Position numbers and translations under genes: made by a program
In this document: piece by piece, positions 1 to 64,000 of the stretch
How positions within the stretch are numbered: the first letter of the stretch is position 1
How the letters are laid out: each line of letters opens with the position of its first letter
Source: Escherichia phage FV3
Length of the DNA stretch: 64,000 nt
Direction: 5' to 3' (one strand)
Sequence record: NC_019517.1
The notes under the pieces: generated by a model
What the model was told of the DNA's origin: nothing
Database searches by the model: none
Seen by the model: the letters and a program-made list of their open reading frames with translations, nothing else

Positions 1-396
1 GGGAGATTTAGGAGCCTTCTTGTCCGTTTCCACACATAAACTTTAACCAAACTCGCGCGGGAGTCTCTCAACCGACTCCTTACGGCGCTGGCAAGCTTTC
101 GTCGGTGGTCCACATTAGTGCTCGGCCTTTGGCCTGCGCTATCGCTTCGCTCCCACACATGTTAACAGTCCTGCATGTATGCACTCCTGTTATTGTGTGC
201 ACTATGGAGGCCCGGCATCTCGCCCCTCGTAGGCGAGTGCCAATGAGGGGCCGACACTACCCATAATAAGTAATAAATTTAAAACATGGTACTTAGGATC
301 TAGTATATTCTACATAAGTTAAGTATATGTACTTTAGTACCATAAGTACTAGATCTTTTATTTTTATTATTTAGTTATTTTAGTTATATTCTTTAT

Positions 397-482
397 GTGT
401 CCGTATTGCGGACAGTTAGTGTCCGTATTACGGGCAGATGTGCCCGCGTGACGGACAGTAGTGTCCGTATCACGGACAGTTA
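397..482. repeat. three tandem copies of an imperfect palindrome GTCCGTAT-N-ACGGAC; middle copy carries a nested CGGGCA/TGCCCG palindrome (coordinates approximate)
   Basis: read directly from the sequence; lies in non-coding DNA 3' of the minus-strand operon. Confidence 0.6.
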
Positions 483-553
483 CTATCCTCTGCTCTTGGG
501 TGGACATAAAACATACGAATCCTTATAGTACAGATATTTAAGTTTTTACTGGT

Positions 554-904
554 CTAACCAGTTGTTGACATTAGAATAACCTCTTCTGGTGGCAAAACTT
601 TGGAAAATGTGCATCTTTTACCTCTCCCTTGTGTGGATATTTCAACCACTCCTGCACATTCTAAAGTTTTAACGCACGCTGCTGCTTTTGTTTTCTTTAT
701 CCCAACATCTGCTGCAATTTTCCTTGTGCTTGGTGTGAAGCGTGAATTTCCTCCAAGCTTATACCAGTTGTGCAGGTAGCAGTATACGATCTTGTCATAT
801 AAGTCAAGAACAACAACCTCCCCGGTTGTGTCATTCAAAACTTTTGACATAGACAGTATTTCAAGGGGGACTTTAAGATATAGCAGCTTATCCCCATCTT
901 TCAT
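554..904 (-). CDS. hypothetical protein, possible winged-HTH DNA-binding protein (116 aa)
   Basis: track ORF, last gene of minus operon; basic helix-rich C-terminal half; no firm motif. Confidence 0.4.
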   Translation of the reverse strand: MKDGDKLLYLKVPLEILSMSKVLNDTTGEVVVLDLYDKIVYCYLHNWYKLGGNSRFTPSTRKIAADVGIKKTKAAACVKTLECAGVVEISTQGRGKRCTFSKVLPPEEVILMSTTG

Positions 905-951
905 ATCTCCTGATTCTCCTTGTGTGGCAATTTTCTTTAAAATAGCAGGGA

Positions 952-1506
952 TTACTCCCCGCTGTCAATAGCAAGACTCATTGCAATACGGTATGCCTCT
1001 TCTAATGGTAAGAGTCTCCCCCACACATCCCAACCGACATCAAACTGCCTGCCAAACAACTGCTGTGTGGTTCCGTGAGCATGACCGAACAGTTGGACTG
1101 ATCCGTGAGGCTTTCTGTTCCACTTTGCAAACTGGTAATGGCTCATACAGATCAAATTCTTGTTGTGGCGAAGCTCGTAATAATCTACAACCTCATGACC
1201 GAACTCTTTCATAATTCTGACAGTCGTCCTTGTGTCATGGTTACCACGAACAAGAATAATATGTCCGTTCAACATATTTAGAACATCTGGGAGCAATTTG
1301 TTGATATTCTTATCCTTAGTGCATGCAATATCGCCCAAGTGAAACACAGTGTCTTCCGGTGACACAACAGAGTTCCACTCGGCGATGATTCCTGCATTCA
1401 TACTGTCAAGATTGCGATCATACTGAGATCTGTGTTTTTGACATGAATCAAACTCCATGACTCGCTGGTGGAGAAAGTGTGTATCGCTTGTTACAAAATA
1501 TTTCAT
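952..1506 (-). CDS. calcineurin-like metallophosphoesterase (Ser/Thr or polynucleotide 3'-phosphatase)
   Basis: motifs DTHF, GDI, GNHD, GHAHG typical of the calcineurin/lambda-phosphatase superfamily. Confidence 0.8.
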   Translation of the reverse strand: MKYFVTSDTHFLHQRVMEFDSCQKHRSQYDRNLDSMNAGIIAEWNSVVSPEDTVFHLGDIACTKDKNINKLLPDVLNMLNGHIILVRGNHDTRTTVRIMKEFGHEVVDYYELRHNKNLICMSHYQFAKWNRKPHGSVQLFGHAHGTTQQLFGRQFDVGWDVWGRLLPLEEAYRIAMSLAIDSGE

Positions 1507-1513
1507 ACATCCC

Positions 1514-1924
1514 TCATTTTAGTTTAATGCAGTTTTTAAGCTCACGCTCCATACGGTCCACAACCCTATTTGGAACATCATGAATGCTCTTATTACCGTG
1601 GCGGTTTTCAACCACGATCACAGTATAACTATACCCATGACTGATTGCCATGTCAACATATTCTTGCACATGTTTTTCTTTTGTAAACGTATTACTTACC
1701 ACGACACGGTCGTATCCCATACGCATCATATCTTCTACGTTATCTTTGCACCATTTTGCTGCAAGTGTTACTTTACTTGCATCCCAGTTGTAATTTCCAT
1801 CGTCGTCGTACCAGAACATGTCGTTCTCAAAATGTGGGTACAGCCCCTCTAAAGATAGTGCATTTGCCAGTGTTGATTTGCCAGAACCTGGTAGACCACG
1901 CACGATATATAGCATTTTAGACAT
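1514..1924 (-). CDS. P-loop kinase, polynucleotide 5'-kinase-like
   Basis: Walker A GLPGSGKST at N-terminus; size and layout like the T4 Pnk kinase domain; SD GGAGG upstream. Confidence 0.6.
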   Translation of the reverse strand: MSKMLYIVRGLPGSGKSTLANALSLEGLYPHFENDMFWYDDDGNYNWDASKVTLAAKWCKDNVEDMMRMGYDRVVVSNTFTKEKHVQEYVDMAISHGYSYTVIVVENRHGNKSIHDVPNRVVDRMERELKNCIKLK

Positions 1925-1952
1925 AGTATTCCTCCGTTTTAATTTTAATGGT

Positions 1953-1981
1953 AGTATACATAACTCTTTTGTTCATTTCAA
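1953..1981 (-). promoter_or_regulatory. sigma70-like promoter for minus operon (TTGAAA-N17-TATACT on minus strand)
   Basis: hexamers read on reverse complement, about 25 nt upstream of the kinase ATG. Confidence 0.5.
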
Positions 1982-2024
1982 GTGTTGACACGAGTTTATT
2001 TGTGTGGCAAGATAGAGTGACAAA

Positions 2025-2960
2025 ATGGCAAACGAGGAATGTATGATGAAGTATTTTAATGCAGATGATTTGGTGGATAAAGGTCTTGTAACCAGTCGGT
2101 ATTATCCAGATCTTGGATTAAAGATCTATAAATATGCCAGAAAAGTATTCTACAACAATTTATGGCATTTGTCTCCGCGTTTACTAGAGTGCCGAGGAAT
2201 TGTTGTCGGTAATGAAGGAAATGTTGTGGCATGGCCCTTCACAAAAGTGTTTAACTTGGGAGAAAATTCCACCAACCTGCCTGACAATAAACTTGTGACG
2301 GCGGTAGAGAAAAAGAACGGATTCCTTGGTGTGGTATCATCTCACAAAGGTGAACTGTTGTTCTCAACAACCGGGTCTCTTGATTCTCCATATTGTAACC
2401 TTGCAAAGGAAACAATCCAGGAGCAATGTGGTAATTTAGATCTTATCAAGAAGGTTATGGGCCATGAAAACATGACATTCATGTTTGAAATTTGTCACCC
2501 TTCAGATCCGCATATTGTTCAGGAAGATCATGGCGCATATTTGATAGGTTTCAGATATAATGATTCTGGAATAATGCTACCAGAAGCAGCTTTAGATGGG
2601 ATTGCCAAATACCTTGGTGCAAAACGTCCTCACACTGTGCGTGAAATTCCGTTCAGCTATGCAAAAGAATTAGCTGCAGAAACAAGAGGTGAAGGGTATA
2701 TGATTCGTAAGCCTTACTACCCTTATGATCTGCAGCTGAAGATCAAGTCTCCATACTATTTGGCACGGAAGGCCGTAATGAGGGGTAAAGCTTGGAAGAT
2801 TTGGGATAATGATATCTTTAAACGTGTTGACGAAGAGTTTTACGGCATGGTAAACTTCATTCGTAGAAACTACACAGAAGATGTGTGGAATTGCCTCCTG
2901 GAGCAGGAACGCCGTGAGATACTTGACTGCTATTTCCACAACGAGGACTATATGCAATGA
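2025..2960 (+). CDS. RNA ligase, Rnl1-like nucleotidyltransferase
   Basis: motif I KKNG (Lys about residue 97, as in T4 Rnl1 Lys99), motif IV EGYMIRK, motif V LKIK. Confidence 0.6.
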   Translation: MANEECMMKYFNADDLVDKGLVTSRYYPDLGLKIYKYARKVFYNNLWHLSPRLLECRGIVVGNEGNVVAWPFTKVFNLGENSTNLPDNKLVTAVEKKNGFLGVVSSHKGELLFSTTGSLDSPYCNLAKETIQEQCGNLDLIKKVMGHENMTFMFEICHPSDPHIVQEDHGAYLIGFRYNDSGIMLPEAALDGIAKYLGAKRPHTVREIPFSYAKELAAETRGEGYMIRKPYYPYDLQLKIKSPYYLARKAVMRGKAWKIWDNDIFKRVDEEFYGMVNFIRRNYTEDVWNCLLEQERREILDCYFHNEDYMQ

Positions 2961-3307
2961 AGAAGTTGATTGTGTGGCTGGATGACTTGAGAGATCCGTC
3001 AAATTATGGGCTCCCAGATGCTCTTTGGCTAAAGAATTCCTCTGAGTTTATGGATTTTATTAACGATAAGGGAAAGCTCTACAGGCGCGTTTCTGAGTGG
3101 CACATGGACAACGACCTTGGAGAGGTATTTGAAGGGTACGATTGCCTATCTATGCTGGAAGAAAAATTTGTATTTGGTAAGCCTCCTGTAGTTGACAACG
3201 TGAAGATTTTCGTGCATACTTCTAACCCATCAGCCGCTCGTAAATTCATGCTTGCTGCTGACTCGTTTAAAAAGTTTGGAATAGAGATTAAACAAAACAT
3301 CTACTGA
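2957..3307 (+). CDS. hypothetical protein (116 aa)
   Basis: track ORF overlapping stop of upstream gene; no recognised motif. Confidence 0.4.
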   Translation: MKKLIVWLDDLRDPSNYGLPDALWLKNSSEFMDFINDKGKLYRRVSEWHMDNDLGEVFEGYDCLSMLEEKFVFGKPPVVDNVKIFVHTSNPSAARKFMLAADSFKKFGIEIKQNIY

Positions 3308-3315
3308 GGACACTT

Positions 3316-4077
3316 ATGCGACGACTGATCATTATCTCCGGTGCTGGTTTGAGCGCTGAATCTGGTATCCCAACTTTCCGATCTGGTGGCACTGCAATGT
3401 GGGAGAATTTCAGCATCGATGAGGTGTGTAACATCCACACCTTTGCCAAGAACTACTATAAGGTACATGACTTTTACAATGCACGGCGTGTAGCTTTGGG
3501 GAGTGTTGAGCCTAACCTTGCACATCTCCGGATCGCTGAGTGGTATTCCCGCTGGTCTGGTCGTGTGATCAACCTGACCACCAATGTAGATGATTTGCTG
3601 GAGCGTGCTGGTGTAAAACATGAAGATATTTTGCATGTCCACGGGTATTTGCCAGAAATAGTTTATGAGGATGATGAAGGGAATGACGTCATTAAAGACA
3701 TTGGATACTCTGAGGTAGATGCAAGCGAGTATACTTGGGTCAAGCCTAATGTAGTGTTCTTCGGAGAAGTAGCTCCAAAGTATGTAGACATGTATGACCT
3801 GTTGACTTCTCTGACGAGCAATGATATGGTTATCCTTGTAGGGTGCTCCAACACAGTTATCAATTTTAACTGGGAGCTATTCCCTGCCTGTAATAAGGGG
3901 ACTAAACTACTGATCGTTAACAAATACGACTCACAGCATTTAGGGGAGAATGGCATTTCACGTAGTGACATTTACCAGTATGAGGATCGCGGAATCCCAG
4001 TTTGGTTTAACGGGGCGGTTGACGCTTTCTCTGATAAAACATTCATTGACATCGTAGAAAACTTTATGGAACTGTAA
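3316..4077 (+). CDS. Sir2-family NAD-dependent deacylase / ADP-ribosyltransferase
   Basis: sirtuin motifs GAGLSAESGIPTFRS, TTNVDDL, HVHG, PNVVFFGE; no Cys4 zinc-ribbon seen. Confidence 0.85.
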   Translation: MRRLIIISGAGLSAESGIPTFRSGGTAMWENFSIDEVCNIHTFAKNYYKVHDFYNARRVALGSVEPNLAHLRIAEWYSRWSGRVINLTTNVDDLLERAGVKHEDILHVHGYLPEIVYEDDEGNDVIKDIGYSEVDASEYTWVKPNVVFFGEVAPKYVDMYDLLTSLTSNDMVILVGCSNTVINFNWELFPACNKGTKLLIVNKYDSQHLGENGISRSDIYQYEDRGIPVWFNGAVDAFSDKTFIDIVENFMEL

Positions 4078-4091
4078 GCGGAGGCCTTTTA

Positions 4092-4805
4092 ATGCTGAAT
4101 ACTAAACTGATCGACAACCTGGAAAAACTGTCTCAGCCTGAAAACTACCTTTGGTCTGCCAACTGGGTGGAAAATTGGAACCGTGTAGCAGCTAAAGTGA
4201 AAAAATCATACACACCATTCGAACTTCAGCTGAGTTTCATTGAGGAAGAGTTCAATGAAGTTTTGGAAGAGTTGGAGAAAGGTGATGGTGGGGATCATCT
4301 CCTAAAAGAGGCCTGCGATCTTCACGTTGTCACAAGTTATGCCGCTTATCTTGTTAACGATAACCATGAAAAGTGGTCAAACCTGTTTGATAATCCGCGA
4401 GGTCTTAAGTTTAAGATCGGTGAATTTTATGATACACTGATCGCTGCGAAAAATACCTCTAAGCAAAGAGCGTCTGCTTACCGCTTAGCAGAGTTGTCAA
4501 CAGCTTTGCTGTTCCAGCTTCGCGGTGATGTGTGCGGGATGATGCGGAAGGTTCTAAAATCTAATGACAGCAAGTTTGCACGCGTCAACCATCTGCGGTA
4601 TTCACACGGTGCCAGTGCAGATATGCCTGCTGAACAACTCATCGAGTTGGAGATTAAAGATCTTGAGCGACGCTTTGATGGTCGCTATGAAGGTTTTGTT
4701 GCTAAAGAAGAATTCTACAACGGAAATAAAGTTATCATATTCCTCGACAGTAAAGGTAAGATTATGAAGCCTTCGAGCTTCAAGGATGTAACAGAATATA
4801 TTTAA
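4092..4805 (+). CDS. hypothetical protein, possible MazG-like NTP pyrophosphohydrolase
   Basis: EEEFNEVLEELEKGD...KEACDLHVV resembles the EExxE...ExxD pattern of MazG/all-alpha NTP-PPases; weak. Confidence 0.4.
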   Translation: MLNTKLIDNLEKLSQPENYLWSANWVENWNRVAAKVKKSYTPFELQLSFIEEEFNEVLEELEKGDGGDHLLKEACDLHVVTSYAAYLVNDNHEKWSNLFDNPRGLKFKIGEFYDTLIAAKNTSKQRASAYRLAELSTALLFQLRGDVCGMMRKVLKSNDSKFARVNHLRYSHGASADMPAEQLIELEIKDLERRFDGRYEGFVAKEEFYNGNKVIIFLDSKGKIMKPSSFKDVTEYI

Positions 4806-4811
4806 TAACAT

Positions 4812-4840
4812 AGCCGGGGTGATCCCGGCTTTACTTGTTT
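4812..4840 (+). terminator. rho-independent terminator
   Basis: hairpin AGCCGGG-GTGA-TCCCGGCT followed by T-rich tract just after stop at 4805. Confidence 0.6.
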
Positions 4841-4869
4841 CGGAAAGTATGCAAGTGAGGTAGAAAGTT

Positions 4870-5178
4870 ATGTACAAGCACTCTAGAGATCTTGAAAACG
4901 ATGCTGTGTTTGGTGATCAGATGAAAGAATTGGTTAAACTTATAGGTAGGATAGAGGATAAGTTTGACACTAAGATCTACATCGACAGCAAAGTATTCAA
5001 CCACAAAATATGGACAAATTTGTGTGTTGGACTACATGGGGATAAAGATGTGGTAAATTTAGTTGTAATTAAGTTCATAGTGTGGCAGAATAAGACTATA
5101 AGTTATTACGATCCGCACCTGCTTGTTTACCCGATAAAAGACCTATTAGAGAAGGAGGACTGCAATGCCGTTATTTAA
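4870..5178 (+). CDS. hypothetical protein (102 aa)
   Basis: track ORF with SD; no motif. Confidence 0.35.
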   Translation: MYKHSRDLENDAVFGDQMKELVKLIGRIEDKFDTKIYIDSKVFNHKIWTNLCVGLHGDKDVVNLVVIKFIVWQNKTISYYDPHLLVYPIKDLLEKEDCNAVI

Positions 5179-5434
5179 TCTTGCTAAACCTGTAGAAGCA
5201 CACCAGTTTGACGGAAGCTCTTCATCAGTATCTGATCTGCAACGGTGGATTGATACAGGTGTGTTTACATCGTCACCTGTTCGAACCAGAGATATTCTTC
5301 GCATGTGTGAGCTTGTCGAGCCGTTTGGTAACCTGGTCTTGTACCAAGGGGATTGGTTAGTTGACTTTATGGGAGACTGGTTGGTAATGAGCAAAGAAGA
5401 GATGTTTAAAATTTTTAAGGAAGAGGCTGAGTAA
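5165..5434 (+). CDS. hypothetical protein (89 aa)
   Basis: track ORF, SD AAGGAGG upstream; no motif. Confidence 0.4.
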   Translation: MPLFNLAKPVEAHQFDGSSSSVSDLQRWIDTGVFTSSPVRTRDILRMCELVEPFGNLVLYQGDWLVDFMGDWLVMSKEEMFKIFKEEAE

Positions 5435-6717
5435 TGCATCAGATCAAAACAACACTGTACGCACTGAACAAAGATGGCAGCTACCAACAGTGGAAAGTAT
5501 TCACGGATGGTGATAAGGTTATCGTAGAGTTTGGCAAGCTTGATGGTAAACTGCAATACAAAGAGACGATCTGCACACCTAAGAACGTGGGTCGTGCCAA
5601 TGAAACTACAGCTGAGCAACAGGCTGAGCTGGAAGCGATCAGTAAGTGGGAAAAACAAGTCCGTCTGGGGTATGTTGAAAATATGGAAGATTGCGAGCAG
5701 GGCGTTGACCTTTTACCCATGCTGGTGCATGACTACCTGAAGCGTGGAAAGGCACTTAAATTACCTTGCTGGATCTTGCGTAAGTTAGATGGCCTTCGTC
5801 TACTTGTTGTTTTCCAAAATGGGGAGCCTAAATTTATTTCCCGTGGTAATAAGTCCTACCCTATTCAAGGAAAGCTTCTGGAGCAACTTCGTTCTTTCCA
5901 CTTCACCACCGGGATTAAACAGCTCGACGGAGAGATCTATATTCATGGTCTGCCTCTGCAGAAAATAGTGTCTCTTGCTAAACGGTGGCGCACACAGGAA
6001 GAGATTCAGGCCGAGATCGATAAAGACTACGAGGCAGATAAAAAACGCCGTCATGCCGCAATTAAGGCAGGCTTATCAACATACAAAAACTTCAATAAGG
6101 TAGATATCCCTGTTGATGTTGAGCCTGTTCGTGATGATTTGCGTTACGGAGGGTACTGTAGCTATGACTTAGAGTATCATATTTTCGACATCCCTAGTGA
6201 CAAGGTATGGTGGGATCCGGAAACAGAATCTGGACGATGCAAGGATCTTATGGATGCAGAAGATACCATTACCACTCTGATGCTTGACCATATCAAGGTT
6301 GTTGACGCAGAGCTTGCGTACACAGCTGATCATTGCGAAGAATCTGTTGGTGTATTCATGTCCGAAGGATATGAAGGTACTATCATGCGTAACTTCTGTG
6401 GTAAATACGAATACGGTCAGCGAACATCTGAAGCATTGAAATGGAAAAAGTTCAACGACGCAGAGGTGAAAGTTATTGACGTTGAGAAAGATAAGAATGA
6501 TGAAGGTGTTCTTATCTGTGTTGACAAGGAGGGTGTTGTTGTTAAAATGAAGATGAAAGGCACGCACGAGGAGCGTAGCTATGACAGGATGCAGGAAATG
6601 ATCGGCAAGTTTGTCACCTTCAAATATCAAGCAAGGACAGAAGACAACAACTACCAATTCCCGGTCGGTATCTGCGTCCGAAATGTTAATCCAGACACTT
6701 GGGAGGTGCTGGAATAA
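5434..6717 (+). CDS. ATP-dependent ligase (covalent nucleotidyltransferase), probably DNA ligase
   Basis: motif I KLDG, motif III LDGEIYIHG, motif IV EGTIMR, motif V LKWKK. Confidence 0.65.
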   Translation: MHQIKTTLYALNKDGSYQQWKVFTDGDKVIVEFGKLDGKLQYKETICTPKNVGRANETTAEQQAELEAISKWEKQVRLGYVENMEDCEQGVDLLPMLVHDYLKRGKALKLPCWILRKLDGLRLLVVFQNGEPKFISRGNKSYPIQGKLLEQLRSFHFTTGIKQLDGEIYIHGLPLQKIVSLAKRWRTQEEIQAEIDKDYEADKKRRHAAIKAGLSTYKNFNKVDIPVDVEPVRDDLRYGGYCSYDLEYHIFDIPSDKVWWDPETESGRCKDLMDAEDTITTLMLDHIKVVDAELAYTADHCEESVGVFMSEGYEGTIMRNFCGKYEYGQRTSEALKWKKFNDAEVKVIDVEKDKNDEGVLICVDKEGVVVKMKMKGTHEERSYDRMQEMIGKFVTFKYQARTEDNNYQFPVGICVRNVNPDTWEVLE

Positions 6718-6868
6718 TGTAGGTATGTTTAGTAGATAACGGTAGCCAATTGAATGAGTGTTTTCAATTGGCACCTGCATATGCCCTGATGTATGCACTG
6801 TGCAACATAGCCACACTATGTAGTGGTGCTGATCGGGCTCGTTATGAGTGAACTGGAGAGTATGAAAA

Positions 6869-7357
6869 ATGAAACTTGATAAAAATGTTCAACGAAAAGC
6901 TTTCTTGGATATGATCGCATATTCAGAAGGCACAGATAATGGTAGACAACCTACCAATGATCGGGGATACGATGTTATAGTCGGTGGCAAGCTGTTCAGC
7001 GATTACAGCAAGCATCCGGGTGTTTACGTTAAGCTAAATGCTAAACTTACCTCTTCTGCTGCTGGGCGTTACCAGATTTTGGAGAAGTTTGCTAAACACT
7101 ACATGAAACAGTTAGGATTACCAGATTTTGGCCCTGCCAGTCAGGACAAGATTGCGTTGCAACTGATCCGTGAGTGTAAGGCGCTCGATGATATTGATGA
7201 AGGTCGTATTCACCAAGCTATTTATAAATGCCGCAGCCGCTGGGCAAGCTTCCCACCACCGCCAGGGGCTGGAAAGCTGTACAATCAGCGAGCAGAAAGT
7301 ATAGACAAGATGCTGGATATCTTTAAGAAGTCAGGTGGAGTTGTTACGGATGAGTAA
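6869..7357 (+). CDS. endolysin, lambda R-type lytic transglycosylase
   Basis: near-identical blocks to lambda R: QRKAFLDM, SEGTDNGRQ, GYDVIVGG, GRYQ. Confidence 0.9.
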   Translation: MKLDKNVQRKAFLDMIAYSEGTDNGRQPTNDRGYDVIVGGKLFSDYSKHPGVYVKLNAKLTSSAAGRYQILEKFAKHYMKQLGLPDFGPASQDKIALQLIRECKALDDIDEGRIHQAIYKCRSRWASFPPPPGAGKLYNQRAESIDKMLDIFKKSGGVVTDE

Positions 7358-8033
7358 CGTGATTGACTGGTGGAGTGTCTTTAGATACGACACAGGCACT
7401 GGAAGGTTGTTTTGGAAGGACCCGCCAAAAAACAAACCTCAACTAGTGGGAAAGGAGGCTGGATGTACTAACATGGACGGGTACAGGGATATAGTCTATC
7501 GTGGCGTGCATTACTACAGGCATAGATTGGTGTGGGAGATGCATTATGGACCAATCCCAGAAGGGTATGAAGTTGATCACATAAAGCCACTTTTCTATTC
7601 CGATGGTGTTGCTGATGATAGGGTAGAAAACCTACAACTGTTAACACCAGAAGAAAACGCAAAAAAGGCGGCAGATGACGGATGCCTGGCACGTAAGATA
7701 CCTAAATCCAATACTGGACACTTGGGTGTATATTTTCATGCTAGGACTGGAAGGTATGCTGCTTTTGGTAAGGTAGGTCATTACTATAAGAAAGACCTAG
7801 GGGAGTACGATACCTTAGAAGAGGCCATTGCTGCTCAAAAGTCTTTTGAAAGTGGCACGTTTGTCAGGGAATATCGTGGACATCCTTTAGGGAGGGATAA
7901 ATCTAGAGGTGTCAGATTTGAAGCAGATAGAGGCAAATGGAAAGTAACTTTCAGAGGAAAAACGTTAGGTAGGTTTGACACCAAAGAGTCTGCTGAAGCG
8001 TGTTACGCAAAGGCTCTTGCTGAAAGATTGTAA
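7335..8033 (+). CDS. free-standing HNH homing endonuclease with AP2-type DNA-binding repeats
   Basis: HNH block EVDHIKP...DRVENLQLLTPEENAKK; two AP2-like repeats (GVYFHARTGRYAAFGK, GVRFEADRGKWKVTFRG). Confidence 0.8.
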   Translation: MELLRMSNVIDWWSVFRYDTGTGRLFWKDPPKNKPQLVGKEAGCTNMDGYRDIVYRGVHYYRHRLVWEMHYGPIPEGYEVDHIKPLFYSDGVADDRVENLQLLTPEENAKKAADDGCLARKIPKSNTGHLGVYFHARTGRYAAFGKVGHYYKKDLGEYDTLEEAIAAQKSFESGTFVREYRGHPLGRDKSRGVRFEADRGKWKVTFRGKTLGRFDTKESAEACYAKALAERL

Positions 8034-8041
8034 CAGTATCA

Positions 8042-8070
8042 TTGACATAACCACACGGACGTGGTATTGT
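8042..8070 (+). promoter_or_regulatory. sigma70-like promoter TTGACA-N17-TATTGT
   Basis: consensus -35 and spacing, about 30 nt upstream of ORF 8102. Confidence 0.5.
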
Positions 8071-8101
8071 TACCTCATAGAATGTTCAGGAGGATTTAAC
8101 T

Positions 8102-8308
8102 ATGAAAGATTTTCTGTTGGCAATTTTGTTCATGGCTGCATGCCTTGCCTGTGGTGTCGTGTTTGCAGGTGAGACAGCGTACCTTGTAGATGTATATCGG
8201 GACAATGGTAAACGTATTTGCATTTATGAGACAAGCCAAGGTGAGCTATATGAGCTTGTGAAGCAAGGTGAGGCAGGTTCATGCCCTCGCACCCATTTCT
8301 TTGAATGA
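8102..8308 (+). CDS. small secreted protein or lipoprotein (possible spanin-like lysis accessory)
   Basis: N-terminal signal peptide with Cys-containing LAC/AAC segment; location after endolysin. Confidence 0.45.
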   Translation: MKDFLLAILFMAACLACGVVFAGETAYLVDVYRDNGKRICIYETSQGELYELVKQGEAGSCPRTHFFE

Positions 8309-8317
8309 GGAGGATAC

Positions 8318-8782
8318 GTGGAAGACGGACGTTTAATGAAGTCTGAACGCAGACTTATTGTGCAACTAATCCCAGAAACAGCTTGGTATAATAACCTCAG
8401 AAACGCTGTGAAGAAGAGTGAGTGGGATAAGATCCGTAAGAAGTGCTACAGAGAAGCTAACTACACTTGTGAGGTGTGTGGCGGTAAAGGCAGCAAACAC
8501 CCAGTGGAGTGTCATGAACTTTACACTTTCGAAGATGGGGTGATCCGGCTTGTCGGACTGATAGCTCTGTGTCCAGATTGTCACACATCGGTGCATCCTG
8601 GGTTAGCAAATATCCGTGGGAAGTATGCTCAGGCAGTTAATCAGTTGGCTAAGGTGAATAAGATCACCAAGGGTATGGCGGAGGCGTATTACCGAGACTG
8701 CTTTGCAGAGTGGCGTGAGCTTAGTAAAGTTCCAGAATGGAGAACTGACTTTTCGTGGATAGAGGGTTACCTTGATGGCTAA
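8318..8782 (+). CDS. hypothetical Zn-binding protein, possible HNH-type nuclease
   Basis: CEVCGG...H...CPDCH cysteine/histidine cluster. Confidence 0.35.
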   Translation: MEDGRLMKSERRLIVQLIPETAWYNNLRNAVKKSEWDKIRKKCYREANYTCEVCGGKGSKHPVECHELYTFEDGVIRLVGLIALCPDCHTSVHPGLANIRGKYAQAVNQLAKVNKITKGMAEAYYRDCFAEWRELSKVPEWRTDFSWIEGYLDG

Positions 8783-9065
8783 GAAACCTGTAAAAGAGAA
8801 ATTTGATAAGACAGCTTTTGTATTCGATACACCTCTGGACGACATTATTAGGGGTATGCAATCGTTGTATCGGAAGGCTGAATCTGAGCAGTTGTCTGAA
8901 TCAGAACTTTACTGGCTTGGTTGGTGGGAGTTAAACCTGCCTAAAGCTGAAAGCTCTTGTCTGAGAACTGTTAAAACGTGCGCCCAAGAAAACGCTGCAC
9001 TTGGAATCTACCACAAACGGAAAAGATCAACAAAAAGCTCTCCAAGGAAGACTAAAAAGTCTTGA
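8772..9065 (+). CDS. hypothetical protein with basic C-terminus (97 aa)
   Basis: track ORF; no motif. Confidence 0.35.
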   Translation: MMAKKPVKEKFDKTAFVFDTPLDDIIRGMQSLYRKAESEQLSESELYWLGWWELNLPKAESSCLRTVKTCAQENAALGIYHKRKRSTKSSPRKTKKS

Positions 9066-9091
9066 CAAAAGTGTTATTAATCTGATATTAT
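9062..9091 (+). promoter_or_regulatory. sigma70-like promoter TTGACA-N17/18-TATTAT
   Basis: consensus hexamers upstream of ORF 9125 with SD CAGGAGA. Confidence 0.55.
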
Positions 9092-9124
9092 CGTTCAGAT
9101 ATTTATAAACCAGGAGAACTAGAT

Positions 9125-9433
9125 ATGCTTAAAATTTTTATTGTTGAAGATAAAGATATTGTCCAGTTGTATGCAAACGAGAATCATAAAGGTATGATCC
9201 TGAAGAAGGCAAGCAACCTTCATGAAAACACAATTCAACCTGGTGATGTAATTAAGATCTCTGGTTATCTGATACCAGACTCCTTGATGAAAATAACTCA
9301 TCATTGGGGTTCCAATCCGTTCCTTTTTGAAAAGTATTGGGATGTTGAGTCACTTATTGCAGAAAGTGATGATGCATTCCATTACAGCATCCAACCATCT
9401 TGCAGAATAACTAACAGGAGGGTCTTTGAGTAG
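9125..9433 (+). CDS. hypothetical protein (102 aa)
   Basis: track ORF with promoter and SD. Confidence 0.45.
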   Translation: MLKIFIVEDKDIVQLYANENHKGMILKKASNLHENTIQPGDVIKISGYLIPDSLMKITHHWGSNPFLFEKYWDVESLIAESDDAFHYSIQPSCRITNRRVFE

Positions 9434-10565
9434 AGAATATCCACTTATTGAGTCCATAGATTGTCTTGCCGATCTTCTTGAACCTGACGCTATAGTCTAT
9501 TATGACTTCGATCAGGTTGCATATCAAGCTGCAGCAAGTTGTGAAAAAAGGACAATTGAGGTAACACATAAAGCCTCCGGACGTAAGAAGGTGTTCAAAA
9601 CACGAACAGAGTTTTGGGGGAGGCAGAAGAACGCAGTTGGCGGTTGGTTAAAGGCCGAGAACACCAACCGTGAAGCTGCATGTAAAAAAGCTGGCAAGGA
9701 GTTTATTCCGTGGACACGTGAAGATTTCGATGTCTTGGATATCCAAACCCCTGATCCTGTAGAGAACTGCTTGCACACAATTAAGTGTAAAGCTAACGCA
9801 GTCCTTAACTATCTTGGTATTCCTGAAGATCGGTGCGTAGGAGTGCTTGGAGGCACAGGTAATTTCAGACTAGATCTTCCCATGCCGGAACGATATAAAG
9901 CCAACCGTAACAATACTCTTCGACCACTGTTGCTTGAAGATGCAAGACAGTATCTCCAAAAGCAGTATAACGCTCAGGTGATCAACGGTATTGAAGCTGA
10001 CGACTGGTTAGCTATCCAGCAATTTGAAGGTTGGAACCACTACCAGAAAACAGGTAAGTTCAACAAGTTTATTATCTCTATAGATAAGGACCAGCGAACA
10101 CTTCCTGGGCTTGTATTCGATCCGATGAGGAACGATAAAGGTGATTTTGTAAGAGAAACTCCTATGCTTATTGATAACGGTATGGGTAACATATTCATGA
10201 AACCAAACGGAGATGTTGGTGGGTATGGAATGTTGTTCTTCGGTTATCAAATGCTATGTGGTGACTCAGCTGACAATATTAAGCCTTACCAAGGTCTTAT
10301 TGGTAAAGGAAAGTTTGGAGATGCATCTGCATTCTCCTTGCTGTCTCAGTGCAGCACACCGAAGGAGATGTGGTTAGCAATCATTGATCAGTATAAAAAA
10401 TGGTTTCCGAAAGGTGCCGTTAAGTATACTGATTTCAATGGTATTGACCGTAGGATTTCCGTAGGTCAGTGGATGAGTATAATTTTCGACTGTTTGTATA
10501 TGAAGCGATCATTCAATGACCAAACAAAACTTGTTAATGTTCTTAGAAATGTTGGAGCAATTTGA
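9426..10565 (+). CDS. 5'-3' exonuclease / flap endonuclease (RNase H-like)
   Basis: FEN motifs IVYYDFDQVAY, GIEADDWLAI, LCGDSADNIKPYQGLIGKGKFGD; TTG start in track. Confidence 0.8.
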   Translation: MSREYPLIESIDCLADLLEPDAIVYYDFDQVAYQAAASCEKRTIEVTHKASGRKKVFKTRTEFWGRQKNAVGGWLKAENTNREAACKKAGKEFIPWTREDFDVLDIQTPDPVENCLHTIKCKANAVLNYLGIPEDRCVGVLGGTGNFRLDLPMPERYKANRNNTLRPLLLEDARQYLQKQYNAQVINGIEADDWLAIQQFEGWNHYQKTGKFNKFIISIDKDQRTLPGLVFDPMRNDKGDFVRETPMLIDNGMGNIFMKPNGDVGGYGMLFFGYQMLCGDSADNIKPYQGLIGKGKFGDASAFSLLSQCSTPKEMWLAIIDQYKKWFPKGAVKYTDFNGIDRRISVGQWMSIIFDCLYMKRSFNDQTKLVNVLRNVGAI

Positions 10566-10888
10566 TGACTAAAAACTCTGTAGATAATGCAATTATGGAA
10601 GCTGTTTTTGAGGATGACCATACAACAGGCACCATTAAAACAAAAAATACATTTATTGTTGCCACAGGTATGTGGCGGTTGTATGAAGATGACACTATTG
10701 CATACATCTTGTATACTGATGATTACGCAGATGATCGTGTATGGTCTGCTGTTTTAAAAGAGGACTGTGAGCTGATCGAGGGTGAGCGGTTATGCATGTT
10801 TACCAGTGTGGAAACAGATGTTAAGCTTTGCTCTCTTGTGTTGTTCAAAGACAAAGCTTATGCCCCAGATGAAGAGGAAACAGTATGA
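10562..10888 (+). CDS. hypothetical protein (108 aa)
   Basis: track ORF; no motif. Confidence 0.4.
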   Translation: MMTKNSVDNAIMEAVFEDDHTTGTIKTKNTFIVATGMWRLYEDDTIAYILYTDDYADDRVWSAVLKEDCELIEGERLCMFTSVETDVKLCSLVLFKDKAYAPDEEETV

Positions 10889-11514
10889 GAGAAAGACTGC
10901 TGTCTATAGACCAGTCTCTTACCCACACGGCCTGCGTTGTATGGGACGATGGTAGGCCTGTTCATAAGGTTGTGTTACGAACCCAAAGCTCGTCTGCAAA
11001 AGAGAAGAAACCAGGGACGGTTTCTTTTGCAACAGCTGCTGAGCGTATTGACTGGATCTGCAAACAGGTTAGATATTATATCCACACGCACCACGTTGAC
11101 ACCGTGGTCATGGAAGGGCTCTCCTTTGGATCGCGAGGAGATGCCACACGTGAACTGGCTGGGTTGTTTTACGGTCTTGAAGTTATGCTCTGGGATGCTT
11201 TAGCAGATTGTGAAAATGACGGCCTGTTTAAGGTCCACACAGTGACACCAACAACTGCCAAAAAGTTTGCTCGTAGTCATCTTCCTGAAGAACTTGCTTT
11301 TGAGGAGAAGAAAAAGCTTGACAAAAAGACGGGTAAAGAGCATACTGTGAAGAAGCCTGTTACGATGGATAAAAAGTTGATGGTTAAGGCCTGTGAAGTA
11401 TCTGAACCTGGGTTCCTAGATGGGATCAATTTGGTACAAGGTAAGGCCGATCTCGCAGATGCTTATTGGATAGGCAGGGCGCATCTGGAGGGATTATCGC
11501 AAAGCGTAAAATAA
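10885..11514 (+). CDS. hypothetical protein, possible RuvC-like (RNase H fold) nuclease
   Basis: LSIDQSLTHTACVVWDD and VVMEGLSFG resemble RuvC/YqgF motifs; weak. Confidence 0.4.
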   Translation: MRERLLSIDQSLTHTACVVWDDGRPVHKVVLRTQSSSAKEKKPGTVSFATAAERIDWICKQVRYYIHTHHVDTVVMEGLSFGSRGDATRELAGLFYGLEVMLWDALADCENDGLFKVHTVTPTTAKKFARSHLPEELAFEEKKKLDKKTGKEHTVKKPVTMDKKLMVKACEVSEPGFLDGINLVQGKADLADAYWIGRAHLEGLSQSVK

Positions 11515-12041
11515 GAAAGAAAGCTGTCAAAGCCCCCGTTCATAACGGGTGGCTAAAAGATTCTAAGGATATAGCCAACTTTCGGAAAGAATTGTCAGAA
11601 GAGCAGGATGGTCTTGATCCGATCTTGTGCGAACCACTTCGTAAGCCTTGTTTAGATCATGATCATCTGACTGGTCGTTGCAGGGGTGTTTTGTCCCAAT
11701 GCACTAATACCTTTGAGGGGTATGTGCTTAAATACTGGATGAAATACTGTAACGAGTATACAGATTGCAGTTTATCAGAGGCGTTGCGCCGGATGGCTGA
11801 CTATCTGGAGAAAGACTACAGCGACTTCCCGCTCCACAAAAACTACAGGGACGATATGACAAAGTTCTTGAGGAGATGCTCTAAAGCTACGATTATTGCA
11901 CGGGCAGAATCGGATCTCGATCTTGTCATTAATTCAGAGTACACCAAGCATGAGGCTATTGAGGCCTACATGCAGGAGTTTATAAAGAAAACTGAGGAGA
12001 GAGATTTCTATGGAGACGAAAAAGGTATTCAATCCTTGTGA
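11466..12041 (+). CDS. endonuclease VII-like Holliday junction resolvase
   Basis: CEPLRKPCLDHDH...GRCRGVLSQCTNTFEG matches T4 gp49 HLDHDH...RGLLCNLCNAAEG core; start uncertain (overlaps upstream ORF). Confidence 0.75.
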   Translation: MDRQGASGGIIAKRKIRKKAVKAPVHNGWLKDSKDIANFRKELSEEQDGLDPILCEPLRKPCLDHDHLTGRCRGVLSQCTNTFEGYVLKYWMKYCNEYTDCSLSEALRRMADYLEKDYSDFPLHKNYRDDMTKFLRRCSKATIIARAESDLDLVINSEYTKHEAIEAYMQEFIKKTEERDFYGDEKGIQSL

Positions 12042-12231
12042 TTCAGTTCTGATCAGGATGAAATACCGTAACTGGAAAGGTGTTGTTGCAGATCGCTGCG
12101 TTACTGAGCCTAGTTTATGGTTTGGCTCTACAGATTATCATAAAGAAGATCAGTGGTTGATGCATGCATTTGATGTAGACAAGGGCGAATATCGTGACTT
12201 CGCTTTAAAAGACATTCTTCAGTTTTACTAA
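12010..12231 (+). CDS. hypothetical protein (73 aa)
   Basis: track ORF; no motif. Confidence 0.35.
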   Translation: METKKVFNPCDSVLIRMKYRNWKGVVADRCVTEPSLWFGSTDYHKEDQWLMHAFDVDKGEYRDFALKDILQFY

Positions 12232-12243
12232 GGAATCTTAACG

Positions 12244-13227
12244 ATGATGACAAAGTTAACTCTTGAGCAAATTTTAACACTAAAGCAACAGGGATACACC
12301 AATAGACAAATTGCTCGTGAATTTCTAGGTCGTGAGTCACGTGAGAGCTGGATCCGGCTACAGCTTAAACGTGCACAAGAGAATATGTCAGAGATTGTAG
12401 GAGAGGCAACGGAGCGCTTCCTTGAAGAACACAAAGGTGCTAAAGTTTGGGTGTATGATACAGAGACATCCCCAACAAACGGCTGGTTCTTTGGGCATTA
12501 TAAGACCAACATTCAAACCTGCGGTATTGAAATTATGCCCTATATGCTAACTTTCGCAGGTAAATGGTTAGACAGCCCCAGTGTGGTTGACTGTGCTCTT
12601 CCTGATTACAAAATGTGGGGCGAGGATATCCACAACGATCTTGAGCTGATTCAAGATTTGTGGTATTATCTGGATAAATGTGATGTAGCAGTAGCACACA
12701 ACTCTGGTTTTGACTGTGGGTGGGCCAACCAACGATTTGCATTTCACGGTTTGCCGCCAACAAGCCCATACAAAGAGGTTGACACCCTCAAGATGATTAA
12801 AAAGGCATTCCGTTTGAATGCAAACACGTTAGAGTATGCATGTAAATACTTCCAACTGGCCCGACAGAAACTAATTGACCACACATTTGAAATGTGGATC
12901 AAGTGTGTTCATGGTGATCTTGAGGCGTTTAAACAGATGCGGGAGTATAATGTTGGGGACATCTTGTCTCTGGAAGGCCTATATTTGCTGGCGCGTCCGT
13001 TTGCTAAGCAGCACCCCAACATGTCGTTGTACTACCAAGATGAGGAGTCAAAAGTTCGTTGCCCACGTTGTGGTGGAGAACACCTTCACGAGGAAGAGGC
13101 TTTGGCGTATACTCAACTGAGTGCATTTAAAACCTACCGCTGCGAAGGTTGTGGATCTGTTGTTCGTGATCGTAACAACATCCGTACCCGAGAAGAGATG
13201 AAAAACACCCTGATTCAGATAATCTGA
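12244..13227 (+). CDS. DnaQ-like 3'-5' exonuclease with N-terminal HTH and C-terminal Cys4 cluster
   Basis: Exo I VWVYDTET, Exo III AHNSGFDCGW; N-terminal GYTNRQIAREF HTH-like; CPRCGG...CEGCG. Confidence 0.6.
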   Translation: MMTKLTLEQILTLKQQGYTNRQIAREFLGRESRESWIRLQLKRAQENMSEIVGEATERFLEEHKGAKVWVYDTETSPTNGWFFGHYKTNIQTCGIEIMPYMLTFAGKWLDSPSVVDCALPDYKMWGEDIHNDLELIQDLWYYLDKCDVAVAHNSGFDCGWANQRFAFHGLPPTSPYKEVDTLKMIKKAFRLNANTLEYACKYFQLARQKLIDHTFEMWIKCVHGDLEAFKQMREYNVGDILSLEGLYLLARPFAKQHPNMSLYYQDEESKVRCPRCGGEHLHEEEALAYTQLSAFKTYRCEGCGSVVRDRNNIRTREEMKNTLIQII

Positions 13228-13235
13228 CAAGTAGA

Positions 13236-13260
13236 GGGAGGCTTGCGCCTCCCTTTTCAT
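13236..13260 (+). terminator. rho-independent terminator
   Basis: hairpin GGGAGGC-TTGC-GCCTCCC followed by TTTTCATTTT after stop 13227. Confidence 0.6.
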
Positions 13261-13272
13261 TTTGGAGGCACC

Positions 13273-14079
13273 TTGAGCAAGAAAGAGTCCAACGACAAAT
13301 ATTACACAGACCCTGAGTATGCAGAATATCTTGTTGGTAAAGTAAAAGTTAGGTATGGGAATTGTGCATACGTTGAGCCTTCTGCTGGAAAGGGTTCTTT
13401 TTCAAAACTATTTTCAGAGATACTGTCGTACGATTTGGTACCAGATCCTGAATTTGAAGGCCCAACACCGTGTATTAAGGCAAACTTCTTAGAGGTGTAC
13501 CCTAAGGCTGATGTCTTCATAGGTAATCCTCCATTCGGCAAAAATTCGTCTTTAGCTTGCAAGTTCTTTAACCACTGTGCATCATTGCTAGAGCCTGGCG
13601 GGGCTATAGCCTTCATCTTGCCACGGACATTTGAAAAAATATTTTTTGCAAACAAGCTGGACATGTCAATGCACCTTATCTACAGCGAAAGGTGCCCCAA
13701 GAACTCGTTTTTACTTAACGACAAACCTTATGACGTGCCATGTGTTTTCCAAATTTGGGAGAAAAAGGTGTGCAATAGGGATCCTGTAGAGATTGGGGAG
13801 AATAAGTTATTTTCTTTTAGCACACCAGATGACTACGACTTCTGCATAAGACGTGTTGGGTATAATGCTGGAAAAGTATTGGGGGAGGATGACCCAAAAT
13901 CTGAAGAATCAACATATTTCATAAAATCTTTAGTTGATGGTGTTGACAGAGTGTTTGCTGAATGCTATTCTTCTTTTCAAGAAGAAGCAGGTAAGACTGC
14001 TGGAATGAAGAGTATAGGCAAGAAAGAACTACAATACATTTTGGAGACTAGGTATGATCAAAAGTATAGACTTGACTAA
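13273..14079 (+). CDS. N6-adenine DNA methyltransferase
   Basis: catalytic motif IGNPPFG; probable TTG start with SD GGAGG (track ORF begins 13243 inside the terminator). Confidence 0.65.
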   Translation: MSKKESNDKYYTDPEYAEYLVGKVKVRYGNCAYVEPSAGKGSFSKLFSEILSYDLVPDPEFEGPTPCIKANFLEVYPKADVFIGNPPFGKNSSLACKFFNHCASLLEPGGAIAFILPRTFEKIFFANKLDMSMHLIYSERCPKNSFLLNDKPYDVPCVFQIWEKKVCNRDPVEIGENKLFSFSTPDDYDFCIRRVGYNAGKVLGEDDPKSEESTYFIKSLVDGVDRVFAECYSSFQEEAGKTAGMKSIGKKELQYILETRYDQKYRLD

Positions 14080-14512
14080 AGAGCTTACTGATGCAAAGGC
14101 TTTTGGTGAGACAGCCGTGCAAAGGGGACAGGCTATGGGGCTGGCACTACCTTTTGTCTTAAAAGAGCATTTTACAGATTTTCAGCTTATCCGGGGCGAA
14201 AAGGGGATGCTTATTCTGGAACATAAGCTGAGTAAGAAACGTTATAAAGTTGTTTTTAATTCTAAAGCTCCAACAAAACTTGGATTCAGAACTTACAATC
14301 TCAACCCTTCCTATACTAAGGGTGTTGGAAGAGTTGAACAGCAGCATCTCAGTGCTAGAGCTTCTTTAGCCCCTTTGATGCTAAATTTCTCAGGTGTGGC
14401 TTTGGGATACCTGGATAAGAAAAGAGTTCTTCATGTTCGTTTTACAGACTTTGTAACGCTTTTAGCTAACAACGAAGTAGATGAAAAGGGACGTGTAAAA
14501 ACAAACTTCTAA
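14054..14512 (+). CDS. hypothetical protein (152 aa)
   Basis: track ORF; no motif. Confidence 0.4.
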   Translation: MIKSIDLTKELTDAKAFGETAVQRGQAMGLALPFVLKEHFTDFQLIRGEKGMLILEHKLSKKRYKVVFNSKAPTKLGFRTYNLNPSYTKGVGRVEQQHLSARASLAPLMLNFSGVALGYLDKKRVLHVRFTDFVTLLANNEVDEKGRVKTNF

Positions 14513-14527
14513 TAACGTGCAGTATGA

Positions 14528-14731
14528 TTGGAGACCGCAATGACACCAGAGTTAACAATTCCAGACAGCTTTTCAGAAAACTTTATCCCAGAAATGATGA
14601 ATAAGATGCGATCATTGCTTGATCAGATTGAGGAGGCTGTTTGGGAAGACGATGCCGTAGTAGCTAACGAACTGGTAGATAAGTGTAAAAGTATTATTGA
14701 TGCAGTTGAAGAATACCACGGAGGTTTTTAA
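14528..14731 (+). CDS. hypothetical acidic protein (67 aa)
   Basis: track ORF; ATGA overlap with next gene. Confidence 0.4.
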   Translation: METAMTPELTIPDSFSENFIPEMMNKMRSLLDQIEEAVWEDDAVVANELVDKCKSIIDAVEEYHGGF

Positions 14732-15333
14732 TGGATATTATTGTTCTTAATGCTCCACCAAGTTCTGGAAAAGACCATATCGCAGATCTTTTGTTGGAAG
14801 CCATTCCAAACTCGCATCACCGCGAGGTAAAGGAAATGCTATTCAGTGTGGCAATTAAGGCAGCTGGTATTTCACCACAGTTGTGGAATGCACTCTATGA
14901 TCGCCGCTACAAAGAAGAACCGTGCCCGTTCTTAATGATAGACGGCAAGCATGTTTCTCCGCGAGAATGGATGATCCATTGTAGTGAAAATCTGATCAAA
15001 CCTATCTTTGGTGAAGATGCTTTCGGTAAGGCCGCAGTCGCATCCTTGAAGAAAGATTTCCCTGAAGGTAAAGGGGTTGTTGTTTACTCCGATGGTGGCT
15101 TCAAAGAGGAGCTGGCATGCCTTGGCGAGTACGCATCCATCACAGGTGGCGATCTTCTACTGTTCCGTATCCACCGTGAAGGATATGATTGGGGAAATGA
15201 TTCCAGAACTTACCTTAGCCTAGAGAAGAACGGGATAAAAGGTATTGAGTTTGATGTTGTTAACCCAGAGGGAGCTCCTTGGGAGTGCGCATCTGAGATT
15301 GTGTGCAAGTATATTGATGCTAAAGAGGGCTGA
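14731..15333 (+). CDS. deoxynucleoside monophosphate kinase
   Basis: N-terminus IIVLNAPPSSGKDHIADLL resembles T4 gp1 LIFLSGVKRSGKDTTADFI. Confidence 0.65.
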   Translation: MDIIVLNAPPSSGKDHIADLLLEAIPNSHHREVKEMLFSVAIKAAGISPQLWNALYDRRYKEEPCPFLMIDGKHVSPREWMIHCSENLIKPIFGEDAFGKAAVASLKKDFPEGKGVVVYSDGGFKEELACLGEYASITGGDLLLFRIHREGYDWGNDSRTYLSLEKNGIKGIEFDVVNPEGAPWECASEIVCKYIDAKEG

Positions 15334-15338
15334 GAACA

Positions 15339-15932
15339 ATGCTGATCGGAATTGATGTAGATTTAACACTGGTAGACTCAGGAACAGCATGGTGGGAGTG
15401 GCTAGAGCGTTTATATGGTCCAGCCAGCAAGACAGTCGCTAAACCTTCTAACGGACTGATGTATTACGATCTGTCAAAGTATTGGCCTGATCGCCCCAAA
15501 GAAAACATCATAGGGCCTTTTGATTTCTGGAGTGACCCGTTCCTCTACGACTTTCTTAAGCCTGAAGAGGGGGCTATTGAGGTTATGAAAGATTTGGTGG
15601 CTCGTGGTCACAAGCTTGCATTTATCTCTGTATGCAAGAAAGGTCACCTTGCATCTAAATCAAGGTTCTTAAAGCGTTGGACCAGCGATTTTATGGATCT
15701 TGACGATCACACCCAGGGTCACGGCTTCTACGCCACACATTTCAAAGGTAATGTGGCTGTAGATGTTATAATTGACGACAGGCATGAATACCTGAACCAA
15801 TTCGCTTCACGCCCTGAAGTTATTAAAATCTTAAAAGACACTCCTTATGAGCAATTCGAGGAGTTGAAGGTTAGTGTTGACTATACCGCTAACAGCTGGT
15901 ATAAAATAGGGAAGTTTTTAGAAGGTATTTGA
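15339..15932 (+). CDS. HAD-family phosphatase, 5'(3')-deoxyribonucleotidase-like
   Basis: HAD motif I IGIDVDLTLVDS. Confidence 0.55.
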   Translation: MLIGIDVDLTLVDSGTAWWEWLERLYGPASKTVAKPSNGLMYYDLSKYWPDRPKENIIGPFDFWSDPFLYDFLKPEEGAIEVMKDLVARGHKLAFISVCKKGHLASKSRFLKRWTSDFMDLDDHTQGHGFYATHFKGNVAVDVIIDDRHEYLNQFASRPEVIKILKDTPYEQFEELKVSVDYTANSWYKIGKFLEGI

Positions 15933-15933
15933 A

Positions 15934-16134
15934 ATGGGCAGATGTTCTAAAGGTGGCGATCCTGTAGTCAGATACGGTGACTGGCTAGAGGTGTATGATC
16001 TGGGTGGTAAGCTGGTGTACGCCTCTAGGATCACCCAAGATATGTGCTCCGATATGTTTAACAGATACCTTGCATTTAAGGCCAACATAAACCCAGACGA
16101 AATTTCCAAAATTAAAACAAGGAGAGCTAAATAA
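15934..16134 (+). CDS. hypothetical protein (66 aa)
   Basis: track ORF; no motif. Confidence 0.35.
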   Translation: MGRCSKGGDPVVRYGDWLEVYDLGGKLVYASRITQDMCSDMFNRYLAFKANINPDEISKIKTRRAK

Positions 16135-17117
16135 TGCTAAAACTGTGCACTGCAAAGATTATTGCCGACAGCATTTCCGAGAAAGGTAAGCGTATCACTA
16201 CTTTTGAGCTAGAATATCCTCGAATTATTCACTCAGAGCTTATGACACATCGAATGTTCAGCCGAAACGCTATGTCTTCTCGTGCAGTACCTGTCAGCAA
16301 GATGCTGCAGCAAATTGTGGAGAATCCGGCAATGCCAGTTCGCTTCGGTGTAAATAAGCGAGGAATGGAAGATGGAGGGGAACACGATCAAAAGATCCGT
16401 GTAGAATACACTGACATGGAGATGACCCCTGAAGAGTTTTGGAAAGAAGCTGCAAAAAACGCCGCTTGGCATGCAGAGAAGTTCGCCCTTGCTGGTTACC
16501 ATAAGCAAGTATGTAACCGCTTAGTAGAGCCGTTTCAGCGCATGAAAACAGTTGTAACAAGCACCGAGTGGAATAATTTTTTCCACCTGCGTTGCTGGCA
16601 CGATGCGGATCCTACGATTCAGATGTTGGCTAATTGCATGCAGGATGCTATTATGAATAGCACTCCTGAAATCCTTAAACCGGGTCAATGGCACACCCCA
16701 TATGTAGAGCATGTTTATTTGGACGGAGAGTTTAACTACGCTGTACGTGACACAGAAGGAAAGCTCTGCATTCTCGATACTAAAGAAGCTCTGTCTATTA
16801 GTGCTAGTTGCTGTGCACAAGTATCTTATCGAAATATTGACAGCACGTTTGAAAAGGCAGACAGTGTTGCTAAAAAATTGATTGGTGGGGATCGTATTCA
16901 TGCAAGCCCTTACGAGCATCAGGCAACACCTATGGATCACGATAACGCAATGGAACGTTTAAACTACTACCTGTCTTCATGTGAAATCACACAGGACAGC
17001 TGTGTTTGGCAGGAAGGTGTAACCCATCAAGACCGCGACGGTAAATTCTGGTCTGCCAACTTTTGTGGGTGGGTTCAGCACAGACAGCTGCTTAATAACC
17101 ACTTCATGAAAGGTTAA
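16134..17117 (+). CDS. thyX: flavin-dependent thymidylate synthase
   Basis: ThyX signature RHSELMTHRMFSRNAMSSRAVP (RHR...SxR). Confidence 0.9.
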   Translation: MLKLCTAKIIADSISEKGKRITTFELEYPRIIHSELMTHRMFSRNAMSSRAVPVSKMLQQIVENPAMPVRFGVNKRGMEDGGEHDQKIRVEYTDMEMTPEEFWKEAAKNAAWHAEKFALAGYHKQVCNRLVEPFQRMKTVVTSTEWNNFFHLRCWHDADPTIQMLANCMQDAIMNSTPEILKPGQWHTPYVEHVYLDGEFNYAVRDTEGKLCILDTKEALSISASCCAQVSYRNIDSTFEKADSVAKKLIGGDRIHASPYEHQATPMDHDNAMERLNYYLSSCEITQDSCVWQEGVTHQDRDGKFWSANFCGWVQHRQLLNNHFMKG

Positions 17118-17118
17118 T

Positions 17119-17145
17119 CCTATCGCAGCGATAGGTAACTTTTGT
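17119..17145 (+). terminator. possible terminator hairpin
   Basis: palindrome CCTATCGC/GCGATAGG followed by T-rich run after thyX stop. Confidence 0.4.
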
Positions 17146-17146
17146 G

Positions 17147-17175
17147 TTGACTAATAGTATTAGATAATCTATAAT
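17147..17175 (+). promoter_or_regulatory. strong sigma70-like promoter TTGACT-N17-TATAAT
   Basis: near-perfect hexamers; followed by 5'-UTR hairpin GGCTCAC...GTGAGCC and SD. Confidence 0.65.
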
Positions 17176-17215
17176 AATGGCTCACTTTGTTGGTGAGCCA
17201 GAAATGGAGACAGAT

Positions 17216-17677
17216 ATGAGTAATGTTATGATTCCTAAAAAGACATTTATTTCAGTTACTTTAGATTTCCTATCTACTGTTCCCGGGTTTAACGTTCGCA
17301 CACGAAACGGTCTCCGAGCTGCACTCTTTGCTGTAGGGTTTGATTTAAAAAATATTGATGTTCTTCGTGGAAAAAACGTTAGATGCAAAAATAAGCCAAC
17401 CCATTATCGAAAGGCAGATGTATTTGCTGGTGTCATGCGTGCAGACTTTAGATACCCGCAGATGTATAACGGTGTAGATATTTTAGATGTAGATAAAGCA
17501 CCCGGTGAGGCAATGCTTGTTCAAGATCTTCCGTATGATATCCCCGTAGAAGATCGTGTTAATGTGAGAAAGTATACAAAACAATCTGAAAAGGCTGAAG
17601 ATATTCATATTGTTGATGAACCTTTCAATTTTGAAGATCTGCATCGCCTGGAAAAATTATTCGGTATTGAAAGCTAA
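17216..17677 (+). CDS. hypothetical protein (153 aa)
   Basis: in-frame ATG with SD GGAGA after the 5'-UTR hairpin; track ORF begins earlier at 17177. Confidence 0.45.
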   Translation: MSNVMIPKKTFISVTLDFLSTVPGFNVRTRNGLRAALFAVGFDLKNIDVLRGKNVRCKNKPTHYRKADVFAGVMRADFRYPQMYNGVDILDVDKAPGEAMLVQDLPYDIPVEDRVNVRKYTKQSEKAEDIHIVDEPFNFEDLHRLEKLFGIES

Positions 17678-17687
17678 GGTGGTGAAG

Positions 17688-17918
17688 ATGAGTCATAACT
17701 CCAAGTGGAAGGATCTTGGTTTTGCAAGTCGGGCAGAGTATGTTGGTTGGCTTTGGTTCAACGGTCTGACAAACGATATTAAAATGTATGATGATGTTTA
17801 TTATGATGAATATACAGGTAAAATTATAAATATCTCTGTAGAAGAGGATACTTTTATCCAACAAGACACTGATACCTGCCTTGATAAATACGTTGATGAA
17901 GTGGAGGAAGCAAATTGA
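17688..17918 (+). CDS. hypothetical protein (76 aa)
   Basis: internal ATG with SD AAGGTGG; track ORF 17610..17918. Confidence 0.4.
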   Translation: MSHNSKWKDLGFASRAEYVGWLWFNGLTNDIKMYDDVYYDEYTGKIINISVEEDTFIQQDTDTCLDKYVDEVEEAN

Positions 17919-20230
17919 TCACCAAGGTAATTAAAAGCAACGGATGTGAAGTGGCATTCGATCCAGAACGTTTAAATAAGGCAGCTATTTTCGGTGACGA
18001 CGGTAACGGCAATTGGTCACATATTGCACTTGATGCATACAAACGGCTGTATGATGGGTGTACAACCAAAGAAGTTAACCAAGCTATCATAGACTCCTGT
18101 GTTAGCCGTAAAGACGAAGCTCATTCTCGTATGGCTGGTCGTGTTCTTATCGGTCAGATTTATAAAGAGGCTTTTGGAGGATTTACAAAGATCCCTTCCT
18201 TACCCTCATTTTACAATACCATGGTTGATAAAGGGTATTGGGAGGATATGGGTTATAGCTTTACCGAGTTAAACACTTTAGACGCTGTTATTGATCACAG
18301 TAAAGATCTCGGTTATGGCTATGCAGTCCTTAAACAGTTTCGCGACAAATATGGGATCAAGGATACTCTTAAAGACACCCTGTTTGAATCTCCCCAGATG
18401 ATGTTTATGGGGATAGCAATGGCTGTCATGAAGAATATGCCGAAAGAACGTCGTATCAACGATGTTGTAAAATTATACACTTATCTGTCGGACTTGAAGA
18501 TTAATGCCCCGACACCGTACTTAAACGGTCTACGCACAGGTAAGACAGGGTATGCATCTTGTTGCGTAATAAAAGCTGACGATACAGCAAAATCTATTGG
18601 TGTGGCACGTGAAGTTGCGTACACAATGACGGTTAACCAAGCAGGTATTGGCTACTATCTATCATCAAGATCTGCAGGTGATGGTGTTCGTGGTAACACT
18701 ATTAAACATATGGGCAAGCTTCCATATTATCGAGGCATTGATGCTGGGGTTAAGGAGAATAGACAACAATCACGCGGAGGTTCGGCAACGGTATCATTCC
18801 TTGCGCTAGATCCCCAGATTGATGAACTGATCCGTTTGAGAAACCCTATGACTGTTGCTTCAAAAAGAATCAACACTATGGACTACTCTATAGGTATTAA
18901 TAGATCATTTATCAACCGTGTGGCTAAGAATTTAGATTGGATGCTTGTTTCTTATAAGCACGCACCTCAACTGCACGAGGGTATCTTCACCATGTCTATG
19001 GATGAGTTTGATGCAGAGGTTGATCGTATCGCTAAAGATGACAGCATTCCTAAAACATGGATCCGTGCTAGAGACCTTGCTGTTGAACTGATCACGCAGC
19101 GTACCGAGGTAGGCAGGCTGTATGTGTACTGGACAGATGAGATGAATAGGCATACACCTTTTAAAGATGTAATCTATTCAAGTAATCTGTGTGCAGAGAT
19201 AGCCCTTCCGACAAAAGGCTATTCAGATATGCGTAATATCTTCAAGTACGATGCTGATGATGGTGAGGTTGCATTGTGCTTCCTATCATCCCTTGTAGCT
19301 GGAAGGGTTACCCCAGAGGAGTATGAGGATGTTGCATACTACACTGTGCTTATGATTGACAATGTTATGGAAATCATGACATATCCGTATGAAAATATGG
19401 AGAGCACTGTTAAAAAACGCAGATCCATCGGGGTTGGCCTTACCAATATTGCACATTTTATTGCCAGCCACAAGGTTGCTTACGGGTCTCCTGAAAGTAA
19501 ACAGCTTGTTCACGATCTTGCAGAGCTTCACAGCTACAGCTTGCATAAGGCAAGTTTACGATTGGCAAAAGAGCGTGGTGTCTGCGAGTGGATGCATAAA
19601 ACAAAATACCCAGAGGGTTGGTTACCAATCGACACTTATAACAAAGAGGTCGATAGTGTGGTGAAAGATCCTTCTCTTAAGCAGGATTGGGAAGGGTTAC
19701 GTAAAGAAATTATTGAAAACGGTGGACTACGTAATAGCGTTCTTGAAGCATATATGCCTAATGAAAGCTCCTCGTTGGCAACAAACACAACTAACGGGGT
19801 TTATCCTGTCCGTGAGCACATTATCTTTAAAAAGTCGCCACAAGGACAGGTGCTGTTTATCGTTCCTGAATATGATGAACTGAAAGAGTATTATACCTCG
19901 GCTTGGGACGTTGATACTAACGACATGATTGATATGTATGCTGTGATTCAAAAATTCACAGGACAGGCAATCAGTGCTGACCTATATATTGATTACACCA
20001 AGTTGAAAGATGGTAAAATTTCAATGAAGGAGCAGCTTGGGTATCTTATCCGTGCTACTAAATTCGGGATGAAGACATGGTATTACTTAAACTCTCGGGT
20101 TGGTGCTGGTGACTCTTTGACAGAGGAGCTTCACGCGAAGAAACAGGCTGAAGATGAAACCAGAAAGAACTATCCTTTGATTGCAGATAGTTCAGTTGAA
20201 GATCCGTATTGCGAAAGTTGTGCACTGTAA
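17915..20230 (+). CDS. nrdA: ribonucleotide reductase class I alpha subunit
   Basis: 771 aa; N-terminal ATP cone, active-site NLCAEI block, C-terminal CESCAL. Confidence 0.95.
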   Translation: MITKVIKSNGCEVAFDPERLNKAAIFGDDGNGNWSHIALDAYKRLYDGCTTKEVNQAIIDSCVSRKDEAHSRMAGRVLIGQIYKEAFGGFTKIPSLPSFYNTMVDKGYWEDMGYSFTELNTLDAVIDHSKDLGYGYAVLKQFRDKYGIKDTLKDTLFESPQMMFMGIAMAVMKNMPKERRINDVVKLYTYLSDLKINAPTPYLNGLRTGKTGYASCCVIKADDTAKSIGVAREVAYTMTVNQAGIGYYLSSRSAGDGVRGNTIKHMGKLPYYRGIDAGVKENRQQSRGGSATVSFLALDPQIDELIRLRNPMTVASKRINTMDYSIGINRSFINRVAKNLDWMLVSYKHAPQLHEGIFTMSMDEFDAEVDRIAKDDSIPKTWIRARDLAVELITQRTEVGRLYVYWTDEMNRHTPFKDVIYSSNLCAEIALPTKGYSDMRNIFKYDADDGEVALCFLSSLVAGRVTPEEYEDVAYYTVLMIDNVMEIMTYPYENMESTVKKRRSIGVGLTNIAHFIASHKVAYGSPESKQLVHDLAELHSYSLHKASLRLAKERGVCEWMHKTKYPEGWLPIDTYNKEVDSVVKDPSLKQDWEGLRKEIIENGGLRNSVLEAYMPNESSSLATNTTNGVYPVREHIIFKKSPQGQVLFIVPEYDELKEYYTSAWDVDTNDMIDMYAVIQKFTGQAISADLYIDYTKLKDGKISMKEQLGYLIRATKFGMKTWYYLNSRVGAGDSLTEELHAKKQAEDETRKNYPLIADSSVEDPYCESCAL

Positions 20231-20237
20231 TTTAAAA

Positions 20238-20257
20238 GGGGCTTCGGCCCCATTTTA
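20238..20257 (+). terminator. rho-independent terminator
   Basis: GGGGCTTCGGCCCC hairpin followed by ATTTT. Confidence 0.65.
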
Positions 20258-20268
20258 GAGGTAGAATA

Positions 20269-21357
20269 ATGTCCGTATTTAATACTGAGAACACTGCTCA
20301 TAAAACTGGTGATTATCCGCTGTTTCTAGGACAGCAGATGGGGATGTACGACTCTATTAACAAAAAGTATCCACAGCTGTTTGAACTATACAAAAAACAA
20401 AAAGAACAAGATTGGGCAGAGGACGAAGTAGATTTGTCACAGTCTATTTCTGATTTCGTAACATGCTCAAAGTCAACTTACGATGTGATGGTGCAGACAC
20501 TGATGTGGCAATGGGAGGCAGACAGTGTTGCAGCAAGATCTATCATTTGTCTGTTTTCACCATTTATCACCAACAGTGAGCTTTTCACCTTGTTGATGAA
20601 GCAGTCTGAGATTGAGGTTCTTCATGCACTAACTTACTCAGAGATTGTTAGACAATGCCTTCCTAATGCTCGCGAGATTATAGAAGAGATTCAGGAAAAC
20701 CAGAACGTGCTGAGCAGATCTGGAATTATTGTCAAATATATGCAAGAGCTTGAGGTTATTGGTGCAAAATACCGACTGGATCCTTCCAGTGTTGAAGAAG
20801 ATGTTGTACGGAAATGTATCCTTAGAGCACTTTTTGCACTTTTAGCGCTAGAAAGTATTGAGTTTATTGCAAGTTTTGCATGTACGTTCGCAGTAGCTGA
20901 GCAAGGTATTTTTGTTCAAGTGGCACAACTTGTTCAAAAAATTATGCTTGATGAAATGCTGCATTCGAAAGGTGATTTTGCTATCATCGATATCCTGCTT
21001 GATGATCCTGCATGGGAGCAAAGCTTCCTTGAGATTAAGGGTGAGTTAAAAGAAATTCTTGACGAAGTGCGGACCAAGGAGTACGGTTGGAGTGACTATA
21101 TTTTCAGCGAAGGAAGAGCAATTATAGGTCTTAACTCACCATTACTTAAAGAATGGGTTGACTATAACTGCTCACCGATTTATGATTACTACAACATCGA
21201 CAAAGACTTTGTGCCGCCAACAAAAGACCCGCTACCGTTTATGCAGGTGTGGATGAAACCTTCACTGCAACAGACGGCTAACCAGGAAATGTCTAACACT
21301 GACTACCGCGTCAACACAACTGTTAACGACGCTGAAGAAGAAATTTGGGAGTTTTAA
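20269..21357 (+). CDS. nrdB: ribonucleotide reductase class I beta subunit
   Basis: 362 aa directly downstream of nrdA; conserved E/H-rich helices. Confidence 0.9.
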   Translation: MSVFNTENTAHKTGDYPLFLGQQMGMYDSINKKYPQLFELYKKQKEQDWAEDEVDLSQSISDFVTCSKSTYDVMVQTLMWQWEADSVAARSIICLFSPFITNSELFTLLMKQSEIEVLHALTYSEIVRQCLPNAREIIEEIQENQNVLSRSGIIVKYMQELEVIGAKYRLDPSSVEEDVVRKCILRALFALLALESIEFIASFACTFAVAEQGIFVQVAQLVQKIMLDEMLHSKGDFAIIDILLDDPAWEQSFLEIKGELKEILDEVRTKEYGWSDYIFSEGRAIIGLNSPLLKEWVDYNCSPIYDYYNIDKDFVPPTKDPLPFMQVWMKPSLQQTANQEMSNTDYRVNTTVNDAEEEIWEF

Positions 21358-21360
21358 TAT

Positions 21361-21639
21361 ATGAGCTGCGAAAAATCTTTTTTCATCATCATTTACGGTA
21401 AGGATAACTGCCCACATTGTGTAAGAGCAAAAGAATTTGCAGTCAGTAAAGGCATACCTTTCGTATACAAGACGCTAGGTGAAGGATACACAAAAGAAGA
21501 GCTTATCGAGAAGTGTAGCCCATTTGTTCCCAGAACGTTGCCTCAGATCTTCTTGGAAAGCAACCTTGACAGTATCCACATAGGTGGTGCTGACGATTTC
21601 ATCTCTTTTGTTAAGAATGGTTTTGGAGAGAAAAAGTGA
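21361..21639 (+). CDS. glutaredoxin/NrdH-like redoxin
   Basis: CPHC active site near N-terminus, 92 aa, between nrdB and nrdD. Confidence 0.75.
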   Translation: MSCEKSFFIIIYGKDNCPHCVRAKEFAVSKGIPFVYKTLGEGYTKEELIEKCSPFVPRTLPQIFLESNLDSIHIGGADDFISFVKNGFGEKK

Positions 21640-22496
21640 AAGTTGTAAAACGGGACGGTAGAGAAGAGTTTTATAACGGAATTAAGGTGATCAAGGCGGC
21701 AGAGTCCGCCTTACTTGAGTCTGGACATACTGAAGAAGAAGCTTACCGGATTGCCTGTGCGGTTAATGAAGTTGTTGCCAACAATCTGCCAACTGACCAG
21801 TGCACGATCTCTGTAAAAAATATCCATATCCTTGTTGAAGATGCTCTTATGGATATGGGTTTAAAATGTGCAGCCAGAGAATACATCCAGTATAGACAGA
21901 CAAGAGATAATAACAGAGAGGCAGGTGGAAAACTGCTTGCCGATATTAGTGGCTTCTTGGATCGTACTTGTGATGAATTTACAAAAGAAAACGCAAATAA
22001 GCCTACTAATCATGTACACACTCATCGTGACCTGCTTGCAGGAATCCTTAGCAAACATCTTGCATCAACACAGATCCTGCCAGACCGTGTCTCAGAAGAG
22101 CACAACAAAGGCTTCATCCATGTGCATGATCTTGACTACCTGATCAGTCCGTTAACAAACTGTTGTTTGGTGAATTATCCGGATATGCTGGAAAACGGAT
22201 TCAACATTGGCAACGCCCATGTCAGTAAGCCGAAGTCAATAGGGGTTGCAACAACAATCCTTAGCCAAATCTCTAGTGCAGTAGCTAGTGCTCAATATGG
22301 CGGTCAGACCATGAGTCATATTGATCATTATTTGGCACAGTATGCTGAAGCAACTTATGAGAAGAACCTTAAATTTTGTCAGGAACATTGGTTGCCAGAT
22401 GCTGAGACTGTTGCAATGCAAATGACAGATAAAGACGTGTTTGATAGTATGCAAACTTTGCTCTACCAAATCAATACGTTAACTTCTGTCAACGGT
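21636..22496 (+). CDS. nrdD: anaerobic ribonucleotide reductase NrdD, exon 1
   Basis: ATP cone VVKRDGREEFY; ends ...INTLTSVNG; track stop TAA is the first three intron nucleotides. Confidence 0.8.
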
Positions 22497-23294
22497 TAAC
22501 AAACTGGCCGTTGTAAAACTCTCCTAACCTCATAAGAGGGGTCGGTAAATCCGGCTAACGGGGAACGCTAAGGCGAAAGCTATGCCAATCCCGTGACTAG
22601 TTCTTACAGGAGTTGGAACGGTTGTAACGACTAACGAAAGGCAGAGATGCTTGACAAACATTTCTGAACCGAGTAGTGTAGGGGTTAGTTGAAATACTAA
22701 CTTCGAAAGGGAGAGACTCTATGAAAAAGATCATTCTTAATGGTGAAGAATCGAACTACGTGATTGATGAGGTGGGAAACGTATACGGAAAACGTGGAAT
22801 GCTGCACCCCATATTGTGGGGAGGTTATGGAAAAGGTAACAAGCATGTTAAACGCCGCTATATGTATTCTTTCAACCACAAAGGTAAGAAGATTCGAATC
22901 CAAACTTCAAGGGTTGTTGCCTTGTATTGTTTGCCAGATGTCCCAGAAGACCCTGAAAACTGGGAAGTGAATCATAAAGATGGCAATACATTGAATGATC
23001 ATCCGTCTAACCTAGAGTGGGTTTTGCCGGAAGATAATAAGAGACATGCTTTCCGAACAGGGCTTTGTCCAGGCAAGTGCTACAGGAAAGTGCAGGCATA
23101 CCAAGGGAAAACCTTGGTGGGTGAATATCCTTCACTCTATGCCTGTGCAAAAGCCTTAAATTTGAACGTAGGGAACGTCCATAGGGCTATCGAAGGAAAT
23201 GCCGAAGGTAAGCATCTCACAATAAAGGGTTATTATCTTATTGAAGTAGAGTAAGAGATAGTCTGGCCCTGTGGAAACACAGGGGTGGAGACAG
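22497..23294 (+). mobile_element. group I intron in nrdD carrying an HNH homing endonuclease ORF
   Basis: P1 pairing CAACGGT with GGCCGTTG, R-like GACTA and S-like GAGATAGTC elements, P9 hairpin with GAAA loop, terminal G; boundaries inferred. Confidence 0.65.
22721..23254 (+). CDS. intron-encoded HNH homing endonuclease
   Basis: HNH block EVNHKDGNTLNDHPSNLEW; C-terminal DNA-binding module; SD GGGAGAG. Confidence 0.85.
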   Translation: MKKIILNGEESNYVIDEVGNVYGKRGMLHPILWGGYGKGNKHVKRRYMYSFNHKGKKIRIQTSRVVALYCLPDVPEDPENWEVNHKDGNTLNDHPSNLEWVLPEDNKRHAFRTGLCPGKCYRKVQAYQGKTLVGEYPSLYACAKALNLNVGNVHRAIEGNAEGKHLTIKGYYLIEVE

Positions 23295-24554
23295 CAGACT
23301 CCATTCATCACATTAAGTTTAGGGCTGGATACTTCGGTCTTTGGTAGAATGATTACCAAAAACTACTTGAAAGTTCACAAAATGGGTCTTGGTGAAGAAC
23401 GGATCACACCTGTGTTCCCTAAAGTGCTGTTCTTCTTAGAGGAGGGTGTCAACATGAACCCTGGGGATCCTAACTACAATTTGAAACGATTGGCCCTAGA
23501 ATGCTCTGCAGAGCGGATTTATCCTGACTTTGTTTCTGTTCCGCTAAATCGTAAAGTGACAGGTTCAACAGACGGCAAAGTAACAAGCATGGGATGTAGG
23601 TCGTTCCTTGGCAAATACGTTACCCCGGAGGGTGATGAAAAATACCTTGGCAGATTCAACTTGGGTGTTGTTAGCCTTAACCTACCAATGATTGCGGCAA
23701 AAGCTAAGACGGAAGGTATTGATTTCTTTGCAGTTCTTGACGAATACTTGGATCTTGCATACGAGGCTCACCTTGTAAGGGTTAACCGTCTAAAAGGAAC
23801 AAAGGCAGGGCAGAACCCTATCATGTGGTGTGAAGGAGCTCTTGCTCGCCTGGATCCTGAAGAGAGTATCGATAAACTCTTCTATGACGGGTACGCTTCC
23901 ATCAGTATTGGGTATATTGGTGTGTATGAAACCTGTCAGATTTTGGGCAGAGAGGGTGACAAGGCTTTAGCTCTTGGAATCCTTCAGCACATGAAAGATG
24001 CTTGTGATCGATATAAGAAGGAAAGTGGACTAGCATTTAGCTTGTACGGCACACCTTCTGAGAGTTTATGCTATAAAGCTGCAACCTGTCTGGATCGTGA
24101 ATACCCAGAAGTGTTGAAGCACGAGCATGAATACCTCACCAACAGTTTCCATCAGCCGGTATGGATCAATAGCTCGCCTTTTGATAAGTGGAAGTATGAG
24201 GAAGGTTTTGCTATGATCTCCTCTGGTGGCAACATTGGGGACATAGAGACACCGAATCTGAAAAACAACTTAGATGCTTTAGAAGCTCTTGTTGATTTCG
24301 GATATAAACATATTATGTATTTTGGTATTAACCAGCCTGTGGATAAATGTCTTAAGTGTGGATTCTCTGGCGAGTTCAGTGCAACAGCTAAAGGCTTTGT
24401 ATGCCCAGAGTGTGGAAACCATGAAGAAGGAACGATCAGTGTGATCAGACGCGTATCCGGGTATCTGTCCAGTCCAAACTCCCGCCCTTACAATAAGGGT
24501 AAGCAAGCTGAGGTTATAGAACGGGTTAAGCACTACGGAAGTTGTGGTTGCTGA
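23295..24554 (+). CDS. nrdD: anaerobic ribonucleotide reductase NrdD, exon 2
   Basis: QTPFITLSLGLDTS aligns with E. coli NrdD QVPFSSLNFGTDTS; Zn ribbon CLKCG...CPECG; glycyl radical motif RVSGYL. Confidence 0.8.
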   Translation, partial: QTPFITLSLGLDTSVFGRMITKNYLKVHKMGLGEERITPVFPKVLFFLEEGVNMNPGDPNYNLKRLALECSAERIYPDFVSVPLNRKVTGSTDGKVTSMGCRSFLGKYVTPEGDEKYLGRFNLGVVSLNLPMIAAKAKTEGIDFFAVLDEYLDLAYEAHLVRVNRLKGTKAGQNPIMWCEGALARLDPEESIDKLFYDGYASISIGYIGVYETCQILGREGDKALALGILQHMKDACDRYKKESGLAFSLYGTPSESLCYKAATCLDREYPEVLKHEHEYLTNSFHQPVWINSSPFDKWKYEEGFAMISSGGNIGDIETPNLKNNLDALEALVDFGYKHIMYFGINQPVDKCLKCGFSGEFSATAKGFVCPECGNHEEGTISVIRRVSGYLSSPNSRPYNKGKQAEVIERVKHYGSCGC

Positions 24555-24557
24555 TAC

Positions 24558-24586
24558 TTGACAAAAGCCACAAGGATGTGGCATAT
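24558..24586 (+). promoter_or_regulatory. possible sigma70 promoter TTGACA-N18-CATATT
   Basis: consensus -35, weaker -10, upstream of micro-ORF and nrdG. Confidence 0.4.
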
Positions 24587-24617
24587 TGTTGTCACACAGT
24601 AAACTAGGAGGTGCAGT

Positions 24618-24734
24618 ATGTCTACAGGTATTTATAAAATTTGCAAGTGTGGTTGTCATTGCAATCTTCGTTGGTGTAAGGCACTGGACGATTTTATTTG
24701 GCATTGTCCTAAATGCGACGCGGAGTATGTATGA
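24618..24734 (+). CDS. Cys-rich micro-protein (38 aa)
   Basis: SD GGAGGTG, then MSTGIYKICKCGCHCNLRWCKALDDFIWHCPKCDAEYV; TGA overlaps nrdG ATG. Confidence 0.4.
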   Translation: MSTGIYKICKCGCHCNLRWCKALDDFIWHCPKCDAEYV

Positions 24735-25204
24735 ATATTGCCGGGTATACAGAGATATCTTACACCGAGGGACCAGGTATTAGGACAGCTTTGTGGGTAT
24801 CTGGGTGCCCACACGCTTGTCCTGGTTGCTTTAATCAAGCATTTTGGTCAAAAGATAAAGGAAGAGTGTTCACCGAAGAAGATTTGCAGAAAATTTTGTC
24901 GGATTTAGACAATGAATCTGTATGCGGTATTTCTTTACTAGGTGGAGAGCCTTTGGCTACTTATAATGAGCCAGGTATTATTGACCTTATGAGGAGAATT
25001 AAGGAAAAGTTTGGTGACAAGAAAACTATTCTTGTGTATACTGGGTTCACATTTGAGCATATCTCTAGTGATGTTCTTAAACTGGCTGATATCGTCATTG
25101 ATGGAAAGTATGTAAAAGATTTACCAACCAAGAAACCATTCCGAGGCAGCGATAACCAAAGAATGTTTAAAAAGGTAGCAGGAGGTTGGGTTCAGGTTGA
25201 CTAA
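24731..25204 (+). CDS. nrdG: anaerobic RNR activating enzyme (radical SAM)
   Basis: CPHACPGC (CxxxCxxC) cluster; follows nrdD. Confidence 0.85.
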   Translation: MNIAGYTEISYTEGPGIRTALWVSGCPHACPGCFNQAFWSKDKGRVFTEEDLQKILSDLDNESVCGISLLGGEPLATYNEPGIIDLMRRIKEKFGDKKTILVYTGFTFEHISSDVLKLADIVIDGKYVKDLPTKKPFRGSDNQRMFKKVAGGWVQVD

Positions 25205-25207
25205 TTG

Positions 25208-25237
25208 TTGACAAAGTCTTGTTAAGTTGGTTATAAT
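25208..25237 (+). promoter_or_regulatory. sigma70-like promoter TTGACA-N18-TATAAT
   Basis: perfect hexamers. Confidence 0.55.
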
Positions 25238-25266
25238 TAGCGTAATGAAAGCAGAGGAGGTGCCAA

Positions 25267-25380
25267 ATGGCTAAAAAGGCCTTGAAGAAGGCGTACAAAA
25301 AAGAGATTGCGCTTGAGCTTAAGAAAAAACACAAGCGTGAAAAGAAACATCATGAGGATGAAGAGGGGGTGCAACAGTGA
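25267..25380 (+). CDS. highly basic micro-protein (37 aa)
   Basis: SD GAGGAGG, then MAKKALKKAYKKEIALELKKKHKREKKHHEDEEGVQQ. Confidence 0.35.
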   Translation: MAKKALKKAYKKEIALELKKKHKREKKHHEDEEGVQQ

Positions 25381-25727
25381 CACAAGAACGTATCGATTTG
25401 GCTAATAAGTTTGTAGATCTCATTTTGCCACGGTTAGTTACTCAACATGCGGACGCTATTTCTACTAATCTTGATGGCTTACGCCTGATGCTAAATCGCA
25501 CAGATGACCCTCGTATCCGGGCTGATTTAGAAGCCTCTGCCAACAAACTGGAAAAGTTCTTGCAAGTAGACACGCAAGAAGCCTTACACAAGATTATGGT
25601 GGAAGGTTTCTCTAAAGAATTTACCATTAAAGAGCTTAAGGAGCTGATCCACCAAGAAGAGATGAATATCCGAGTTCAGGCTGTTGCAAGCAGCATGGAA
25701 GCGGCTATTGAAAAACTATTGCAGTAA
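25377..25727 (+). CDS. hypothetical protein (116 aa)
   Basis: track ORF, GTG start; no motif. Confidence 0.4.
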   Translation: MTQERIDLANKFVDLILPRLVTQHADAISTNLDGLRLMLNRTDDPRIRADLEASANKLEKFLQVDTQEALHKIMVEGFSKEFTIKELKELIHQEEMNIRVQAVASSMEAAIEKLLQ

Positions 25728-25765
25728 AAGTACTTGGCACATCTCAATCTGAAAGGAGTCCCAAC

Positions 25766-26554
25766 ATGGGTCGAGCTAAAGAAACAAAACGCATGCGTGA
25801 TGAAGCTAGAGAGGCTCGCAAATCTGATCGCCTGCGTAAGGCTGCTGAAAAATTTGCTGACGAACGAGAGCACACCGCTCCAGCTCTCCGACCAATGAAT
25901 AAAAAGCAGCAAAAGTATCTTGATTATCTAGGGTCGCGTAAGATTATCATTGTAAACGGTGTGTTTGGATCCGGTAAGACATTCATGGCATCTGCATATG
26001 CAGGTGATCTTCTGCGCAAGAACGAGATTGATAAGATCATTGTTGCACGTCCTTACGTTCAGACAGGAAAGACTTCAGGATTTAAACCTGGAAATGCAAT
26101 GCAGAAACTGTGGCCCTATCTTCGAAGCATGATGGACACTATTTGTCGTCGTGTTGGCAAAGGTGCTTTTGCAGCAATGCTTGGGGACGGTCAGAACAGC
26201 CGTATCGAGATTTGTGAGGTTGAAAGCATTCGTGGTCGTAGTTTTGATGAACGATGCTTTGTCCTTATTGATGAAGCACAGCAAACTAACCCTGAAGAAA
26301 TGTTGTCAATTATCACAAGGATCTCTGATCAGGCCACCCTTGTAATTATGGGCGATAACAGCCAACGTGACATCCCTGGTAAATCTGGCCTTGCATGGGT
26401 GACAGATTTCTTTACTCGTCATCCAGATCCTGAGGTTGGAATGATTAGCTTTGATAGTCCAGACGATGTCGTTCGTTCCGGGCTGGGTCGTCAGATTGCA
26501 CTCAATCTTATTGAGGATCGTGCAAATCATATTTGGACTCCTGTTTCCGAGTAA
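25766..26554 (+). CDS. phoH: PhoH-like ATPase
   Basis: Walker A VNGVFGSGKTFMA and downstream PhoH blocks. Confidence 0.9.
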   Translation: MGRAKETKRMRDEAREARKSDRLRKAAEKFADEREHTAPALRPMNKKQQKYLDYLGSRKIIIVNGVFGSGKTFMASAYAGDLLRKNEIDKIIVARPYVQTGKTSGFKPGNAMQKLWPYLRSMMDTICRRVGKGAFAAMLGDGQNSRIEICEVESIRGRSFDERCFVLIDEAQQTNPEEMLSIITRISDQATLVIMGDNSQRDIPGKSGLAWVTDFFTRHPDPEVGMISFDSPDDVVRSGLGRQIALNLIEDRANHIWTPVSE

Positions 26555-26558
26555 TACA

Positions 26559-26586
26559 GAAGGGTGGTTATTCCACCCTTAAATAT
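26559..26586 (+). terminator. rho-independent terminator
   Basis: AGGGTGG-TTATT-CCACCCT hairpin after phoH stop. Confidence 0.6.
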
Positions 26587-26598
26587 CTAAAACAGTTG

Positions 26599-26627
26599 TT
26601 GACAAACAGGTGAGCTTTAGATATTAT
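26599..26627 (+). promoter_or_regulatory. sigma70-like promoter TTGACA-N17-TATTAT
   Basis: consensus hexamers. Confidence 0.6.
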
Positions 26628-26657
26628 TATTGGACAAAACAAGGAGAAGGACACAGT

Positions 26658-26969
26658 ATGGCTACAATACAAGAGAGACTGAATAAAATATACTGCCTGT
26701 TTGTCTATAACGGTGAGACAATTTTGGCAAATAAGGGATCCAAGAGTGTGTGGACCAAGGACAGTGGTGGTAACATAATCAACTTAGCGTTGCTACGTGA
26801 GCGCAGACACAGATTCTTTATCGAGTCTCGGATTATTGAAAGCAGCACCTGCTACAGAACAGGCGATAAAGTAATTGTTGACAATGATACGTGGTATGTG
26901 GTAGACTGGCAATCATTGAGCTGTGATGCTTCTGACAATCGTAAGTATTCTATAGTGATTGCTAAATAA
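26658..26969 (+). CDS. hypothetical protein (103 aa)
   Basis: ATG with SD AAGGAGAAGG; track ORF begins inside the promoter. Confidence 0.45.
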   Translation: MATIQERLNKIYCLFVYNGETILANKGSKSVWTKDSGGNIINLALLRERRHRFFIESRIIESSTCYRTGDKVIVDNDTWYVVDWQSLSCDASDNRKYSIVIAK

Positions 26970-27029
26970 AGGTAAATGTGAATCAGGTTTAAATAAATAG
27001 CTTTCAACTTCCAATATTAAGGATTTCTC

Positions 27030-28079
27030 ATGAATTTAACACCTCGCAGCACCATGGTACACGGCATGAAAGAAAAACAGAACGGTTTCGAACCTATGAG
27101 TAACAAAATGTTTGGTATGCCTGGTGGTATTATGGAAACATACAGCTACCCAACACCTGTTGTTGACCACGTTCTTTATATCGACGATTTGGACGACCTA
27201 CAAGATCATATGTCTCGTCTACAGACGATCCGTATGGCTCAGCCAGAAGAAAGTATCCGTGTAATCATTAACAGCCCTGGTGGTTGCGTTCACATTGCTA
27301 TGGCGTATTTGCAGGCATTCCGCGAGTCTCAGGCAAGCGTTGTTGTACACGCTGAAGGGATGTGCTGTTCAGCAGGAACAATCTTATGGCTAGGTTGCAA
27401 AGAACGAACTGTGGCTCCGGACACAGAATTTATGTTCCACTATTATCAAGGTGGCACTTATGGTAACGGCGTGAACATGAATACCCAGGTCAACTACTGG
27501 AAGAAACGTTTTGAACGCCTGATCGAAAAATACTACGGTGGGGTGTTAACAGAAGATGAGATCGCATCCATCACAGCTGGCGGTGAAGTGTGGTTAGATG
27601 GAGAAGAGCTGGCATCTAGAACTGGTGCTATCATTCTGGACGATGAAAACATTCAGCGCATTCAGAATGGACAGAAACCGAAAAAGCTTTTGGCAAAAAG
27701 TGATGAAGAAGGTGTGCTAGGCGAAGCAGGCCTGCCAGAGATTCACCAATGCACATCTTTGGACGAGCTGGTTCATGCTGTTGAGTCTGCAAAAGAAAAT
27801 GGTATGAAAGGTGATGTTCACACTGTGTTCCTGAATCTGCAGATGGAGAGTGGTGAGACCGTTAAGATTGCACTGGGTGAGATTACCTCGGAAGATCTGC
27901 AGCGATTCTCTGTGGTAGAGCTTCAGGACATTTTGTCCCAATTGAAAACTACCCTGAACGGAGGTGAAGAAGTTCAGGTGAAAGATAAGACTCGCAAGCG
28001 TCTGGTGGACAATATTATTAAAACAGCAAAAGAGCTCAATGAAAAAATCCTGGGCGCAGGAATTGTCGAAGAAGCTTAA
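27030..28079 (+). CDS. ClpP-like serine protease with C-terminal extension
   Basis: INSPGGCV, catalytic-Ser context MCCSAG, His context FMFHYYQGG; about 150 extra C-terminal residues. Confidence 0.7.
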   Translation: MNLTPRSTMVHGMKEKQNGFEPMSNKMFGMPGGIMETYSYPTPVVDHVLYIDDLDDLQDHMSRLQTIRMAQPEESIRVIINSPGGCVHIAMAYLQAFRESQASVVVHAEGMCCSAGTILWLGCKERTVAPDTEFMFHYYQGGTYGNGVNMNTQVNYWKKRFERLIEKYYGGVLTEDEIASITAGGEVWLDGEELASRTGAIILDDENIQRIQNGQKPKKLLAKSDEEGVLGEAGLPEIHQCTSLDELVHAVESAKENGMKGDVHTVFLNLQMESGETVKIALGEITSEDLQRFSVVELQDILSQLKTTLNGGEEVQVKDKTRKRLVDNIIKTAKELNEKILGAGIVEEA

Positions 28080-28090
28080 ACATTAATTCT

Positions 28091-28116
28091 AAAGCCCTCT
28101 TCGGAGGGCTTTTATG
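28091..28116 (+). terminator. rho-independent terminator
   Basis: AAAGCCCTC-TTCG-GAGGGCTTT followed by TAT. Confidence 0.7.
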
Positions 28117-28130
28117 ATCTGGAGATTTGC

Positions 28131-28664
28131 ATGACTTGTGCTAGAAAACCTGATGAACAACGTAACGCTTACGACGAGTATGTGACACCGGAGTGGTGTG
28201 CAGAAGGGCTGTATGACCTTATTCCGTTCCCAGAAGACTGGACCTACTTAGAGCCTTGCAGGAATAGCGCTTCAGGTGTGTTCTACTCCCGTATGCCGTT
28301 AGGATCTGCATGGGGAGAAATTCAAGAAGGTGTTGACTATCTGAATACAGAATACAACCATGTTGACTGTATTATCACCAACCCGCCGTACAGCCTGGCT
28401 CGTGAGTTTGTGGACAAGGCGTTGAAAGATGCCGACGTAGTTATTATGCTTTTGCGTCTTAATTTTCTGGAAAGCAAGACCAGATTTGAATGGTGGCTTG
28501 ATAATGCACCTACCACTGTGATCACAATATCTAAGCGTCCGTCATTCCAATCCAATGGTAGAACGGATGGGCAGGCATATGCCTATTTTGTATGGGACAA
28601 GAAAAACCGTCTAGGCTTGCCGCCATTTATGTGGTTGGCACCACCAGAGGCAGACTTGAAATGA
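28131..28664 (+). CDS. small N6-adenine DNA methyltransferase
   Basis: motif IV DCIITNPPY. Confidence 0.7.
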   Translation: MTCARKPDEQRNAYDEYVTPEWCAEGLYDLIPFPEDWTYLEPCRNSASGVFYSRMPLGSAWGEIQEGVDYLNTEYNHVDCIITNPPYSLAREFVDKALKDADVVIMLLRLNFLESKTRFEWWLDNAPTTVITISKRPSFQSNGRTDGQAYAYFVWDKKNRLGLPPFMWLAPPEADLK

Positions 28665-28945
28665 AAATAAGTGCTAAGGACAAGTTGCACCAGTTAGCGC
28701 TAAAACGTCCTGTAACGCTTCCTGACGAGCTTAACTCTATTTATGATGCGATTGTAGGGGAGATACAAAATAAAGCGTTAGCAGGCTTTCTGGGATGCGG
28801 ATTTTCGATAAATCTTCCATCGCACCTCTCAGACTACTTCCCACACATCGTTGGGGATTTGAGGGCAGGAGGTCTGCAGGTGGATGTTGTTGGCATCTCT
28901 CCGGAGAAAAATAACACGGTTGCCTACTTGACAGTAACCTGGTAG
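28661..28945 (+). CDS. hypothetical protein (94 aa)
   Basis: internal ATG overlapping upstream stop; track ORF 28592..28945. Confidence 0.4.
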   Translation: MKISAKDKLHQLALKRPVTLPDELNSIYDAIVGEIQNKALAGFLGCGFSINLPSHLSDYFPHIVGDLRAGGLQVDVVGISPEKNNTVAYLTVTW

Positions 28946-28982
28946 TGGTGTATTTTGTTTTCAACAAGAGGGGGTGTCATCT

Positions 28983-29222
28983 ATGTACAAGTCATTTTCA
29001 ATCTACTCAAGACAGGCAAAACACTACACGGAGATTCTGATCACTCAGAAAAAGTCTGTAGAAGGTGAGTGGGAATATCATCATAAAATGTTGCGTCCAG
29101 ACTGGGTTTTTGATAGACTTATTGCTATGATTCCTCTTGGAGAAGTATACCCTCTGACAGGTCATAGGGATGCTTGGGATTTAATTGATTACATAGATTC
29201 ATTTAAGGAGCCTGGTGTATGA
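28983..29222 (+). CDS. hypothetical protein (79 aa)
   Basis: track ORF 28974..29222, ATG start preferred. Confidence 0.4.
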   Translation: MYKSFSIYSRQAKHYTEILITQKKSVEGEWEYHHKMLRPDWVFDRLIAMIPLGEVYPLTGHRDAWDLIDYIDSFKEPGV

Positions 29223-29617
29223 AGATTGAGATCACTAAAGAAGGTAAGAAAGTGTCTGGCGATTATGCAACAGTAATTCGGGATGTAATGTTTGAAGTAA
29301 CCCAGATTGGTACGTCTAAGGTTGGTCAAACGGTAAGTGTGCAAGGTAATATTGCCACAGGTGAAAAGATAATCATTGTGATCAAAGGACAAGACCCTGT
29401 GGAAGGAACAGTGGGCCGAGGAGGCTACCTGTGCATTTCTGAAGAACCGCGTATGCTGGTTGCTGATGACTCCACAGGTAAAAAGCGGGTATGTAACACG
29501 GACGAGGTGATGATTATCTATCCAGTCAACCCAGATGATCCGGCAACATGGATTGTGGGAAATGAAATCTTCTCTTTAGAAGAGTTATCCTTCCCAGCTC
29601 CGCGCTCTGTTCAGTAA
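29219..29617 (+). CDS. hypothetical protein (132 aa), N-terminus MKIEIT
   Basis: track ORF. Confidence 0.45.
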   Translation: MKIEITKEGKKVSGDYATVIRDVMFEVTQIGTSKVGQTVSVQGNIATGEKIIIVIKGQDPVEGTVGRGGYLCISEEPRMLVADDSTGKKRVCNTDEVMIIYPVNPDDPATWIVGNEIFSLEELSFPAPRSVQ

Positions 29618-29656
29618 TAATTTATCTTACCAGGGACGGTAGAAGTAGGAGGTAGC

Positions 29657-29890
29657 ATGAAAGTTAAATTTCTTACAGATTTAGGGTACCCTTCCTTGGT
29701 TGACTGCGTTGGTAAAATTGTGGAAGCAAAACGACTATCTGCAAACGATAATGTTGTCATGGTTAAGGGAAAAGATTTACTATCTGCAGGTGCAGAGTCT
29801 GGCAGGATCTCTCCTGACTATACGTATTACCTGTCTTTAAGTAATCTACCAGAACGAGGCGGCAAAGGCCTTGAAGTTGTGGAGGAGTGA
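29657..29890 (+). CDS. small acidic protein, paralog family A
   Basis: MKVKFL...KGKDLLSAGA...LEVVEE; SD GGAGG. Confidence 0.5.
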   Translation: MKVKFLTDLGYPSLVDCVGKIVEAKRLSANDNVVMVKGKDLLSAGAESGRISPDYTYYLSLSNLPERGGKGLEVVEE

Positions 29891-30414
29891 CAGGTATGCT
29901 GCTAGTTGATTGGAAAGATTTTTATGGCGATAAAGACCCGAAAGCCTTTATATATAAACCTTGGAGATACTCAGAGAGTCAAATTGCTGCAATAAACCTT
30001 ACAGCAAAGCGCCGAAAAATTATCGAAAGTAAATACAGGTACGCTCAGCTAGTGGCTGGTGTTTCTCCACAGGTAGAGAGTTTTGTGCTTAAACTGTACG
30101 AAAAGTTTATGAGTTACGATCTGTCATTCGTGAAGGTGGGTGAGGATTTATCCCCTGGTAACAACGTAACACGTTGGAAAGTTTCATGCGACAAAAAACT
30201 TCCGGTAAGTATTGAGGTGTGTCGATACTGGGGGTATCATGAGTGTGGCTTTTATGACTACCATGATGTAGAAATAAAGCCACGCAATCATCTAAGCGAC
30301 CCAGAAAAAGATTACTTGAAGCATGTGATTCTTTCCATGTTTGGAGGGTATATCACAGAGAAAAATAGCGAAGACAGAATATCCTTTCTTAACAGTTTGA
30401 ACCGGGAGATGTAG
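29887..30414 (+). CDS. hypothetical protein (175 aa)
   Basis: track ORF. Confidence 0.45.
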   Translation: MTGMLLVDWKDFYGDKDPKAFIYKPWRYSESQIAAINLTAKRRKIIESKYRYAQLVAGVSPQVESFVLKLYEKFMSYDLSFVKVGEDLSPGNNVTRWKVSCDKKLPVSIEVCRYWGYHECGFYDYHDVEIKPRNHLSDPEKDYLKHVILSMFGGYITEKNSEDRISFLNSLNREM

Positions 30415-30415
30415 T

Positions 30416-30652
30416 ATGACTATAGACACTGTGCTGGTTTGGTATTGCGCATTGACCTTTCTGACAATGGTTGTTTTAGCAACTCTTTGCATCATATCTT
30501 GTAGAAAAATTAAGTTTGACGACTTTATAACTATAATCACTGCCGCACCTTTTTGGCCTGTTGTTCTCTTCATTGCGGTTATGTGCTTGGTGGATCACTG
30601 TAAAACCGTCAGGAAAATGAAGGAGGCAGATAAGAATGGTAACAGTGACTGA
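30416..30652 (+). CDS. small membrane protein (78 aa)
   Basis: two hydrophobic helices. Confidence 0.45.
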   Translation: MTIDTVLVWYCALTFLTMVVLATLCIISCRKIKFDDFITIITAAPFWPVVLFIAVMCLVDHCKTVRKMKEADKNGNSD

Positions 30653-30854
30653 AACTGTTTATACTGTTCTTAGGGAGATTGCATTCTATACAGACCTTAG
30701 TTCAGTATCTTCATGGGAAAAGAGTGTGTATTTAAAATGGTGCGTGAAATTAGAGGGGACCTTCTAATGTTTCAAGCCATGTTTATTGAAATGCTCTCCG
30801 GAGTATTACTGCTGGTAGCCATTTTGGGTGGTGCGGCGCTAATGTATAATTATC

Positions 30855-31058
30855 TTGAAAAAGGGGACAGTAATGACAAAAAATAAATCCTTAGAACAGG
30901 CTGAAAACCTTCTCCACGAGCTGGTAAAGGAGTGGAAAGTTGAATACTCAGATTTTAATGCAAGAGAGGGGGAAGATTATTGGCCTACGGAGCGCTCAGA
31001 GGGAGAGTGGTATCAAGATTTCATAGAATGGTTATATCAGACGTGCGATGAGGGGTGA
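30855..31058 (+). CDS. hypothetical protein (67 aa)
   Basis: track ORF. Confidence 0.4.
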   Translation: MKKGTVMTKNKSLEQAENLLHELVKEWKVEYSDFNAREGEDYWPTERSEGEWYQDFIEWLYQTCDEG

Positions 31059-31516
31059 CGATGTTTGTTAAATATGTAAAAACGTGCCTCAACAACCTTG
31101 GTAGAGAGCATTGGTACACCTTGCTTGAAAAAGGAGAAATTTTAACAAAATCTGGAAAGATAACTCTGATACCTTTGGATGATAAAGACCCGTCACTACT
31201 TGTCATAGATGATTACGTTACAGGTGTGTCGTACGAGGTCTCTGTGGAGAGGTTAATACGCAGATCTGGAGGGCCTTATGACCGAAGAGAGTATGTTTTC
31301 GATTCTGTTACAGAGAAGGAGGATCCGTCTCTAATGTTTAGGATGGTAATCAGGGATATGAAATCATCTATAAATAGGATTGTAAAGGACATTAAGGAGC
31401 CTTTTAGGGTAAAAGTTAAGAAGTTTTTTGATTCTAAGATTAACATACTCGCCGTTGTGCTAGGCGTAATTCAACTTCTGTTAATTTTGCACTATCTTGA
31501 ACTGTTGTTCAAGTAG
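31055..31516 (+). CDS. hypothetical protein with C-terminal TM helix (153 aa)
   Basis: track ORF. Confidence 0.45.
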   Translation: MTMFVKYVKTCLNNLGREHWYTLLEKGEILTKSGKITLIPLDDKDPSLLVIDDYVTGVSYEVSVERLIRRSGGPYDRREYVFDSVTEKEDPSLMFRMVIRDMKSSINRIVKDIKEPFRVKVKKFFDSKINILAVVLGVIQLLLILHYLELLFK

Positions 31517-31576
31517 TGTGCAACAAGGCACAAAGGATGTGCCATGATTAAATAAACTAAGAAAGAGGTAGAGAGA

Positions 31577-31924
31577 ATGCCAAAGATTAAGTCGATATTA
31601 ATGTGGGCAGCTGTTGTGGCTTTTGTAGGATACTGGACTTGGGAAACTGAATTAAAAGATATCGGGTATACCAGTCTTGAGAGCAAGGCATGCATTGGCA
31701 TAACCGATGCATTCAGGCAAAATGCTATGGATCACGAATGTGTCGATGCAGATATAGATGAGAAACTGTCTAAGGACAAGGATTTTTACCATGGTCATGC
31801 CTTGCTTGATAGTGGTGACACTGTAGAATTCTGGTCGTGGTTCCGTGAAGATGGAACAATAAAGACAGCAGTAAAGATTTCCAACAAAGAGTTAATGCTG
31901 TTGCAGCAGAAGGAGGTGCAATGA
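31577..31924 (+). CDS. hypothetical membrane-anchored protein (115 aa)
   Basis: N-terminal hydrophobic segment. Confidence 0.45.
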   Translation: MPKIKSILMWAAVVAFVGYWTWETELKDIGYTSLESKACIGITDAFRQNAMDHECVDADIDEKLSKDKDFYHGHALLDSGDTVEFWSWFREDGTIKTAVKISNKELMLLQQKEVQ

Positions 31925-32208
31925 TCTGGATATCCTACACTGATGGCACCATGCTGTATACTGCAGGTACTAGGTATGAAGTTCAGGAGGACGATAAAAA
32001 ATTTATCGTAAAAACATTTGACAAGGACGAAAACCTTTTGTTAGAATTGACTTACAAGGTTGGGGAGGTATCTAGCATCCAATTGGATTGCGGTCATAAA
32101 GATAACCCACTCAAGAAACCTGGGGTAGGTAAAGCTTCAGAAGAACGCCTGTCTCGTATTGCAGAAAGCGTTTCTGCACAAAAATCTAAGAAGGGGACTA
32201 GAAAATGA
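31921..32208 (+). CDS. hypothetical protein (95 aa)
   Basis: track ORF. Confidence 0.4.
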   Translation: MIWISYTDGTMLYTAGTRYEVQEDDKKFIVKTFDKDENLLLELTYKVGEVSSIQLDCGHKDNPLKKPGVGKASEERLSRIAESVSAQKSKKGTRK

Positions 32209-32399
32209 AAAACTTACGTTTTAACACTTATTACTACAACACTTTGAATGATTTGTATTATATTATTCGAAGTAAAAGTCCTGAAACAGTCCTATTCTGC
32301 CGCGAACCTTTCAAAGGGGAGGAAGTAGAGTCTGAGATGAATGTTAGCCATATTACCTCTTTGTTGCTCTCAGGTGCAATGGAAGAAGCAATATTCTAA
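32205..32399 (+). CDS. hypothetical protein (64 aa)
   Basis: track ORF. Confidence 0.35.
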   Translation: MKNLRFNTYYYNTLNDLYYIIRSKSPETVLFCREPFKGEEVESEMNVSHITSLLLSGAMEEAIF

Positions 32400-32417
32400 A
32401 CCAGGCGGGAGGGTTTT

Positions 32418-32603
32418 ATGAAGCACTATTGCCTGTTTGGTAGGATGGGTGTAGAGTGTGATTGGGTTTTCTTAAAACTTGTCAGCATCCGAGAGTCAAT
32501 CCCAGAGGAAGAGCAAGAAAGTGAGCTGATGTCATGGATCAGCTATTACGGCAACACTTTCCGGTATGTCAAAATGGAAGGGCTGCCAAGCGAGGATGAT
32601 TGA
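32418..32603 (+). CDS. hypothetical protein (61 aa)
   Basis: track ORF. Confidence 0.35.
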   Translation: MKHYCLFGRMGVECDWVFLKLVSIRESIPEEEQESELMSWISYYGNTFRYVKMEGLPSEDD

Positions 32604-32698
32604 TTATGATTGCATCAATATTAACGTTTATGGGTGGCGTGGCGGTCGGATTCATTATTTGCCTGTTTATAGTGATTATGTCTATGCGAGGCTGACTT

Positions 32699-32983
32699 AT
32701 GAAACTGTTCGAGTGGTTTAAAAAGTTTAAATACCGGGCCGTTGCTGTATCGAAATGGACTGTCCGCTGGGTGGACAATGATGGAACACAAATTCCAGGT
32801 GATCAGGATACCGGATACTGGGTTATGATGGAGAACGGATTTGGGAAAAGGAAGTTTAAATGTGTTGGTGCTCCTACCCTTTTAAATGTTAGAAGTGTGC
32901 CAGGGTACAGCACTCTGGTTGTTTGGGAGCTATCCGGTGTTCCTCCTGCCAATGTGCAATACTTGCCAAATTCAGAAAAATAA
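32699..32983 (+). CDS. hypothetical protein (94 aa)
   Basis: track ORF. Confidence 0.4.
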   Translation: MKLFEWFKKFKYRAVAVSKWTVRWVDNDGTQIPGDQDTGYWVMMENGFGKRKFKCVGAPTLLNVRSVPGYSTLVVWELSGVPPANVQYLPNSEK

Positions 32984-32995
32984 AAGGAGAAAATA

Positions 32996-33280
32996 ATGAG
33001 CAATGGTATTAGCAACAATGCTGCAGAGTTTAAAGTGATCTGTAAAGGCACTTATTGGATAGTGAAACAGAAGGTGTACCTATTCGGTTTCATACCGTTT
33101 TGGCAGAGATTTTGCTGGGGAGCTAACGAGCTTAAGAGATACGCCACCAAGGCTATGGCACTTATTGGTATAGCTGAATACATTGCTGCCAGGGACAGAG
33201 AGGGGAAAACTTGTTACTACACTGCTGACGAGATTCGTAACAGTGTTTACGTTCCACAACCGCCCGATGGAGACCGCTGA
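32996..33280 (+). CDS. hypothetical protein (94 aa)
   Basis: track ORF. Confidence 0.4.
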   Translation: MSNGISNNAAEFKVICKGTYWIVKQKVYLFGFIPFWQRFCWGANELKRYATKAMALIGIAEYIAARDREGKTCYYTADEIRNSVYVPQPPDGDR

Positions 33281-33504
33281 TGAAAGTGAAAGTTTTAGAT
33301 TCAAACTTCTATATTGGTCAAGAGCCTTTAGTTGGAAAAGTGTTTACCGCTATCCCTAACGAAGATTATCCTGACCTTTTAAAAATAAAAGGGGAAGATC
33401 TTATTGCCGCTGGCGCGTCTCAGGAATGCTTTGACAGTCAGTGGGCCTACAACTTTGCCCTAGGGGAGGATGTGGAGATAGTGGAGGACGATTATGAAGG
33501 TTAA
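33280..33504 (+). CDS. small acidic protein, paralog family A
   Basis: MKVKVLDSN...GEDLIAAGA...VEIVEDDYEG; net charge about -11 in 74 aa. Confidence 0.5.
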   Translation: MKVKVLDSNFYIGQEPLVGKVFTAIPNEDYPDLLKIKGEDLIAAGASQECFDSQWAYNFALGEDVEIVEDDYEG

Positions 33505-33748
33505 AATTCTTGACTCTAACGTCTACTTGGGACAATCATTCCTGAAGGGAAAGGTAGTACCTGCTGTATACTTCGAAGGGTTGCCGTGGGATGATCCTGT
33601 GCGGCAAAATCACAGCTATGTAGGCCACAATGTGGTGTTCATTTTGGGATCAGACCTGATCGCGGCTGGTGCTCCGGAATATTATTTCGGAGAGGACTCG
33701 TATTATGCCTTTGGGGTAGGGTCAGATGCAGATATTTTAGAGCCGTGA
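33494..33748 (+). CDS. small acidic protein, paralog family A
   Basis: MKVKILDSN...GSDLIAAGA; adjacent tandem paralog. Confidence 0.5.
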   Translation: MKVKILDSNVYLGQSFLKGKVVPAVYFEGLPWDDPVRQNHSYVGHNVVFILGSDLIAAGAPEYYFGEDSYYAFGVGSDADILEP

Positions 33749-34159
33749 TTGGGGACTGTTGTGAAAAATAAACTGTTCAAAGTTACAATGAAAATTCGCG
33801 GAGCTTGGAGCGTAAAGCAAGGGCGTATCCCGGAATTTGAGAAAGACTTCTACGTAGTCTCCACCTCTGAAGAGGCTGCATGCTGGCAGGCTGGCTATGC
33901 CTATGCAAGAACTTGGTACGAAGGGTACCAAACTGGGGGCTATGACGGAGAAATTGTCAGTAAGGGTGTGGAAGAAATTAATGTGTTGACAAGTGAAAAA
34001 GTTTTTGTTATAGTGCATCCTGATTCCAGAGTGAAGCATTACTGGAATGCCAGAACAAAAACCTGGACACCATTTGCAGATTCTGCTACACCACTTTTAA
34101 ACCAGAAAGCTCTTGACTCTGCCCCGAGCTACGGGGTTGTTGAAGAAAAAATAAGCTGA
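33749..34159 (+). CDS. hypothetical protein, paralog family B
   Basis: shares VHPDSRVKHYWNARTKTWTP-like block with ORF 35963. Confidence 0.45.
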   Translation: MGTVVKNKLFKVTMKIRGAWSVKQGRIPEFEKDFYVVSTSEEAACWQAGYAYARTWYEGYQTGGYDGEIVSKGVEEINVLTSEKVFVIVHPDSRVKHYWNARTKTWTPFADSATPLLNQKALDSAPSYGVVEEKIS

Positions 34160-34176
34160 AATAGTGGGGTACTTAC

Positions 34177-34467
34177 ATGATGGATTTAGTTTTGGATACT
34201 GATAACACCGAATCGTTTAAAAAAGATGGTGTAATAAGCATGGACCAATCCTGCCATGCCAAGATTGACTCAAAATGGACCTACAAGTTTGACGGTGAGA
34301 TCTTCGCAAATGATGAGAAGGTTGTGGATGCTGTAGCCATTTTAAACGCTTTAGGGTATGACCCTGTGAACTCATTGATCAAGGATCCTGTTGAGTTTGC
34401 AGAGTATGTTCGTAAAATGGCAGATCTTGCAGTAGATATTTTAAAAACTATCGACGACAAGCTGTAA
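34177..34467 (+). CDS. hypothetical protein (96 aa)
   Basis: track ORF. Confidence 0.4.
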   Translation: MMDLVLDTDNTESFKKDGVISMDQSCHAKIDSKWTYKFDGEIFANDEKVVDAVAILNALGYDPVNSLIKDPVEFAEYVRKMADLAVDILKTIDDKL

Positions 34468-34473
34468 AAACTG

Positions 34474-34502
34474 TTGACACAACATTTGATCTTTAGTATC
34501 AT
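34474..34502 (+). promoter_or_regulatory. sigma70-like promoter TTGACA-N17-TATCAT
   Basis: consensus hexamers upstream of the HPF homolog. Confidence 0.55.
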
Positions 34503-34549
34503 TATTTCCAAAGAGGGTTTGGTTCCCTCTTCTTTAAAAGGAGCACGTT

Positions 34550-34867
34550 ATGCAGATTGAAATTACTGGCAACGTAGAGATCACTGAAGGTATGGTGTCT
34601 TTCATTTCCCACAAAATGTCCAAACTGGAGCGTTTGCACCCATCTGCCAACTATGCACGTGTGAGTGTAAAAGTTGAAAATGATCACCAGGAAGTTATGG
34701 CTTTTATTTTTGACAATTCTGGGAAAGAAGTTATCGCCAAAGCTAAAGGTAGCGATGCTTACGAGGCAACTGACCGTATGGTGGATGTTGCAGCACGCCA
34801 GTTGGCTAAATGCGGTGGAAAGAAAGGTAAGGGAAAAGGTAAAGTAAAGATTGACTTTTGGGATTGA
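34550..34867 (+). CDS. hpf: ribosome hibernation promoting factor / RaiA-family homolog
   Basis: MQIEITGNVEIT...KLE...VKVE...AKAKGSDAYEATDRMVDVAARQLAK aligns block-by-block with E. coli HPF; Lys/Gly-rich tail. Confidence 0.8.
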   Translation: MQIEITGNVEITEGMVSFISHKMSKLERLHPSANYARVSVKVENDHQEVMAFIFDNSGKEVIAKAKGSDAYEATDRMVDVAARQLAKCGGKKGKGKGKVKIDFWD

Positions 34868-35004
34868 GGTGCTACAATGAGTATGATTAAGAAATTAGTC
34901 CCAAATGTAGAGATTGCATGCTTTGAAATTATGTTTGCAATCGCAGTTGTAGTTAATGTGTTAGGTTACGACTATTAATATCAAATAATTGAGGAGACCT
35001 CTAA

Positions 35005-35274
35005 ATGAAAATTAAATTATTCAAAACTGAGCTGGCAGACAAAAACTGCGGACTGGTTGAAGGCATGATCGTTGAAGCACAACCAGTGGACTACATGAAG
35101 GTGGTTCGTGATGCTCTGGGTGAAGGTTTTGATCTGATGGAGCCAGCTCTGCGAGAAGATGTCATCGAGATGGCTAAAAAGCACACACCTGAAGGCTTGG
35201 TAGTGTTTGTTGCTCCAGGTAACGGAGAAGAGTTGATTGTAACTCCGGATGTGTATGAGGTTGTAGAGGAGTAA
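35005..35274 (+). CDS. small acidic protein, paralog family A-like
   Basis: MKIKLF...YEVVEE. Confidence 0.45.
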   Translation: MKIKLFKTELADKNCGLVEGMIVEAQPVDYMKVVRDALGEGFDLMEPALREDVIEMAKKHTPEGLVVFVAPGNGEELIVTPDVYEVVEE

Positions 35275-35362
35275 TCTTGGGTTAGCCATACTTCCTCGAC
35301 AAGAAAGGTTTGTAATTATTTGTGGGAAAGGAATCCCCATCTCTTACCAGAGGTGATACTGT

Positions 35363-35626
35363 ATGATTGTTTATTTTAAAACTTCAGGTGGATACCCTGA
35401 TTCTCAAAGCTTGATTGGAAAAACGTGCACAGCATACTCGCCTCTTGATGATGAGGTAAGTGATACCCTACGAAATATGTATCGGATTGATCCACAAGAA
35501 GCTTTTGATCAGAACCTTGTATTTGTCAAGGGCTCAGACATGAAGTCTTTGGGGGCATTTCCTGAAGCAGATGATAATGCTGTTTATTCGTTTATGACCC
35601 CTTTTGAAGCTATGGTTGTTGGGTGA
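35363..35626 (+). CDS. small acidic protein, paralog family A-like
   Basis: VFVKGSDMKSLGA block. Confidence 0.45.
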   Translation: MIVYFKTSGGYPDSQSLIGKTCTAYSPLDDEVSDTLRNMYRIDPQEAFDQNLVFVKGSDMKSLGAFPEADDNAVYSFMTPFEAMVVG

Positions 35627-35963
35627 GAATATGAAAGTACGCTTTATTGGTGAAACAATTCCTGTGCATCTCCGGTCGCCTGAGGATTCTGCAGATCTTG
35701 CATCTCAAAAGGCCAGAGGGTATGATAAGAAAGTAATCTCAACCGATGTAGAGCTTGAGGCTACCAGTCTGCCTGACCCTGCTGCATTCTTTAATCATTA
35801 TGGATACTATTTCAGCAATCTGATGAATATCGGTGAGCTTGTGTTTATTAGTGGTGGAGAAATAGTTAGCAAGCTTGGCGGCGATCCGGATGTCTTTCAT
35901 GAAACCTGCCCTTTTGCATTTGTGGTAGGTTCAGATGTGGAAGTTATTGAGGAGGTGCGGTAA
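35604..35963 (+). CDS. small acidic protein, paralog family A-like
   Basis: MKVRFIG...VEVIEEVR. Confidence 0.45.
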   Translation: MKLWLLGENMKVRFIGETIPVHLRSPEDSADLASQKARGYDKKVISTDVELEATSLPDPAAFFNHYGYYFSNLMNIGELVFISGGEIVSKLGGDPDVFHETCPFAFVVGSDVEVIEEVR

Positions 35964-36358
35964 TGGTAAGTCTATACCGTGTTGAGTATAGCTCAGATAC
36001 TGTATACAACGTAAGAAGCAAAGATCGTAGCGACAGAGTGCAAGAAATGTATGTTCTTGCCGACAGTCCGTTATCTGCAGCGTTTAAGGCAGGAGCTCTT
36101 GCATCTCGTTGGAAATTCGAGGGTGGATCTTTCTATGAAGAAACTCTTGAAGATTCTGTTGTTATTTCTTCTGTAGAGGTTTCAACTGACTACGAAGGGA
36201 AAAAGTTCGTAATGCGGCACCCACACAGCAACATTGCGTACTACTGGGATGTTCTGAACAACGAGTGGACTCCAGATCTTCAGAAGGCCACTGTTCTGAC
36301 TCCGTTCTTGGCAGATAAGTTCCCACCAGAAGGTAATTTATCTGCACTGTTTCAGTAA
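35963..36358 (+). CDS. hypothetical protein, paralog family B
   Basis: VMRHPHSNIAYYWDVLNNEWTP block shared with ORF 33749. Confidence 0.45.
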   Translation: MVSLYRVEYSSDTVYNVRSKDRSDRVQEMYVLADSPLSAAFKAGALASRWKFEGGSFYEETLEDSVVISSVEVSTDYEGKKFVMRHPHSNIAYYWDVLNNEWTPDLQKATVLTPFLADKFPPEGNLSALFQ

Positions 36359-36376
36359 TTTTATTCTACACAGGTG

Positions 36377-36405
36377 TTGACAACACCAACCCTGTGTGCA
36401 ATAAT
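36377..36405 (+). promoter_or_regulatory. sigma70-like promoter TTGACA-N17-AATAAT
   Basis: consensus hexamers. Confidence 0.5.
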
Positions 36406-36434
36406 ACCTTCATCTTAACAAGACAGGAGACTGA

Positions 36435-36695
36435 TTGATGAAGATTAAATTGAAAAACCTTGAAATGGCAGAGGTTCAGGAAGGTGTTGATTTCCGCTCT
36501 AAAGATGGCGACATCTTAGAGGCGAATATCCCGACCTATAAGTTGATTAAAGGTTTTGGCAACGTTCCTGAAGAGGATATTACAGACATTCTTATGATGT
36601 TGATCCTTGACGGGACCGTGTTTGTAGGTGAAGGTGAGAACGCTATTGCAATCCCAGGCCATTTTTATGAAGTAGTTGACGAAGAGGTGCTGTAA
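36435..36695 (+). CDS. small acidic protein, paralog family A-like
   Basis: MMKIKLKN...FYEVVDEEVL. Confidence 0.45.
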   Translation: MMKIKLKNLEMAEVQEGVDFRSKDGDILEANIPTYKLIKGFGNVPEEDITDILMMLILDGTVFVGEGENAIAIPGHFYEVVDEEVL

Positions 36696-37046
36696 ATGAA
36701 AGTAGAGATCACAGGTTTTGATATGAATGTGGTTCCGGAAGATATTTTAGCTAAACTTCCGGAAGGTTTTGGTAACGGTGTTGTGGTGGATGCTGTCCCT
36801 CCTACCAAAGACATTCTGCTGCAGTATGGTGTAGCAGAGGAAGATGTCGATAAAGTTCTTACAATGATGGCAATAGACCGTGTTGTCGTTGTTAAAGGTC
36901 TTGAAGGTTTTGATGACGATCCTCTGATTATTCGTGGTGATGACTATCGCATCATCGACAACGAAGGCCAAGAGTTCTACGAACCTTCTGCTGAAGATGT
37001 TCTTAACTTACTACTGGAAGCAGGCACCGAAGAGGAGGAAGAATAA
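36696..37046 (+). CDS. small acidic protein, paralog family A-like
   Basis: MKVEITG...poly-Glu C-terminus. Confidence 0.45.
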   Translation: MKVEITGFDMNVVPEDILAKLPEGFGNGVVVDAVPPTKDILLQYGVAEEDVDKVLTMMAIDRVVVVKGLEGFDDDPLIIRGDDYRIIDNEGQEFYEPSAEDVLNLLLEAGTEEEEE

Positions 37047-37375
37047 TGAAAATTGATCCGTTACTAAAGGCTCGTGCAGAAAAAGCATACACTATCAAGC
37101 TGACCTCTCTGGTCCCTACTTGTCATCCGGATGTAGGTTGGCCTGAAGGCCTGGTAGAGGGGACTGTAACAGCTGCATACCTTCCTAACATCAAATACCT
37201 CATGGAGATCTTGGAGATGGATGAGGAAACGGCAGAACAGTTCCAGTTAGACATGAAGCAAAGTGGGACTCTGGTTATTCACGGGTGGTATAATACTAAA
37301 GATGCAGAAGATCCCCTGGTAACTTCTAATCTGGCATATGAAATCTTAGGACCTTTGAACTTGGGGGAAGACTAA
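37046..37375 (+). CDS. small acidic protein (109 aa)
   Basis: track ORF; ATGA overlaps. Confidence 0.4.
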   Translation: MKIDPLLKARAEKAYTIKLTSLVPTCHPDVGWPEGLVEGTVTAAYLPNIKYLMEILEMDEETAEQFQLDMKQSGTLVIHGWYNTKDAEDPLVTSNLAYEILGPLNLGED

Positions 37376-37662
37376 TGAAAGGTTTGGTTAAGATCAAGAT
37401 TAAAGACACCAAGGGAGAACTCAGCCATTTTGGAATTAACGATGGTGACGAGCTGATCGCCCACCTGCCTACCAAGGAAGTTGTAAGCAAAGCTGTTGCC
37501 GGAGAAGAAGATGCAATGCAGGCTGCAGGTGTGGATGAAAACTATGTAGCAATGTGTATGTGCCGAGATCAGGTTGTTCTGTATAAAGCGTATCGACCAA
37601 ATGGAGCACCTGAGTGGCTTGTTTTCCGACCCGAAGGGTATGAAATTTTAGAGACGCTATGA
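37375..37662 (+). CDS. small acidic protein (95 aa)
   Basis: track ORF. Confidence 0.4.
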   Translation: MKGLVKIKIKDTKGELSHFGINDGDELIAHLPTKEVVSKAVAGEEDAMQAAGVDENYVAMCMCRDQVVLYKAYRPNGAPEWLVFRPEGYEILETL

Positions 37663-37751
37663 TAAATCTTGCCAAGGTTGCAACGGCACTGTTAATTATT
37701 TGCTGGATAGTGACCTTGGCACTATGTCTTGTATTTCATTAAGGGGGCTGT

Positions 37752-38015
37752 ATGAACATCCTGATGTGGGTTGTGGCAGTGGCGTTTGTTGCGTGCCTCT
37801 CTTGTTGGGTTGCTGTGAGGATTTCTATAGCCACTCTTCGGAAATTAGGGTTCTCAGAGTGGGATATTAATATCCTCTCTTTTCGCAATGAGACGATCTC
37901 AGCTGCCTTACTGTGCAAGAAGTTCAAGTGGAAACCTTGGGAGGTCATGAGCTATCTAAGAACAGGGGATATTCCTGAGAGATTTAAAAAAGTTCTTGAC
38001 GGCGAAGATAAATGA
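37752..38015 (+). CDS. small membrane protein (87 aa)
   Basis: N-terminal TM helix. Confidence 0.4.
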   Translation: MNILMWVVAVAFVACLSCWVAVRISIATLRKLGFSEWDINILSFRNETISAALLCKKFKWKPWEVMSYLRTGDIPERFKKVLDGEDK

Positions 38016-38170
38016 TAGTATAGTTACTAACAAGAGGTGAGGAATGACTGATTTTACTGAAGCTTTAATGATGGCCTTATCCGTTTTAGCGCTATCTGTG
38101 TGTTTTGGGGCGTTATTCACATCTCTGGTTAAAGTTTTACATACCATATTATCACCCAAGGAGCACAGTA

Positions 38171-38422
38171 ATGACGAAGATTGACTTAAATGCTGGAGAC
38201 CATGTTGTTGTCAAATGCATCGGAGATTATCTTGGATTCACAATCGGCAATACTTACGAGGCGGTAGTGGCGAAGGTTTACCATGATAAAGTCCTCAGCC
38301 TTGTATTTGACTGTGATGATGACGGAGATGACCGCTACGTCTGTGAGGTGCTGGCTCGTGACGATAGTGAAGACCAGAAATTCCTGGTTACCGAACTGAA
38401 CGGTATTTTTGTAGAACGTTAA
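38171..38422 (+). CDS. hypothetical acidic protein (83 aa)
   Basis: internal ATG of track ORF 38105..38422. Confidence 0.4.
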   Translation: MTKIDLNAGDHVVVKCIGDYLGFTIGNTYEAVVAKVYHDKVLSLVFDCDDDGDDRYVCEVLARDDSEDQKFLVTELNGIFVER

Positions 38423-38450
38423 TTTAAAACAATATAAGGAGACTCTTACT

Positions 38451-38756
38451 ATGGCTAAATCTAAAGTTGAACTGTTCACCTCTCTTCCTTCTGACACTGC
38501 AGAGCGTGATCGCCTCCGTAAAACAATTGAAGAGCTGGTAGAACTTCAGCTTCAGATTAAAGATCTGAAAGACGCTATCAAGGATATTATTCTTGTCGAG
38601 AAACAGGATCACCTGTATTCTCCTAAGTTTATCAAGTCCTTGGTGGCTACCGAATTCGATATCCGCTACGAGGCTGAAAAACGTCGAGCTAAAATCGAAG
38701 AAGAGGTTGAGCACATGTCTGAAGCAGACATTCTGTTCAAACGCTCTGCAGAATAA
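38451..38756 (+). CDS. hypothetical coiled-coil protein (101 aa)
   Basis: SD AAGGAGA; terminator follows. Confidence 0.45.
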   Translation: MAKSKVELFTSLPSDTAERDRLRKTIEELVELQLQIKDLKDAIKDIILVEKQDHLYSPKFIKSLVATEFDIRYEAEKRRAKIEEEVEHMSEADILFKRSAE

Positions 38757-38761
38757 CGACA

Positions 38762-38788
38762 AAGAGGGGTCTTGGCCCCTCTTTTTAC
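38762..38788 (+). terminator. rho-independent terminator
   Basis: GAGGGGTCTTGGCCCCTC hairpin followed by TTTTTACT. Confidence 0.65.
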
Positions 38789-38809
38789 TATCTATGAAGG
38801 AGATCAGAA

Positions 38810-39136
38810 ATGCTAATGCCGATTACTGTAAAAGAGCTAAATGAACGTGATGCAGGGGGCCTATGGCCTGCGCGGAAAATACGCTGCGTTTATATGAAAG
38901 AGAATCTTGAGCACCTTGATCAACAGATTGCGGTGGGGGATATTTTCGAAGTTTTCTATTCTAATCGCCGCAACTGGGAAACCATTCAACCTTCAGGTTT
39001 TGTTCTTGCCAAACTTGATACCGGAGAAGTGATTATCCCTGGGCTGGATATTGTCTTCGAAATTATCCAGGAGTGGGATCCTGATAAGATTAAATATGAA
39101 GAGTTATTCGGTGAAGGTATTATCAAGCCTGTGTGA
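38810..39136 (+). CDS. hypothetical protein (108 aa)
   Basis: track ORF. Confidence 0.4.
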   Translation: MLMPITVKELNERDAGGLWPARKIRCVYMKENLEHLDQQIAVGDIFEVFYSNRRNWETIQPSGFVLAKLDTGEVIIPGLDIVFEIIQEWDPDKIKYEELFGEGIIKPV

Positions 39137-39444
39137 GGTGGATTATGTCTACAACGACAGCTAAATACTCCTATATGCCAGCAACCTCCGCAGAAATAGA
39201 CTTCAGTTTCGATGTGTTTCCATTGTTTGAGATAGTCCTGGCATACCCAACAACTATATCTACTCCTGAATCACTTGTGCCTATTAAGTTGCAGAACGCT
39301 ATGCATTCCATGCACTACAACAATAAATGCAGGCACAGATGGTGTCAGGACGAGGAAAAAGATCTAGATAGTTTGAAAGATTTTGACAATCACCTTTTGA
39401 CCCCTTTCAGCTACTCTAACCTGGACAAGCCCTCATGGGTATAG
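39133..39444 (+). CDS. hypothetical protein (103 aa)
   Basis: track ORF. Confidence 0.4.
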   Translation: MRWIMSTTTAKYSYMPATSAEIDFSFDVFPLFEIVLAYPTTISTPESLVPIKLQNAMHSMHYNNKCRHRWCQDEEKDLDSLKDFDNHLLTPFSYSNLDKPSWV

Positions 39445-39468
39445 CAAAATATCAAATTTAAGGCACCT

Positions 39469-39497
39469 AGGACGCTCTGTGGCGTCCTTTTCTTTAT
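39469..39497 (+). terminator. rho-independent terminator
   Basis: AGGACGC-TCTGT-GGCGTCC followed by TTTTCTTT. Confidence 0.65.
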
Positions 39498-39657
39498 CTG
39501 GTGCACGATTGCATACCTTGGGTAGTTAATCTCATTACAGAGCGTTTAATAGCGGCCTGTAAACAGATCTCTATTTCGAGCGTAGCGAGAACGCACGTCC
39601 GTTTTGACCCAAATCACCATACGCTCGGATTTTAACCAAACCCTCGCGGCGTTTCTG

Positions 39658-39686
39658 TTGACACATTACCGCTCCTGTGATAGTAT
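39658..39686 (+). promoter_or_regulatory. sigma70-like promoter TTGACA-N17-TAGTAT
   Basis: consensus hexamers. Confidence 0.5.
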
Positions 39687-39706
39687 CCTCACATAGTTTG
39701 TAGAAT

Positions 39707-39808
39707 ATGAAATACGCAATGAAAACATTATCTGAGGTTTTAGTGGTGATCCTGATGATCATTACGTCCATAGCAGTTGTTGCCGGAATACTCACGGGTG
39801 GAACATGA
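39707..39808 (+). CDS. hydrophobic micro-protein (33 aa)
   Basis: MKYAMKTLSEVLVVILMIITSIAVVAGILTGGT; ATGA overlap with next ORF. Confidence 0.35.
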   Translation: MKYAMKTLSEVLVVILMIITSIAVVAGILTGGT

Positions 39809-39993
39809 CCAACACACATGCACCTAAAGAGACATCTGAAGAAGCGACTATAGAGAAAAACTTCAATTCTGAGGATTCTTTATCTCCGTCTCAGGTAGAT
39901 CCTGAGGCTGATGACCTGACGTGGGAAGACATCGTAGACATCTGGTTCTCTATCATGCCTGAGCACGAAGAGTTCAGAGGTGGGAGACTATGA
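39805..39993 (+). CDS. hypothetical acidic protein (62 aa)
   Basis: track ORF. Confidence 0.4.
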   Translation: MTNTHAPKETSEEATIEKNFNSEDSLSPSQVDPEADDLTWEDIVDIWFSIMPEHEEFRGGRL

Positions 39994-40112
39994 AGCACCG
40001 AGCCCACATAAGTTTATCATGCTAAAGCATGGCCTGAAGAGGCAAACGTGCATAATTCCAGTGCATTGGAACGTATAACCCTGTTCACACTCTCATTTCC
40101 AGAGGAGATTTT

Positions 40113-40328
40113 ATGAAGATAGAAATATTTGGTGGAGCTGACAACACTCGTGGCCTGATTTACCTTGAATTCGATGAATCATACCTGCCAGAGGTGTTAA
40201 ATATAGACTCTGTTGCTGAGGCTTTGGGAGTAAACCCTAAAGAACTCCACTCTTGTGCTGAGATCGATGGTTGGGAAGAGACCATGAACATTGATTTCAG
40301 TGAAGTAGAGGATGAACCGCTGGACTGA
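40113..40328 (+). CDS. small acidic protein, paralog family A-like
   Basis: MKIEIFGG...acidic C-terminus. Confidence 0.45.
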   Translation: MKIEIFGGADNTRGLIYLEFDESYLPEVLNIDSVAEALGVNPKELHSCAEIDGWEETMNIDFSEVEDEPLD

Positions 40329-40508
40329 CACACAATTAGCTGCCCGGCTAAAGTGCTGGAAGCACCTATAACACATCTTTCAACTAAATTTCCTACCACC
40401 ACAATCACTTACCTCCCACACATGACTGTTTGCTTGTTTAGTGAGCAGTCATTCCTTGACATTCTTGCCTATCCTGATAAAATTAAGTTCTTCTCTTTTC
40501 TTTTACCG

Positions 40509-40535
40509 AGTAATTCGGGTTTTCTGTTCTCTTCG
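40509..40535 (+). terminator. possible terminator closing the plus-strand block
   Basis: hairpin CCGAGTAATTCGG followed by T-rich tract (approximate). Confidence 0.35.
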
Positions 40536-42559
40536 GTTTGAAGGGGTATGGAGATACACCTGAGTGAACAGGGTGAACAACCGAACCTTTAGCTATGGCA
40601 TTAGCATGGCGAAGCGGACGGGTGACGAAAGAGGGGCCGGAGGACACCAGTCACTGCCATATGGTATATGGGTGATAACCTGAAGAGTCTGAATAAGTGT
40701 TTAAGTACCAGTCAGAGGAAAAGGTGAATGGTAGCCGAAGGGGGAGGGGGGTTTCTTGTATCTTTAATTTGTATACTTTATATACACTTGTAAACCAATT
40801 CAATTAGAATATGGATACCACACAAAGTGGATAGAGGCAAATATTCCCTATTAAACTTGAATTATTTATAGAAAATACCACAACACTGCTTAAGTCTTTG
40901 ATTTTACACACAAATATTACAAATATCCTGCCTCTATATTTAACATACCTGTAACATATTCCATACTCTCCCTGATTGATCAATTCCCCAACTACATCCC
41001 CATATTTTCCCTTCCTGTACTACCCCTGCCCCGCCGGGAGTCCCGTCATATCTGGCTTTCCAGCAAATATCACACCCACAAATATCATTGCCTGAAGAGG
41101 GTTTCATCCCATAATACCTGCCTTACCCGAAGAGCGCTTCATACACCACGTAAATTTTTTAATTGACCTGCAATTTTCCTGCAGACCCACCCCCTGCCCA
41201 GCCGGAGAGGTTGGCTTTTCCCACACAGGCCTGAAGAGTCAGCCAGAAATATCTGAAGGGGGTCCAGTTCTACCACGATTTTGACCTGACCTACAGGAGC
41301 GCTGCCAGGCGGACGAAATGGGAATACTTCTCATTCTTATAACAATTCTCAAATATCGGGGCAGTGAGGCAAATTAATAGGCGAGGCCGTTCACACAGTG
41401 GCACAACATTTGCAAGCTATTTTGCGGGGGTGAATGAGAATACCTATCATTGTGAGAATAGTTATCATTACGGGCAATTTAACATAATACCCATTATGCG
41501 CACCACTGGCGATACATACAGGGATTGATAACATGGGTTACTGTTTACGCATATAACAATTGTATTTCTTATTATTTGTGGGGGATATAGTTAGCAACCA
41601 ATAGATTAGTTATTAACCTGCGGACTTCTGACCGTCTAGACGTCCAAACGCCCACACCACAAGGATTATACATACACTCCTGCATGTAAACAGGGCCGCA
41701 AAAATGCTACCATACCAGTTTGTAAATTTTCCATGCAGCACTTGACAAAGAGGAGAAAAACTTGTCTGACACACTGGACACCTTATACACCTTATACACT
41801 TTCGATACAATAACGATTGTTATTATTTCATGTTTCACTGTTCACGTATAGATTGTTCCTGCATAGACTGTTTACGCCTGGATAGTTTACACCTTGACAG
41901 TTTACGCAGATATGATAAGCCATGACATTCGTTTGCATAGTTGCCTTATTGTTACAGGTAAAACAATTACATTGTTAACTATTTCTTATCTTTCTCTTAG
42001 TCATCTAATGATTCCAGTCAGTATAGTTATGTACAGTAAACATTAGACGACTAAATATTTCTCTGATTATAGTAACCTATCGTGACAATTTCTAACTGTT
42101 TACGAAAAATGTTGACACCTGGGCAGGTTTATGTTATGCAGTTTGTACGAATAATTATTTTGTACAGGTATTGACTATTCCGTTATTCTGTGGTTGGAAT
42201 AAATACTTTGCAGGCTATAGAATGGTGATCGTACGTGGATTCTGAGATCTGTCGGCTATAGTTACACCCGATTTTTCACGTAGGACACGCTTTTTGGTTT
42301 GTGTAAGTGTATGACTTATAAGGGTTTTTAATTGTTGACAGTATACTGAAGATGTGCATCAGGTTAAATTTTGTGCAATAGCTGCATTACGTGCAATTTT
42401 GGGAGAGAAAACGGGTAAAAATAGCACCGCTACCACACAATGAAAGGTTATGCAATAGCTATTTTACATGTATATTTGTACAGTGTGCGGGATTGATGGC
42501 TCGTCAATTATTCCACTTGTCAGGTAGGGCCGTTTATGGTAGGAAAAGAGCAGACAAAA
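40536..42559. other. gene-free repeat-rich region between convergent blocks; candidate origin, regulatory or ncRNA locus
   Basis: no credible ORF over 2 kb; motif CTGTTTACG in at least 5 copies (41540-42100), CCTGAAGAG x3, GAGAAYRNTTATCATT x2. Confidence 0.5.
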
Positions 42560-42590
42560 AGAAAGGGGCCTAAGCCCCCTTGATAATGTT
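42560..42590 (-). terminator. rho-independent terminator closing the minus-strand block
   Basis: on minus strand AAGGGGGCTTAGGCCCCTT hairpin followed by TCTTTTTGTC. Confidence 0.6.
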
Positions 42591-42593
42591 GTA

Positions 42594-42857
42594 TTATTTG
42601 TTGCTCATCCAGTTTTCCCAAGCTGCCTGATAATCTGCCTCACTGCGGCGGATCTCTTCTTGTTCTTCAAGCCGGATCTCTTCTTCCAGGTACCCAAGGA
42701 TATCGGATTTTTTGGTCTGGCGTAACATCCAATCATCTTTTTTACGAGTAAAGATCTTGTACGCTTTCTCGCAAACCTCTTTTTTACTACCTTTTTGGAC
42801 TTCAAGAACTTTGTAGGCCATGTACTGAACTAGTTTGAGCTGATCAAGACGTTTCAT
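42594..42857 (-). CDS. hypothetical protein (87 aa)
   Basis: track ORF. Confidence 0.45.
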   Translation of the reverse strand: MKRLDQLKLVQYMAYKVLEVQKGSKKEVCEKAYKIFTRKKDDWMLRQTKKSDILGYLEEEIRLEEQEEIRRSEADYQAAWENWMSNK

Positions 42858-42920
42858 GATGTTTACCTCTTTATGGGGTTCTGGTTTGGTGTGGGCCTTT
42901 TGGCCCGTGTCATTATCTTA

Positions 42921-43193
42921 TTACTTGCGGCGGCAAAATTCAAGCGTTTTTAATTGATAATCTTCCTCAGCCTGGAGTACAACCGCCTCGATCATTTCGT
43001 TGGCATTGGTGAAGCCATACCCTTTAGCGAACTCATCCGCGCCACCTTCGTGATCATGTTCTGCGTTCATCGCTTCCACAAAATGGAATTCCAGGTTATT
43101 GAGATAAGGGCTTGATGTTCCGTCCTCTTTTTCGATGAGATCCCAAATAGCATTAAAACGTGATTCGACTTCTTGGTTAATCCAGCTTGACAC
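42921..43193 (-). CDS. hypothetical acidic protein (90 aa)
   Basis: track ORF. Confidence 0.45.
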   Translation of the reverse strand: MSSWINQEVESRFNAIWDLIEKEDGTSSPYLNNLEFHFVEAMNAEHDHEGGADEFAKGYGFTNANEMIEAVVLQAEEDYQLKTLEFCRRK

Positions 43194-43533
43194 GGCGTTT
43201 TCCTCTCTTCTGGTTGTTGTGTGGGCACTTTTGCCCCTTCAAGGTAAATGCTACCCCACCACCCGGCAGATGTCAACGGTTTTTATAGTTTTTTATATAA
43301 CGGGCACCCCTGGTGATTGTCTCCCCCCGTCGCCAGGTGCCGCCCGTGAAACAAGTATAACAAAAAACAGGACCATTGCAAGCCCTGTTTATTATCTTAA
43401 AACCAGGTGCCAACCGTTTCCAATAGATCACTGACTATCAGGACAATACTGATCAGCACATACCTAACCATAAAGGGAAAGATCGCCAACATTGCCGCCA
43501 CGATCCCCATGGTGATAATTATCTTTCTCATGA

Positions 43534-43818
43534 TTAACGGGTCACGTAAGTTTTCCCGTTTACTGTTATCGGCAGATCCTCCAGGTCTGGATCTTCTTTA
43601 AGGTCGCGAGCAAGCTCACCGCACCGGATGCCCTCGAATCCGTAGTACTCTGTTGTGCCGTCCTGGAAAGTTTTTGCGGCAAGGCATAACCGATAAGTAA
43701 CACCGATTTGATTGACGGCATGGATATCAGTTAGATCTACCTCTTTTGCCAGCTCTTTAGCCATTACAGGCGCATTAAGTCCAATAACCAGGGCAACCAC
43801 TGCGATCATCTTTTTCAT
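43534..43818 (-). CDS. small secreted protein with signal peptide (94 aa)
   Basis: N-terminal MKKMIAVVALVIGLNAPVMA signal. Confidence 0.5.
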   Translation of the reverse strand: MKKMIAVVALVIGLNAPVMAKELAKEVDLTDIHAVNQIGVTYRLCLAAKTFQDGTTEYYGFEGIRCGELARDLKEDPDLEDLPITVNGKTYVTR

Positions 43819-43907
43819 GTTGTCTATCCTCTTTCTGCTGCGTTTAAGGCGGTTACCGCCGCCTGTTTATGCTTTGTTAGTTAATGGGGCGTACGGTATA
43901 GATTAAA

Positions 43908-44132
43908 CTATGCTGTACGCTCAACTATAACAACGGCTTGAGGGATCTCACCTTCCACCACTATCAAGGCTTTTTTCTGCGTGATAGATATCTTTACCCG
44001 CTTCAGCGTGGCGGTAAAATCTTTCATTTCGTCACGTGGTGTTTTAGTGCAATACCAGATCTCAGGCTTACCTATTTGCAAGCCGCGTAAAAATTCCGTT
44101 TTGCCTGTTTTGTTCGTGATCATTTGTTTCAC
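43908..44132 (-). CDS. hypothetical protein (74 aa)
   Basis: track ORF. Confidence 0.4.
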   Translation of the reverse strand: MKQMITNKTGKTEFLRGLQIGKPEIWYCTKTPRDEMKDFTATLKRVKISITQKKALIVVEGEIPQAVVIVERTA

Positions 44133-44310
44133 CTTACCCGATACCGTGGGAAGATAGGATCATGTTAGCCATAGTTGCAACCACTCCAACCGATAATGCC
44201 ATGCCAACTACTACAACCGTGAAAATTTTTTCTAACATGATTCCACCCTCATTAATGGGCGTTGCCTTATTGCCCCGCCCTATGTCGTACACTTTTCTTC
44301 TGATCCTCTG

Positions 44311-44574
44311 TTAGCATACGATAGCGATCACGCCGCCACAAATAAAAGGTAAATCAAAACTGTCTAACTTGCAAGCTATTTTTAAACGAAAGGCAACATA
44401 AAAGAAAAGTTGCAAACAATCGATCATTGTGTTAGCTGTTGAAACGCTGCCAGCATTAAACACCACCCCGCCCACGGCGTTAAACGTTGCGTTACTCACG
44501 AAAGTGAAAAGGCAAGCGATCACGGTGGCGATCATAATGTTGCGTTTTGTCAATCTGTAAATGATGTTTTTCAT
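44311..44574 (-). CDS. small membrane protein (87 aa)
   Basis: hydrophobic helices. Confidence 0.4.
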   Translation of the reverse strand: MKNIIYRLTKRNIMIATVIACLFTFVSNATFNAVGGVVFNAGSVSTANTMIDCLQLFFYVAFRLKIACKLDSFDLPFICGGVIAIVC

Positions 44575-44643
44575 TCTGTCATGTTGGCGGCATCATTGCC
44601 GCCCTACGAAATACATTCTACCCGATTTGTAATTGTTGTCAAA

Positions 44644-44868
44644 CTAATTTTTACAAGGGATCAGTAAACTTCTTGCTACTGCTTCGCGTAGTCCTTGACT
44701 TTTTATCAGATCTATTGTTGCAGGATGGCAAGTAAAAGCCTTTGACCATTTTTGATCCCCTGGTTTACGGGCAAAAATGTAAACTTCCCCGTCGATTTCA
44801 TCCCAACGAGTATTGCTTGTTAGTTTTTTAAGCGCCATGATGATTTCCCTTTTAGTTGTGAGCGGCAC
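44644..44868 (-). CDS. hypothetical protein (74 aa)
   Basis: track ORF. Confidence 0.4.
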   Translation of the reverse strand: MPLTTKREIIMALKKLTSNTRWDEIDGEVYIFARKPGDQKWSKAFTCHPATIDLIKSQGLREAVARSLLIPCKN

Positions 44869-44913
44869 TATTGCCGCCCTATGTGATACATCTTAAACTA
44901 ATTTAAAACGTTG

Positions 44914-45147
44914 TCAACACTTTTCAAAAAATTTTTCTGCCGTGATATTCTTCCCGGTAGGGTTCGCTACTTTCAAAATTTTATCATGCACTGGACGCCC
45001 AAAAGAATAAGCGCCGTACACAGTGCACCAATAATCGCCGTCAGGCTGTACTATTACCGCCGCATAGGGTACGCCTTTTTCGTTTTTGCTGACAAAATAG
45101 ATCACATTGCCATTAATAGCCTCAGCGCGTTTAATTTGTTCCATCAT
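44914..45147 (-). CDS. hypothetical protein (77 aa)
   Basis: track ORF. Confidence 0.4.
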   Translation of the reverse strand: MMEQIKRAEAINGNVIYFVSKNEKGVPYAAVIVQPDGDYWCTVYGAYSFGRPVHDKILKVANPTGKNITAEKFFEKC

Positions 45148-45213
45148 GATGATTCACCTATCTTTATTTTTTTTTCATAGTTTCAGGAGGGGCCTTTTTC
45201 GGCCCCGCCAGGC

Positions 45214-45513
45214 TTATTTATTGATGGCGTGCAGCGGGAAAGGTACGCCAGGTTGATAGATAACTTTTACAACCTCATCGGGGCAAAAGAAATTACAAAA
45301 TTCACCCCGATAAGCTTCATCTTCTTTTAATTCTTCATCAACATACTTAAAAAAGTAGTCGATGCTTGGATAATCCTGGCCGGGATTATAGTCGACCATT
45401 GTCAGGACTAGTTCAAGATCGTTGCGCAGGATATGCATACCCGCTTTTAAGTATTTTGCTTCCATTTCTACTACATCGCCAACGGTAACAATAGCCATGA
45501 TTTTAACTCCCAT
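45214..45513 (-). CDS. hypothetical protein (99 aa)
   Basis: track ORF. Confidence 0.4.
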   Translation of the reverse strand: MGVKIMAIVTVGDVVEMEAKYLKAGMHILRNDLELVLTMVDYNPGQDYPSIDYFFKYVDEELKEDEAYRGEFCNFFCPDEVVKVIYQPGVPFPLHAINK

Positions 45514-45724
45514 CTATCCGGTTAATGATTGGGGGGCCGCCCCCCCTGGCACGTCCTATTATCCATATTGTAGGGCTTGATGCAAGTACTTCTTTAAAAA
45601 TTTTTAAGCGCCTTGGGGGCCGCTGTAGCGCTAAAATAACAAAGGCCATGCAACCGCATAGACTTTATGTGATTATGTCGCTGCAGGCCCCGCCACGGGC
45701 CTTATTTTGCATCATTTGCCGGAA

Positions 45725-46045
45725 TTATCTGGAGAAAACATCGTTCACAATAGCGATCACAATGCCGCCCACCTTGTCACGGTCAACAATGCACAAATCA
45801 CCATAGATCATGTGGTAGTCTGGATGATCTTTCACGGAATAGTCAATGAGTGTCTTCTTATCGTCCAGCTTTTTGACTTCCATGGTCATTGTAATGAATT
45901 GATCGTTAAAGGCACTATTGCGGAAGACCATTACCTGGCCGCCTTGACATCCAGTGATCTCAACTTCCACGCCGTCTACGATCTGACCATCAAAGAAATA
46001 AAGATTATTGGCGGGTATAAACATGATCATTGCTCCTTTTTGCAC
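45725..46045 (-). CDS. hypothetical protein (106 aa)
   Basis: track ORF. Confidence 0.4.
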   Translation of the reverse strand: MQKGAMIMFIPANNLYFFDGQIVDGVEVEITGCQGGQVMVFRNSAFNDQFITMTMEVKKLDDKKTLIDYSVKDHPDYHMIYGDLCIVDRDKVGGIVIAIVNDVFSR

Positions 46046-46068
46046 TGATTATTTTAACAGGGTTTAAA

Positions 46069-46113
46069 TTTACTTTATTGATGGCCCTGGAGTCAAGGCC
46101 ATCTAAAAATAAA
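46069..46113. repeat. 45-bp conserved intergenic element, copy 1
   Basis: TTTACTTTATTGATGGCCCTGGAGTCAAGGCCATCTAAAAATAAA with GATGGCC/GGCCATC inverted repeat. Confidence 0.7.
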
Positions 46114-46115
46114 CT

Positions 46116-46316
46116 TTACAGGCCTACAATATCTTTAATTCGTTTTACTGCTGCCTCAGCGCCTTGAGGGTAAAAATTATGGTAACCAATCACGCGGGTA
46201 ATACTGATCGCCGCCTGATGATCTTCATAATACCCCTTGAATATTTCTTGACCATCAACCAGCACAGCAATTTTTTCTTCTTTTTTGAAGTTAATAACGC
46301 GGATATTGTTGCTCAT
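46116..46316 (-). CDS. hypothetical protein (66 aa)
   Basis: track ORF. Confidence 0.4.
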   Translation of the reverse strand: MSNNIRVINFKKEEKIAVLVDGQEIFKGYYEDHQAAISITRVIGYHNFYPQGAEAAVKRIKDIVGL

Positions 46317-46461
46317 TTTGTTTCTCCTTTTGGAACTTTGTCTGTGTGGTGGGGAGTGTCTCCCCGTTGATTGTTATTATCCATATTTTTGACCGGGTTG
46401 CAACACCCCGGAAGAAAAATTTTTTGAAAAAAGTTAGGCCCCCAGGGATCGGGGGCCGTTA

Positions 46462-46581
46462 TCAGTTACTTACAGCGATAAAATACATCCCTACGCCTAA
46501 CAATATTTCAAGGGCGATGATCTCAAGCCATACCATAACACGGCGCGCCTTATCGGTGCGGGGCTTATCCTTGGGTGTCAT
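46462..46581 (-). CDS. hydrophobic micro-protein (about 39 aa)
   Basis: minus-strand ATG after SD GGAGG; MTPKDKPRTDKARRVMVWLEIIALEILLGVGMYFIAVSN. Confidence 0.3.
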   Translation of the reverse strand: MTPKDKPRTDKARRVMVWLEIIALEILLGVGMYFIAVSN

Positions 46582-46800
46582 CGTCTCCCCCTTTCCTCCT
46601 GTTAGTAGTGACGTGGTTTACAATGGTCCCCAGGAGTACTATCGCCACGCACATTACGAGAAAAATTATTTCTTCCGTTGTTCGGTCCATTATTATAAAA
46701 GTCCTCAAGATCAGGCCTAAAAGTAAATCCTTCGTTATTGAATCCATCCCGCCAGGCGGCTGGCCTCAAATCTTCACTAAATGGATTAATTAACGTGGCA

Positions 46801-47205
46801 TTATTTAAACGGCTGGCCCACATATTTTCTATTCCTCTCAAATAGGCGATCCGCCTCAGTTAAACAAATCTCATGGGCGTGATCTCTGGTTTTAGCTTCA
46901 TCGAAAACCTGTTGTGCAAGGCTGCAACGTAGGGAGACTGGAAGATCGCTATAATAGGCGTTAACAAACGTTTGAGCGTCGTACAGGTCTGAAAATACTT
47001 TACCCTTTCTATTATTCCCCTTGTCAACAATTGCAAGGATAACCAATACAATAGTTGCAACCACCCCCAGGAAAATAGATATAATAAACCATAAAAAGGC
47101 GGATCTCCCCATCTTGCCAGCGATCCAGGCGTTAAACAAGGCAACCAATATAGCCAAAATAATAAATTCCATTCTATGTACCTCTTTTACAGTTCTGATC
47201 AACAA
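46801..47205 (-). CDS. membrane protein (134 aa)
   Basis: two N-terminal TM helices. Confidence 0.45.
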   Translation of the reverse strand: MLIRTVKEVHRMEFIILAILVALFNAWIAGKMGRSAFLWFIISIFLGVVATIVLVILAIVDKGNNRKGKVFSDLYDAQTFVNAYYSDLPVSLRCSLAQQVFDEAKTRDHAHEICLTEADRLFERNRKYVGQPFK

Positions 47206-47236
47206 TAAGGCGGCAAATATGCCGCCTGTTACCTGA

Positions 47237-47617
47237 TTAAAAATTATCGCCGTAAATCTTTCCGCTTTCTACCCATACCACCACGCGAGGCATACTATCC
47301 CACACGTCTTGTTTTAGATTGAGCGCGTGCAATTCTTCGGTGGTGCTCATACCGGGCACGGGCTGATTGTATACTGCAAAACGACCACCCGCATAATCAT
47401 AGGCCAGGGTTAAATCACACTGGATCATCTTTTTGATCATGGCATTAAGCATGGCGTTAGCCGCATACTGATCACGTTTTAAAGGCAACTCTTTGATTAG
47501 TTTGCGATAGTTTTCGATATGGTCGCACACTGTTTCACGCGGAAGATCTTTCATATCTTCACGGAATGTAACCAGGTTAAACATAACGGTGTCAATAGCC
47601 TTGGTAGTGTTTTTCAT
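47237..47617 (-). CDS. hypothetical protein (126 aa)
   Basis: preceded by promoter TTGCAA-N16-TATATT and 5'-UTR hairpin. Confidence 0.45.
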   Translation of the reverse strand: MKNTTKAIDTVMFNLVTFREDMKDLPRETVCDHIENYRKLIKELPLKRDQYAANAMLNAMIKKMIQCDLTLAYDYAGGRFAVYNQPVPGMSTTEELHALNLKQDVWDSMPRVVVWVESGKIYGDNF

Positions 47618-47705
47618 GATTTTATCCTCTTTGTTTTGTGTGGGGCAAGACGTTTGCCCCTTGAGTTTTAATATAGCAGGTTTTTAGATTATTGCAACAC
47701 TTTAT

Positions 47706-48329
47706 TTATGAAAAACTCATCTCCCCATATTCATCCACATCAAACCTCCAATCATTGGCCTCAATAAGGCCGATCAGGTTTTCGGTAGTGAACTGTTCTA
47801 GATAGGCCTCCTCCAGGTCTACGTAAACCTTGCGGGATAGCTCCCGTACCGTCTCGGTGATCAGCTCTTCCAGGTCTTCCACTTTGTTTTCTTGTTTAGC
47901 GGTCAGATCTAGCCATGTGGTATCAATGTACCCGCTTACAGTGTTTTCATGGCTGTAATGGCTGTACTTGTCGCGTTCAATACTGGCGGATAGTTCGCCA
48001 TCGTGCATTGTGCCGAACAAGTGACGAATTGATCTGAACTTGGTCAGGGCCTTGACTTTACGCAAGAATTTTTCTAAGTCTACATTTTCAGCACTGATCG
48101 ATGCGCCATCGCCTTGACACCAAAAGCCGGACCAATGTACTTCGGTATCTTCAAGGCCGTACTCTGGAAAAACTTGTTCTTTATAGTATTCAATTACATT
48201 TTCTGCGAAAAAATCATCCCCGCTGCGTTCTTCTCTTTCGCGGACCATTTCAATGGCTTTTTCTTTTTGTTCGTCGGTCAGCACGTCGAAAGATAAATTG
48301 TAACCTGTGGTAATGTTAACGGTGGTCAT
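47706..48329 (-). CDS. hypothetical acidic protein (207 aa)
   Basis: preceded by promoter TTGACA-N16-TATAAT (minus strand, about 48376-48404) and 5'-UTR hairpin. Confidence 0.5.
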   Translation of the reverse strand: MTTVNITTGYNLSFDVLTDEQKEKAIEMVREREERSGDDFFAENVIEYYKEQVFPEYGLEDTEVHWSGFWCQGDGASISAENVDLEKFLRKVKALTKFRSIRHLFGTMHDGELSASIERDKYSHYSHENTVSGYIDTTWLDLTAKQENKVEDLEELITETVRELSRKVYVDLEEAYLEQFTTENLIGLIEANDWRFDVDEYGEMSFS

Positions 48330-48403
48330 GATATTTTCTCCTGTTTTCTTTGTTAGTGGCGGGAAGTTTTCCCGCCTATGTTTTTAATTATACTTATTGA
48401 GAT

Positions 48404-48664
48404 CTACTTGTCAACACTATTTTTTAAATTATTGTGGCGCAAAATGTTTAAAATCTCCTCAACGTCATCAACACGGCGGCAATTTTTAAACGCTACCAAT
48501 TGCCCCATGATTTTAATCACTGGGCGGCCTTGCCAGTGCCCCTGAAGAAAGCGCGCCTTGACTTTATCGGTGGAACTATCACGCCACCAAATAGCCTTGT
48601 TGTTGCAGTAGTAAAAATTATTCAGGATAACATCAACTTTATCAAAATTTTTTAATTTACGCAT
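48404..48664 (-). CDS. hypothetical protein (86 aa)
   Basis: track ORF. Confidence 0.4.
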   Translation of the reverse strand: MRKLKNFDKVDVILNNFYYCNNKAIWWRDSSTDKVKARFLQGHWQGRPVIKIMGQLVAFKNCRRVDDVEEILNILRHNNLKNSVDK

Positions 48665-48883
48665 GGCGTTTACTCCTTTCTCTCTTTGATGTGGTTAGTA
48701 TAGCTAACCTGTTGACGATGTCAATGATATTTTTAACGCCATAAAACGGCCCTAGGCGATGCTTTCAGGTTAAAGGGGGGCGATTGCATAGGTGGGGGCC
48801 TTTTTGGCGCTTACAGGGCCAACCAGGGGCGCTATTCGTAGGATAGAAATAAAAAGCCCCGCACAATGGCGGGGCGTTGGTTG

Positions 48884-49081
48884 TTATTTGTCTTTATGGC
48901 GGTATCGTTCTGCCTGTCGTTCACGTTCCAAAAGTAGGCCGGGCAATTTACGATCATAATGATTCCGCCAGATCTTCCCAAACCTTTTTGGCTTATTCAG
49001 TTTATTGTTGCGCTGTCGGCGTTCTGGCAGCTCTTCGGAATCATGAGGGCGCTTTACAATTTTCTCGAAATTAATTTTCAT
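48884..49081 (-). CDS. highly basic small protein (65 aa)
   Basis: internal ATG with SD AAGGGGGG; track ORF 48884..49105. Confidence 0.4.
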   Translation of the reverse strand: MKINFEKIVKRPHDSEELPERRQRNNKLNKPKRFGKIWRNHYDRKLPGLLLERERQAERYRHKDK

Positions 49082-49424
49082 ATATTCCCCCCTTGCTAAC
49101 TTCAATATTGGCCTGAATAGCCCGGATACGGCGCTTTATAACTTCCTGATCTGTGTGGTCGTATCCCCAAAAGTCTACAATTTTTGCGCCCCCCGCCTCC
49201 AGGCGGTATAGTGTTTCCTGCATTTTGTAAGCCGGGATCGGTCGCGGTGTTACTTGGTCGCCTTCTTTATTTTTATACTTTATAATATAATCTTCGTTAT
49301 CGTTGAATGTCCAAAATGGATATTCTGCAAGGGCGGTACTTCCTCTTTCCTTTTTATCCTGGATCTTGTTTACAATTAAAGCCGTAGCAATAGCGCCAAT
49401 AATAAAACTAGCCCCGCTGATCAT
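49071..49424 (-). CDS. membrane-anchored protein (117 aa)
   Basis: N-terminal TM helix. Confidence 0.45.
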   Translation of the reverse strand: MISGASFIIGAIATALIVNKIQDKKERGSTALAEYPFWTFNDNEDYIIKYKNKEGDQVTPRPIPAYKMQETLYRLEAGGAKIVDFWGYDHTDQEVIKRRIRAIQANIEVSKGGIYEN

Positions 49425-49500
49425 GTGTACTTTCTCCTTTCATGGTGTTAATAAATTATCTTTATAGATGGCCCTGCAACCAGGACCACCGAAAAAATAA

Positions 49501-49746
49501 CTATTTCACAATGCCTACAAAACAGATCCCGCCTTCACCTATGTAAGCAATATCGGTAACTTTATAATTTGTCAAGATCTGCTTATTTAGTTCATTAATA
49601 AAATCGGTCATTGCGTTGGTGTAGTTGTCTTCCATGTCTAGGGAATAATCCCAGGCGTAGACCTTTTTACGCCCGAAGCCTTTTACCATGATACGGGCGC
49701 TTTTGGTGTTGGTGGGCGCATAATATTTTGTGATTAGTGCTGCCAT
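49501..49746 (-). CDS. hypothetical protein (81 aa)
   Basis: track ORF. Confidence 0.4.
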   Translation of the reverse strand: MAALITKYYAPTNTKSARIMVKGFGRKKVYAWDYSLDMEDNYTNAMTDFINELNKQILTNYKVTDIAYIGEGGICFVGIVK

Positions 49747-49787
49747 GGGTTTTAACTCCTCATTAGTTCAGTGTTAACAGTGTAAAG

Positions 49788-49832
49788 TTTACTTTATTGA
49801 TGGCCCTGGAGTCAAGGCCATCTAAAAATAAA
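49788..49832. repeat. 45-bp conserved intergenic element, copy 2
   Basis: identical core to copy 1. Confidence 0.7.
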
Positions 49833-49834
49833 TT

Positions 49835-50176
49835 TTACTCGTTTTCTTCCAGCTCTGAAAGCTCTTCTTTCACTTCTTCCAGCTCTGTCTGCAATTCCTG
49901 GTATTCTTCATCGTCCTCAATATCCAGGCTGTCGATGTAGTCGCTAAATCCGCAGCGGTAAGCGATAGGATCTAACTCCTTGAGGATACGCGACGGAAGA
50001 AAAGAAATGTTTCCGATCATAATTTCGCCGTAGATCTCGTCTAGCCATTCATCATAGTTTTCGTCGTACTTGTCCTCGTCGATTTCAAAGTTATCGATCT
50101 TGTTCTCAAGGTCTGCGATCTGTTTTTTCAGCGCGGCGATCTGCATAGCTTTTTCTGCGGCGGTCATAGTAGTCAT
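49835..50176 (-). CDS. hypothetical acidic coiled-coil protein (113 aa)
   Basis: track ORF. Confidence 0.45.
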   Translation of the reverse strand: MTTMTAAEKAMQIAALKKQIADLENKIDNFEIDEDKYDENYDEWLDEIYGEIMIGNISFLPSRILKELDPIAYRCGFSDYIDSLDIEDDEEYQELQTELEEVKEELSELEENE

Positions 50177-50409
50177 GGTGTTTTCTCCTTTTTTGTGTTT
50201 TGGGAAGTTTTCCCGTTTACGTGTTTAAGTATACCGATTTAGGTTAGCTTGTCAATTAAAAATTTAAGAAAAATTTTGCAAAACTGTTGGCGCTACTCAT
50301 TAACATTTGCGCCAGGATGTAACCGACAACGCAAACGATAATAGTTACCTTTGTGTATTGGCGTGTAGTGCTCATCTTAAAGCCCCCTTTTTCGCTTAGT
50401 TGAGACTAG

Positions 50410-50454
50410 TTTACTTTATTGATGGCCCTGGAGTCAAGGCCATCTAAAAATAAA
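50410..50454. repeat. 45-bp conserved intergenic element, copy 3
   Basis: identical core to copy 1. Confidence 0.7.
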
Positions 50455-50455
50455 C

Positions 50456-50860
50456 TTAATAAGTTTTCAGTACTTTCCCGTCCAACCTGTCAAGCTGGAT
50501 CTCGATAGCTGCAGAAAATCTATTGTACACCACGTCGCCCATAGAATCCAACCAATCTATGACGTTATATACCTGCTCTTTATTCTTACAGGTCCGGATC
50601 CGTTTCATGATGTAAGCCGGATCAATATTGGTACTCTCGTTGGTGTTCCCCTGTACCTGGTTTGCCGTATTAGTTACATCTTTAATGGCCTTTACCACCA
50701 CCTGGAATGGCTTTAAGGTGCCTTTTGCGTTCATCTCACGCGCTTTTGCGGCGCGGTTGTTGTATGTTACACAACGGCGGCAAATGTTGATCAAATGCAT
50801 GTCAATAATTTTTTCATCGTTTGCCAGCTCGTTCATGATGCGGCGTACGTTCTTATTCAT
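50456..50860 (-). CDS. hypothetical protein (134 aa)
   Basis: preceded by promoter-like TTGACA and 5'-UTR hairpin GGCGGGAA...TTCCCGCC. Confidence 0.45.
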   Translation of the reverse strand: MNKNVRRIMNELANDEKIIDMHLINICRRCVTYNNRAAKAREMNAKGTLKPFQVVVKAIKDVTNTANQVQGNTNESTNIDPAYIMKRIRTCKNKEQVYNVIDWLDSMGDVVYNRFSAAIEIQLDRLDGKVLKTY

Positions 50861-50942
50861 GATCTTTTTCCTTTATGTTGGCGGGAAACATTCCCGCCTT
50901 TTGTGCCCAGTTTACTTGAATTTTGCAGCGTGTCAACAATTT

Positions 50943-51341
50943 TTATTCGTGGGCGCATGTTACAATGTGCTTTTTATAGCCCAGGCGGTCAGCAAGTGCC
51001 GCCAAAAACTCTTCTTCGTAGATCCAGCCGTCGGCAGTGATCCCCATAGCATTTAATGCGCTCTCAAGTGCTGCGTTGGCTTTATCATAACCGTGACCGC
51101 TCGCCTTGCCGCCAGTATAGCCGTACTTATTGTTCTTGTTGTCGTGTATCCAAAAAACGCAGTAGTAAGTGTTCCCGCTGGCGGCGGCATAATACCGGAT
51201 CTCAGCTACTTCGTGCAAATTATTGTCATCGTCCAGGCCCACCAGATTATAGGCCTTGTAAAATCCACGATCACGGCGGCAGTTCTTGACATCAGAAAAA
51301 GAAAAGTCCGCATTATCAAAATTAAAGGTGGTGGTTTTCAT
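50943..51341 (-). CDS. hypothetical protein (132 aa)
   Basis: track ORF. Confidence 0.45.
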   Translation of the reverse strand: MKTTTFNFDNADFSFSDVKNCRRDRGFYKAYNLVGLDDDNNLHEVAEIRYYAAASGNTYYCVFWIHDNKNNKYGYTGGKASGHGYDKANAALESALNAMGITADGWIYEEEFLAALADRLGYKKHIVTCAHE

Positions 51342-51405
51342 GATTTTATCCTCTCAGTGTCTTTTGTGCTTTTAGTGTATTTGGTGTCGGCCTATATGTC
51401 AATAC

Positions 51406-51603
51406 TTATTTTTTATTAAACCAGTGGTTGATCTGGCCTTTTGTCAGGGCGCAACGATTAAGCTGTTGCCGGGTATAGCTCTGACCGCGACGGAATTTAT
51501 AAAGGCCTTGCCCGTTGTTGATGGTCACATCCACCTGGCAAATCATTTGATCGGTGACCACCTGGCGAGTGCTGCGACGTACTTTAATTCCGTAGGCGTT
51601 CAT
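51406..51603 (-). CDS. hypothetical basic protein (65 aa)
   Basis: track ORF. Confidence 0.4.
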   Translation of the reverse strand: MNAYGIKVRRSTRQVVTDQMICQVDVTINNGQGLYKFRRGQSYTRQQLNRCALTKGQINHWFNKK

Positions 51604-51899
51604 GATTTTTTATCCTCTCTGTTAATTAGTGTGGTGTTGTTCACCTTGCGAGGATAAGAATAACAAAAACTGTCCGAGCTGTCAACCACTAGTTAAAATT
51701 ATTTTTTGGGTAGAATTCTCCAGCCGCCGCCCCTGCCAGGTTGACCATCATTTTTTCGTACTCTTCTTTATGTTCCAACGCTTCCGCCATAGCCTTTTCA
51801 ACCAGGGCGATAGCCTCAGCGTTATTAATAGCTACATTTTCCAGGGGGATCCTATTACCTTTCATTTTTGTACCTCCTCTTCAATTGTTACCTATCCTA

Positions 51900-52838
51900 T
51901 AACATAGGCCCACCAGGCTGGCCCCGCCAGGTTGCAGCGGTTAGCGCATCAGGTTAGAATTTTTTTTTTTTTGAAAAGTGTTGACAGCGGCCCCGCCAGG
52001 TGGCACAATATACATATCGAAAGGACGGCAGGCACCGGTGACGGGGGAGACAACCACCGGGGATGGGCGCTGCATGAAATGAGAACGATTATCATTATCG
52101 TCTAAAAATTTATGCAAAAACTTCTTGCTTTCTTTGTCCTGTGTGATACTATAATAACAAGCCGGGGCAGTAGGGGCCGGGAGACAATCACCGGGGGTGC
52201 CCGTTATTCTGCAAACGAGAATGATTATCATTCAAAATTCTAAATGAGAACTTTTCGCATTTCATAAATTTAGTTAGCATGCTAATTACCTACCGTGACA
52301 ATTCTATATAAAATAATACCTCATAAAATATTCCCATATAGAAATTTTAAAAATCCATTTCTGAAAACGAAAAATCGCTTTCGTTCCCAAAAATTTTAGA
52401 TCTGGTGCTGGACCAATTTCAAGAAAATCCGATTCAGAAAACGAAAAACAGATCGAGTACCGAAAAATTTATCGAGAAAAATTTTCAGAAAATCCAATCT
52501 TTGAAATGAAAAACAGATCGAGTACTGAGAGAGATGTATCAAAACTTACTGATAATAATTAACTTATTGTCATAAAAGGCCGAAAGTAAGTTGGGAAAGT
52601 TCTGGTAGAAGGGTGAGAGTGTGTGCGGAAAATCTGGAACGGTGATTTGAAGTACGGTGCGAACGATAGGATGATCAGCACAGCTTATCGTGCCTGTCTT
52701 GAAAAAATCCATTTTAGTTTTCGATCCATTTTCTGATTTTCTAAGAATTTTAAAATATCCGGCCAGGTAAAATATCAAAAGGAGGAAATCCATTTTAGAA
52801 ATCCTCCTTATGTTTGATGTGCCAGGGATTTTCAAGTA
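51900..52838. other. second gene-free repeat-rich region; candidate regulatory, origin or ncRNA locus
   Basis: 14-T run, plus-strand promoter-like TTGACA-N17-CACAAT at about 51981, duplicated 70-bp unit, AAATCC(A/G)(T/A)T repeats, 22-bp direct repeat GAAAAACAGATCGAGTAC. Confidence 0.5.
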
Positions 52839-53168
52839 TCAACTATCTTTGTTTTTAGGCTTGTACATGCGTAGAGGTATAGTTTTTATAACATTCCATC
52901 TCCCCAACCCTTCCCAGTTCCAGTTGTGGGCGTGATACCCAGTTATGCATGCACTGCTGGAGTGATCATAGGCATAGGAGAACGCTATGCGTAACAGATG
53001 AGGCCAGTCTTTCCACGGCTGTGGTCCGTAAGCCTTTCTCCAACACCGACACAAACTAAATGTCTCAAGAATAGGCAGGATAACAAATCCATACACCACC
53101 ACCAAGATGATCAGCGCAATGATTGTCAGGAATACATACCCTGCAGTTGAAATGATGATCTCTGTCAT
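52839..53168 (-). CDS. membrane protein (109 aa)
   Basis: N-terminal TM helix. Confidence 0.45.
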   Translation of the reverse strand: MTEIIISTAGYVFLTIIALIILVVVYGFVILPILETFSLCRCWRKAYGPQPWKDWPHLLRIAFSYAYDHSSSACITGYHAHNWNWEGLGRWNVIKTIPLRMYKPKNKDS

Positions 53169-53368
53169 TTGTCATCCCCTTTACGAATATAGATGTGTGA
53201 GCCTGCCTGTATATAAATTTCTCGACCATCTTCTGCAAAAATATGGAATACACGGTCACCTTCGTATTCAATACGGGATATCTTCATAACGGTCTTCCCA
53301 CCCGGAATGCGGATCTCATCGCCTACAGCAATGTTCCATGCAGATTTAAGCTTAAACATCAGCACCAT
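53165..53368 (-). CDS. hypothetical protein (67 aa)
   Basis: track ORF. Confidence 0.4.
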   Translation of the reverse strand: MVLMFKLKSAWNIAVGDEIRIPGGKTVMKISRIEYEGDRVFHIFAEDGREIYIQAGSHIYIRKGDDK

Positions 53369-53597
53369 CCTTTGGTAGCTTGAACTCTGGCATAGCCATA
53401 TACGCTACAACAGGGTTGTGATCAAAGTAGAACTGACCATTAATTACCCCAGTTTTGTGCACATAGCCACCAGATCCTGCAAGAACAATCTCGCAAGCTC
53501 CGAAATCTACATTGCCATTCTTGTCAGCCATGGCTACGATATACTTTCCGAGAGGCATGTTTTCAACGCCGTCTACGAATGTCCACCCTTTGTTCAT
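53352..53597 (-). CDS. hypothetical protein (81 aa)
   Basis: track ORF. Confidence 0.4.
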   Translation of the reverse strand: MNKGWTFVDGVENMPLGKYIVAMADKNGNVDFGACEIVLAGSGGYVHKTGVINGQFYFDHNPVVAYMAMPEFKLPKDGADV

Positions 53598-53617
53598 ACT
53601 TTATCTCCTGCACTTTC

Positions 53618-53950
53618 TTAAGGTAACCAGTAAACAATCTCGCCTTTCAGCTTCATGTCGTTTCCAACATAAATTTCCCAGCCATCCATCTTAGCAACTG
53701 CAGGCCCAAAGTCATCAGCACCCCTTACTTCTTTCCAGGTACCGTAGTCAGGCTGCCAGATATAAAAACCGCCTTCCTTATCCCATGCACCTGCAACTAC
53801 GCCCAGTAGACTGCCCATTGCAACAATGGTGGGCCGTGGGAATAATACATCTACAGATGCGCCGCAATATCGGGTATCTTTTAAATTACAATCCCAAAAG
53901 ATGTCTGCCAGTGTAGCGGCAATAGCTTTACGTCTTTCTAATGTTACCAT
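53618..53950 (-). CDS. hypothetical protein (110 aa)
   Basis: track ORF. Confidence 0.4.
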   Translation of the reverse strand: MVTLERRKAIAATLADIFWDCNLKDTRYCGASVDVLFPRPTIVAMGSLLGVVAGAWDKEGGFYIWQPDYGTWKEVRGADDFGPAVAKMDGWEIYVGNDMKLKGEIVYWLP

Positions 53951-53957
53951 ATCATAC

Positions 53958-54149
53958 TCACTTGTTGTTAATAAGTTCTAAAACTTTCTGTCTTACTTTG
54001 TCAAGGTCTGTTGATTCAAAAACTGTGCGATATCCCCAACTTTGCCCATAGGAGTGACTGCAATCCCCGTAGCACCATTGCTCAATTTGATAGTATTCAA
54101 GGAACGGGTGCTGTCTAACTATGATACCATCCCGGTTAAAAATTACCAT
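53958..54149 (-). CDS. hypothetical protein (63 aa)
   Basis: track ORF. Confidence 0.35.
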   Translation of the reverse strand: MVIFNRDGIIVRQHPFLEYYQIEQWCYGDCSHSYGQSWGYRTVFESTDLDKVRQKVLELINNK

Positions 54150-54212
54150 AATACATCGCTCTCTGTTAGTTTATGAGTATATTATACACTGCAGTTTTCA
54201 GATGTCAACCTC

Positions 54213-54464
54213 TTACAGATTGCTCCAGTACAATCGGCATTTACATTTTGGGCAATGAGGTTCTTTTATGTAATAACCGTCAGTCTTTGGAACACTTTTT
54301 GGTGCAGTTTTAATATTGTACCTGGTAAAACATCGGAAGCAGGTTACCTCTCCGATCTGCTGATCGTTGATCCACTCGCCAGAGTAAAGCTCTTTCTTGT
54401 TTCTCATAATTCTCTCCCAAATCCTCTGCAATCTTATACCAAAATCTCCAGCCAGAAAGCACAC
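54213..54464 (-). CDS. small Zn-ribbon protein (83 aa)
   Basis: CFRCF...CPKCKC cysteine pairs. Confidence 0.4.
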   Translation of the reverse strand: MCFLAGDFGIRLQRIWERIMRNKKELYSGEWINDQQIGEVTCFRCFTRYNIKTAPKSVPKTDGYYIKEPHCPKCKCRLYWSNL

Positions 54465-54658
54465 GGGAACACTTTGAGGATTGAATCTTTACTTGGCTCG
54501 GAAGTTCTTTTTCCGTATGGTAGGTAGAAATACCCTCCTGCAGATTCGAATATAGCTCCTTCGGTTGTATCTACCACAGCAAGAATTAAGATTTTAGTCT
54601 CCACAGTGCTCTCCTCTCTTAGTTGTTGTGGAAACTATATCACCTCAGAAGATGGTCG

Positions 54659-55117
54659 TCAACACTTTTTGTACTCCACCACAATCACATCAATGTCTGT
54701 GGTGGCAAGATTAATGACGTCTTCCACGTGTTCCCACTTTAGACCACCAATACCGCATCCGATTTTAGGAATGTAGAACGGTAATGACATACCTTTGAAT
54801 ACCTCGTTGACTCGCTCAAAGCCTTTCATGATTGAGAAGTATTCAGCATTGGGCCCTGGGTAGAACTGGGTATACAGGTTGATTCCATATACGACCCTGT
54901 TCTTGGCAAAATGCTCCCAACAAGAAAACATGCCCAGCTTGTCTAGATTACCATAAGCAGTCTCTTTGTCGGCTGCCAGTGCTTGAGGGAACTCACGGGC
55001 AATATCTTTCGCTATACCTGCACCCATTGTGTGAAAGCAGTTACAACCGTGGATCATGTGGCCTGACCCTTTCTTGAAAATGGAGATTAGATCTCCACCT
55101 ATAGTATCAATAATCAC
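54659..55117 (-). CDS. TARG1/DarG-type macro domain protein (ADP-ribosyl hydrolase candidate)
   Basis: GDLI, HGCNCFHTMGAGIA and PKIGCGIGGLKWEHV align with human TARG1 GDLF, HCISEDCRMGAGIA, PRIGCGLDRLQWENV; likely GTG start with SD GAGGAG (track ORF runs to 55216). Confidence 0.8.
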   Translation of the reverse strand: MIIDTIGGDLISIFKKGSGHMIHGCNCFHTMGAGIAKDIAREFPQALAADKETAYGNLDKLGMFSCWEHFAKNRVVYGINLYTQFYPGPNAEYFSIMKGFERVNEVFKGMSLPFYIPKIGCGIGGLKWEHVEDVINLATTDIDVIVVEYKKC

Positions 55118-55532
55118 GGTATGCCAGCTCCTCTTCCGCAATTTCAAAAAACTCAGTCCAGCACTGTGGCATATTGGAGTTACCGAAGTGGCTTTCATAG
55201 TAAAGGTTCTCACCACTCGGAAGATAGAAATCTGTTACCTCGTAGAATCCACAATCGTCGCACTCACCTTCTTCAAACTTGGCCTCAACCTTGATACCGA
55301 GGAAGGTGAAAAGTTTATGGATATCTTCAGTTTCGAACTCCCAGTGAATGTTGTTTTCCGCATCGGTGTAGAACTGGATCAGCAGACCATTGTCCAGTTT
55401 ACCAAAATACTCTGTGAAGTAACTTCCTTCCCAGAAATCTTTATGACAAATAATATCCATGCGTTTGCCCATAATAATGGTGTGAGCGTTTTGGGCATCG
55501 TCACGAATCAGTTTTGGCATTTCATAGGTCAT
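55107..55532 (-). CDS. hypothetical acidic protein (141 aa)
   Basis: track ORF. Confidence 0.45.
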   Translation of the reverse strand: MTYEMPKLIRDDAQNAHTIIMGKRMDIICHKDFWEGSYFTEYFGKLDNGLLIQFYTDAENNIHWEFETEDIHKLFTFLGIKVEAKFEEGECDDCGFYEVTDFYLPSGENLYYESHFGNSNMPQCWTEFFEIAEEELAYRDY

Positions 55533-55600
55533 CTTAGTTCTCCGGGTTCAACAGGTGGTGGCGCTATAGGAAGATCATAAAACATGGCTATCACATCCTC

Positions 55601-55798
55601 TTACACAGGAATTGCTTCAAATAGACCGTTATCTATACCGTCCTTCAGATAGAGATTATATTCTATGTCGGTATCTGTATAAAGGGCAGCATCCAGCATT
55701 CTATCTGTGAGTCCATCCATCGGGTGGAGAAACCACCACCCACGCCAGTCAAAGTAACAGCCTGGTGCATCTTCTCTTACACGTATTCGATAAATCAT
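55601..55798 (-). CDS. hypothetical protein (65 aa)
   Basis: track ORF. Confidence 0.4.
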   Translation of the reverse strand: MIYRIRVREDAPGCYFDWRGWWFLHPMDGLTDRMLDAALYTDTDIEYNLYLKDGIDNGLFEAIPV

Positions 55799-55894
55799 GG
55801 GCAGTGGCCTCCTGTTAGTTATACATCCCAGTTTTCTTCGTTCATCACGTCCTCCCGTTCTATGAAGTTATAATTGCACACCTTTCAATCTGTG

Positions 55895-56311
55895 TCAACA
55901 GAAAACTTCAACAAATTCTTCCACAGTTTTAATGTCGTGGGAAAAAGGTTTACGGCTATAACGGGCAATAGCACTATCAACCATCGCCCGGTACTCCAAA
56001 TCTTCAGAATATTTCATGAAGCATTGTAGCGTCTCTGGACAGATAGCTAAATAGCTCCACCACCCCTCTTCAGATTGGTAGTCGAATCCCATACTCTCCA
56101 ACCATGAAGCATATACGCCTGCACCCTCAAGCCAGTGAGTATTTTCATCCAGAAACTTGTTAATAGACATGTGAGCTTCTAAGCATTTATCCAGCTCTTT
56201 CCCGTTAACCAGCCACGCACTGACAGTGGCGCATCCAAGGTCCACAGATTGAGTTGATAGATTGTATTGGTCATAGTTCTCAGGTTTAACAATGATATCT
56301 TCTAATGTCAT
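55895..56311 (-). CDS. hypothetical protein (138 aa)
   Basis: track ORF. Confidence 0.45.
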   Translation of the reverse strand: MTLEDIIVKPENYDQYNLSTQSVDLGCATVSAWLVNGKELDKCLEAHMSINKFLDENTHWLEGAGVYASWLESMGFDYQSEEGWWSYLAICPETLQCFMKYSEDLEYRAMVDSAIARYSRKPFSHDIKTVEEFVEVFC

Positions 56312-56373
56312 TTTTCAGATCTCCTTATACAAAAATGCCCCACCCTTTCGGGCAGGGCTATGTTAACTAGATG

Positions 56374-57600
56374 TTAAAAAGGAATGTCATCATCAAAGGC
56401 GTATTGTGCCGGATTCTGATCCATCGGGTCATCTCCGTCATCATCTACAGGAGGGGCGTCTACAGTGTTTTGCTGTGGAGTGGCTTCCTGTTTGGCAGCT
56501 TGAGGTTCTTGATGCTCAGTAGTCCCCGCACCATTCTTGATCCAATCGTACAACGGTTCAGCAAGATTAGTCAAGACATCTTTTGCCTCTGCAGTAATTG
56601 CTGCTGCAAAATCATCAACTTTCGTTTTCTTGTCAATACGGCGACAAGCGTTCAATACCGCGTTACCAACACTGGCACCTACTTCATCTTCAGTCCGGTT
56701 GGTGGCTTGAGCGTACTCTTTCTTAAGCTCGATGGTGACCACGTGCAATGTTTTAGCCACATCTAAAGGGCTGTCAATCTTAAACCCGCGATCCAGAATG
56801 ATCTGCAACGCATTGATACTGTGCCCTGTCTCTACACCAATGGGGTCGTAAGAGGATTTACGCTTACCACCAGAACCTTGTGTACCGTTCTCTGCTTTAG
56901 GCGGGTAGGCCTTGAAGCCGCTGATAATATTCCCGGTGTCTTTGTCAACAATAGCTGCAACACGACCGCCAACCACCAGGTCTTTAAGCTGCTCATCGGA
57001 GACAACCATAGCACCTTCGCCAATCTTGTGGTCATTGACAGTAACCACGTTACCAACAATCTGAGTCACATCACCATAGATGCGTAAAACGTCCTGATTG
57101 GCATTCTGCTGAGGTTTCTGCTTTTGGCCTTGTGATTGTGTGCCTTGTTGCTGTTTTTGTTGCTGTGGAGCTGCTGGAGCCTCTCCTGCCCCCAGCTTAA
57201 CCATTTTAGCCAATGAGCCTTTGTAGTAGGTCTTACCGTTATGCTCATTTGCCTTTAAAGGGATATTTACGATCCATCCTGGCGTTACTGTTTCCCACTT
57301 GTCATCAATTTTAACAGAGACGGAATCTTGATGACCAGGTTTGAGCAATTTATCACCCATGCTGATCCAAACTTCTTCACCACCTTGAAGTAGGTTATCA
57401 GAAGAATCCAGTTCAGAAATCAGTAAAGAGATGGTGTGACTGGACTCGATTTTCTTACCTTGCCACACAGTGGTTTTAATACCTGTTGTAGGATCAGCAC
57501 CTTTGATAGGTTTGATGCTGACACGTTTAATCATGCCGTGAGCCAGTAAAACAGTTTCACGCGGATTCATCGGGTTGGCAAATTGTTGAATAACGCTCAT
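56374..57600 (-). CDS. putative ssDNA-binding protein with host-SSB-like C-terminal tail
   Basis: ends ...DDDGDDPMDQNPAQYAFDDDIPF (E. coli SSB tip is DDDIPF); Gln-rich linker; start chosen at ATG overlapping upstream stop (TAATG). Confidence 0.45.
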   Translation of the reverse strand: MSVIQQFANPMNPRETVLLAHGMIKRVSIKPIKGADPTTGIKTTVWQGKKIESSHTISLLISELDSSDNLLQGGEEVWISMGDKLLKPGHQDSVSVKIDDKWETVTPGWIVNIPLKANEHNGKTYYKGSLAKMVKLGAGEAPAAPQQQKQQQGTQSQGQKQKPQQNANQDVLRIYGDVTQIVGNVVTVNDHKIGEGAMVVSDEQLKDLVVGGRVAAIVDKDTGNIISGFKAYPPKAENGTQGSGGKRKSSYDPIGVETGHSINALQIILDRGFKIDSPLDVAKTLHVVTIELKKEYAQATNRTEDEVGASVGNAVLNACRRIDKKTKVDDFAAAITAEAKDVLTNLAEPLYDWIKNGAGTTEHQEPQAAKQEATPQQNTVDAPPVDDDGDDPMDQNPAQYAFDDDIPF

Positions 57601-57965
57601 TATTTGTCTCCTTGTTCTTCGTTGGTGTTTGCTGTGTGTGCAAACCCTGCTTGAATTAATTTGTCCTGCACTTGAGCCAACAGGCCCATTGCAAAACTTG
57701 TCGTCCCAGAAAGGGCCATTAGCATATCTCGTTGCTGAGCTACCCAACCTAAGGCATAATCCAAACGACGATATTTTTCTTCTTCGCGCAGAGCCTGAAA
57801 TAATTGTTCAGCCTCTGGTTGTTGTGTGAGCTCCTGAAGTCTCCCCATGAAAGAAGAGAGCACTAGCAGGAGAGACACCTGATCTTTGCTTAACCCTAAG
57901 AAAAATTCTTGAGGTTGTTCTTGCTCGTTCATCGCAACCGACGCTTGATCGTTCATTTGTTCCAT
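57600..57965 (-). CDS. hypothetical protein (121 aa)
   Basis: internal ATG with SD GGAGA; track ORF to 58010. Confidence 0.4.
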   Translation of the reverse strand: MEQMNDQASVAMNEQEQPQEFFLGLSKDQVSLLLVLSSFMGRLQELTQQPEAEQLFQALREEEKYRRLDYALGWVAQQRDMLMALSGTTSFAMGLLAQVQDKLIQAGFAHTANTNEEQGDK

Positions 57966-58047
57966 TATGGAATCTCCGATTTTATTTGAACAACATAAAG
58001 GAGACACCATTTTAGCATCTCCTTCTGTAAATTACAACAGATATTTG

Positions 58048-58293
58048 TTAGCCAATTACTTCGAAAGTACCCCAACTCCCGTTCAGCAGGCAGGTGATCG
58101 GATCACCATCATCATCAATTATTTCAAAGTTTTCAACATCCAGAATATGGTCATCGAACACAATACTTTCGTCACCACCGCCAGAAACAACAGTGTATTC
58201 CTTACCTTGAGTCAAGTTTTGACACCCTTTGCCACCAAAACCCACTTCAACACAACGCACTTTCTGTCCTGCACGAGCAACTACTTCAGCCAT
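58048..58293 (-). CDS. hypothetical protein (81 aa)
   Basis: track ORF. Confidence 0.4.
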   Translation of the reverse strand: MAEVVARAGQKVRCVEVGFGGKGCQNLTQGKEYTVVSGGGDESIVFDDHILDVENFEIIDDDGDPITCLLNGSWGTFEVIG

Positions 58294-58310
58294 CTTAAGG
58301 TCTCCTGATA

Positions 58311-58631
58311 TTAATCGTCAAGTTCAAAATAGATTTTAACAGCTTCATCAAAGATTGGAATCCCGATGTTGTTGATAAGCTGCCAAACTACCATATCTTT
58401 ACCGGGATCTGGGAGAATGTCAACCTTTCTCCATGCACTGTAGACCCAGTTTGGACCACCTTCTGCGCTAATTGGAAGATTTTCACCAGCTTCCTGCAGA
58501 TACTTATACAGCAAAAGATATTCTGGGTACTCTAGAACACTATCCTCTGTGGTATACAATAGTTCACGGTATACTTTCAGGAATCCTTCTGGTGTAATGT
58601 TTTCAGTCTTCATTTGCTGCTTCTCCTGCAT
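58311..58631 (-). CDS. hypothetical protein (106 aa)
   Basis: track ORF. Confidence 0.4.
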   Translation of the reverse strand: MQEKQQMKTENITPEGFLKVYRELLYTTEDSVLEYPEYLLLYKYLQEAGENLPISAEGGPNWVYSAWRKVDILPDPGKDMVVWQLINNIGIPIFDEAVKIYFELDD

Positions 58632-59007
58632 TCATCAGATCTGCCATAGCGTCACCCACGAATAGGACAACCACGTCGTTGACAGCGTCAGCATCATCTT
58701 TATTAATGTTGCTGAATTTGGGGCACACTGCAATGACCATATATACCCCGTTGCCCAACTGAACAGTGCGTGTAGTGCACATCAGTGTGGTGTTTGTGCC
58801 TTCTTTAAAGGCAAATCCTTGCAGACGTTCTTCCAGAGAGTCGCCTGTTGATTTCAACAAGGCAAGATCGCCCAATGCGTAGGTAGTGTCCTCATAGGTC
58901 AGTCCAGAGGTCAGTGTTGCCTTTCCATCAGAAACTATAATAACCCCATCGGCACCGTCAAGCTCAGAGGCTTCAAAGATATTGATATCCCAAATGTTTT
59001 TCATCAC
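58603..59007 (-). CDS. hypothetical protein (134 aa)
   Basis: track ORF. Confidence 0.4.
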   Translation of the reverse strand: MMKNIWDINIFEASELDGADGVIIVSDGKATLTSGLTYEDTTYALGDLALLKSTGDSLEERLQGFAFKEGTNTTLMCTTRTVQLGNGVYMVIAVCPKFSNINKDDADAVNDVVVLFVGDAMADLMNAGEAANED

Positions 59008-59336
59008 TCTGCCTCATCATCTAAGTAATCATCAAGAGAGGTGAAGATTTCACCGAAGTATTCTAAGATTTCTAGCTCGCGTGTGGTGCAGCAAACATAA
59101 TCTCCCTGGTCGTCCTTGATAGTAGCCTCTTTACCCAGCACATCCACTTCAAATTCGTCGTTCAACAGGACGGCCCCTGTGTAAACTTTGTCAGCTGTGC
59201 AGTCCCGAAAAGCAGAGTCCTTTTCCAGATAGTCTGGCTTAACCTTGGCTTTAATTCGTTGATATTGTTTGGTCATTGCTGTGGTCCCCTTTCGTTTTGA
59301 TAGGGCCATTATATTAGGCCCCATCACTGTTGTCAA
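59004..59336 (-). CDS. hypothetical protein, KDDxG paralog group
   Basis: AFRDCT...KDDQGDYVCCT shared with ORF 59340. Confidence 0.45.
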   Translation of the reverse strand: MTTVMGPNIMALSKRKGTTAMTKQYQRIKAKVKPDYLEKDSAFRDCTADKVYTGAVLLNDEFEVDVLGKEATIKDDQGDYVCCTTRELEILEYFGEIFTSLDDYLDDEAE

Positions 59337-59339
59337 GTA

Positions 59340-59594
59340 TTAATGTTCAGGTTTTACAAAAACTACTTCATTAACAGTGCACCAGACAGAGTCTCCTTCA
59401 TCATCTTTAAAGGTAAGGCACTGGGCTGAGTTTTCCAGCTCATCAATCTCTTCTTGTGATAAAGGGGCCCCTTCTTCCAGAAGGGCTTTTACCAGAGGGT
59501 TCTCACAAAACTCTGCTTCATAAATTGCACCGACTGTGCAATCCTTAAAAGCTCGGTCATTTGCAACGCATTCTGGCTTCAAAGTAATTTTCAT
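59340..59594 (-). CDS. hypothetical protein, KDDxG paralog group
   Basis: AFKDCT...KDDEGDSVWCT. Confidence 0.45.
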   Translation of the reverse strand: MKITLKPECVANDRAFKDCTVGAIYEAEFCENPLVKALLEEGAPLSQEEIDELENSAQCLTFKDDEGDSVWCTVNEVVFVKPEH

Positions 59595-59670
59595 CTTGGC
59601 AGTCTCCTTAGTTATTTAAAAATCAACGCTCTGTTTGTGTGAAGCATCTTATATCCAATCTTACTTCTTG

Positions 59671-60042
59671 TCAATGGCTATTTTCAATCATCCACACAGG
59701 GTCGAGGTAAATTTGTTGGCGTTTTGCCCAATGACAAACTTCATTGTACATCTGAATCTCTTTATCTGTCAATTCACGAATAGGCTCATCTATGCCCTCA
59801 TTTTTGTGGTAATCCCAGTCGGCATCGATTTCCCACAACCATGACTTATGATCTTCACGCTTACGCACACAGAAGTCCCCAGGACGGCCTGCCAGTGCAT
59901 TTAAGAACTCGTTCTCCGCTCGCTCCTGGAGAATACTGAGGAGCAAAACGTTGGAGCACGACCGTAAGATATGCTTCAGCTCACAATCATCAATCTCAAC
60001 TTCAATACGTTGCTTGACTGTGTGGGTACCTTTTACTAACAT
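59671..60042 (-). CDS. hypothetical protein (about 123 aa)
   Basis: internal ATG of track ORF 59671..60069 avoids overlap. Confidence 0.4.
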   Translation of the reverse strand: MLVKGTHTVKQRIEVEIDDCELKHILRSCSNVLLLSILQERAENEFLNALAGRPGDFCVRKREDHKSWLWEIDADWDYHKNEGIDEPIRELTDKEIQMYNEVCHWAKRQQIYLDPVWMIENSH

Positions 60043-60052
60043 TCTGCCTCCT

Positions 60053-60247
60053 CTAGACAAACTCTGCAAGGGTTGTGTTGTTCACTGCACCGCAGTAGAT
60101 GGAATACCCCAACCCATTATGGTGCAGAAACCACGGCACACCTTGGTCATCCTTCACGTATACATCTCCATTTTCCGTAAAGGGCCAATACTCCTCTCCG
60201 ATGGTAAAATACCTACTCATACCTTCAGCCAGATACTTTACTTTCAT
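60053..60247 (-). CDS. hypothetical protein, KDDxG paralog group
   Basis: VKDDQGVPWFLHH. Confidence 0.4.
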   Translation of the reverse strand: MKVKYLAEGMSRYFTIGEEYWPFTENGDVYVKDDQGVPWFLHHNGLGYSIYCGAVNNTTLAEFV

Positions 60248-60471
60248 AGATCCTCTTCAACAGCTACAAACTTGGCAAGTAGGGTGGTTCCATAGATATG
60301 ATACTCACCATTTGCCAGATGGGAGATAAACCAGGCAACACCTTCCTCGTCTTCGATCATATTGTTCCTGCGATCCTTATCGTAGTAAACCTTGTAGACC
60401 TTACCTTCTTCAAAGAATGACAGGTCTGTCATCTTTTCTTCTACAAACGTCGCTTTAACCAAAGTTGTCAT
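60244..60471 (-). CDS. hypothetical protein, KDDxG paralog group
   Basis: EDEEGVAWFISHL. Confidence 0.4.
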   Translation of the reverse strand: MTTLVKATFVEEKMTDLSFFEEGKVYKVYYDKDRRNNMIEDEEGVAWFISHLANGEYHIYGTTLLAKFVAVEEDL

Positions 60472-60752
60472 TGATCTGCCTCCTTCTTGTTGAGCCGGAA
60501 CACTGCAATAATAGCATTTCCAAGATGCAGTGTCAAATCATTTCCCAGATACCATAACATTCCACGGTCATCTTTAATGAAAGGGTAACAATCCGGTGCC
60601 TTCCAGACATTATACACTTTGCCGACCTGAAAGAAATCAGGCCCTGTTGGAATTTTAGTACCTGGCCACACTTGAGACACCTGAACGCACTCTACCTGCA
60701 TAATAACAGGAATAGTCATGGAGGTAAATGTTTTTGTCGGTTCTACTACCAT
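60468..60752 (-). CDS. hypothetical protein, KDDxG paralog group
   Basis: IKDDRGMLWYLGN; start uncertain (track ORF to 60842 would overlap the polymerase exon). Confidence 0.35.
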   Translation of the reverse strand: MVVEPTKTFTSMTIPVIMQVECVQVSQVWPGTKIPTGPDFFQVGKVYNVWKAPDCYPFIKDDRGMLWYLGNDLTLHLGNAIIAVFRLNKKEADQ

Positions 60753-60801
60753 AAAAGTCTCCTCTCTATCTAACAACACTTCCGTGTGTTGATAGTTTAC
60801 A

Positions 60802-61155
60802 TTAGTGACAATCGCCCCAGTTACGACCACACAAGTATTCACCTGTGATCTGGAACGGAACGCCCATCATTTTAGAAGCTTGCCAGAAGCAATGCACCAC
60901 CATTTCGCCCACAGGGCTCCAGATAAGTTCAAGCTTTCCGTCCTCGTTCAAGATAGGATCGTATACCGTATTTCCATCCTTGTCAACCACTTCGTTTCCG
61001 TCCTCATCCTTGCGTGCCTTTTTGTACTTATGACCGTCGAACACATGAAGTTTGGCCTCCTGCTCTGCCTTAAATGCTTCCAGTTCTTCGATTGTGTCGA
61101 AGGTGTACACAGTCTTATACTTCGGTGTGTCAGGTACTTGAAGTTGGTACTCATC
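60802..61155 (-). CDS. DNA polymerase family A, exon 2 (C-terminal)
   Basis: begins DEYQLQ, completing motif C HDE; ends ...QITGEYLCGRNWGDCH like T7 gene 5 ...LDTEGKMGPNWAICH. Confidence 0.7.
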   Translation of the reverse strand, partial: DEYQLQVPDTPKYKTVYTFDTIEELEAFKAEQEAKLHVFDGHKYKKARKDEDGNEVVDKDGNTVYDPILNEDGKLELIWSPVGEMVVHCFWQASKMMGVPFQITGEYLCGRNWGDCH

Positions 61156-61997
61156 CAACAGTTCAGGTAGGTCGTTAAGCTACCCCGCACCATTACGTGC
61201 ATAGCCATACAGTTTCCCGTATGGATCGGACTATCTCACTGCCTTGTTACCAAGGCACCTCTCATTTCGACCGCACTTGCTGGCCTACTCTACTCGCTTC
61301 TTCACACCAAACTATGTTGGAGCTATGCTTTCGATAGTCTCTGAACGTTACTACCAGGTGTAGTTTTTAGAGATATGTTTCCACTGTCTTCTTTGCTTTA
61401 TGGCCCTGACCGTTTCATAAGGATACCCAAGATCCCTAATCTCACATTGTCGTAGACCGCTCTGTAACAGTTCGCAAATCTCAATTACCTCATCCTCGGT
61501 CAGCACAGCATTGGCATTATACTCGCCGACTGGCCTTACTCTGAGGTCATTATCGTAGGCGTGTTTGATATTTCCACCAGGGGTGGTCCACTCCAGGTTC
61601 CAGTATGCATTGTTGTACTTATTTCCATCCTTATGGTTCACCCATGTGAGCCTTTCAGGATCAGGGTTTGATACAAAGCATTCGGCAACTAAGTGGTGGA
61701 CACCTTTTGTGTACTGCTTCCCCTCTATGAACATGGTCACGCAAAGGTAACCTCGACCATTATCAAAACAAAACATTGTTGTATGATCACGTTTCGATAA
61801 AGGTATTGTTCCATCATCAAACACGGTATACCCGTGATAATCAGCTGATCTAGCCATTTTAACTACACCCCTTTAGTCTTCGCTGCGGATTAGCATATTG
61901 AGCTTTTACCATGTTTAGGTGTAAAAGTCAACTTAGCCTTCCCGTCAATTAAAGAGGTTTTCGACGTGCATCACTGCACGAAGCCACAATGTTATTT
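61156..61997 (-). mobile_element. group I intron in DNA polymerase gene carrying an HNH homing endonuclease
   Basis: on minus strand: P-like AATTGACGGGAAGG, Q AATCCGCAGC, R GTTCAGAGACTA, S GAGATAGTCC; P1 exon CCAT with GTGG; terminal G before exon 2. Confidence 0.7.
61351..61857 (-). CDS. intron-encoded HNH homing endonuclease
   Basis: HNH block WVNHKDGNKYNNAYWNLEW; paralogous to the nrdD intron endonuclease. Confidence 0.85.
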   Translation of the reverse strand: MARSADYHGYTVFDDGTIPLSKRDHTTMFCFDNGRGYLCVTMFIEGKQYTKGVHHLVAECFVSNPDPERLTWVNHKDGNKYNNAYWNLEWTTPGGNIKHAYDNDLRVRPVGEYNANAVLTEDEVIEICELLQSGLRQCEIRDLGYPYETVRAIKQRRQWKHISKNYTW

Positions 61998-64000
61998 ATG
62001 GTAATAAATAATACGACGAACACCTTCATCGTACCACCCACGCTTCACCATTTGGTGGTGCATGAGTATCCCAACTAAATCACACAACGATGCACCGCCA
62101 TTTTGTTGGTATGCATTAAGTAAAGAGTGTTTAGATCGGGTCCAGATGGCATGACCATCAAAAGAGTAGATAAACTTCTTACCAGTTGCTTCCCAGAATT
62201 TCTCCAGATCCTCTTTACGCCCCTTAAGACCGGGGTTGGCATCCCAAAGCGCATCGATTACCCTTTGCCCCAACTCTGGAGAGATATCCAGCATGTCTGC
62301 AACTTTATCTTTTTGTGCCCCGTACATAACCCCATACGTGATAGGTTTACCGTCGTTACGAGACACCTCTCTGCCTGCTACTTTTGTATATGCCTCAGCA
62401 TTGTTTTGGTGTGCGTCCCCGTTACTTACAACATCATAATACAGGCCGTTGTCAAACTCAAAGGCACCCCAAGCCCCGATAAGCTGCTCTAAGTTAGACC
62501 CGTCAATACCGATCTCAAAGTATCCTGGAGGAACACCCCACAGACTACGCATCTCTTTACCCATAACCACTTTAGGAGATGGTTTAGGCATGTTTGCACA
62601 AATACTGTGTTTCTGTCTGGAAGTGTTTGTTAATCCAGAACTTTTAGCAGGAAGCTTATGGTCAATCTTCAAACGTGGGTGATTAAGAAGACCAGTATCA
62701 ACCTTATCCTCCTTGATTGGATCAAGTACCGATCTACGGTTTCGCAATGATAACCACAAAACGATATCTTTAGCCATCTCTCCGTTCAATTTTTCAAGAT
62801 TAGGGCATAGGTGCCCAAACGTGTCTTTCAGTTGTGGAGAGGTAATAAGTGCTCTGGCCTTTCTACGTATCTTCCCAAACACTTCCTTTTTAACCCTTTC
62901 TGAGTTAGGGAAGCTTCGGAACTTATGCACAGTTGTCTGAAACTTGGCATCAGTTTTGTTCCAGAAGTTGATAATTAGGTCACAATACTCTGACTCCAAA
63001 AGCTCGTCCATATATGCATATACTCGTGCATCAACATCTGCATCAGGTAAAGCTTTCTTCTTGCTGTCTTTAGTTACATCCTTAGTTCTCCACATTGTTG
63101 GGAGCCAACCAGCACTGATCAGGTATCTCTTAATATCGTCCTGGTTGCTGATCTTCATAGGTATCTTGCAGTCAGGCATCCGCTTCTGCTGTAGATCACT
63201 TATTGCCTGGTCCATTAGCTCTTTAGGTAAAGGATGTGGTGTAGAGGTCCCTTTAATATACCCCCTTAAGAAATCAGCCATCTTATCGGGATCTTTGCAG
63301 CCCATCTCTTCACACCATTTTATCCCCATTTTGCTGACATCCCCTGTGGAGGTAAATGCTCGCTTAGGAGGAGCTTTGAACTCTAAAGCGCTCATGTCCA
63401 CAGGATAGCCAAGCTTGTCTTTTAACCATTTCCAACCATTATTGGAGATTGTCCCATCCTGGTTAAACGGCTTTTCAGGGAACTTAGGCCGCTGAGACAT
63501 TGATAACTCTTTTAAAGGAAGTTGTGGTTCAACACGATCAGCGATCTCTTTCATCCACGCATCGCAGCGGTCACGTAAAGCAATAGCCCCATCTATGTCG
63601 AAATACACACCCTGTCGAGCCTGCAGCTCCATCAGGAAATGCTGCAGCATGCCTCGGCGTAATGCATTCTTCCAGGTAATCTTCTTGAATCCTTTAGGCT
63701 TCTCTTTGGCAGGGTCATACATAAAGTTCTGCATGTCAGATTTGCCGTAGAATACACCTTTTGATTCCGCTACCAACTCTTTCCAGAGCAACTCCTGGAT
63801 GATAACGTCCTCGAACACACGATCCACATATTTCCACAGCGGAAGCTCACGCCAGTCATCGATTTGAACTTTCTGGTTACCAAGGGCGTAGCCCCATGCC
63901 ATAAGGCCATGAGGCCCAACAGGCTGCATTTTCTTGGTAACTGGATTAAATACTGCGTCCGGACAACCTTTTGGCAAAGGTCGGTCAGGCCACAAGATTC
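61998..64000 (-). CDS. DNA polymerase family A, exon 1 (partial; continues beyond window)
   Basis: motif B GKPITYGVMYGAQKDKVADML; FDGHAIWTRSKHSLLNAYQQNGGASLCD aligns with T7 DNAP LDGRKVHVRSPHAALNTLLQSAGALICK; ends ...RRIIYYH at motif C. Confidence 0.7.

Follow-up and report, generated by a model that had tools for sequence, protein, structure and literature searches.

A stand-alone macrodomain protein of an rV5-like phage is related to T4 Tk.4 (AdfM) and carries a glutamine in place of the DarG/TARG1 lysine

The window (the whole stretch of 64,000 nucleotides analyzed here) derives from an rV5-like E. coli myovirus (Vequintavirus), and its minus strand carries a gene for a small macrodomain protein, hereafter the macro protein (Table 1). 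In the 4 kb around this gene, the DNA is 94–95% identical to that of phages A51.2, naam, and Bas59 EduardKellenberger; at the equivalent position in A51.2, the gene is annotated "macro domain protein". The original prediction of a macrodomain gene of about 152 amino acids, read from a GTG that overlaps the end of the gene upstream, was borne out: there are 152 codons, and both sequence motifs that it quoted are present. The GTG (55117–55115) and the TGA of the upstream 141-codon ORF (55109–55107) create an 11-nt overlap; the two genes are therefore probably co-transcribed and translationally coupled. The choice of start is supported by relatives, since GTG is kept in other Vequintaviruses, the corresponding codon of Krischvirus G2494 is ATG, and the alignment with T4 Tk.4 begins at residue 1. 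The Shine-Dalgarno-like GAGGAG box in front of the gene is identical in Vequintavirus C9. The dN/dS ratio of the macro gene is 0.05 compared with A51.2 and 0.13 compared with the 80%-identical C9 copy, and the gene is under purifying selection.

The macro gene lies within a minus-strand block of small genes with sigma-70-like promoter matches, one of which is found upstream of the two-gene unit. In 6 kb, 19 sigma-70-like sites were counted, compared with 11.7 ± 3.6 expected from shuffled sequences. Judged from these consensus matches and from the layout of the block, the arrangement fits early expression of the macro gene. A perfect sigma-70 consensus, TTGACA-16-TATAAT, is present in the same accessory block at 54181–54208 (minus strand), just 5′ of the ORF at 53958–54149.

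Table 1. Positions, in the window, of the macrodomain gene with its sequence features and of the genes in the Sir2/ligase cluster
Feature	Position	Strand	Remarks
Macrodomain gene	54659–55117	minus	152 codons + stop, GTG start; member of T4 Tk.4/AdfM-like family
Second, phosphate-binding glycine loop, PKIGCGIGGLKWEHV	54725–54769	minus	residues 117–131; Gly124 in the column of TARG1 Asp125
NLYTQ strand motif	54866–54880	minus	residues 80–84, family-invariant; Gln84 codon 54866–54868
Asp50 codon (A-D-K)	54968–54970	minus	family-invariant in alignment
First ADP-ribose-binding glycine loop, HGCNCFHTMGAGIA	55010–55051	minus	residues 23–36; Asn26 codon 55040–55042
Upstream 141-aa ORF	55107–55532	minus	PHROG 8157; stop overlaps start of macrodomain gene
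GAGGAG, Shine-Dalgarno-like	55128–55133	minus	10 nt 5′ of GTG, within 3′ end of upstream ORF; read from sequence
Sigma-70-like promoter match, TTTATA-17-TATAAT	55655–55683	minus	upstream of two-gene unit; consensus match only
Phosphoesterase	952–1506	minus	name from A51.2 annotation, whose layout matches the window ORFs
AAA ATPase	1514–1924	minus	name from A51.2 annotation
RNA ligase	2025–2960	plus	name from A51.2 annotation; a 116-aa ORF is also in the cluster
SIR2	3316–4077	plus	Pfam, 8e-27
237-aa ORF	4092–4805		PHROG 671 "nucleotide pyrophosphohydrolase"
DNA ligase	5434–6717		name from A51.2 annotation

The eight ORFs flanking the macro gene have no Pfam function except for one Phage_zn_bind_2 match (1e-22), in a 65-aa ORF two genes downstream (54216–54410, minus strand); the remaining ones (53.6–57.6 kb) fall in PHROGs of unknown function. 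The upstream 141-aa ORF bears no similarity to the genes that precede tk.4 in T4 and Krischvirus G2494. With no conserved partner, functional inference from gene neighbors was dropped. The bacterial homolog P0057 of Pelagimonas was also dropped as a functional clue, being a lone gene amid housekeeping genes with no transferase nearby.

The macro fold and two glycine-rich ADP-ribose-binding loops are present in the 152-aa protein. The match to Pfam PF01661 (Macro) narrowly exceeds the gathering threshold (26 versus 22 bits; E = 9.7e-6) and spans profile positions 1–117 of 118; the matching PHROG is 335, labeled "phosphatase" (4e-59). Among defense-related profiles, the best matches were those of DarG (PADLOC, E = 1.9e-12; NCBIfam, E = 1.5e-11), in the macro part only: the NCBIfam antitoxin_DarG hit reaches 44 bits against a cut-off of 250 and covers positions 9–143 of 338. 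A highly confident AlphaFold2 model built with 88 homologs (pLDDT 96.3, pTM 0.91) was ranked by Foldseek closest to TARG1 (E = 3e-10, TM-score 0.73–0.80), followed by Poa1p and DarG. Since its nearest structural and sequence neighbors all come from the ALC1-like/TARG1-like macrodomain class (TARG1, DarG, SCO6735, and Poa1p), the macro protein is a member of this class, and at the level of class the earlier assignment as TARG1-type holds.

Active-site residues were identified from four independent alignments that agree with each other: phmmer against the PDB, the family profile against the PDB, an eight-sequence MAFFT alignment (A2), and hhalign against PhiKZ gp104 and Poa1p. A ten-sequence MAFFT alignment (A3), in which the Gln strand became misplaced once Poa1p was added, was set aside, and A2, the HMMER profile alignments, and hhalign were used. 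Asn26 of the first loop corresponds to DarG N22, PhiKZ AdfM N23, and SCO6735 N27, and His23 corresponds to SCO6735 H24. The strand I-N-L-Y-T-Q84 stands opposite I-N-F-P-T-K80 in DarG, L-I-T-K84 in TARG1, and F-P-T-K78 in PhiKZ AdfM, so that Gln84 occupies the lysine column, where SCO6735 has Gln85 (Table 2). Among 88 family members, with identities down to 34%, His23 is found in 87 and Gly24, Asn26, and Gln84 in all; Asp50, Asn80, and Tyr82 are likewise invariant, and Thr83 is invariant or nearly so. The column of Asp50 is Tyr in SCO6735, BT1257, DarG, and PhiKZ AdfM, and Asp50 could be a catalytic or substrate residue specific to the family.

Table 2. Residues of the macro protein and related macrodomains in three active-site columns
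Protein	First-loop Asn column	Lys/Gln column	TARG1 Asp125 column
Macro protein	N26	Q84	G124
T4 Tk.4	N	Q	G
SCO6735	N27	Q85	A
DarG	N22	K80	G
PhiKZ AdfM	N23	K78	G
TARG1	S	K84	D125
Poa1p	N	S	F152

These alignments bear on the claim that the product matches TARG1 and DarG in its catalytic blocks, for which the original prediction had itself named the absence of the catalytic Lys/Asp as the contrary finding. Such absence is what was found: the lysine is replaced by Gln84 (88/88) and Asp125 of TARG1 by Gly124. Compared with DarG2 (Thermus aquaticus, 5M31/5M3E; M. tuberculosis, 5M3I), the macro protein keeps the Asn, has Gln84 in place of catalytic K80, and lacks the C-terminal DarT-binding domain (152 aa compared with ~338 profile positions). 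No darT toxin gene was found among the flanking ORFs. Human TARG1/OARD1 (4J5R) is of similar length and has a similar second glycine loop, P-R/K-I-G-C-G; it differs in its K84/D125 dyad, replaced here by Gln84/Gly124, and in having Ser for the first-loop Asn. In yeast Poa1p, an ADP-ribose-1''-phosphate phosphatase (6LFQ), Ser takes the place of Gln84, and a large insertion precedes the second loop; of the residues probed in the Poa1p structures, H23, S30, and F152, the first is conserved in the macro protein, and the others correspond to Thr30 and Gly124. Judged by the missing Lys/Asp, the missing DarT-binding domain, and the lack of a darT neighbor, the macro protein does not, strictly speaking, belong to the TARG1 type or the DarG type of enzyme. 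The missing residues refute a TARG1/DarG-type mechanism, though not the function itself, because the Gln-type enzyme SCO6735 removes thymidine-linked ADP-ribose and needs its Gln to do so.

SCO6735 of Streptomyces coelicolor (PDB 5E3B) lacks both catalytic residues of TARG1 and has Gln85 at the Lys position; a Gln at this position separates homologs of SCO6735 and ALC1 from those of TARG1 and DarG (Hlousek-Kasun et al., 2022, PMC9411070). The enzyme is faster than DarG or TARG1 at stripping thymidine-linked ADP-ribose from DNA, and it rescues cells from DarT toxicity; its Q85A and Q85E variants are inactive, and N27S, altered at the equivalent of Asn26, is nearly inactive (PMC9411070). In the chemistry proposed for it, the role of the Gln is to orient the distal ribose, and the reaction begins with a water molecule held by the backbone (PMC9411070). 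TARG1, DarG, and SCO6735 all cleave thymine-linked ADP-ribose, and also ADP-ribose linked to uracil in RNA.

The macro protein resembles SCO6735 in the arrangement H23-G-C-N26 … T83-Q84 (H24-V-C-N27 … G-Q85 in SCO6735), and its identity to SCO6735 and to another Gln-type protein, BT1257 (2FG1/2AFC), is ~22–25%. There are also differences: Val25 of SCO6735, a backbone site, is Gly24; K34, which holds DNA, is Ala33; the mobile loop with K89/K94 is six residues shorter; and invariant Asp50, Asn80, and Tyr82 set the family apart from SCO6735 and BT1257. The macro protein is thus predicted to share a Gln-type active site with SCO6735, but, because of Gly24, Ala33, and the shorter loop, is not filed here as its ortholog. 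PhiKZ AdfM, a proven DNA eraser, also has Ala in the K34 column and is also acidic. Overall charge was dropped as a proxy for DNA binding, as PhiKZ AdfM is more acidic than the macro protein.

The macro protein aligns with T4 Tk.4 over residues 1–150 (39% identity, E = 7e-43), and it is the only product in the window that matches Tk.4. Both are stand-alone proteins of ~150 aa with the motifs HGCNCFHTMG and NLYTQF and Gln at the Lys position; they differ in phage group (Straboviridae for T4, Vequintavirinae here) and in gene neighbors. Krischvirus vB_EcoM_G2494 has, where T4 has tk.4, a gene (1501–1956 of its record) whose product shows 66% identity to the macro protein. That the Krischvirus copy is so much closer than the T4 one (66% versus 39%) indicates horizontal exchange of the module between Vequintavirinae and Krischvirus lineages. 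By tblastn, homologs were found in 2,736 phage records, compared with 336 records for the chimallivirus AdfM-like lineage; the matches in T4-like phages are at the tk.4 position, adjoining vs.

The function of tk.4 in T4 is addressed in a November 2025 preprint (10.1101/2025.11.20.689424). It reports that the gene is dispensable on K-12, where HIDEN-SEQ recovered insertions at 45 of 46 TA sites, that tk.4 alone was depleted on a DarTG2 host, and that a clean tk.4 knockout is DarTG2-sensitive. The authors named the gene adfM (anti-DarT factor macrodomain) and compared it with M. tuberculosis DarG. Within the Tk.4 family, the DarTG2 phenotype is thus, in this preprint, a matter of genetic evidence and of T4 only. 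We found no DarTG2 experiment on any Vequintavirus in the literature, and the preprint's Bas54 library was applied to other hosts. The name AdfM was given independently to chimallivirus macrodomains, such as PhiKZ gp104 (Cell Rep 2026, PMC13309987). According to that paper, PhiKZ AdfM counters DarTG2 and in vitro strips thymidine-linked ADP-ribose (T-ADPr) from DNA; the protein, which enters the phage nucleus by import, is crippled in an N23A construct, altered at the equivalent of Asn26. Like the macro protein, it is a stand-alone, acidic protein encoded by a phage; unlike it, it belongs to a separate Lys-type (N23/K78), DarG-like lineage, with ~20% identity (hhalign E = 3.7e-10). The Lys-to-Gln difference of the T4-type proteins is not mentioned in the passages of the AdfM papers that were consulted.

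In a search of 1.84 billion cluster representatives, 8,490 clusters matched at E ≤ 1e-10, including 1,287 that passed E ≤ 1e-30. Among the best 150 clusters, the metagenomic proteins P0151, P0187, and P0214 contain fusions of a Gln-type macrodomain (INAYTQ) to NADAR, and P0151 and P0143, the latter also metagenomic, contain fusions to DUF4326. In DarG1 and in the phage factor AdfN, NADAR serves as the hydrolase domain for guanine-ADPr DNA; AdfN is present in some Vequintavirinae (Bas60–62). An enzyme that erases both thymine- and guanine-linked ADP-ribosylation from DNA would be expected to take the form of a Macro-NADAR fusion; we consider such fusions supportive rather than decisive, since NADAR has also been tied to RNA repair and to small ADP-ribose derivatives. 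When three NADAR domains were compared by tblastn with the window and ~110 kb of A51.2, no AdfN-like gene was detected, a weak negative given the divergence of NADAR families. The metagenomic fusion P0214 has an extra N-terminal region of ~150 residues, and the contig of one Macro-NADAR fusion is just 1.5 kb long and offers no gene context.

We propose, with a probability of about 0.6, that the macro protein is a stand-alone ADP-ribosyl glycohydrolase of the T4 Tk.4 (AdfM) family that erases DarT2 marks from phage DNA by lysine-independent chemistry. Produced from the leftward accessory block of small genes, the macrodomain would bind the ADP-ribose that a host DarT2-type toxin puts on thymidine of single-stranded phage DNA and would hydrolyze the base-ribose bond. 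As in the mechanism put forward for SCO6735, the distal ribose and a network of water molecules would be placed by the invariant Gln84, itself held by Asn26, with no need for a Lys. DNA that can be replicated and transcribed would thereby be restored, allowing phage growth on E. coli carrying DarTG2. This reading is supported by the homology to T4 Tk.4, the SCO6735-like site, the matches to DarG profiles, the NADAR fusions, and the early-type gene block; for the Vequintavirus protein, a substrate and a role like those of its relatives are inferred by analogy. Against it may be set the absence of the Lys that is essential in DarG, TARG1, and chimallivirus AdfM, and the lack of conservation of the SCO6735 lysines that contact DNA. 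With an identity of 39%, drift in substrate away from T4 Tk.4 is possible. Neutralization of DarT-type defense, the role put forward in the original prediction, is therefore plausible, with an experimental precedent in the homolog T4 Tk.4.

Macrodomains of the ALC1-like/TARG1-like class are promiscuous and act on protein, U-ADPr RNA, ADPr-1''-P, and O-acetyl-ADPr, so other substrates have to be weighed. A target other than DNA, either U-ADPr RNA or phage or host proteins ADP-ribosylated by other host defenses or by phage transferases, or else a broad substrate spectrum, seems to us rather improbable. It would agree with the ability of SCO6735 to hydrolyze protein-linked ADP-ribose and U-ADPr on RNA, and with a family (2,736 phage records; 1,287 clusters at E ≤ 1e-30) wider than selection by DarTG2 alone might predict; on the other hand, no defense that ADP-ribosylates RNA or protein has been linked to Tk.4-like proteins, the knockout phenotype of T4 is on DarTG2, and the inspected parts of A51.2, in an admittedly shallow annotation, contain no ADP-ribosyltransferase. 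We give similarly low credence to small-molecule housekeeping, in which a Poa1p-like ADP-ribose-1''-phosphate phosphatase or O-acetyl-ADP-ribose deacetylase would clear by-products of phage NAD-consuming enzymes (Sir2, or RNA repair with RNA ligase) or would degrade defense signals derived from ADP-ribose. Poa1p itself has Ser and Phe152 where the macro protein has Gln84 and Gly124, the Sir2/RNA-ligase cluster is ~50 kb away on the other strand, no neighbor is conserved, and T4, which bears a homolog, has a DarTG2-specific phenotype.

The loss of the catalytic Lys might also mean that the domain merely binds ADP-ribose or ADP-ribosylated DNA, or blocks DarT by contact; indeed, SCO6735 Q85A, although inactive, retains in vitro inhibition of DarT through interaction (PMC9411070). 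We regard a non-catalytic protein as very improbable, as an active Gln-type enzyme has counterparts of the invariant Asn26 and Gln84 and of the glycine loops, and the strict conservation of NxYTQ in 88 sequences suggests, though it does not prove, catalysis rather than mere binding. A bolder version of the eraser reading, which we put forward tentatively and think doubtful at present, is that Tk.4-like macrodomains constitute a distinct lysine-independent enzyme type, marked by invariant Asn26, Asp50, and Asn80-x-Tyr-Thr-Gln84, and that they differ from DarG in mechanism and possibly in substrate range (thymine-ADPr DNA, uracil-ADPr RNA, perhaps others). If so, phages would not have copied an antitoxin but would carry a general eraser of base-linked ADP-ribosylation, with the family-specific Asp50 as a new catalytic residue.

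DarTG systems block phages through DNA ADP-ribosylation, and carriage of an eraser would help to predict host range, a point relevant to therapeutic rV5-like phages. The macro gene extends AdfM-type counter-defense of the T4 kind to Vequintavirinae, with function assigned by homology; in other respects it is an expected accessory gene, already known in that close relatives annotate a "macro domain protein". The added point is that the widespread T4-type AdfM family lacks the Lys of DarG and TARG1, is Gln-type like SCO6735, and has an invariant Asp50. Because the T4-type proteins have no such Lys and resemble SCO6735, neither mutagenesis nor inhibitor design modeled on DarG K80 would carry over to them.

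The Sir2-family gene, to which the original prediction had drawn attention, is real; its functional link to the macro gene is weak, given the distance, the strand, and the ligase genes around it, and for the same reasons a tie to Sir2 was rejected as the primary explanation. The cluster that contains it, at 554–6717, resembles an RNA/DNA end-repair module. Most viral sirtuins have been described in RNA-repair contexts, and the position of this one beside an RNA ligase and a DNA ligase fits that picture.

A tRNA scan detected no tRNA genes in the window. The segment at ~38.8–45.7 kb, with no ORF of at least 110 aa and no tRNA genes, divides a plus-strand from a minus-strand block. In Bas54, an intergenic region of ~2 kb between divergent gene blocks tolerates no transposon insertions, according to the HIDEN-SEQ preprint (10.1101/2025.11.20.689424), and the two regions may be the same locus. 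Finally, sixteen records labeled "Campylobacter phage" (MG065654, MG065661, MG065666, and others) share ~94% identity with E. coli Vequintaviruses and are themselves placed in Vequintavirus; one of them, C9, is flagged UNVERIFIED, and the assignment of the sixteen to a Campylobacter host looks doubtful.

What the first reader, a model, noticed from the sequence alone, without database searches (positions are those of the whole stretch)
59004..60842. Second small-protein paralog cluster sharing a KDDxG-W block
Five adjacent minus-strand genes carry a conserved (K/E)DD(Q/E/R)G...W(F/Y/C) block (KDDQGDYVCCT, KDDEGDSVWCT, KDDQGVPWFLHH, EDEEGVAWFISHL, KDDRGMLWYLGN), implying local duplication and divergence next to the polymerase gene.
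Basis: seen in the sequence. Interest (0 to 1): 0.4.

Follow-up and report, generated by a model that had tools for sequence, protein, structure and literature searches.

The report
Paralogous small beta-barrel phage genes
Just downstream of the DNA polymerase gene of an rV5-like E. coli phage lie two sets (2 + 3 genes) of tiny, acidic SH3-like beta-barrel proteins made by local gene duplication. Three of them are predicted to share the fold of Gp54 of phage Bas11, a protein sensed by the CapRel immune system, but what they do is still unknown.

Summary
The window is an rV5-like coliphage (Vequintavirus). The five quoted peptides are all present, and the pattern occurs 5 times against 0.003 expected.

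The five genes are not one proven family, and they are not strictly adjacent:
- g1 and g2 are clear paralogs (family A).
- g3, g4 and g5 are translationally coupled tandem paralogs (family B).
- An unrelated 123-aa gene lies between the two sets.
- The A-B link is twilight: HHalign 30-48%, though far above permutation nulls.

What the proteins are:
- g2 models, less reliably, as a generic SH3-like barrel.
- In both models the (K/E)DDxG...W block is the beta3-beta4 hairpin.
- Family B, plus a sixth gene (58048-58293) and probably 38171-38422(+), belongs to a widespread phage domain. That domain also occurs as tandem repeats and borders Pfam DUF7244/DUF6501.

All five genes are under purifying selection, and several sit behind conserved sigma70-like promoters. 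Copy number of family B varies between lineages (3, 5, at least 6). Function is unknown; protein-binding accessory modules are the likeliest reading. This is an ordinary but better-annotated finding.

The parts
60468..60752 (-). g5, 94 aa, family B paralog. The block KDDRGMLWY is at nt 60549-60575. It has an N-terminal extension of about 38 residues.
   Evidence: RBS GAGAGGAGA upstream of the ATG. Annotated at this start in PQ014731 and ime. Own family is phrog_12922. Independent S2 profile E 3.8e-6; HHalign 93%. dN/dS 0.01.
60244..60471 (-). g4, 75 aa, family B paralog. The block EDEEGVAWF is at nt 60328-60354. Its start overlaps the g5 stop by 4 nt (ATGA).
60053..60247 (-). g3, 64 aa, family B paralog. 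The block KDDQGVPWF is at nt 60128-60154. Its start overlaps the g4 stop by 4 nt.
   Evidence: phmmer to g4 6e-4 to 9e-4. S2 profile E 4.2e-8; HHalign 96%. dN/dS 0.10-0.11.
59671..60042 (-). gX, 123 aa. An unrelated intervening gene, not part of either family.
   Evidence: phrog_6273 only. No hit from the A, B or S profiles.
59340..59594 (-). g2, 84 aa, family A paralog. The block KDDEGDSVWC is at nt 59379-59408. A helical insert lies between beta2 and beta3.
59004..59276 (-). g1, 90 aa, family A paralog. The block KDDQGDYVCC is at nt 59088-59117. It has an acidic C-terminal tail.
   Evidence: RBS AAAGGGGA and ATG at 59276. Annotated at this start in relatives. phmmer to g2 1.8e-9. dN/dS 0.07-0.20.
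58048..58293 (-). g0, 81 aa.
   Evidence: S2 profile E 4.8e-7; HHalign 93-95%. Weak Pfam DUF7244 hit, 15.6 bits. dN/dS 0.16-0.18.
38171..38422 (+). h7, 83 aa. A probable further member on the other strand (VVVKCIGDYLGFTIGNTYEAV...DCDDDGDDRYVC).
   Evidence: HHalign vs S2 49-53%, E 1.4e-4 to 1.7e-4. It ranks 5th of 333 window segments.
59308..59336 (-). Perfect sigma70-type promoter (TTGACA-17-TATAAT) between g2 and g1.
   Evidence: 12 of 12 hexamer matches. The hexamers are conserved in three relatives while the spacer varies.
59646..59674 (-). Promoter-like site (TTGACA-17-TAAGAT) upstream of g2.
   Evidence: 10 of 12 matches. Conserved in L001, L010 and L011.
60508..60536 (-). Promoter-like site (TTGACA-17-TATTAT with a TG extension) inside the 3' end of g5, 37 nt upstream of g4.
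   Evidence: 11 of 12 matches. Conserved in L001, L010 and L011. Because it lies in coding sequence, the conservation may partly reflect coding constraint.

Best explanation
WHAT IT IS (shown). The region holds two small arrays of real, selectively constrained genes in an rV5-like coliphage. Each gene encodes one tiny (64-94 aa) beta-barrel domain, and most of these proteins are acidic. Family A (g1, g2) and family B (g5-g4-g3, translationally coupled) each arose by tandem duplication.

Family B, together with g0 (58048-58293), belongs to a widespread phage domain with the consensus vKCv..yFTvGKeYeV....iiDDeGd..W. This domain occurs as stand-alone proteins, as proteins with 2-5 tandem repeats, and fused to DUF3310. 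Its predicted fold is the six-stranded SH3-like barrel solved for Gp54 of phage Bas11.

The shared (K/E)DDxG...W/C block is the end of beta3, a five-residue turn and beta4. The Gly closes the turn.

HOW IT WORKS (inferred). That the aromatic residue of the block packs into the barrel core is inferred by analogy with Gp54 W43. That would make the hairpin the part of the scaffold least free to change.

The proteins are probably made early from sigma70-type promoters. They most likely act as stand-alone protein-binding modules that engage host proteins (host takeover or counter-defence) or phage proteins. Paralogs keep the scaffold while their surfaces have diverged, so each may have its own partner.

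Family A is probably a more diverged SH3-like relative with a helical insert.
For: Identity of the phage: 98% identical to PQ014731, and 111 Vequintavirus records cover at least 80% of the region.

Real genes: ribosome-binding sites and dN/dS 0.00-0.25 against two relatives with dS 0.06-1.1.

Paralogy.

Fold:
- g4 model pLDDT 92, six strands with a long beta1-beta2 loop.
- 9AXB is described as a six-stranded barrel with one prominent beta1-beta2 loop and a rare topology (PMC11578894).
- 9AXB was released in 2024, and no templates were used for the model.

Superfamily:
- The B profile finds 17 proteins at E <= 1e-3 among 1.84 billion, including multi-repeat proteins.
- A profile built only from those repeats recovers g4, g3, g0 and g5 at E 2e-8 to 4e-6.
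- P0095 passes Pfam DUF6501 and nearly passes DUF7244.
- BFVD holds dozens of 60-80 aa phage proteins with TM 0.6-0.8 to the g4 model.

Hairpin position of the block: DSSP strings of both models.

F, G, G and W columns of family B align in register with F21, G24, G40 and W43 of Gp54.

Promoters: 18 promoter-like sites against 7.5 +/- 2.4 expected, including a perfect consensus. The hexamers are conserved in relatives.

Acidity: pI 4.1-4.8, except g5 at 6.5.

Dynamic copy number: family B has 3 copies here, 5 in L013 and at least 6 in L014.

Only core and turn residues are invariant among B paralogs (F, G, Y, D, G, W, A, F).

Gp54 is non-essential, non-toxic and bound directly by an immune sensor.
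Against: - No functional datum exists for any of these genes. Pfam, NCBIfam and PADLOC give nothing for g1-g5.
- Sequence similarity to Gp54 is not significant: HHalign 0.5% with a single sequence and 11.7% with a Gp54 family profile.
- The A-B link is below the usual HHalign confidence level. g2 and g1 rank only 7th and 14th of 333 window segments against the superfamily profile.
- Early expression is inferred from promoter consensus alone.
- g5 is as constrained as the polymerase (dN/dS 0.01), which fits a housekeeping role as well as an arms-race role.
Confidence: 0.6

Rival explanations
1. Families A and B are independent lineages. The shared KDDxG-aromatic block would then be convergence on a generic tight beta-hairpin of small SH3-like barrels, not inheritance from one duplicated gene.
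For: - HMMER finds no A-B hit, even with profiles.
- HHalign with shallow profiles aligns only 9-10 columns, with probability 3-3.5%.
- The g2 model hits generic SH3 domains rather than 9AXB.
- Acid-x-x-Gly distal hairpins are common in SH3 domains (own knowledge; for example the distal loop of alpha-spectrin SH3).
- Gp54 itself has YHSG instead of DDxG.
Against: - With richer profiles the A-B alignment extends over 41 columns, from beta1 through F..G..Y to the block. It scores 23.6 against permuted 9.1 +/- 1.9, maximum 16.2, 0 of 299.
- A vs the independent S2 profile reaches 48%.
- The two families are neighbours in the same gene array.
Confidence: 0.3
2. The proteins are accessory factors of the phage replisome that bind the polymerase, helicase-primase or the SSB-like protein encoded next to them.
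For: - They sit between the polymerase (60802-64000) and an SSB-like protein ending in DDDIPF.
- g5 has dN/dS 0.01, like the polymerase.
- g1 carries an acidic C-terminal tail.
- SH3-like domains occur in RecD.
Against: - The same polymerase neighbourhood in sister genera (Seunavirus, Henunavirus, Certrevirus, a Klebsiella phage) and in ICP1 lacks any detectable homolog.
- Copy number varies between lineages.
- Truncated or frameshifted copies exist in deposited genomes.
- The one structurally related protein studied is dispensable.
Confidence: 0.12
3. They are acidic decoys or DNA mimics that block DNA-binding host enzymes such as restriction enzymes or RecBCD, in the way Ocr and Gp5.9 do.
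For: - Net charge is -4 to -12 at pH 7 for g0-g4.
- Promoter-like sites suggest early expression.
Against: - The BASEL paper reports that Vequintavirinae are exceptionally susceptible to restriction-modification systems (PMC8594841).
- A 65-90 aa globular barrel is too small for an extended DNA-like charge array (inference).
- g5 is not acidic.
Confidence: 0.08
4. They are cell-wall-binding SH3 auxiliaries of the lysis system, as proposed for the stand-alone DUF7244 SH3 protein of T1-like phages.
For: - The superfamily profile borders DUF7244.
- It also hits the small gene just upstream of the Bas11 holin (bas11_0041, E 2.3e-3).
- That gene's position matches the stand-alone SH3 gene discussed in PMC13164509.
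Against: - None of the genes lies near lysis genes.
- No hydrophobic N-terminal signal is visible in any sequence.
- They sit behind sigma70-type promoters in the replication/early region.
- The lysis role is itself only a hypothesis in that paper.
Confidence: 0.03

Closest known systems
Gp54 of Escherichia phage Bas11 (JohannLBurckhardt), PDB 9AXB; direct trigger of the CapRelSJ46 fused toxin-antitoxin (Zhang et al., Nature 2024, PMC11578894)
   Same: - A stand-alone protein of about 65-75 aa, encoded among small accessory genes.
- F, G, G and W positions in register with the invariant columns of family B.
- Mildly acidic.
- Function unknown.
   Different: - No significant sequence similarity (13% identity; HHalign at most 11.7%).
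- Gp54 has YHSG where family B has DDxG.
- Gp54 homologs are found in Drexlerviridae siphoviruses, in 215 records, not in Vequintavirus.
- Gp54 is a single gene, not a tandem array.
- Whether any rV5-type protein is sensed by a CapRel homolog is untested.
Pfam DUF7244 (PF23896) and DUF6501 (PF20111). DUF7244 is placed in the SH3 clan by PMC13164509 and includes the stand-alone SH3 of T1-like phages.
   Same: - A small phage-borne SH3-like domain.
- Proteins retrieved by the family B profile hit these models: P0095 scores 41.4 bits on DUF6501 (cut-off 23.8) and 26.1 bits on DUF7244 (cut-off 27). P0089 and P0090 hit DUF7244 at E 2e-4.
- g0 hits DUF7244 weakly.
   Different: - None of g1-g5 reaches any score against either model at E <= 1.
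- The T1-like members sit beside the lysis cassette, whereas these genes sit beside the replication genes.
Multi-repeat phage proteins carrying the same domain (P0088-P0098; phrog_3523-like), some fused to DUF3310
   Same: - The same sequence signature (vKCv..yFTvGKeYeV...iiDDeGd) at whole-library significance.
- They are encoded in phage regions of small genes, with an adjacent paralog.
   Different: In those proteins the copies are fused in one polypeptide of 180-570 aa. Here each copy is a separate, translationally coupled gene.
Canonical SH3 and SH3-like small barrels (eukaryotic SH3, retroviral integrase C-terminal domain, KOW, RecD SH3)
   Same: - A barrel of five core strands.
- The block occupies the hairpin that corresponds to the distal loop.
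   Different: - Family B has a sixth strand.
- Family A has a two-helix insert of about 25 residues.
- There is no sequence relationship and no evidence of proline-peptide binding.

Membership tests
Gp54(Bas11)-like six-stranded small beta-barrel (PDB 9AXB) | A single-domain protein of about 65-75 aa that folds as a six-stranded barrel with one prominent beta1-beta2 loop. | tested here: met
Gp54(Bas11)-like six-stranded small beta-barrel (PDB 9AXB) | Detectable sequence homology to Gp54 and its Drexlerviridae homologs. | tested here: not met
   HHalign of Gp54 alone vs family B gives 0.5%. A nine-member Gp54 family profile vs B gives 11.7%, E 2.5e-3, 53 columns in register. A PDB sequence search with the B and superfamily profiles does not find 9AXB.
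Gp54(Bas11)-like six-stranded small beta-barrel (PDB 9AXB) | Direct binding and activation of CapRelSJ46. | not testable with these tools
   Needs co-expression toxicity or binding assays. Even close Gp54 homologs (Bas5, Bas8, Bas10, SECphi27) do not trigger CapRelSJ46.
Pfam DUF7244 (PF23896) / DUF6501 (PF20111) | A score at or above the curated gathering threshold. | tested here: not met
   g1-g5 have no hit at E <= 1. g0 scores 15.6 bits against a cut-off of 27. The only link is transitive, through P0095, P0089 and P0090.
Phage 'FTvGKeY...DDxG' domain superfamily (defined here by profile S2, built from multi-repeat proteins) | A significant match to a profile built without any window sequence. 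| tested here: met
   g4 1.7e-8, g3 4.2e-8, g0 4.8e-7 and g5 3.8e-6 in a database of 2807 segments. HHalign 93-97%.
Phage 'FTvGKeY...DDxG' domain superfamily (defined here by profile S2, built from multi-repeat proteins) | The same criterion applied to family A (g1, g2). | tested here: inconclusive
   HMMER E > 5. HHalign A2 vs S2 gives 48%, E 1.8e-4, 34 columns. 0 of 299 permuted controls reach the score. As single sequences, g2 and g1 rank 7th and 14th of 333 window segments.
SH3-like small beta-barrel fold | A five-strand barrel core whose beta3-beta4 hairpin corresponds to the distal loop. | tested here: inconclusive
   Similarity is significant within A and within B. Between A and B it is seen only at HHalign 30%.
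DxDxDG calcium-binding loop | Asp at positions 1, 3 and 5 and Gly at position 6 of the loop. | tested here: not met
   By inspection, IKDDQG, FKDDEG, VKDDQG, IEDEEG and IKDDRG lack Asp at positions 1 and 5. Only h7 (DCDDDG) fits.

The most novel reading that the evidence does not exclude
The Gp54-type six-stranded barrel may not be a rare oddity. It could be the scaffold of a large, unrecognised superfamily of phage 'interaction cassettes' that diversify by tandem duplication, as separate genes here and as fused repeats elsewhere. Each paralog would bind, and either neutralise or be sensed by, a different host immunity or housekeeping protein. Under this reading the conserved FTvGKxY strand and the DDxG..W hairpin correspond to the Gp54 surface that CapRel grips (G24, I25, S39, L41, W43). 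That surface would then be a molecular pattern that bacterial sensors could exploit across unrelated phage families.
Probability: 0.15. Interest if true: 0.7.

Novelty: new member of a known kind. Interest (0 to 1): 0.33.

Why it matters
Every one of these genes is deposited as 'hypothetical protein' in well over a hundred rV5-like genomes.

Placing three to four of them in the fold class of Gp54(Bas11) gives that orphan immune trigger a much wider family. The family includes tandem-gene and tandem-repeat forms.

It also yields concrete candidates for testing in BASEL Vequintavirinae. Two questions follow: do these proteins activate CapRel-type sensors, and do they counteract defence systems?

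It also shows that the eye-catching shared motif is mainly a structural hairpin. By itself it is weak evidence for a common function.

Tried and rejected
- **Curated libraries.** Pfam, NCBIfam and PADLOC scans of all members gave nothing above threshold.
- **Word-indexed protein searches.** The three searches returned only Vequintavirus-size contigs, so they added little diversity.
- **Synteny in relatives.** I looked for homologs in the polymerase neighbourhoods of Seunavirus, Henunavirus, Certrevirus, a Klebsiella phage, ICP1 and Vibrio phage F97. None was found.
- **tblastn of a divergent g1-like protein.** It found only Vequintavirus records.
- **PDB sequence searches.** The B, A and superfamily profiles gave no hit below E 0.2.
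- **A repeated DNA element as the cause of the motif.** Rejected, because codons differ and the only DNA repeat is a 46-nt remnant between g1 and g2.
- **A DxDxDG calcium loop.** Rejected by inspection.
- **Non-coding or spurious ORFs.** Rejected, given dN/dS far below 1 and the ribosome-binding sites.
- **Nucleic-acid binding.** Judged unlikely from pI 4.1-4.8.
- **Literature searches.** Searches on rV5/Vequintavirus early genes, DUF3310 and DUF6501 gave no functional data.
Full report
**Context.** The 4.5 kb around the finding is 98% identical to Escherichia phage VB-EcoM-WM and 90-95% identical to about a hundred other rV5-like phages (Vequintavirus). 111 of 119 matching records cover at least 80% of it. 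Every gene in the stretch is deposited as 'hypothetical protein'. The genes lie on the minus strand directly downstream of the DNA polymerase. That polymerase is interrupted here by a group I intron-like element carrying an HNH endonuclease gene.

**The observation.** All five quoted peptides are present. Residue shuffles give 0.003 matches on average. The pentapeptide core alone occurs 7 times against 0.30 expected. The pattern was defined after seeing the data, and paralogy means the five occurrences are at most two independent events. Even so, it is not chance. Codon usage in the block differs between genes, and the only DNA-level repeat is a 46-nt, 72% remnant between the N-terminal parts of g1 and g2. 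Conservation is therefore at the protein level.

Three details need correction.
- An unrelated 123-aa gene (59671-60042) separates g2 from g3.
- g1 starts at 59276 and g5 at 60752. Both starts have ribosome-binding sites and agree with the annotation of relatives.
- The TTG taken as the start of g1 is the -35 hexamer of a perfect TTGACA-17-TATAAT promoter.

**Are they real genes?** Yes. Against phages ime and WalterGehring, dN/dS is:
- 0.01 for g5
- 0-0.06 for g2
- 0.07-0.20 for g1
- 0.10-0.11 for g3
- 0.13-0.25 for g4
- 0.16-0.18 for g0

Synonymous divergence is 0.06-1.1. For comparison, dN/dS for the polymerase is 0.01.

**One family or two?**
- In a six-frame database of the window, g1 and g2 find each other at E 1e-9 and 1e-7. 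g3, g4 and g5 find each other at 2e-4 to 3e-2. No member of one set finds a member of the other.
- PHROG cross-hits show the same split.
- With orthologs added, HHalign gives 97% for g1-g2, 82% for g4-g5, 46% for g3-g4 and 7% for g3-g5. It gives 3.5% for A against B, aligning only the 9-column block.
- Family B aligns over its full length, with invariant F, G, Y, D, G, W, A and F columns. Its three genes overlap by ATGA, which is typical of a translationally coupled tandem array.

A divergent Vequintavirus-like lineage supplied more diverse sequences. These came from a 136.8-kb contig of GCA_012894635.1 (L013) and a metagenome contig (L014). With them, A against B rises to 29.6% (E 5.7e-4). 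The alignment now covers 41 columns, in register from beta1 through F..G..Y to the block. A against an independent superfamily profile reaches 48%. Neither score is reached by any of 299 column-permuted controls: 23.6 against 9.1 +/- 1.9, and 25.6 against 8.8 +/- 1.9.

Against an empirical null of 333 real window segments, g2 and g1 rank only 7th and 14th. I conclude there are two solid paralog families. The deeper link between them is probable but unproven.

**What the domain is.** A profile of family B searched against 1.84 billion representative proteins found 17 hits at E <= 1e-3. Apart from orthologs, most are proteins of 180-570 aa containing 2-5 tandem copies of the same unit, with consensus vKCv..yFTvGKeYeV....iiDDeGd. 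One is fused to DUF3310. Three hits were set aside as unrelated repetitive or propeller-like proteins.

A profile built only from those repeats, with no window sequence, recovers g4, g3, g0 (58048-58293) and g5 at E 2e-8 to 4e-6. It marks 38171-38422(+) as a probable further member.

One repeat protein, P0095, passes the Pfam DUF6501 threshold and almost passes DUF7244. g0 hits DUF7244 weakly. g1-g5 hit neither. DUF7244 is assigned to the SH3 clan and was recently described as a 'standalone SH3' beside the lysis cassette of T1-like phages (PMC13164509). The contig encoding P0088 is phage-like. It carries a second four-repeat paralog next door and a DUF3310 protein with an N-terminal copy of the domain.

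The paper describes Gp54 as a six-stranded barrel of rare topology whose nearest neighbours are SH3 domains. It is a non-essential, non-toxic 66-aa protein of unknown function. It binds the antitoxin domain of CapRelSJ46 directly and activates it (PMC11578894).

I recovered the Gp54 sequence from MZ501085, and the residue numbers match the paper. Sequence similarity to family B is not significant. However, a nine-member Gp54 family profile aligns over 53 columns in register, at 11.7%. F21, G24, G40 and W43 fall on invariant columns of family B. Where family B has DDxG, Gp54 has YHSG.

Foldseek against BFVD finds dozens of 60-80 aa uncharacterised proteins with TM 0.6-0.8. They come from Drexlerviridae, other Vequintavirinae, phAPEC8 and others, and several phage genomes contribute more than one hit.

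**The block.** In the g4 model, IEDEEGVAWF spans the end of beta3 (36-40), a five-residue turn (41-45) and beta4 (46-51). In the g2 model, FKDDEGDSVWC spans the end of a strand (59-63), a turn (64-68) and the next strand (69-73). The block is therefore the hairpin that corresponds to the SH3 distal loop. The aromatic residue aligns with Gp54 W43. Across the wider family only G-x-x-W is kept, so the acidic pair is a sub-family trait. This explains why the block is the most visible shared feature. It also means the block alone says little about function.

**Expression and dynamics.** The 4.6-kb region has 18 sigma70-like sites against 7.5 +/- 2.4 in shuffles. They include the perfect consensus before g1, a 10/12 site before g2 and an 11/12 extended -10 site before g4. 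The hexamers are conserved in three relatives while the spacers vary. The rV5 paper also reports consensus host-type promoters throughout the genome (PMC3606486).

The proteins are acidic (pI 4.1-4.8), except g5 at 6.5.

Both families are confined to Vequintavirus and the divergent sister lineage. They are absent from the same neighbourhood in sister genera and in ICP1. Family B has 3 copies here, 5 in L013 and at least 6 in L014, while family A stays at 2. Truncated, frameshifted, fused and internally duplicated variants occur in public data.

**Most likely mechanism.** The following are shown: small single-domain barrels, tandem duplication, purifying selection, promoter consensus, and fold identity with Gp54. 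The following are inferred: early expression, and action as stand-alone protein-binding modules whose paralogs kept the scaffold but diverged on their surfaces.

The single studied relative is dispensable and is recognised by an immune sensor. Its authors suggest it may inhibit another defence system. A host-interaction or counter-defence role is therefore the best guess, at roughly 40%. A replisome-accessory role is the main functional rival. DNA mimicry and a lysis role are less likely.

**Verdict.** The thing itself is a new set of members of a known kind of small phage SH3-like barrel. Interest is modest, and comes mainly from the link to Gp54 and CapRel.

Noticed in passing
window 60802-64000 (-), intron-like element about 61206-62007: The DNA polymerase gene is split. 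An Rfam group I intron match (RF00028, 30.4 bits, E 7.5e-5, below the gathering score of 50) encloses an HNH endonuclease ORF (61351-61857). A 118-aa ORF (60802-61158) matches the C-terminal part of a DNA-polymerase PHROG. The WalterGehring (Bas51) record already annotates the polymerase as a two-piece join.
   Followed up: partly
window 56374-57600 (-): A protein of about 408 aa downstream of the cluster ends in ...AFDDDIPF, the C-terminal tip motif of E. coli SSB (own knowledge). It has no Pfam hit. It may be an SSB-like protein that borrows the host SSB interaction tail.
   Followed up: no
window 33280-37662 (+): A separate run of small paralogous genes (MKVKVLDSN..., MKVKILDSN..., MKIKLFK..., with ...GFDDDPLII.GDDYRIIDNEG-type C-termini). 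In the divergent lineage, a gene of this kind sits between the gX and g2 orthologs (L013 6771-7043).
   Followed up: no
window 38171-38422 (+): An 83-aa ORF with an RBS. Its sequence (VVVKCIGDYLGFTIGNTYEAV...DCDDDGDDRYVC) looks like a further copy of the same beta-barrel domain on the opposite strand. HHalign vs the superfamily profile gives 49-53%.
   Followed up: partly
orthologs of g5 (P0033, P0034): Some phages carry an in-frame 11-residue tandem duplication (KAPDCHPFIKE|KAPNCYPFIKDD) immediately before the conserved block of g5.
   Followed up: no
orthologs of g2, g0, g4, g5, g1 in public data (P0069-P0075, P0085, P0086, P0036, P0051, P0064): Frameshifted or truncated copies occur, and there is one fusion of g1 to the downstream 133-aa gene. 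Some are in deposited phage genomes (vB_Eco_Alma, JLBYU08). They could be real decay or assembly errors.
   Followed up: no
one search hit list (MG0656xx records): Sixteen records named 'Campylobacter phage', with host given as Campylobacter jejuni, are about 92% identical to this E. coli Vequintavirus region. This suggests mislabelled or contaminating phages in that data set.
   Followed up: no
L013 4203-4998 (GCA_012894635.1 contig): In the divergent lineage, a 200-aa Ead/Ea22-like gene and a 63-aa gene are inserted between the g5 and g4 orthologs. This breaks the tandem array.
   Followed up: no
L009 (Bas11, MZ501085): 37578-37943(-), 45147-45338(+), 33759-33929(+), 47216-47653(+): Besides gp54, Bas11 encodes four other small ORFs that match the superfamily profile (E 2e-5 to 9e-3 in a genome-size database). 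One of them is the gene just upstream of the holin.
   Followed up: partly

Follow-up and report, generated by a model that had tools for sequence, protein, structure and literature searches.

The window analysed here, a 64,000-nt stretch of the genome of Escherichia phage FV3 (NC_019517.1), carries on its minus strand a family A DNA polymerase gene (T7 gp5-like) of a Vequintavirus, whose catalytic motif C is split between the His and the Asp-Glu codons by what we interpret, at a probability of roughly 93%, as a mobile group I intron that splices itself out and is probably IA2-like. The exact boundaries of the insert, its conserved ribozyme fold and the homology of its ORF are all directly established, as is the occurrence of alleles with no intron, with an ORF-less intron and with an ORF-bearing intron. 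The element is real and was correctly interpreted in an earlier note on this sequence; it is also already known, being annotated in the sister genomes of LL12 and the BASEL phages.

A polymerase gene split within motif C

The interrupted gene comprises the following parts:
61998..64000, minus strand: DNA polymerase exon 1, with a Pfam DNA_pol_A match and a T7 gp5 alignment, truncated by the window end
61156..61997, minus strand: group I intron of 842 nt, probably IA type, identified by its Rfam RF00028 match, its absence from rV5_ev158 and covariation
60802..61155, minus strand: DNA polymerase exon 2, with 117 codons and a stop, matching the DNA polymerase family phrog_8888 (E 3e-58)

Translated in its minus-strand frame, exon 1 ends in ...GVRRIIYYH, with its last codon CAT at 62000-61998, and runs into the intron, whose 5' end AAAUAA places an in-frame stop two codons in (a Lys followed by TAA at 61994-61992). 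The window edge cuts this exon, leaving an estimated 140 or so N-terminal codons beyond 64000, to judge from the 2778-nt intron-less CDS, and the exon aligns with residues 490-653 of T7 gp5. The coding part of exon 2 (61155-60805; DEYQLQ...GRNWGDCH, with the stop at 60804-60802) begins with the codons of the catalytic Asp-Glu (GAU GAG). Joining 61998 to 61155 keeps the frame and gives ...IIYYH/DEYQLQ... (a slash marks the junction here and below), and only this joining restores the His-Asp-Glu of motif C, with IIYYHDEYQL aligned to MAWVHDEIQV of T7 (residues 649-658); the alignment, followed up to WVHDEIQV, sets the split at His653/Asp654 of T7 gp5.

The intron-less phages rV5_ev158 and YN3 have the joined peptide uninterrupted at 99.3% identity, which puts the joined reading frame far above chance. 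The rV5_ev158 CDS is an unbroken 925 aa from which the insert is precisely missing, reading ...TATTACCAT/GACGAA... against ...TATTACCAT/842 nt/GATGAG... in the window, where the predicted ligated-exon junction is ...TATTACCAT/GATGAGTAC... in RNA or DNA and ...IIYYHDEYQLQVPDTPK in the peptide. The earlier note had read a polymerase frame stopping at 61992 after ...RRIIYYH, a downstream frame at 60802-61155 starting DEYQLQ, and 842 nt between them (exactly 61997-61156); it had also assigned the gene to family A and placed the insertion at the catalytic residues, with exon joining restoring the HDE of motif C. All of this is borne out by the coordinates, the Pfam, PHROG and T7 comparisons and the contiguous intron-less alleles. 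Its further claim of a T7 gene 5-like C-terminal tail stands at the level of a motif and nothing beyond it: compared directly, exon 2 and T7 gp5 end in GRNWGDCH and GPNWAICH, respectively, each followed by the stop, and have GxNWxxCH in common (single-comparison E 0.046). A PDB search with the 46 C-terminal residues of exon 2, run on this same point, returned WD40-repeat proteins, which were discarded because their whole-sequence E-values are summed over repeats, with no single stretch significant.

These data also bear on a reading in which the polymerase is a pseudogene broken by a free-standing HNH cassette, replication being left to another polymerase. Free-standing HNH genes are plentiful in such phages (21 HNH genes in CB7; PMC7344957), but both exons are intact, in frame and 99% identical in protein sequence to the uninterrupted alleles, the arrangement is kept in at least 31 independent isolates, which are viable lytic phages, what surrounds the ORF is a complete ribozyme rather than random spacer, and the Rfam and ORF data from the window offer no cause to invoke a second polymerase. 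We consider this reading exceedingly improbable.

Ribozyme architecture and the predicted splicing pathway

The insert, a group I intron probably of IA type (IA2-like), has these structural elements:
61984..62001, minus strand: P1, exon CCAU plus intron AA (62001-61996) with the guide UUGUGG (61989-61984)
61965..61980, minus strand: P2 hairpin CGUGCA/UGCACG, six of six pairs changed on both sides, 100% of cells paired
61883..61957, minus strand: P3 5' strand (61957-61952), P4 and P5/P5a, holding the P and Q elements
61948-61941 with 61889-61883, minus strand: P4, whose 3' strand is Q
61937-61903, minus strand: P5/P5a
61350..61877, minus strand: P6a extension with the endonuclease gene, z = -2.5 for the fold of a mini-construct
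61351..61857, minus strand: HNH homing-endonuclease ORF, 168 aa, I-HmuI type by its sequence matches
61228..61341, minus strand: 3' half of the catalytic core, with P7, the P7.1 region, P7.2, the P3 3' strand and P8
61341-61335, minus strand: P7 5' strand G-A-GACUA (the R element)
61285-61269, minus strand: P7.2, GGCC-A-GC/GC-GGUC, 100% paired with two covarying pairs
61263-61258, minus strand: P3 3' strand
61257-61240, minus strand: P8
61233-61228, minus strand: P7 3' strand UAGUCC (the S element), P7 being 100% paired with two compensatory pairs
61224-61205, 61200-61187 and 61185-61165, minus strand: P9, P9.1 and P9.2, followed by the 3' tail to omega-G at 61156

Every group I element named in the earlier note (P, Q, R and S, a short P1 and a terminal G) is present, and the HNH ORF does lie between Q and R, within P6a. 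Rfam Intron_gpI (RF00028) matches the window copy over the full model (62007-61206) with 30.4 bits and a local E of 2.3e-5, below the gathering cut-off of 50 bits, a low score attributable to the 510-nt insert (the ORF) in P6; the ORF-less copy of phage SYGMH1, about 98.7-99% identical, scores 75.6 bits (E 2.4e-19), and the homologues range from 57 to 91 bits. P1 has 6 bp and is unchanged across nine homologues. The last base of exon 1, U61998, makes its U.G pair at the splice site, an invariant wobble with G61986, and the intron ends in UUG, the last base of which, omega-G 61156, is likewise invariant among the homologues.

Across the nine homologues, all inserted at the identical site, the structure from P1 to P9.2, including the P3/P7 pseudoknot, has 98.8% of its cells paired, with changes on both sides in 29 of 63 pairs, these being counts over related sequences and not independent events. 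P3, P7, P7.2 and P8 are each 97-100% paired, with compensatory changes present. Slid structures used as controls were 37-43% paired with 0-5 both-side pairs, and the observed values were reached in none of 500 shuffles. The scored structure was drawn by hand, evaluated by pair counts and given the canonical P7; RNAalifold by itself had paired the P7 3' strand to the region of the 3' exon, a mispairing that arises because that program cannot draw pseudoknots. In the Rfam alignment a 71-nt insert separates the P7 5' strand from the P3 3' strand, at the position of P7.1/P7.2 in IA introns. Among the homologues P7.1 differs in length, and L020 lacks it; it is poorly defined in the window copy, where it was left undefined since the isolated P7.1-P7.2 segment folds no better than its shuffles (z = 0.13).

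A gene organized in this way might also have lost splicing altogether, the products of exon 1 and exon 2 assembling non-covalently as two polymerase polypeptides, an arrangement found in Aeh1 NrdA, which is split by mobE. Many GenBank records do list two separate 'DNA polymerase' CDSs, exon 2 is directly preceded by TTG (GTG in L014, L015 and L018), and one HNH intron in another gene of CB7 is described as not splicing (PMC7344957). However, TTG and GTG are the obligatory ...U-G of the intron 3' end, and a translation start at TTG 61158-61156 was rejected since the triplet is this conserved end and the sequence before exon 2 (ACCUACCUGAACUGUUG) is without a Shine-Dalgarno or other ribosome-binding site. 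Moreover, the break would part His from Asp-Glu within the catalytic motif, and the compensatory changes keep the ribozyme fold across genera, ORF-less copies included, which makes sense only under selection for splicing. Finally, the homologous intron at the same site in the CB7 polymerase gene is reported to be spliced in vivo, on the evidence of RT-PCR and sequencing (PMC7344957). Assembly from two polypeptides is therefore very unlikely, and by analogy with CB7 we infer that the window copy is a splicing intron.

We propose that the polymerase gene would be transcribed as a single pre-mRNA in which P1 presents the 5' splice site (CCAU with UUGUGG, U.G at the cleavage site) to an external guanosine that attacks after U61998. 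The 3' splice site would be aligned by omega-G 61156 and by a candidate P10, in which CAUU of the guide (61991-61988) could pair with GAUG of exon 2, and exon ligation would then yield ...YYH-DE... in a full-length polymerase, about 925 aa long. Translation of unspliced RNA would end two codons into the intron and give an inactive fragment.

The endonuclease gene, allele diversity and proposed mobility

The P6a stem, ACUA...GGUGUAGUU (61877-61861) with AACUACACC..UAGU (61365-61350), encloses the AUG of the ORF, its GGGG Shine-Dalgarno and its final codons; in the ORF-less alleles this position is taken by a 14-nt hairpin, CAUCCGAGAGGAUG. Given a ribosome-binding site and AUG in or beside a helix of the folded intron, low expression of the 168-aa HNH enzyme that would be made from the P6a loop is to be expected. 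By its sequence, the ORF product is a homologue of the HNH homing endonucleases of I-HmuI type, matching PDB 1U3E (I-HmuI; E 3.5e-6) and phrog_59 (E 1e-37), with VNHKDGNKYNNAYWNLEW aligned to VDHKDGNKDNNLSTNLRW of I-HmuI and a conserved motif V-N-H-K-D-G-N-K-x-N-N-x3-N-L, in which His75, Asn82, Asn83 and Asn87 are invariant among five homologues. The Pfam HNH_3 match is weak (17.7 bits against a cut-off of 24.8), and the lone NCBIfam match, to ZorE, is meaningless (E 0.04; 12.7 bits against a cut-off of 600 bits). The residue preceding the catalytic His is Asn in the window ORF and Asn or Asp in the homologues; in the I-HmuI structure we take this residue to be a metal-ligand Asp.

Among about 121 Vequintavirus records, 31 have the intron with the ORF, four an ORF-less 328-nt intron and 24 a divergent 276-nt intron; the rest have none, and some strains carry an intein in the polymerase gene. 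The intron is thus scattered patchily over a genus in which members share more than 94% identity, a pattern that suggests recent gain and loss. We propose that in mixed infections the HNH enzyme would nick or cut intron-less polymerase alleles near the insertion site, and that repair off intron-bearing genomes would copy the intron in, i.e., homing.

The ribozyme could also be splicing while the endonuclease decays or is already non-functional, the element then being a remnant passed on by vertical descent and no longer an active homing intron. The ORF was lost or never present in 28 of the 59 intron-bearing records and is truncated in CB7_50, and both the weak HNH_3 match and the Asn in place of Asp before the catalytic His fit such decay. 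Yet the window has an intact ORF of 168 aa that is 92-99% identical in other isolates and a diverged relative, its HNH core residues are conserved, the intron with its ORF is conserved above the surrounding exons (78-86% against 64-76% for the flanking exons in comparison with a diverged relative), and its patchy presence among near-identical genomes likewise speaks for mobility. A decaying remnant is thus rather unlikely, if far from negligible, and an active homing intron is the reading that we prefer.

Directly 3' of the insertion site, four synonymous differences follow in a row (GAC GAA TAU CAG versus GAU GAG UAC CAA), and the GAC GAA TAU CAG block is found in many intron-less Vequintavirus alleles and in none of the intron-bearing ones. 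Two types of intron-less target are represented by Murica and EduardKellenberger (GATGAGTACCAA) and by rV5_ev158 (GACGAATATCAG). We tentatively suggest, as a possibility that we would not favor on present comparisons, that the block is a naturally selected, cleavage-resistant ('immune') variant of the target site. If so, an I-HmuI-type endonuclease would be engaged in a live arms race with the codons at the catalytic site of an essential polymerase, in which susceptible empty, resistant empty, ORF-less intron and intron-plus-ORF states coexist in one genus and the GAU codon is under added constraint from P10 pairing.

The intron itself opens no new question, and the minor interest lies in four coexisting alleles in one genus and in the synonymous block beside the insertion site. 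The polymorphism of the genus (no intron, two ORF-less ribozyme variants, intron with endonuclease, and intein) would offer a handy natural system for the gain-loss cycle of homing elements.

Relation to known introns

For annotation, exons 1 and 2 belong in one polymerase CDS of about 925 aa; many public Vequintavirus records, the rV5 reference included, still break it into two or three fragments labelled 'DNA polymerase' or 'hypothetical'. HeinrichReichert (BASEL, MZ501073) has the same element at 96.7% identity across all 842 nt, and its record contains a two-piece joined CDS, of a length that fits exact removal of 842 nt, and a further CDS labelled 'putative homing endonuclease'. LL12 (MH491969) has the 276-nt variant at the same site with the note 'intron-interrupted gene'. 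These polymerase intron annotations are database entries from comparative genomics (PMC8594841), the LL12 paper leaves its intron unmentioned, and the rV5 genome paper mentions introns for the terminase only and annotates the polymerase as fragments; we found no paper on ribozyme structure, allele spectrum or splicing of this intron for Vequintavirus.

The CB7_50 intron of Pectobacterium phage CB7 (Certrevirus, Vequintavirinae) has the identical insertion point (...RRIIYYH/DEYQLE...) and carries its HNH ORF in the corresponding loop, and its two ends, AAGUAACAUUGUGGC... and ...UUUUG, are homologous to those of the window intron. CB7 differs in belonging to another genus, in its 127-aa HNH ORF without the C-terminal domain, and in a second intron farther upstream in the polymerase gene that the window is without.

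Bonocora and Shub are said to have described, in 2004, the gene 5 introns of ΦI and W31 (records AY769989 and AY769990), with an HNH endonuclease I-TslI. These introns of T7-like phages are reported to be self-splicing and of IA2 type, to have an HNH ORF in P6a and to occupy site 881 as numbered in E. coli Pol I (PMC3428280). The window junction maps through T7 His653/Asp654 to the equivalent of site 881, an equivalence drawn from a secondary citation (PMC3428280) and the mapping onto T7, and compatible alike with homology of the intron RNAs and with convergent use of one site; ΦI and W31 differ in that the interrupted gene is a podovirus one, with an identity of only about 27% over this region. 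The motif C site of family A polymerases appears to be used both in podoviruses (ΦI, W31) and in large myoviruses, and the window adds a further case of selfish introns that target essential replication genes of phages at their most conserved codons. The polymerase introns of SPO1, SP82 and Bastille (I-HmuI, I-HmuII, I-BasI) are also group I introns in family A polymerase genes, and the nicking HNH enzymes that they encode share a protein family with the window ORF (PMC11878797), but they lie at site 674 in E. coli numbering, in the fingers subdomain rather than motif C (PMC3428280), and belong to phages of Gram-positive hosts.

Interruption of the polymerase gene within motif C

The minus-strand family A polymerase gene is interrupted by an 842-nt insert that, judged from its sequence, is a group I intron. 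The locus is organized as follows:

Window edge to 61992, minus strand: upstream polymerase frame (exon 1 through 61998), ending …GVRRIIYYH-K-stop (His codon CAT 62000-61998, stop TAA 61994-61992)
61997-61156, minus strand: insert of exactly 842 nt between both polymerase frames
61857-61351, minus strand: ORF of 168 codons inside the insert
61155-60805, minus strand: polymerase exon 2 (DEYQLQ…GRNWGDCH), stop 60804-60802
60752-60471, 60471-60247, and 60247-60056, minus strand: three small consecutive ORFs just downstream of the polymerase (span 60056-60752)

The upstream frame matches Pfam DNA_pol_A, and exon 2 corresponds to the C-terminal end of PHROG 8888 'DNA polymerase' (E 3e-58). Conceptual splicing of 61998 to 61155 keeps the frame to give …IIYYH/DEYQLQ…, and the frames, 842-nt gap, and in-frame joining described in an earlier note proved exact to the base. 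Exon 1 is incomplete at the window end, with ~140 codons lying past 64000, as gauged from the 2778-nt uninterrupted gene of the sister phage rV5_ev158. Many Vequintavirus (rV5-like) coliphage genomes match the region at 94-97% identity, and tblastn recovered the spliced peptide as one uninterrupted piece (99.3% identity) in the intron-less rV5_ev158 and YN3. The DNA reads …TATTACCAT/GACGAATATCAG… in rV5_ev158 and …TATTACCAT/842 nt/GATGAGTACCAA… in the window; at the sequence level, the exon junction is thus proven through intron-less relatives. As the spliced peptide aligns with T7 gp5 through …MAWVHDEIQV (residues 649-658), the break falls between the equivalents of T7 His653 and Asp654, the latter (Asp882 in E. 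coli Pol I) being the metal-ligand Asp of motif C. The proposed split inside motif C, which is uninterrupted in intron-less alleles, is thereby borne out; the T7 gene 5-like tail holds at the motif level only, in the similar extreme C termini (GRNWGDCH vs GPNWAICH).

The ribozyme and its endonuclease

The Rfam Intron_gpI covariance model, named as a check in the earlier note, matches the window end to end over 62007-61206 at 30.4 bits (E 2.3e-5 locally, 7e-4 window-wide), below the gathering cut-off of 50 bits; this low score stems from the 510 nt inserted in P6. The intron of phage SYGMH1, the same ribozyme without the ORF (328 nt, 98.7% identical), scores 75.6 bits (E 2.4e-19). Homologous introns were gathered from four Vequintavirinae genera and a Vibrio phage (sources: CR9, PBES 02, SSE121, 24-2-1, qdvp001, and IMG/VR contigs). 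Every one has the identical insertion point (…Y-H/D-E…), with an upstream exon ending …CCAU, an intron starting AAR…AUUGUGGC and closing with G, and an exon 2 starting GAUGA.

RNAalifold on an alignment of nine introns recovered P1 (with U·G at the splice site), P2, P3, P4, P5, P8, P9, P9.1, and P9.2, and mispaired P7 because it cannot draw pseudoknots. The canonical topology was drawn by hand and its pairs counted on this alignment, with the partner slid by 1-3 columns and 500 column shuffles as controls. Standard pairs make up 98.8% of cells in the proposed structure vs 37-43% with the partner slid, and both-side changes affect 29 of 63 pairs vs 0-5; none of the 500 shuffles matched the observed values. 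In P7, pairing is 100% and two pairs show compensatory change. A 71-nt segment separating the 5′ strand of P7 from the 3′ strand of P3 includes a well-supported P7.2 and points to subgroup IA (IA2-like); P7.1 varies among homologues and lacks a clean definition in the window copy. The full-model match, the ORF-less twin, and the covarying helices together uphold the group I assignment. A non-splicing polymerase made as two pieces is unlikely, as exon 2 lacks a preceding ribosome-binding site, the TTG ahead of it forms the conserved 3′ end of the intron, the break would cut the catalytic motif in two, and purifying selection acts on the ribozyme fold, ORF-less copies included.

The intron ORF occupies the interval from P4′ ('Q') to P7 ('R'), within an extended P6a. 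Its ends are brought together by a helix, GGUGUAGUU/AACUACACC plus ACUA/UAGU, which surrounds the AUG with its GGGG ribosome-binding site as well as the final codons of the ORF; ORF-less alleles have a 14-nt hairpin at this position. Among solved structures, I-HmuI (1U3E, E 3.5e-6) is the sole relative of the ORF product; I-HmuI is the nicking HNH enzyme encoded in the polymerase intron of SPO1. This match, membership of phrog_59 (E 1e-37), and a V-[N/D]-H-K-D-G-x-K-x-N-N-x3-N-L motif kept across homologues at this insertion site substantiate the suggested HNH endonuclease. It is possible that the endonuclease is decaying, against which stand the intactness and conservation of the ORF. In a 2025 survey, phrog_59 dominates polymerase introns of Bastillevirinae (PMC11878797).

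Allele states, flanking sequence, and neighboring elements

Worth noting are the four allele states that coexist in ~121 Vequintavirus records and a synonymous block adjoining the insertion site.

Allele states of the motif C intron
842-nt intron with ORF: 31 records, e.g., CM1, HeinrichReichert
328-nt ORF-less intron: 4 records (SYGMH1, JEP1, HMD-6, JLBYU08)
Divergent 276-nt ORF-less intron: 24 records, e.g., rV5, LL12, PDX
Intron absent: remaining ~60 records, e.g., rV5_ev158, Murica

The exons are intact in dozens of viable isolates, which excludes a polymerase pseudogene. The 276-nt variant (64.7 bits in Rfam) has ends identical to the other introns and helices differing through compensatory changes. 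Against a diverged IMG/VR relative (L015), the window intron shows 78-86% identity and its flanking exons 64-76%, a signature of lateral movement.

The first four exon 2 codons are GAT GAG TAC CAA in all nine intron-bearing alleles examined; the seven intron-less alleles divide into three that match the intron-bearing flank exactly and four with GAC GAA TAT CAG, an association with intron absence at Fisher P = 0.019 (relatedness uncorrected). Over 135 flanking nt the window differs from rV5_ev158 at seven positions, four of them within these 12 nt (post hoc hypergeometric P≈0.001), and GAC likewise occurs in two distant intron-less polymerases. GAU would permit a 4-bp P10 (GAUG with guide CAUU) that GAC would disrupt. 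Candidate causes of the block are a constraint from P10, co-conversion, and selection for resistance to the endonuclease.

Phage VB-EcoM-WM (L003:3093-4061) has a 323-aa in-frame exon 1 insertion with intein hallmarks (start C-YSGDTQILT, end ...VCGN, then Cys) ~15 residues ahead of motif B, and thus in some strains one gene hosts both this and the intron. Mangalyan has the same extra polymerase length; in the window this insertion is absent (empty site ~62409/62408, minus strand, ...NGDAH/QNNAEAY...). Other Vequintavirinae genera, viz., Seunavirus SSE121, Avunavirus 24-2-1, and Certrevirus CB7, and IMG/VR contigs have further group I introns at more upstream positions in the polymerase (47-79 bits in Rfam; L019:486-1127, L018:923-1126, L027:20865-21535 on the minus strand, L015:1891-2266, L017:898-1200); a window-wide Rfam scan found none besides the motif C intron. 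In many Vequintaviruses, the gene for the large terminase subunit contains a sequence with 92-94% identity to 52 nt of the intron core, from the P4-P6 region (e.g., MaxBurger 1241-1292). These matches presumably correspond to the terminase introns described in rV5, whose genome paper gives terminase introns only; if so, related ribozymes would reside in two genes of one genome. A weak motif, GKVY..(V/F)....(I/V)(K/E)D(D/E).G..W(F/Y)(L/I), is common to the three ORFs that follow the polymerase; at 22-26% identity, they are possibly tandem paralogues.

Annotation and known systems

The finding is real and its earlier interpretation correct; the same intron has been annotated in sister genomes and belongs to a well-known class of elements. 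In LL12 the polymerase CDS is entered as a join and annotated 'intron-interrupted gene; intron splice site predicted based on homology'. In HeinrichReichert, a BASEL phage, the CDS is in two pieces, its length consistent with loss of exactly these 842 nt, and a 'putative homing endonuclease' is also annotated; intron boundaries in BASEL phages were assigned by comparative genomics (PMC8594841). In rV5 RefSeq NC_011041 (L009 545-3496) and CM1 (L001), the intron-bearing polymerase is annotated as two or three CDSs or with 'hypothetical proteins' over the intron (rv5_gp220-gp223). The intron-less Alma gene (L024) is also split into two CDSs in its record; the break lies upstream of the junction and may be a frameshift or sequencing error. 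About 15-20 GenBank records labeled 'UNVERIFIED: Campylobacter phage' (L005, other MG0656xx) hold Vequintavirus genomes that share 88-99% identity with E. coli phages in the polymerase region, and their host label looks doubtful.

Pectobacterium phage CB7 (Certrevirus, a sister genus) has an intron carrying CB7_50 at exactly the window's insertion site, reported to splice in vivo on RT-PCR and sequencing evidence (PMC7344957). CB7_50 (L027:19945-20328), its HNH ORF, has only 127 aa, without the C-terminal region found in the window's 168-aa protein, and may be degenerating while the ribozyme is retained. The T7-like phages ΦI and W31 have self-splicing IA2 introns with an HNH ORF in P6a at site 881 (E. 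coli numbering; PMC3428280), the position mapped for the window intron; they may be homologous RNAs or may have converged on this site. The introns of SPO1, Bastille, and Pf-WMP3 differ from the window intron in occupying site 674.
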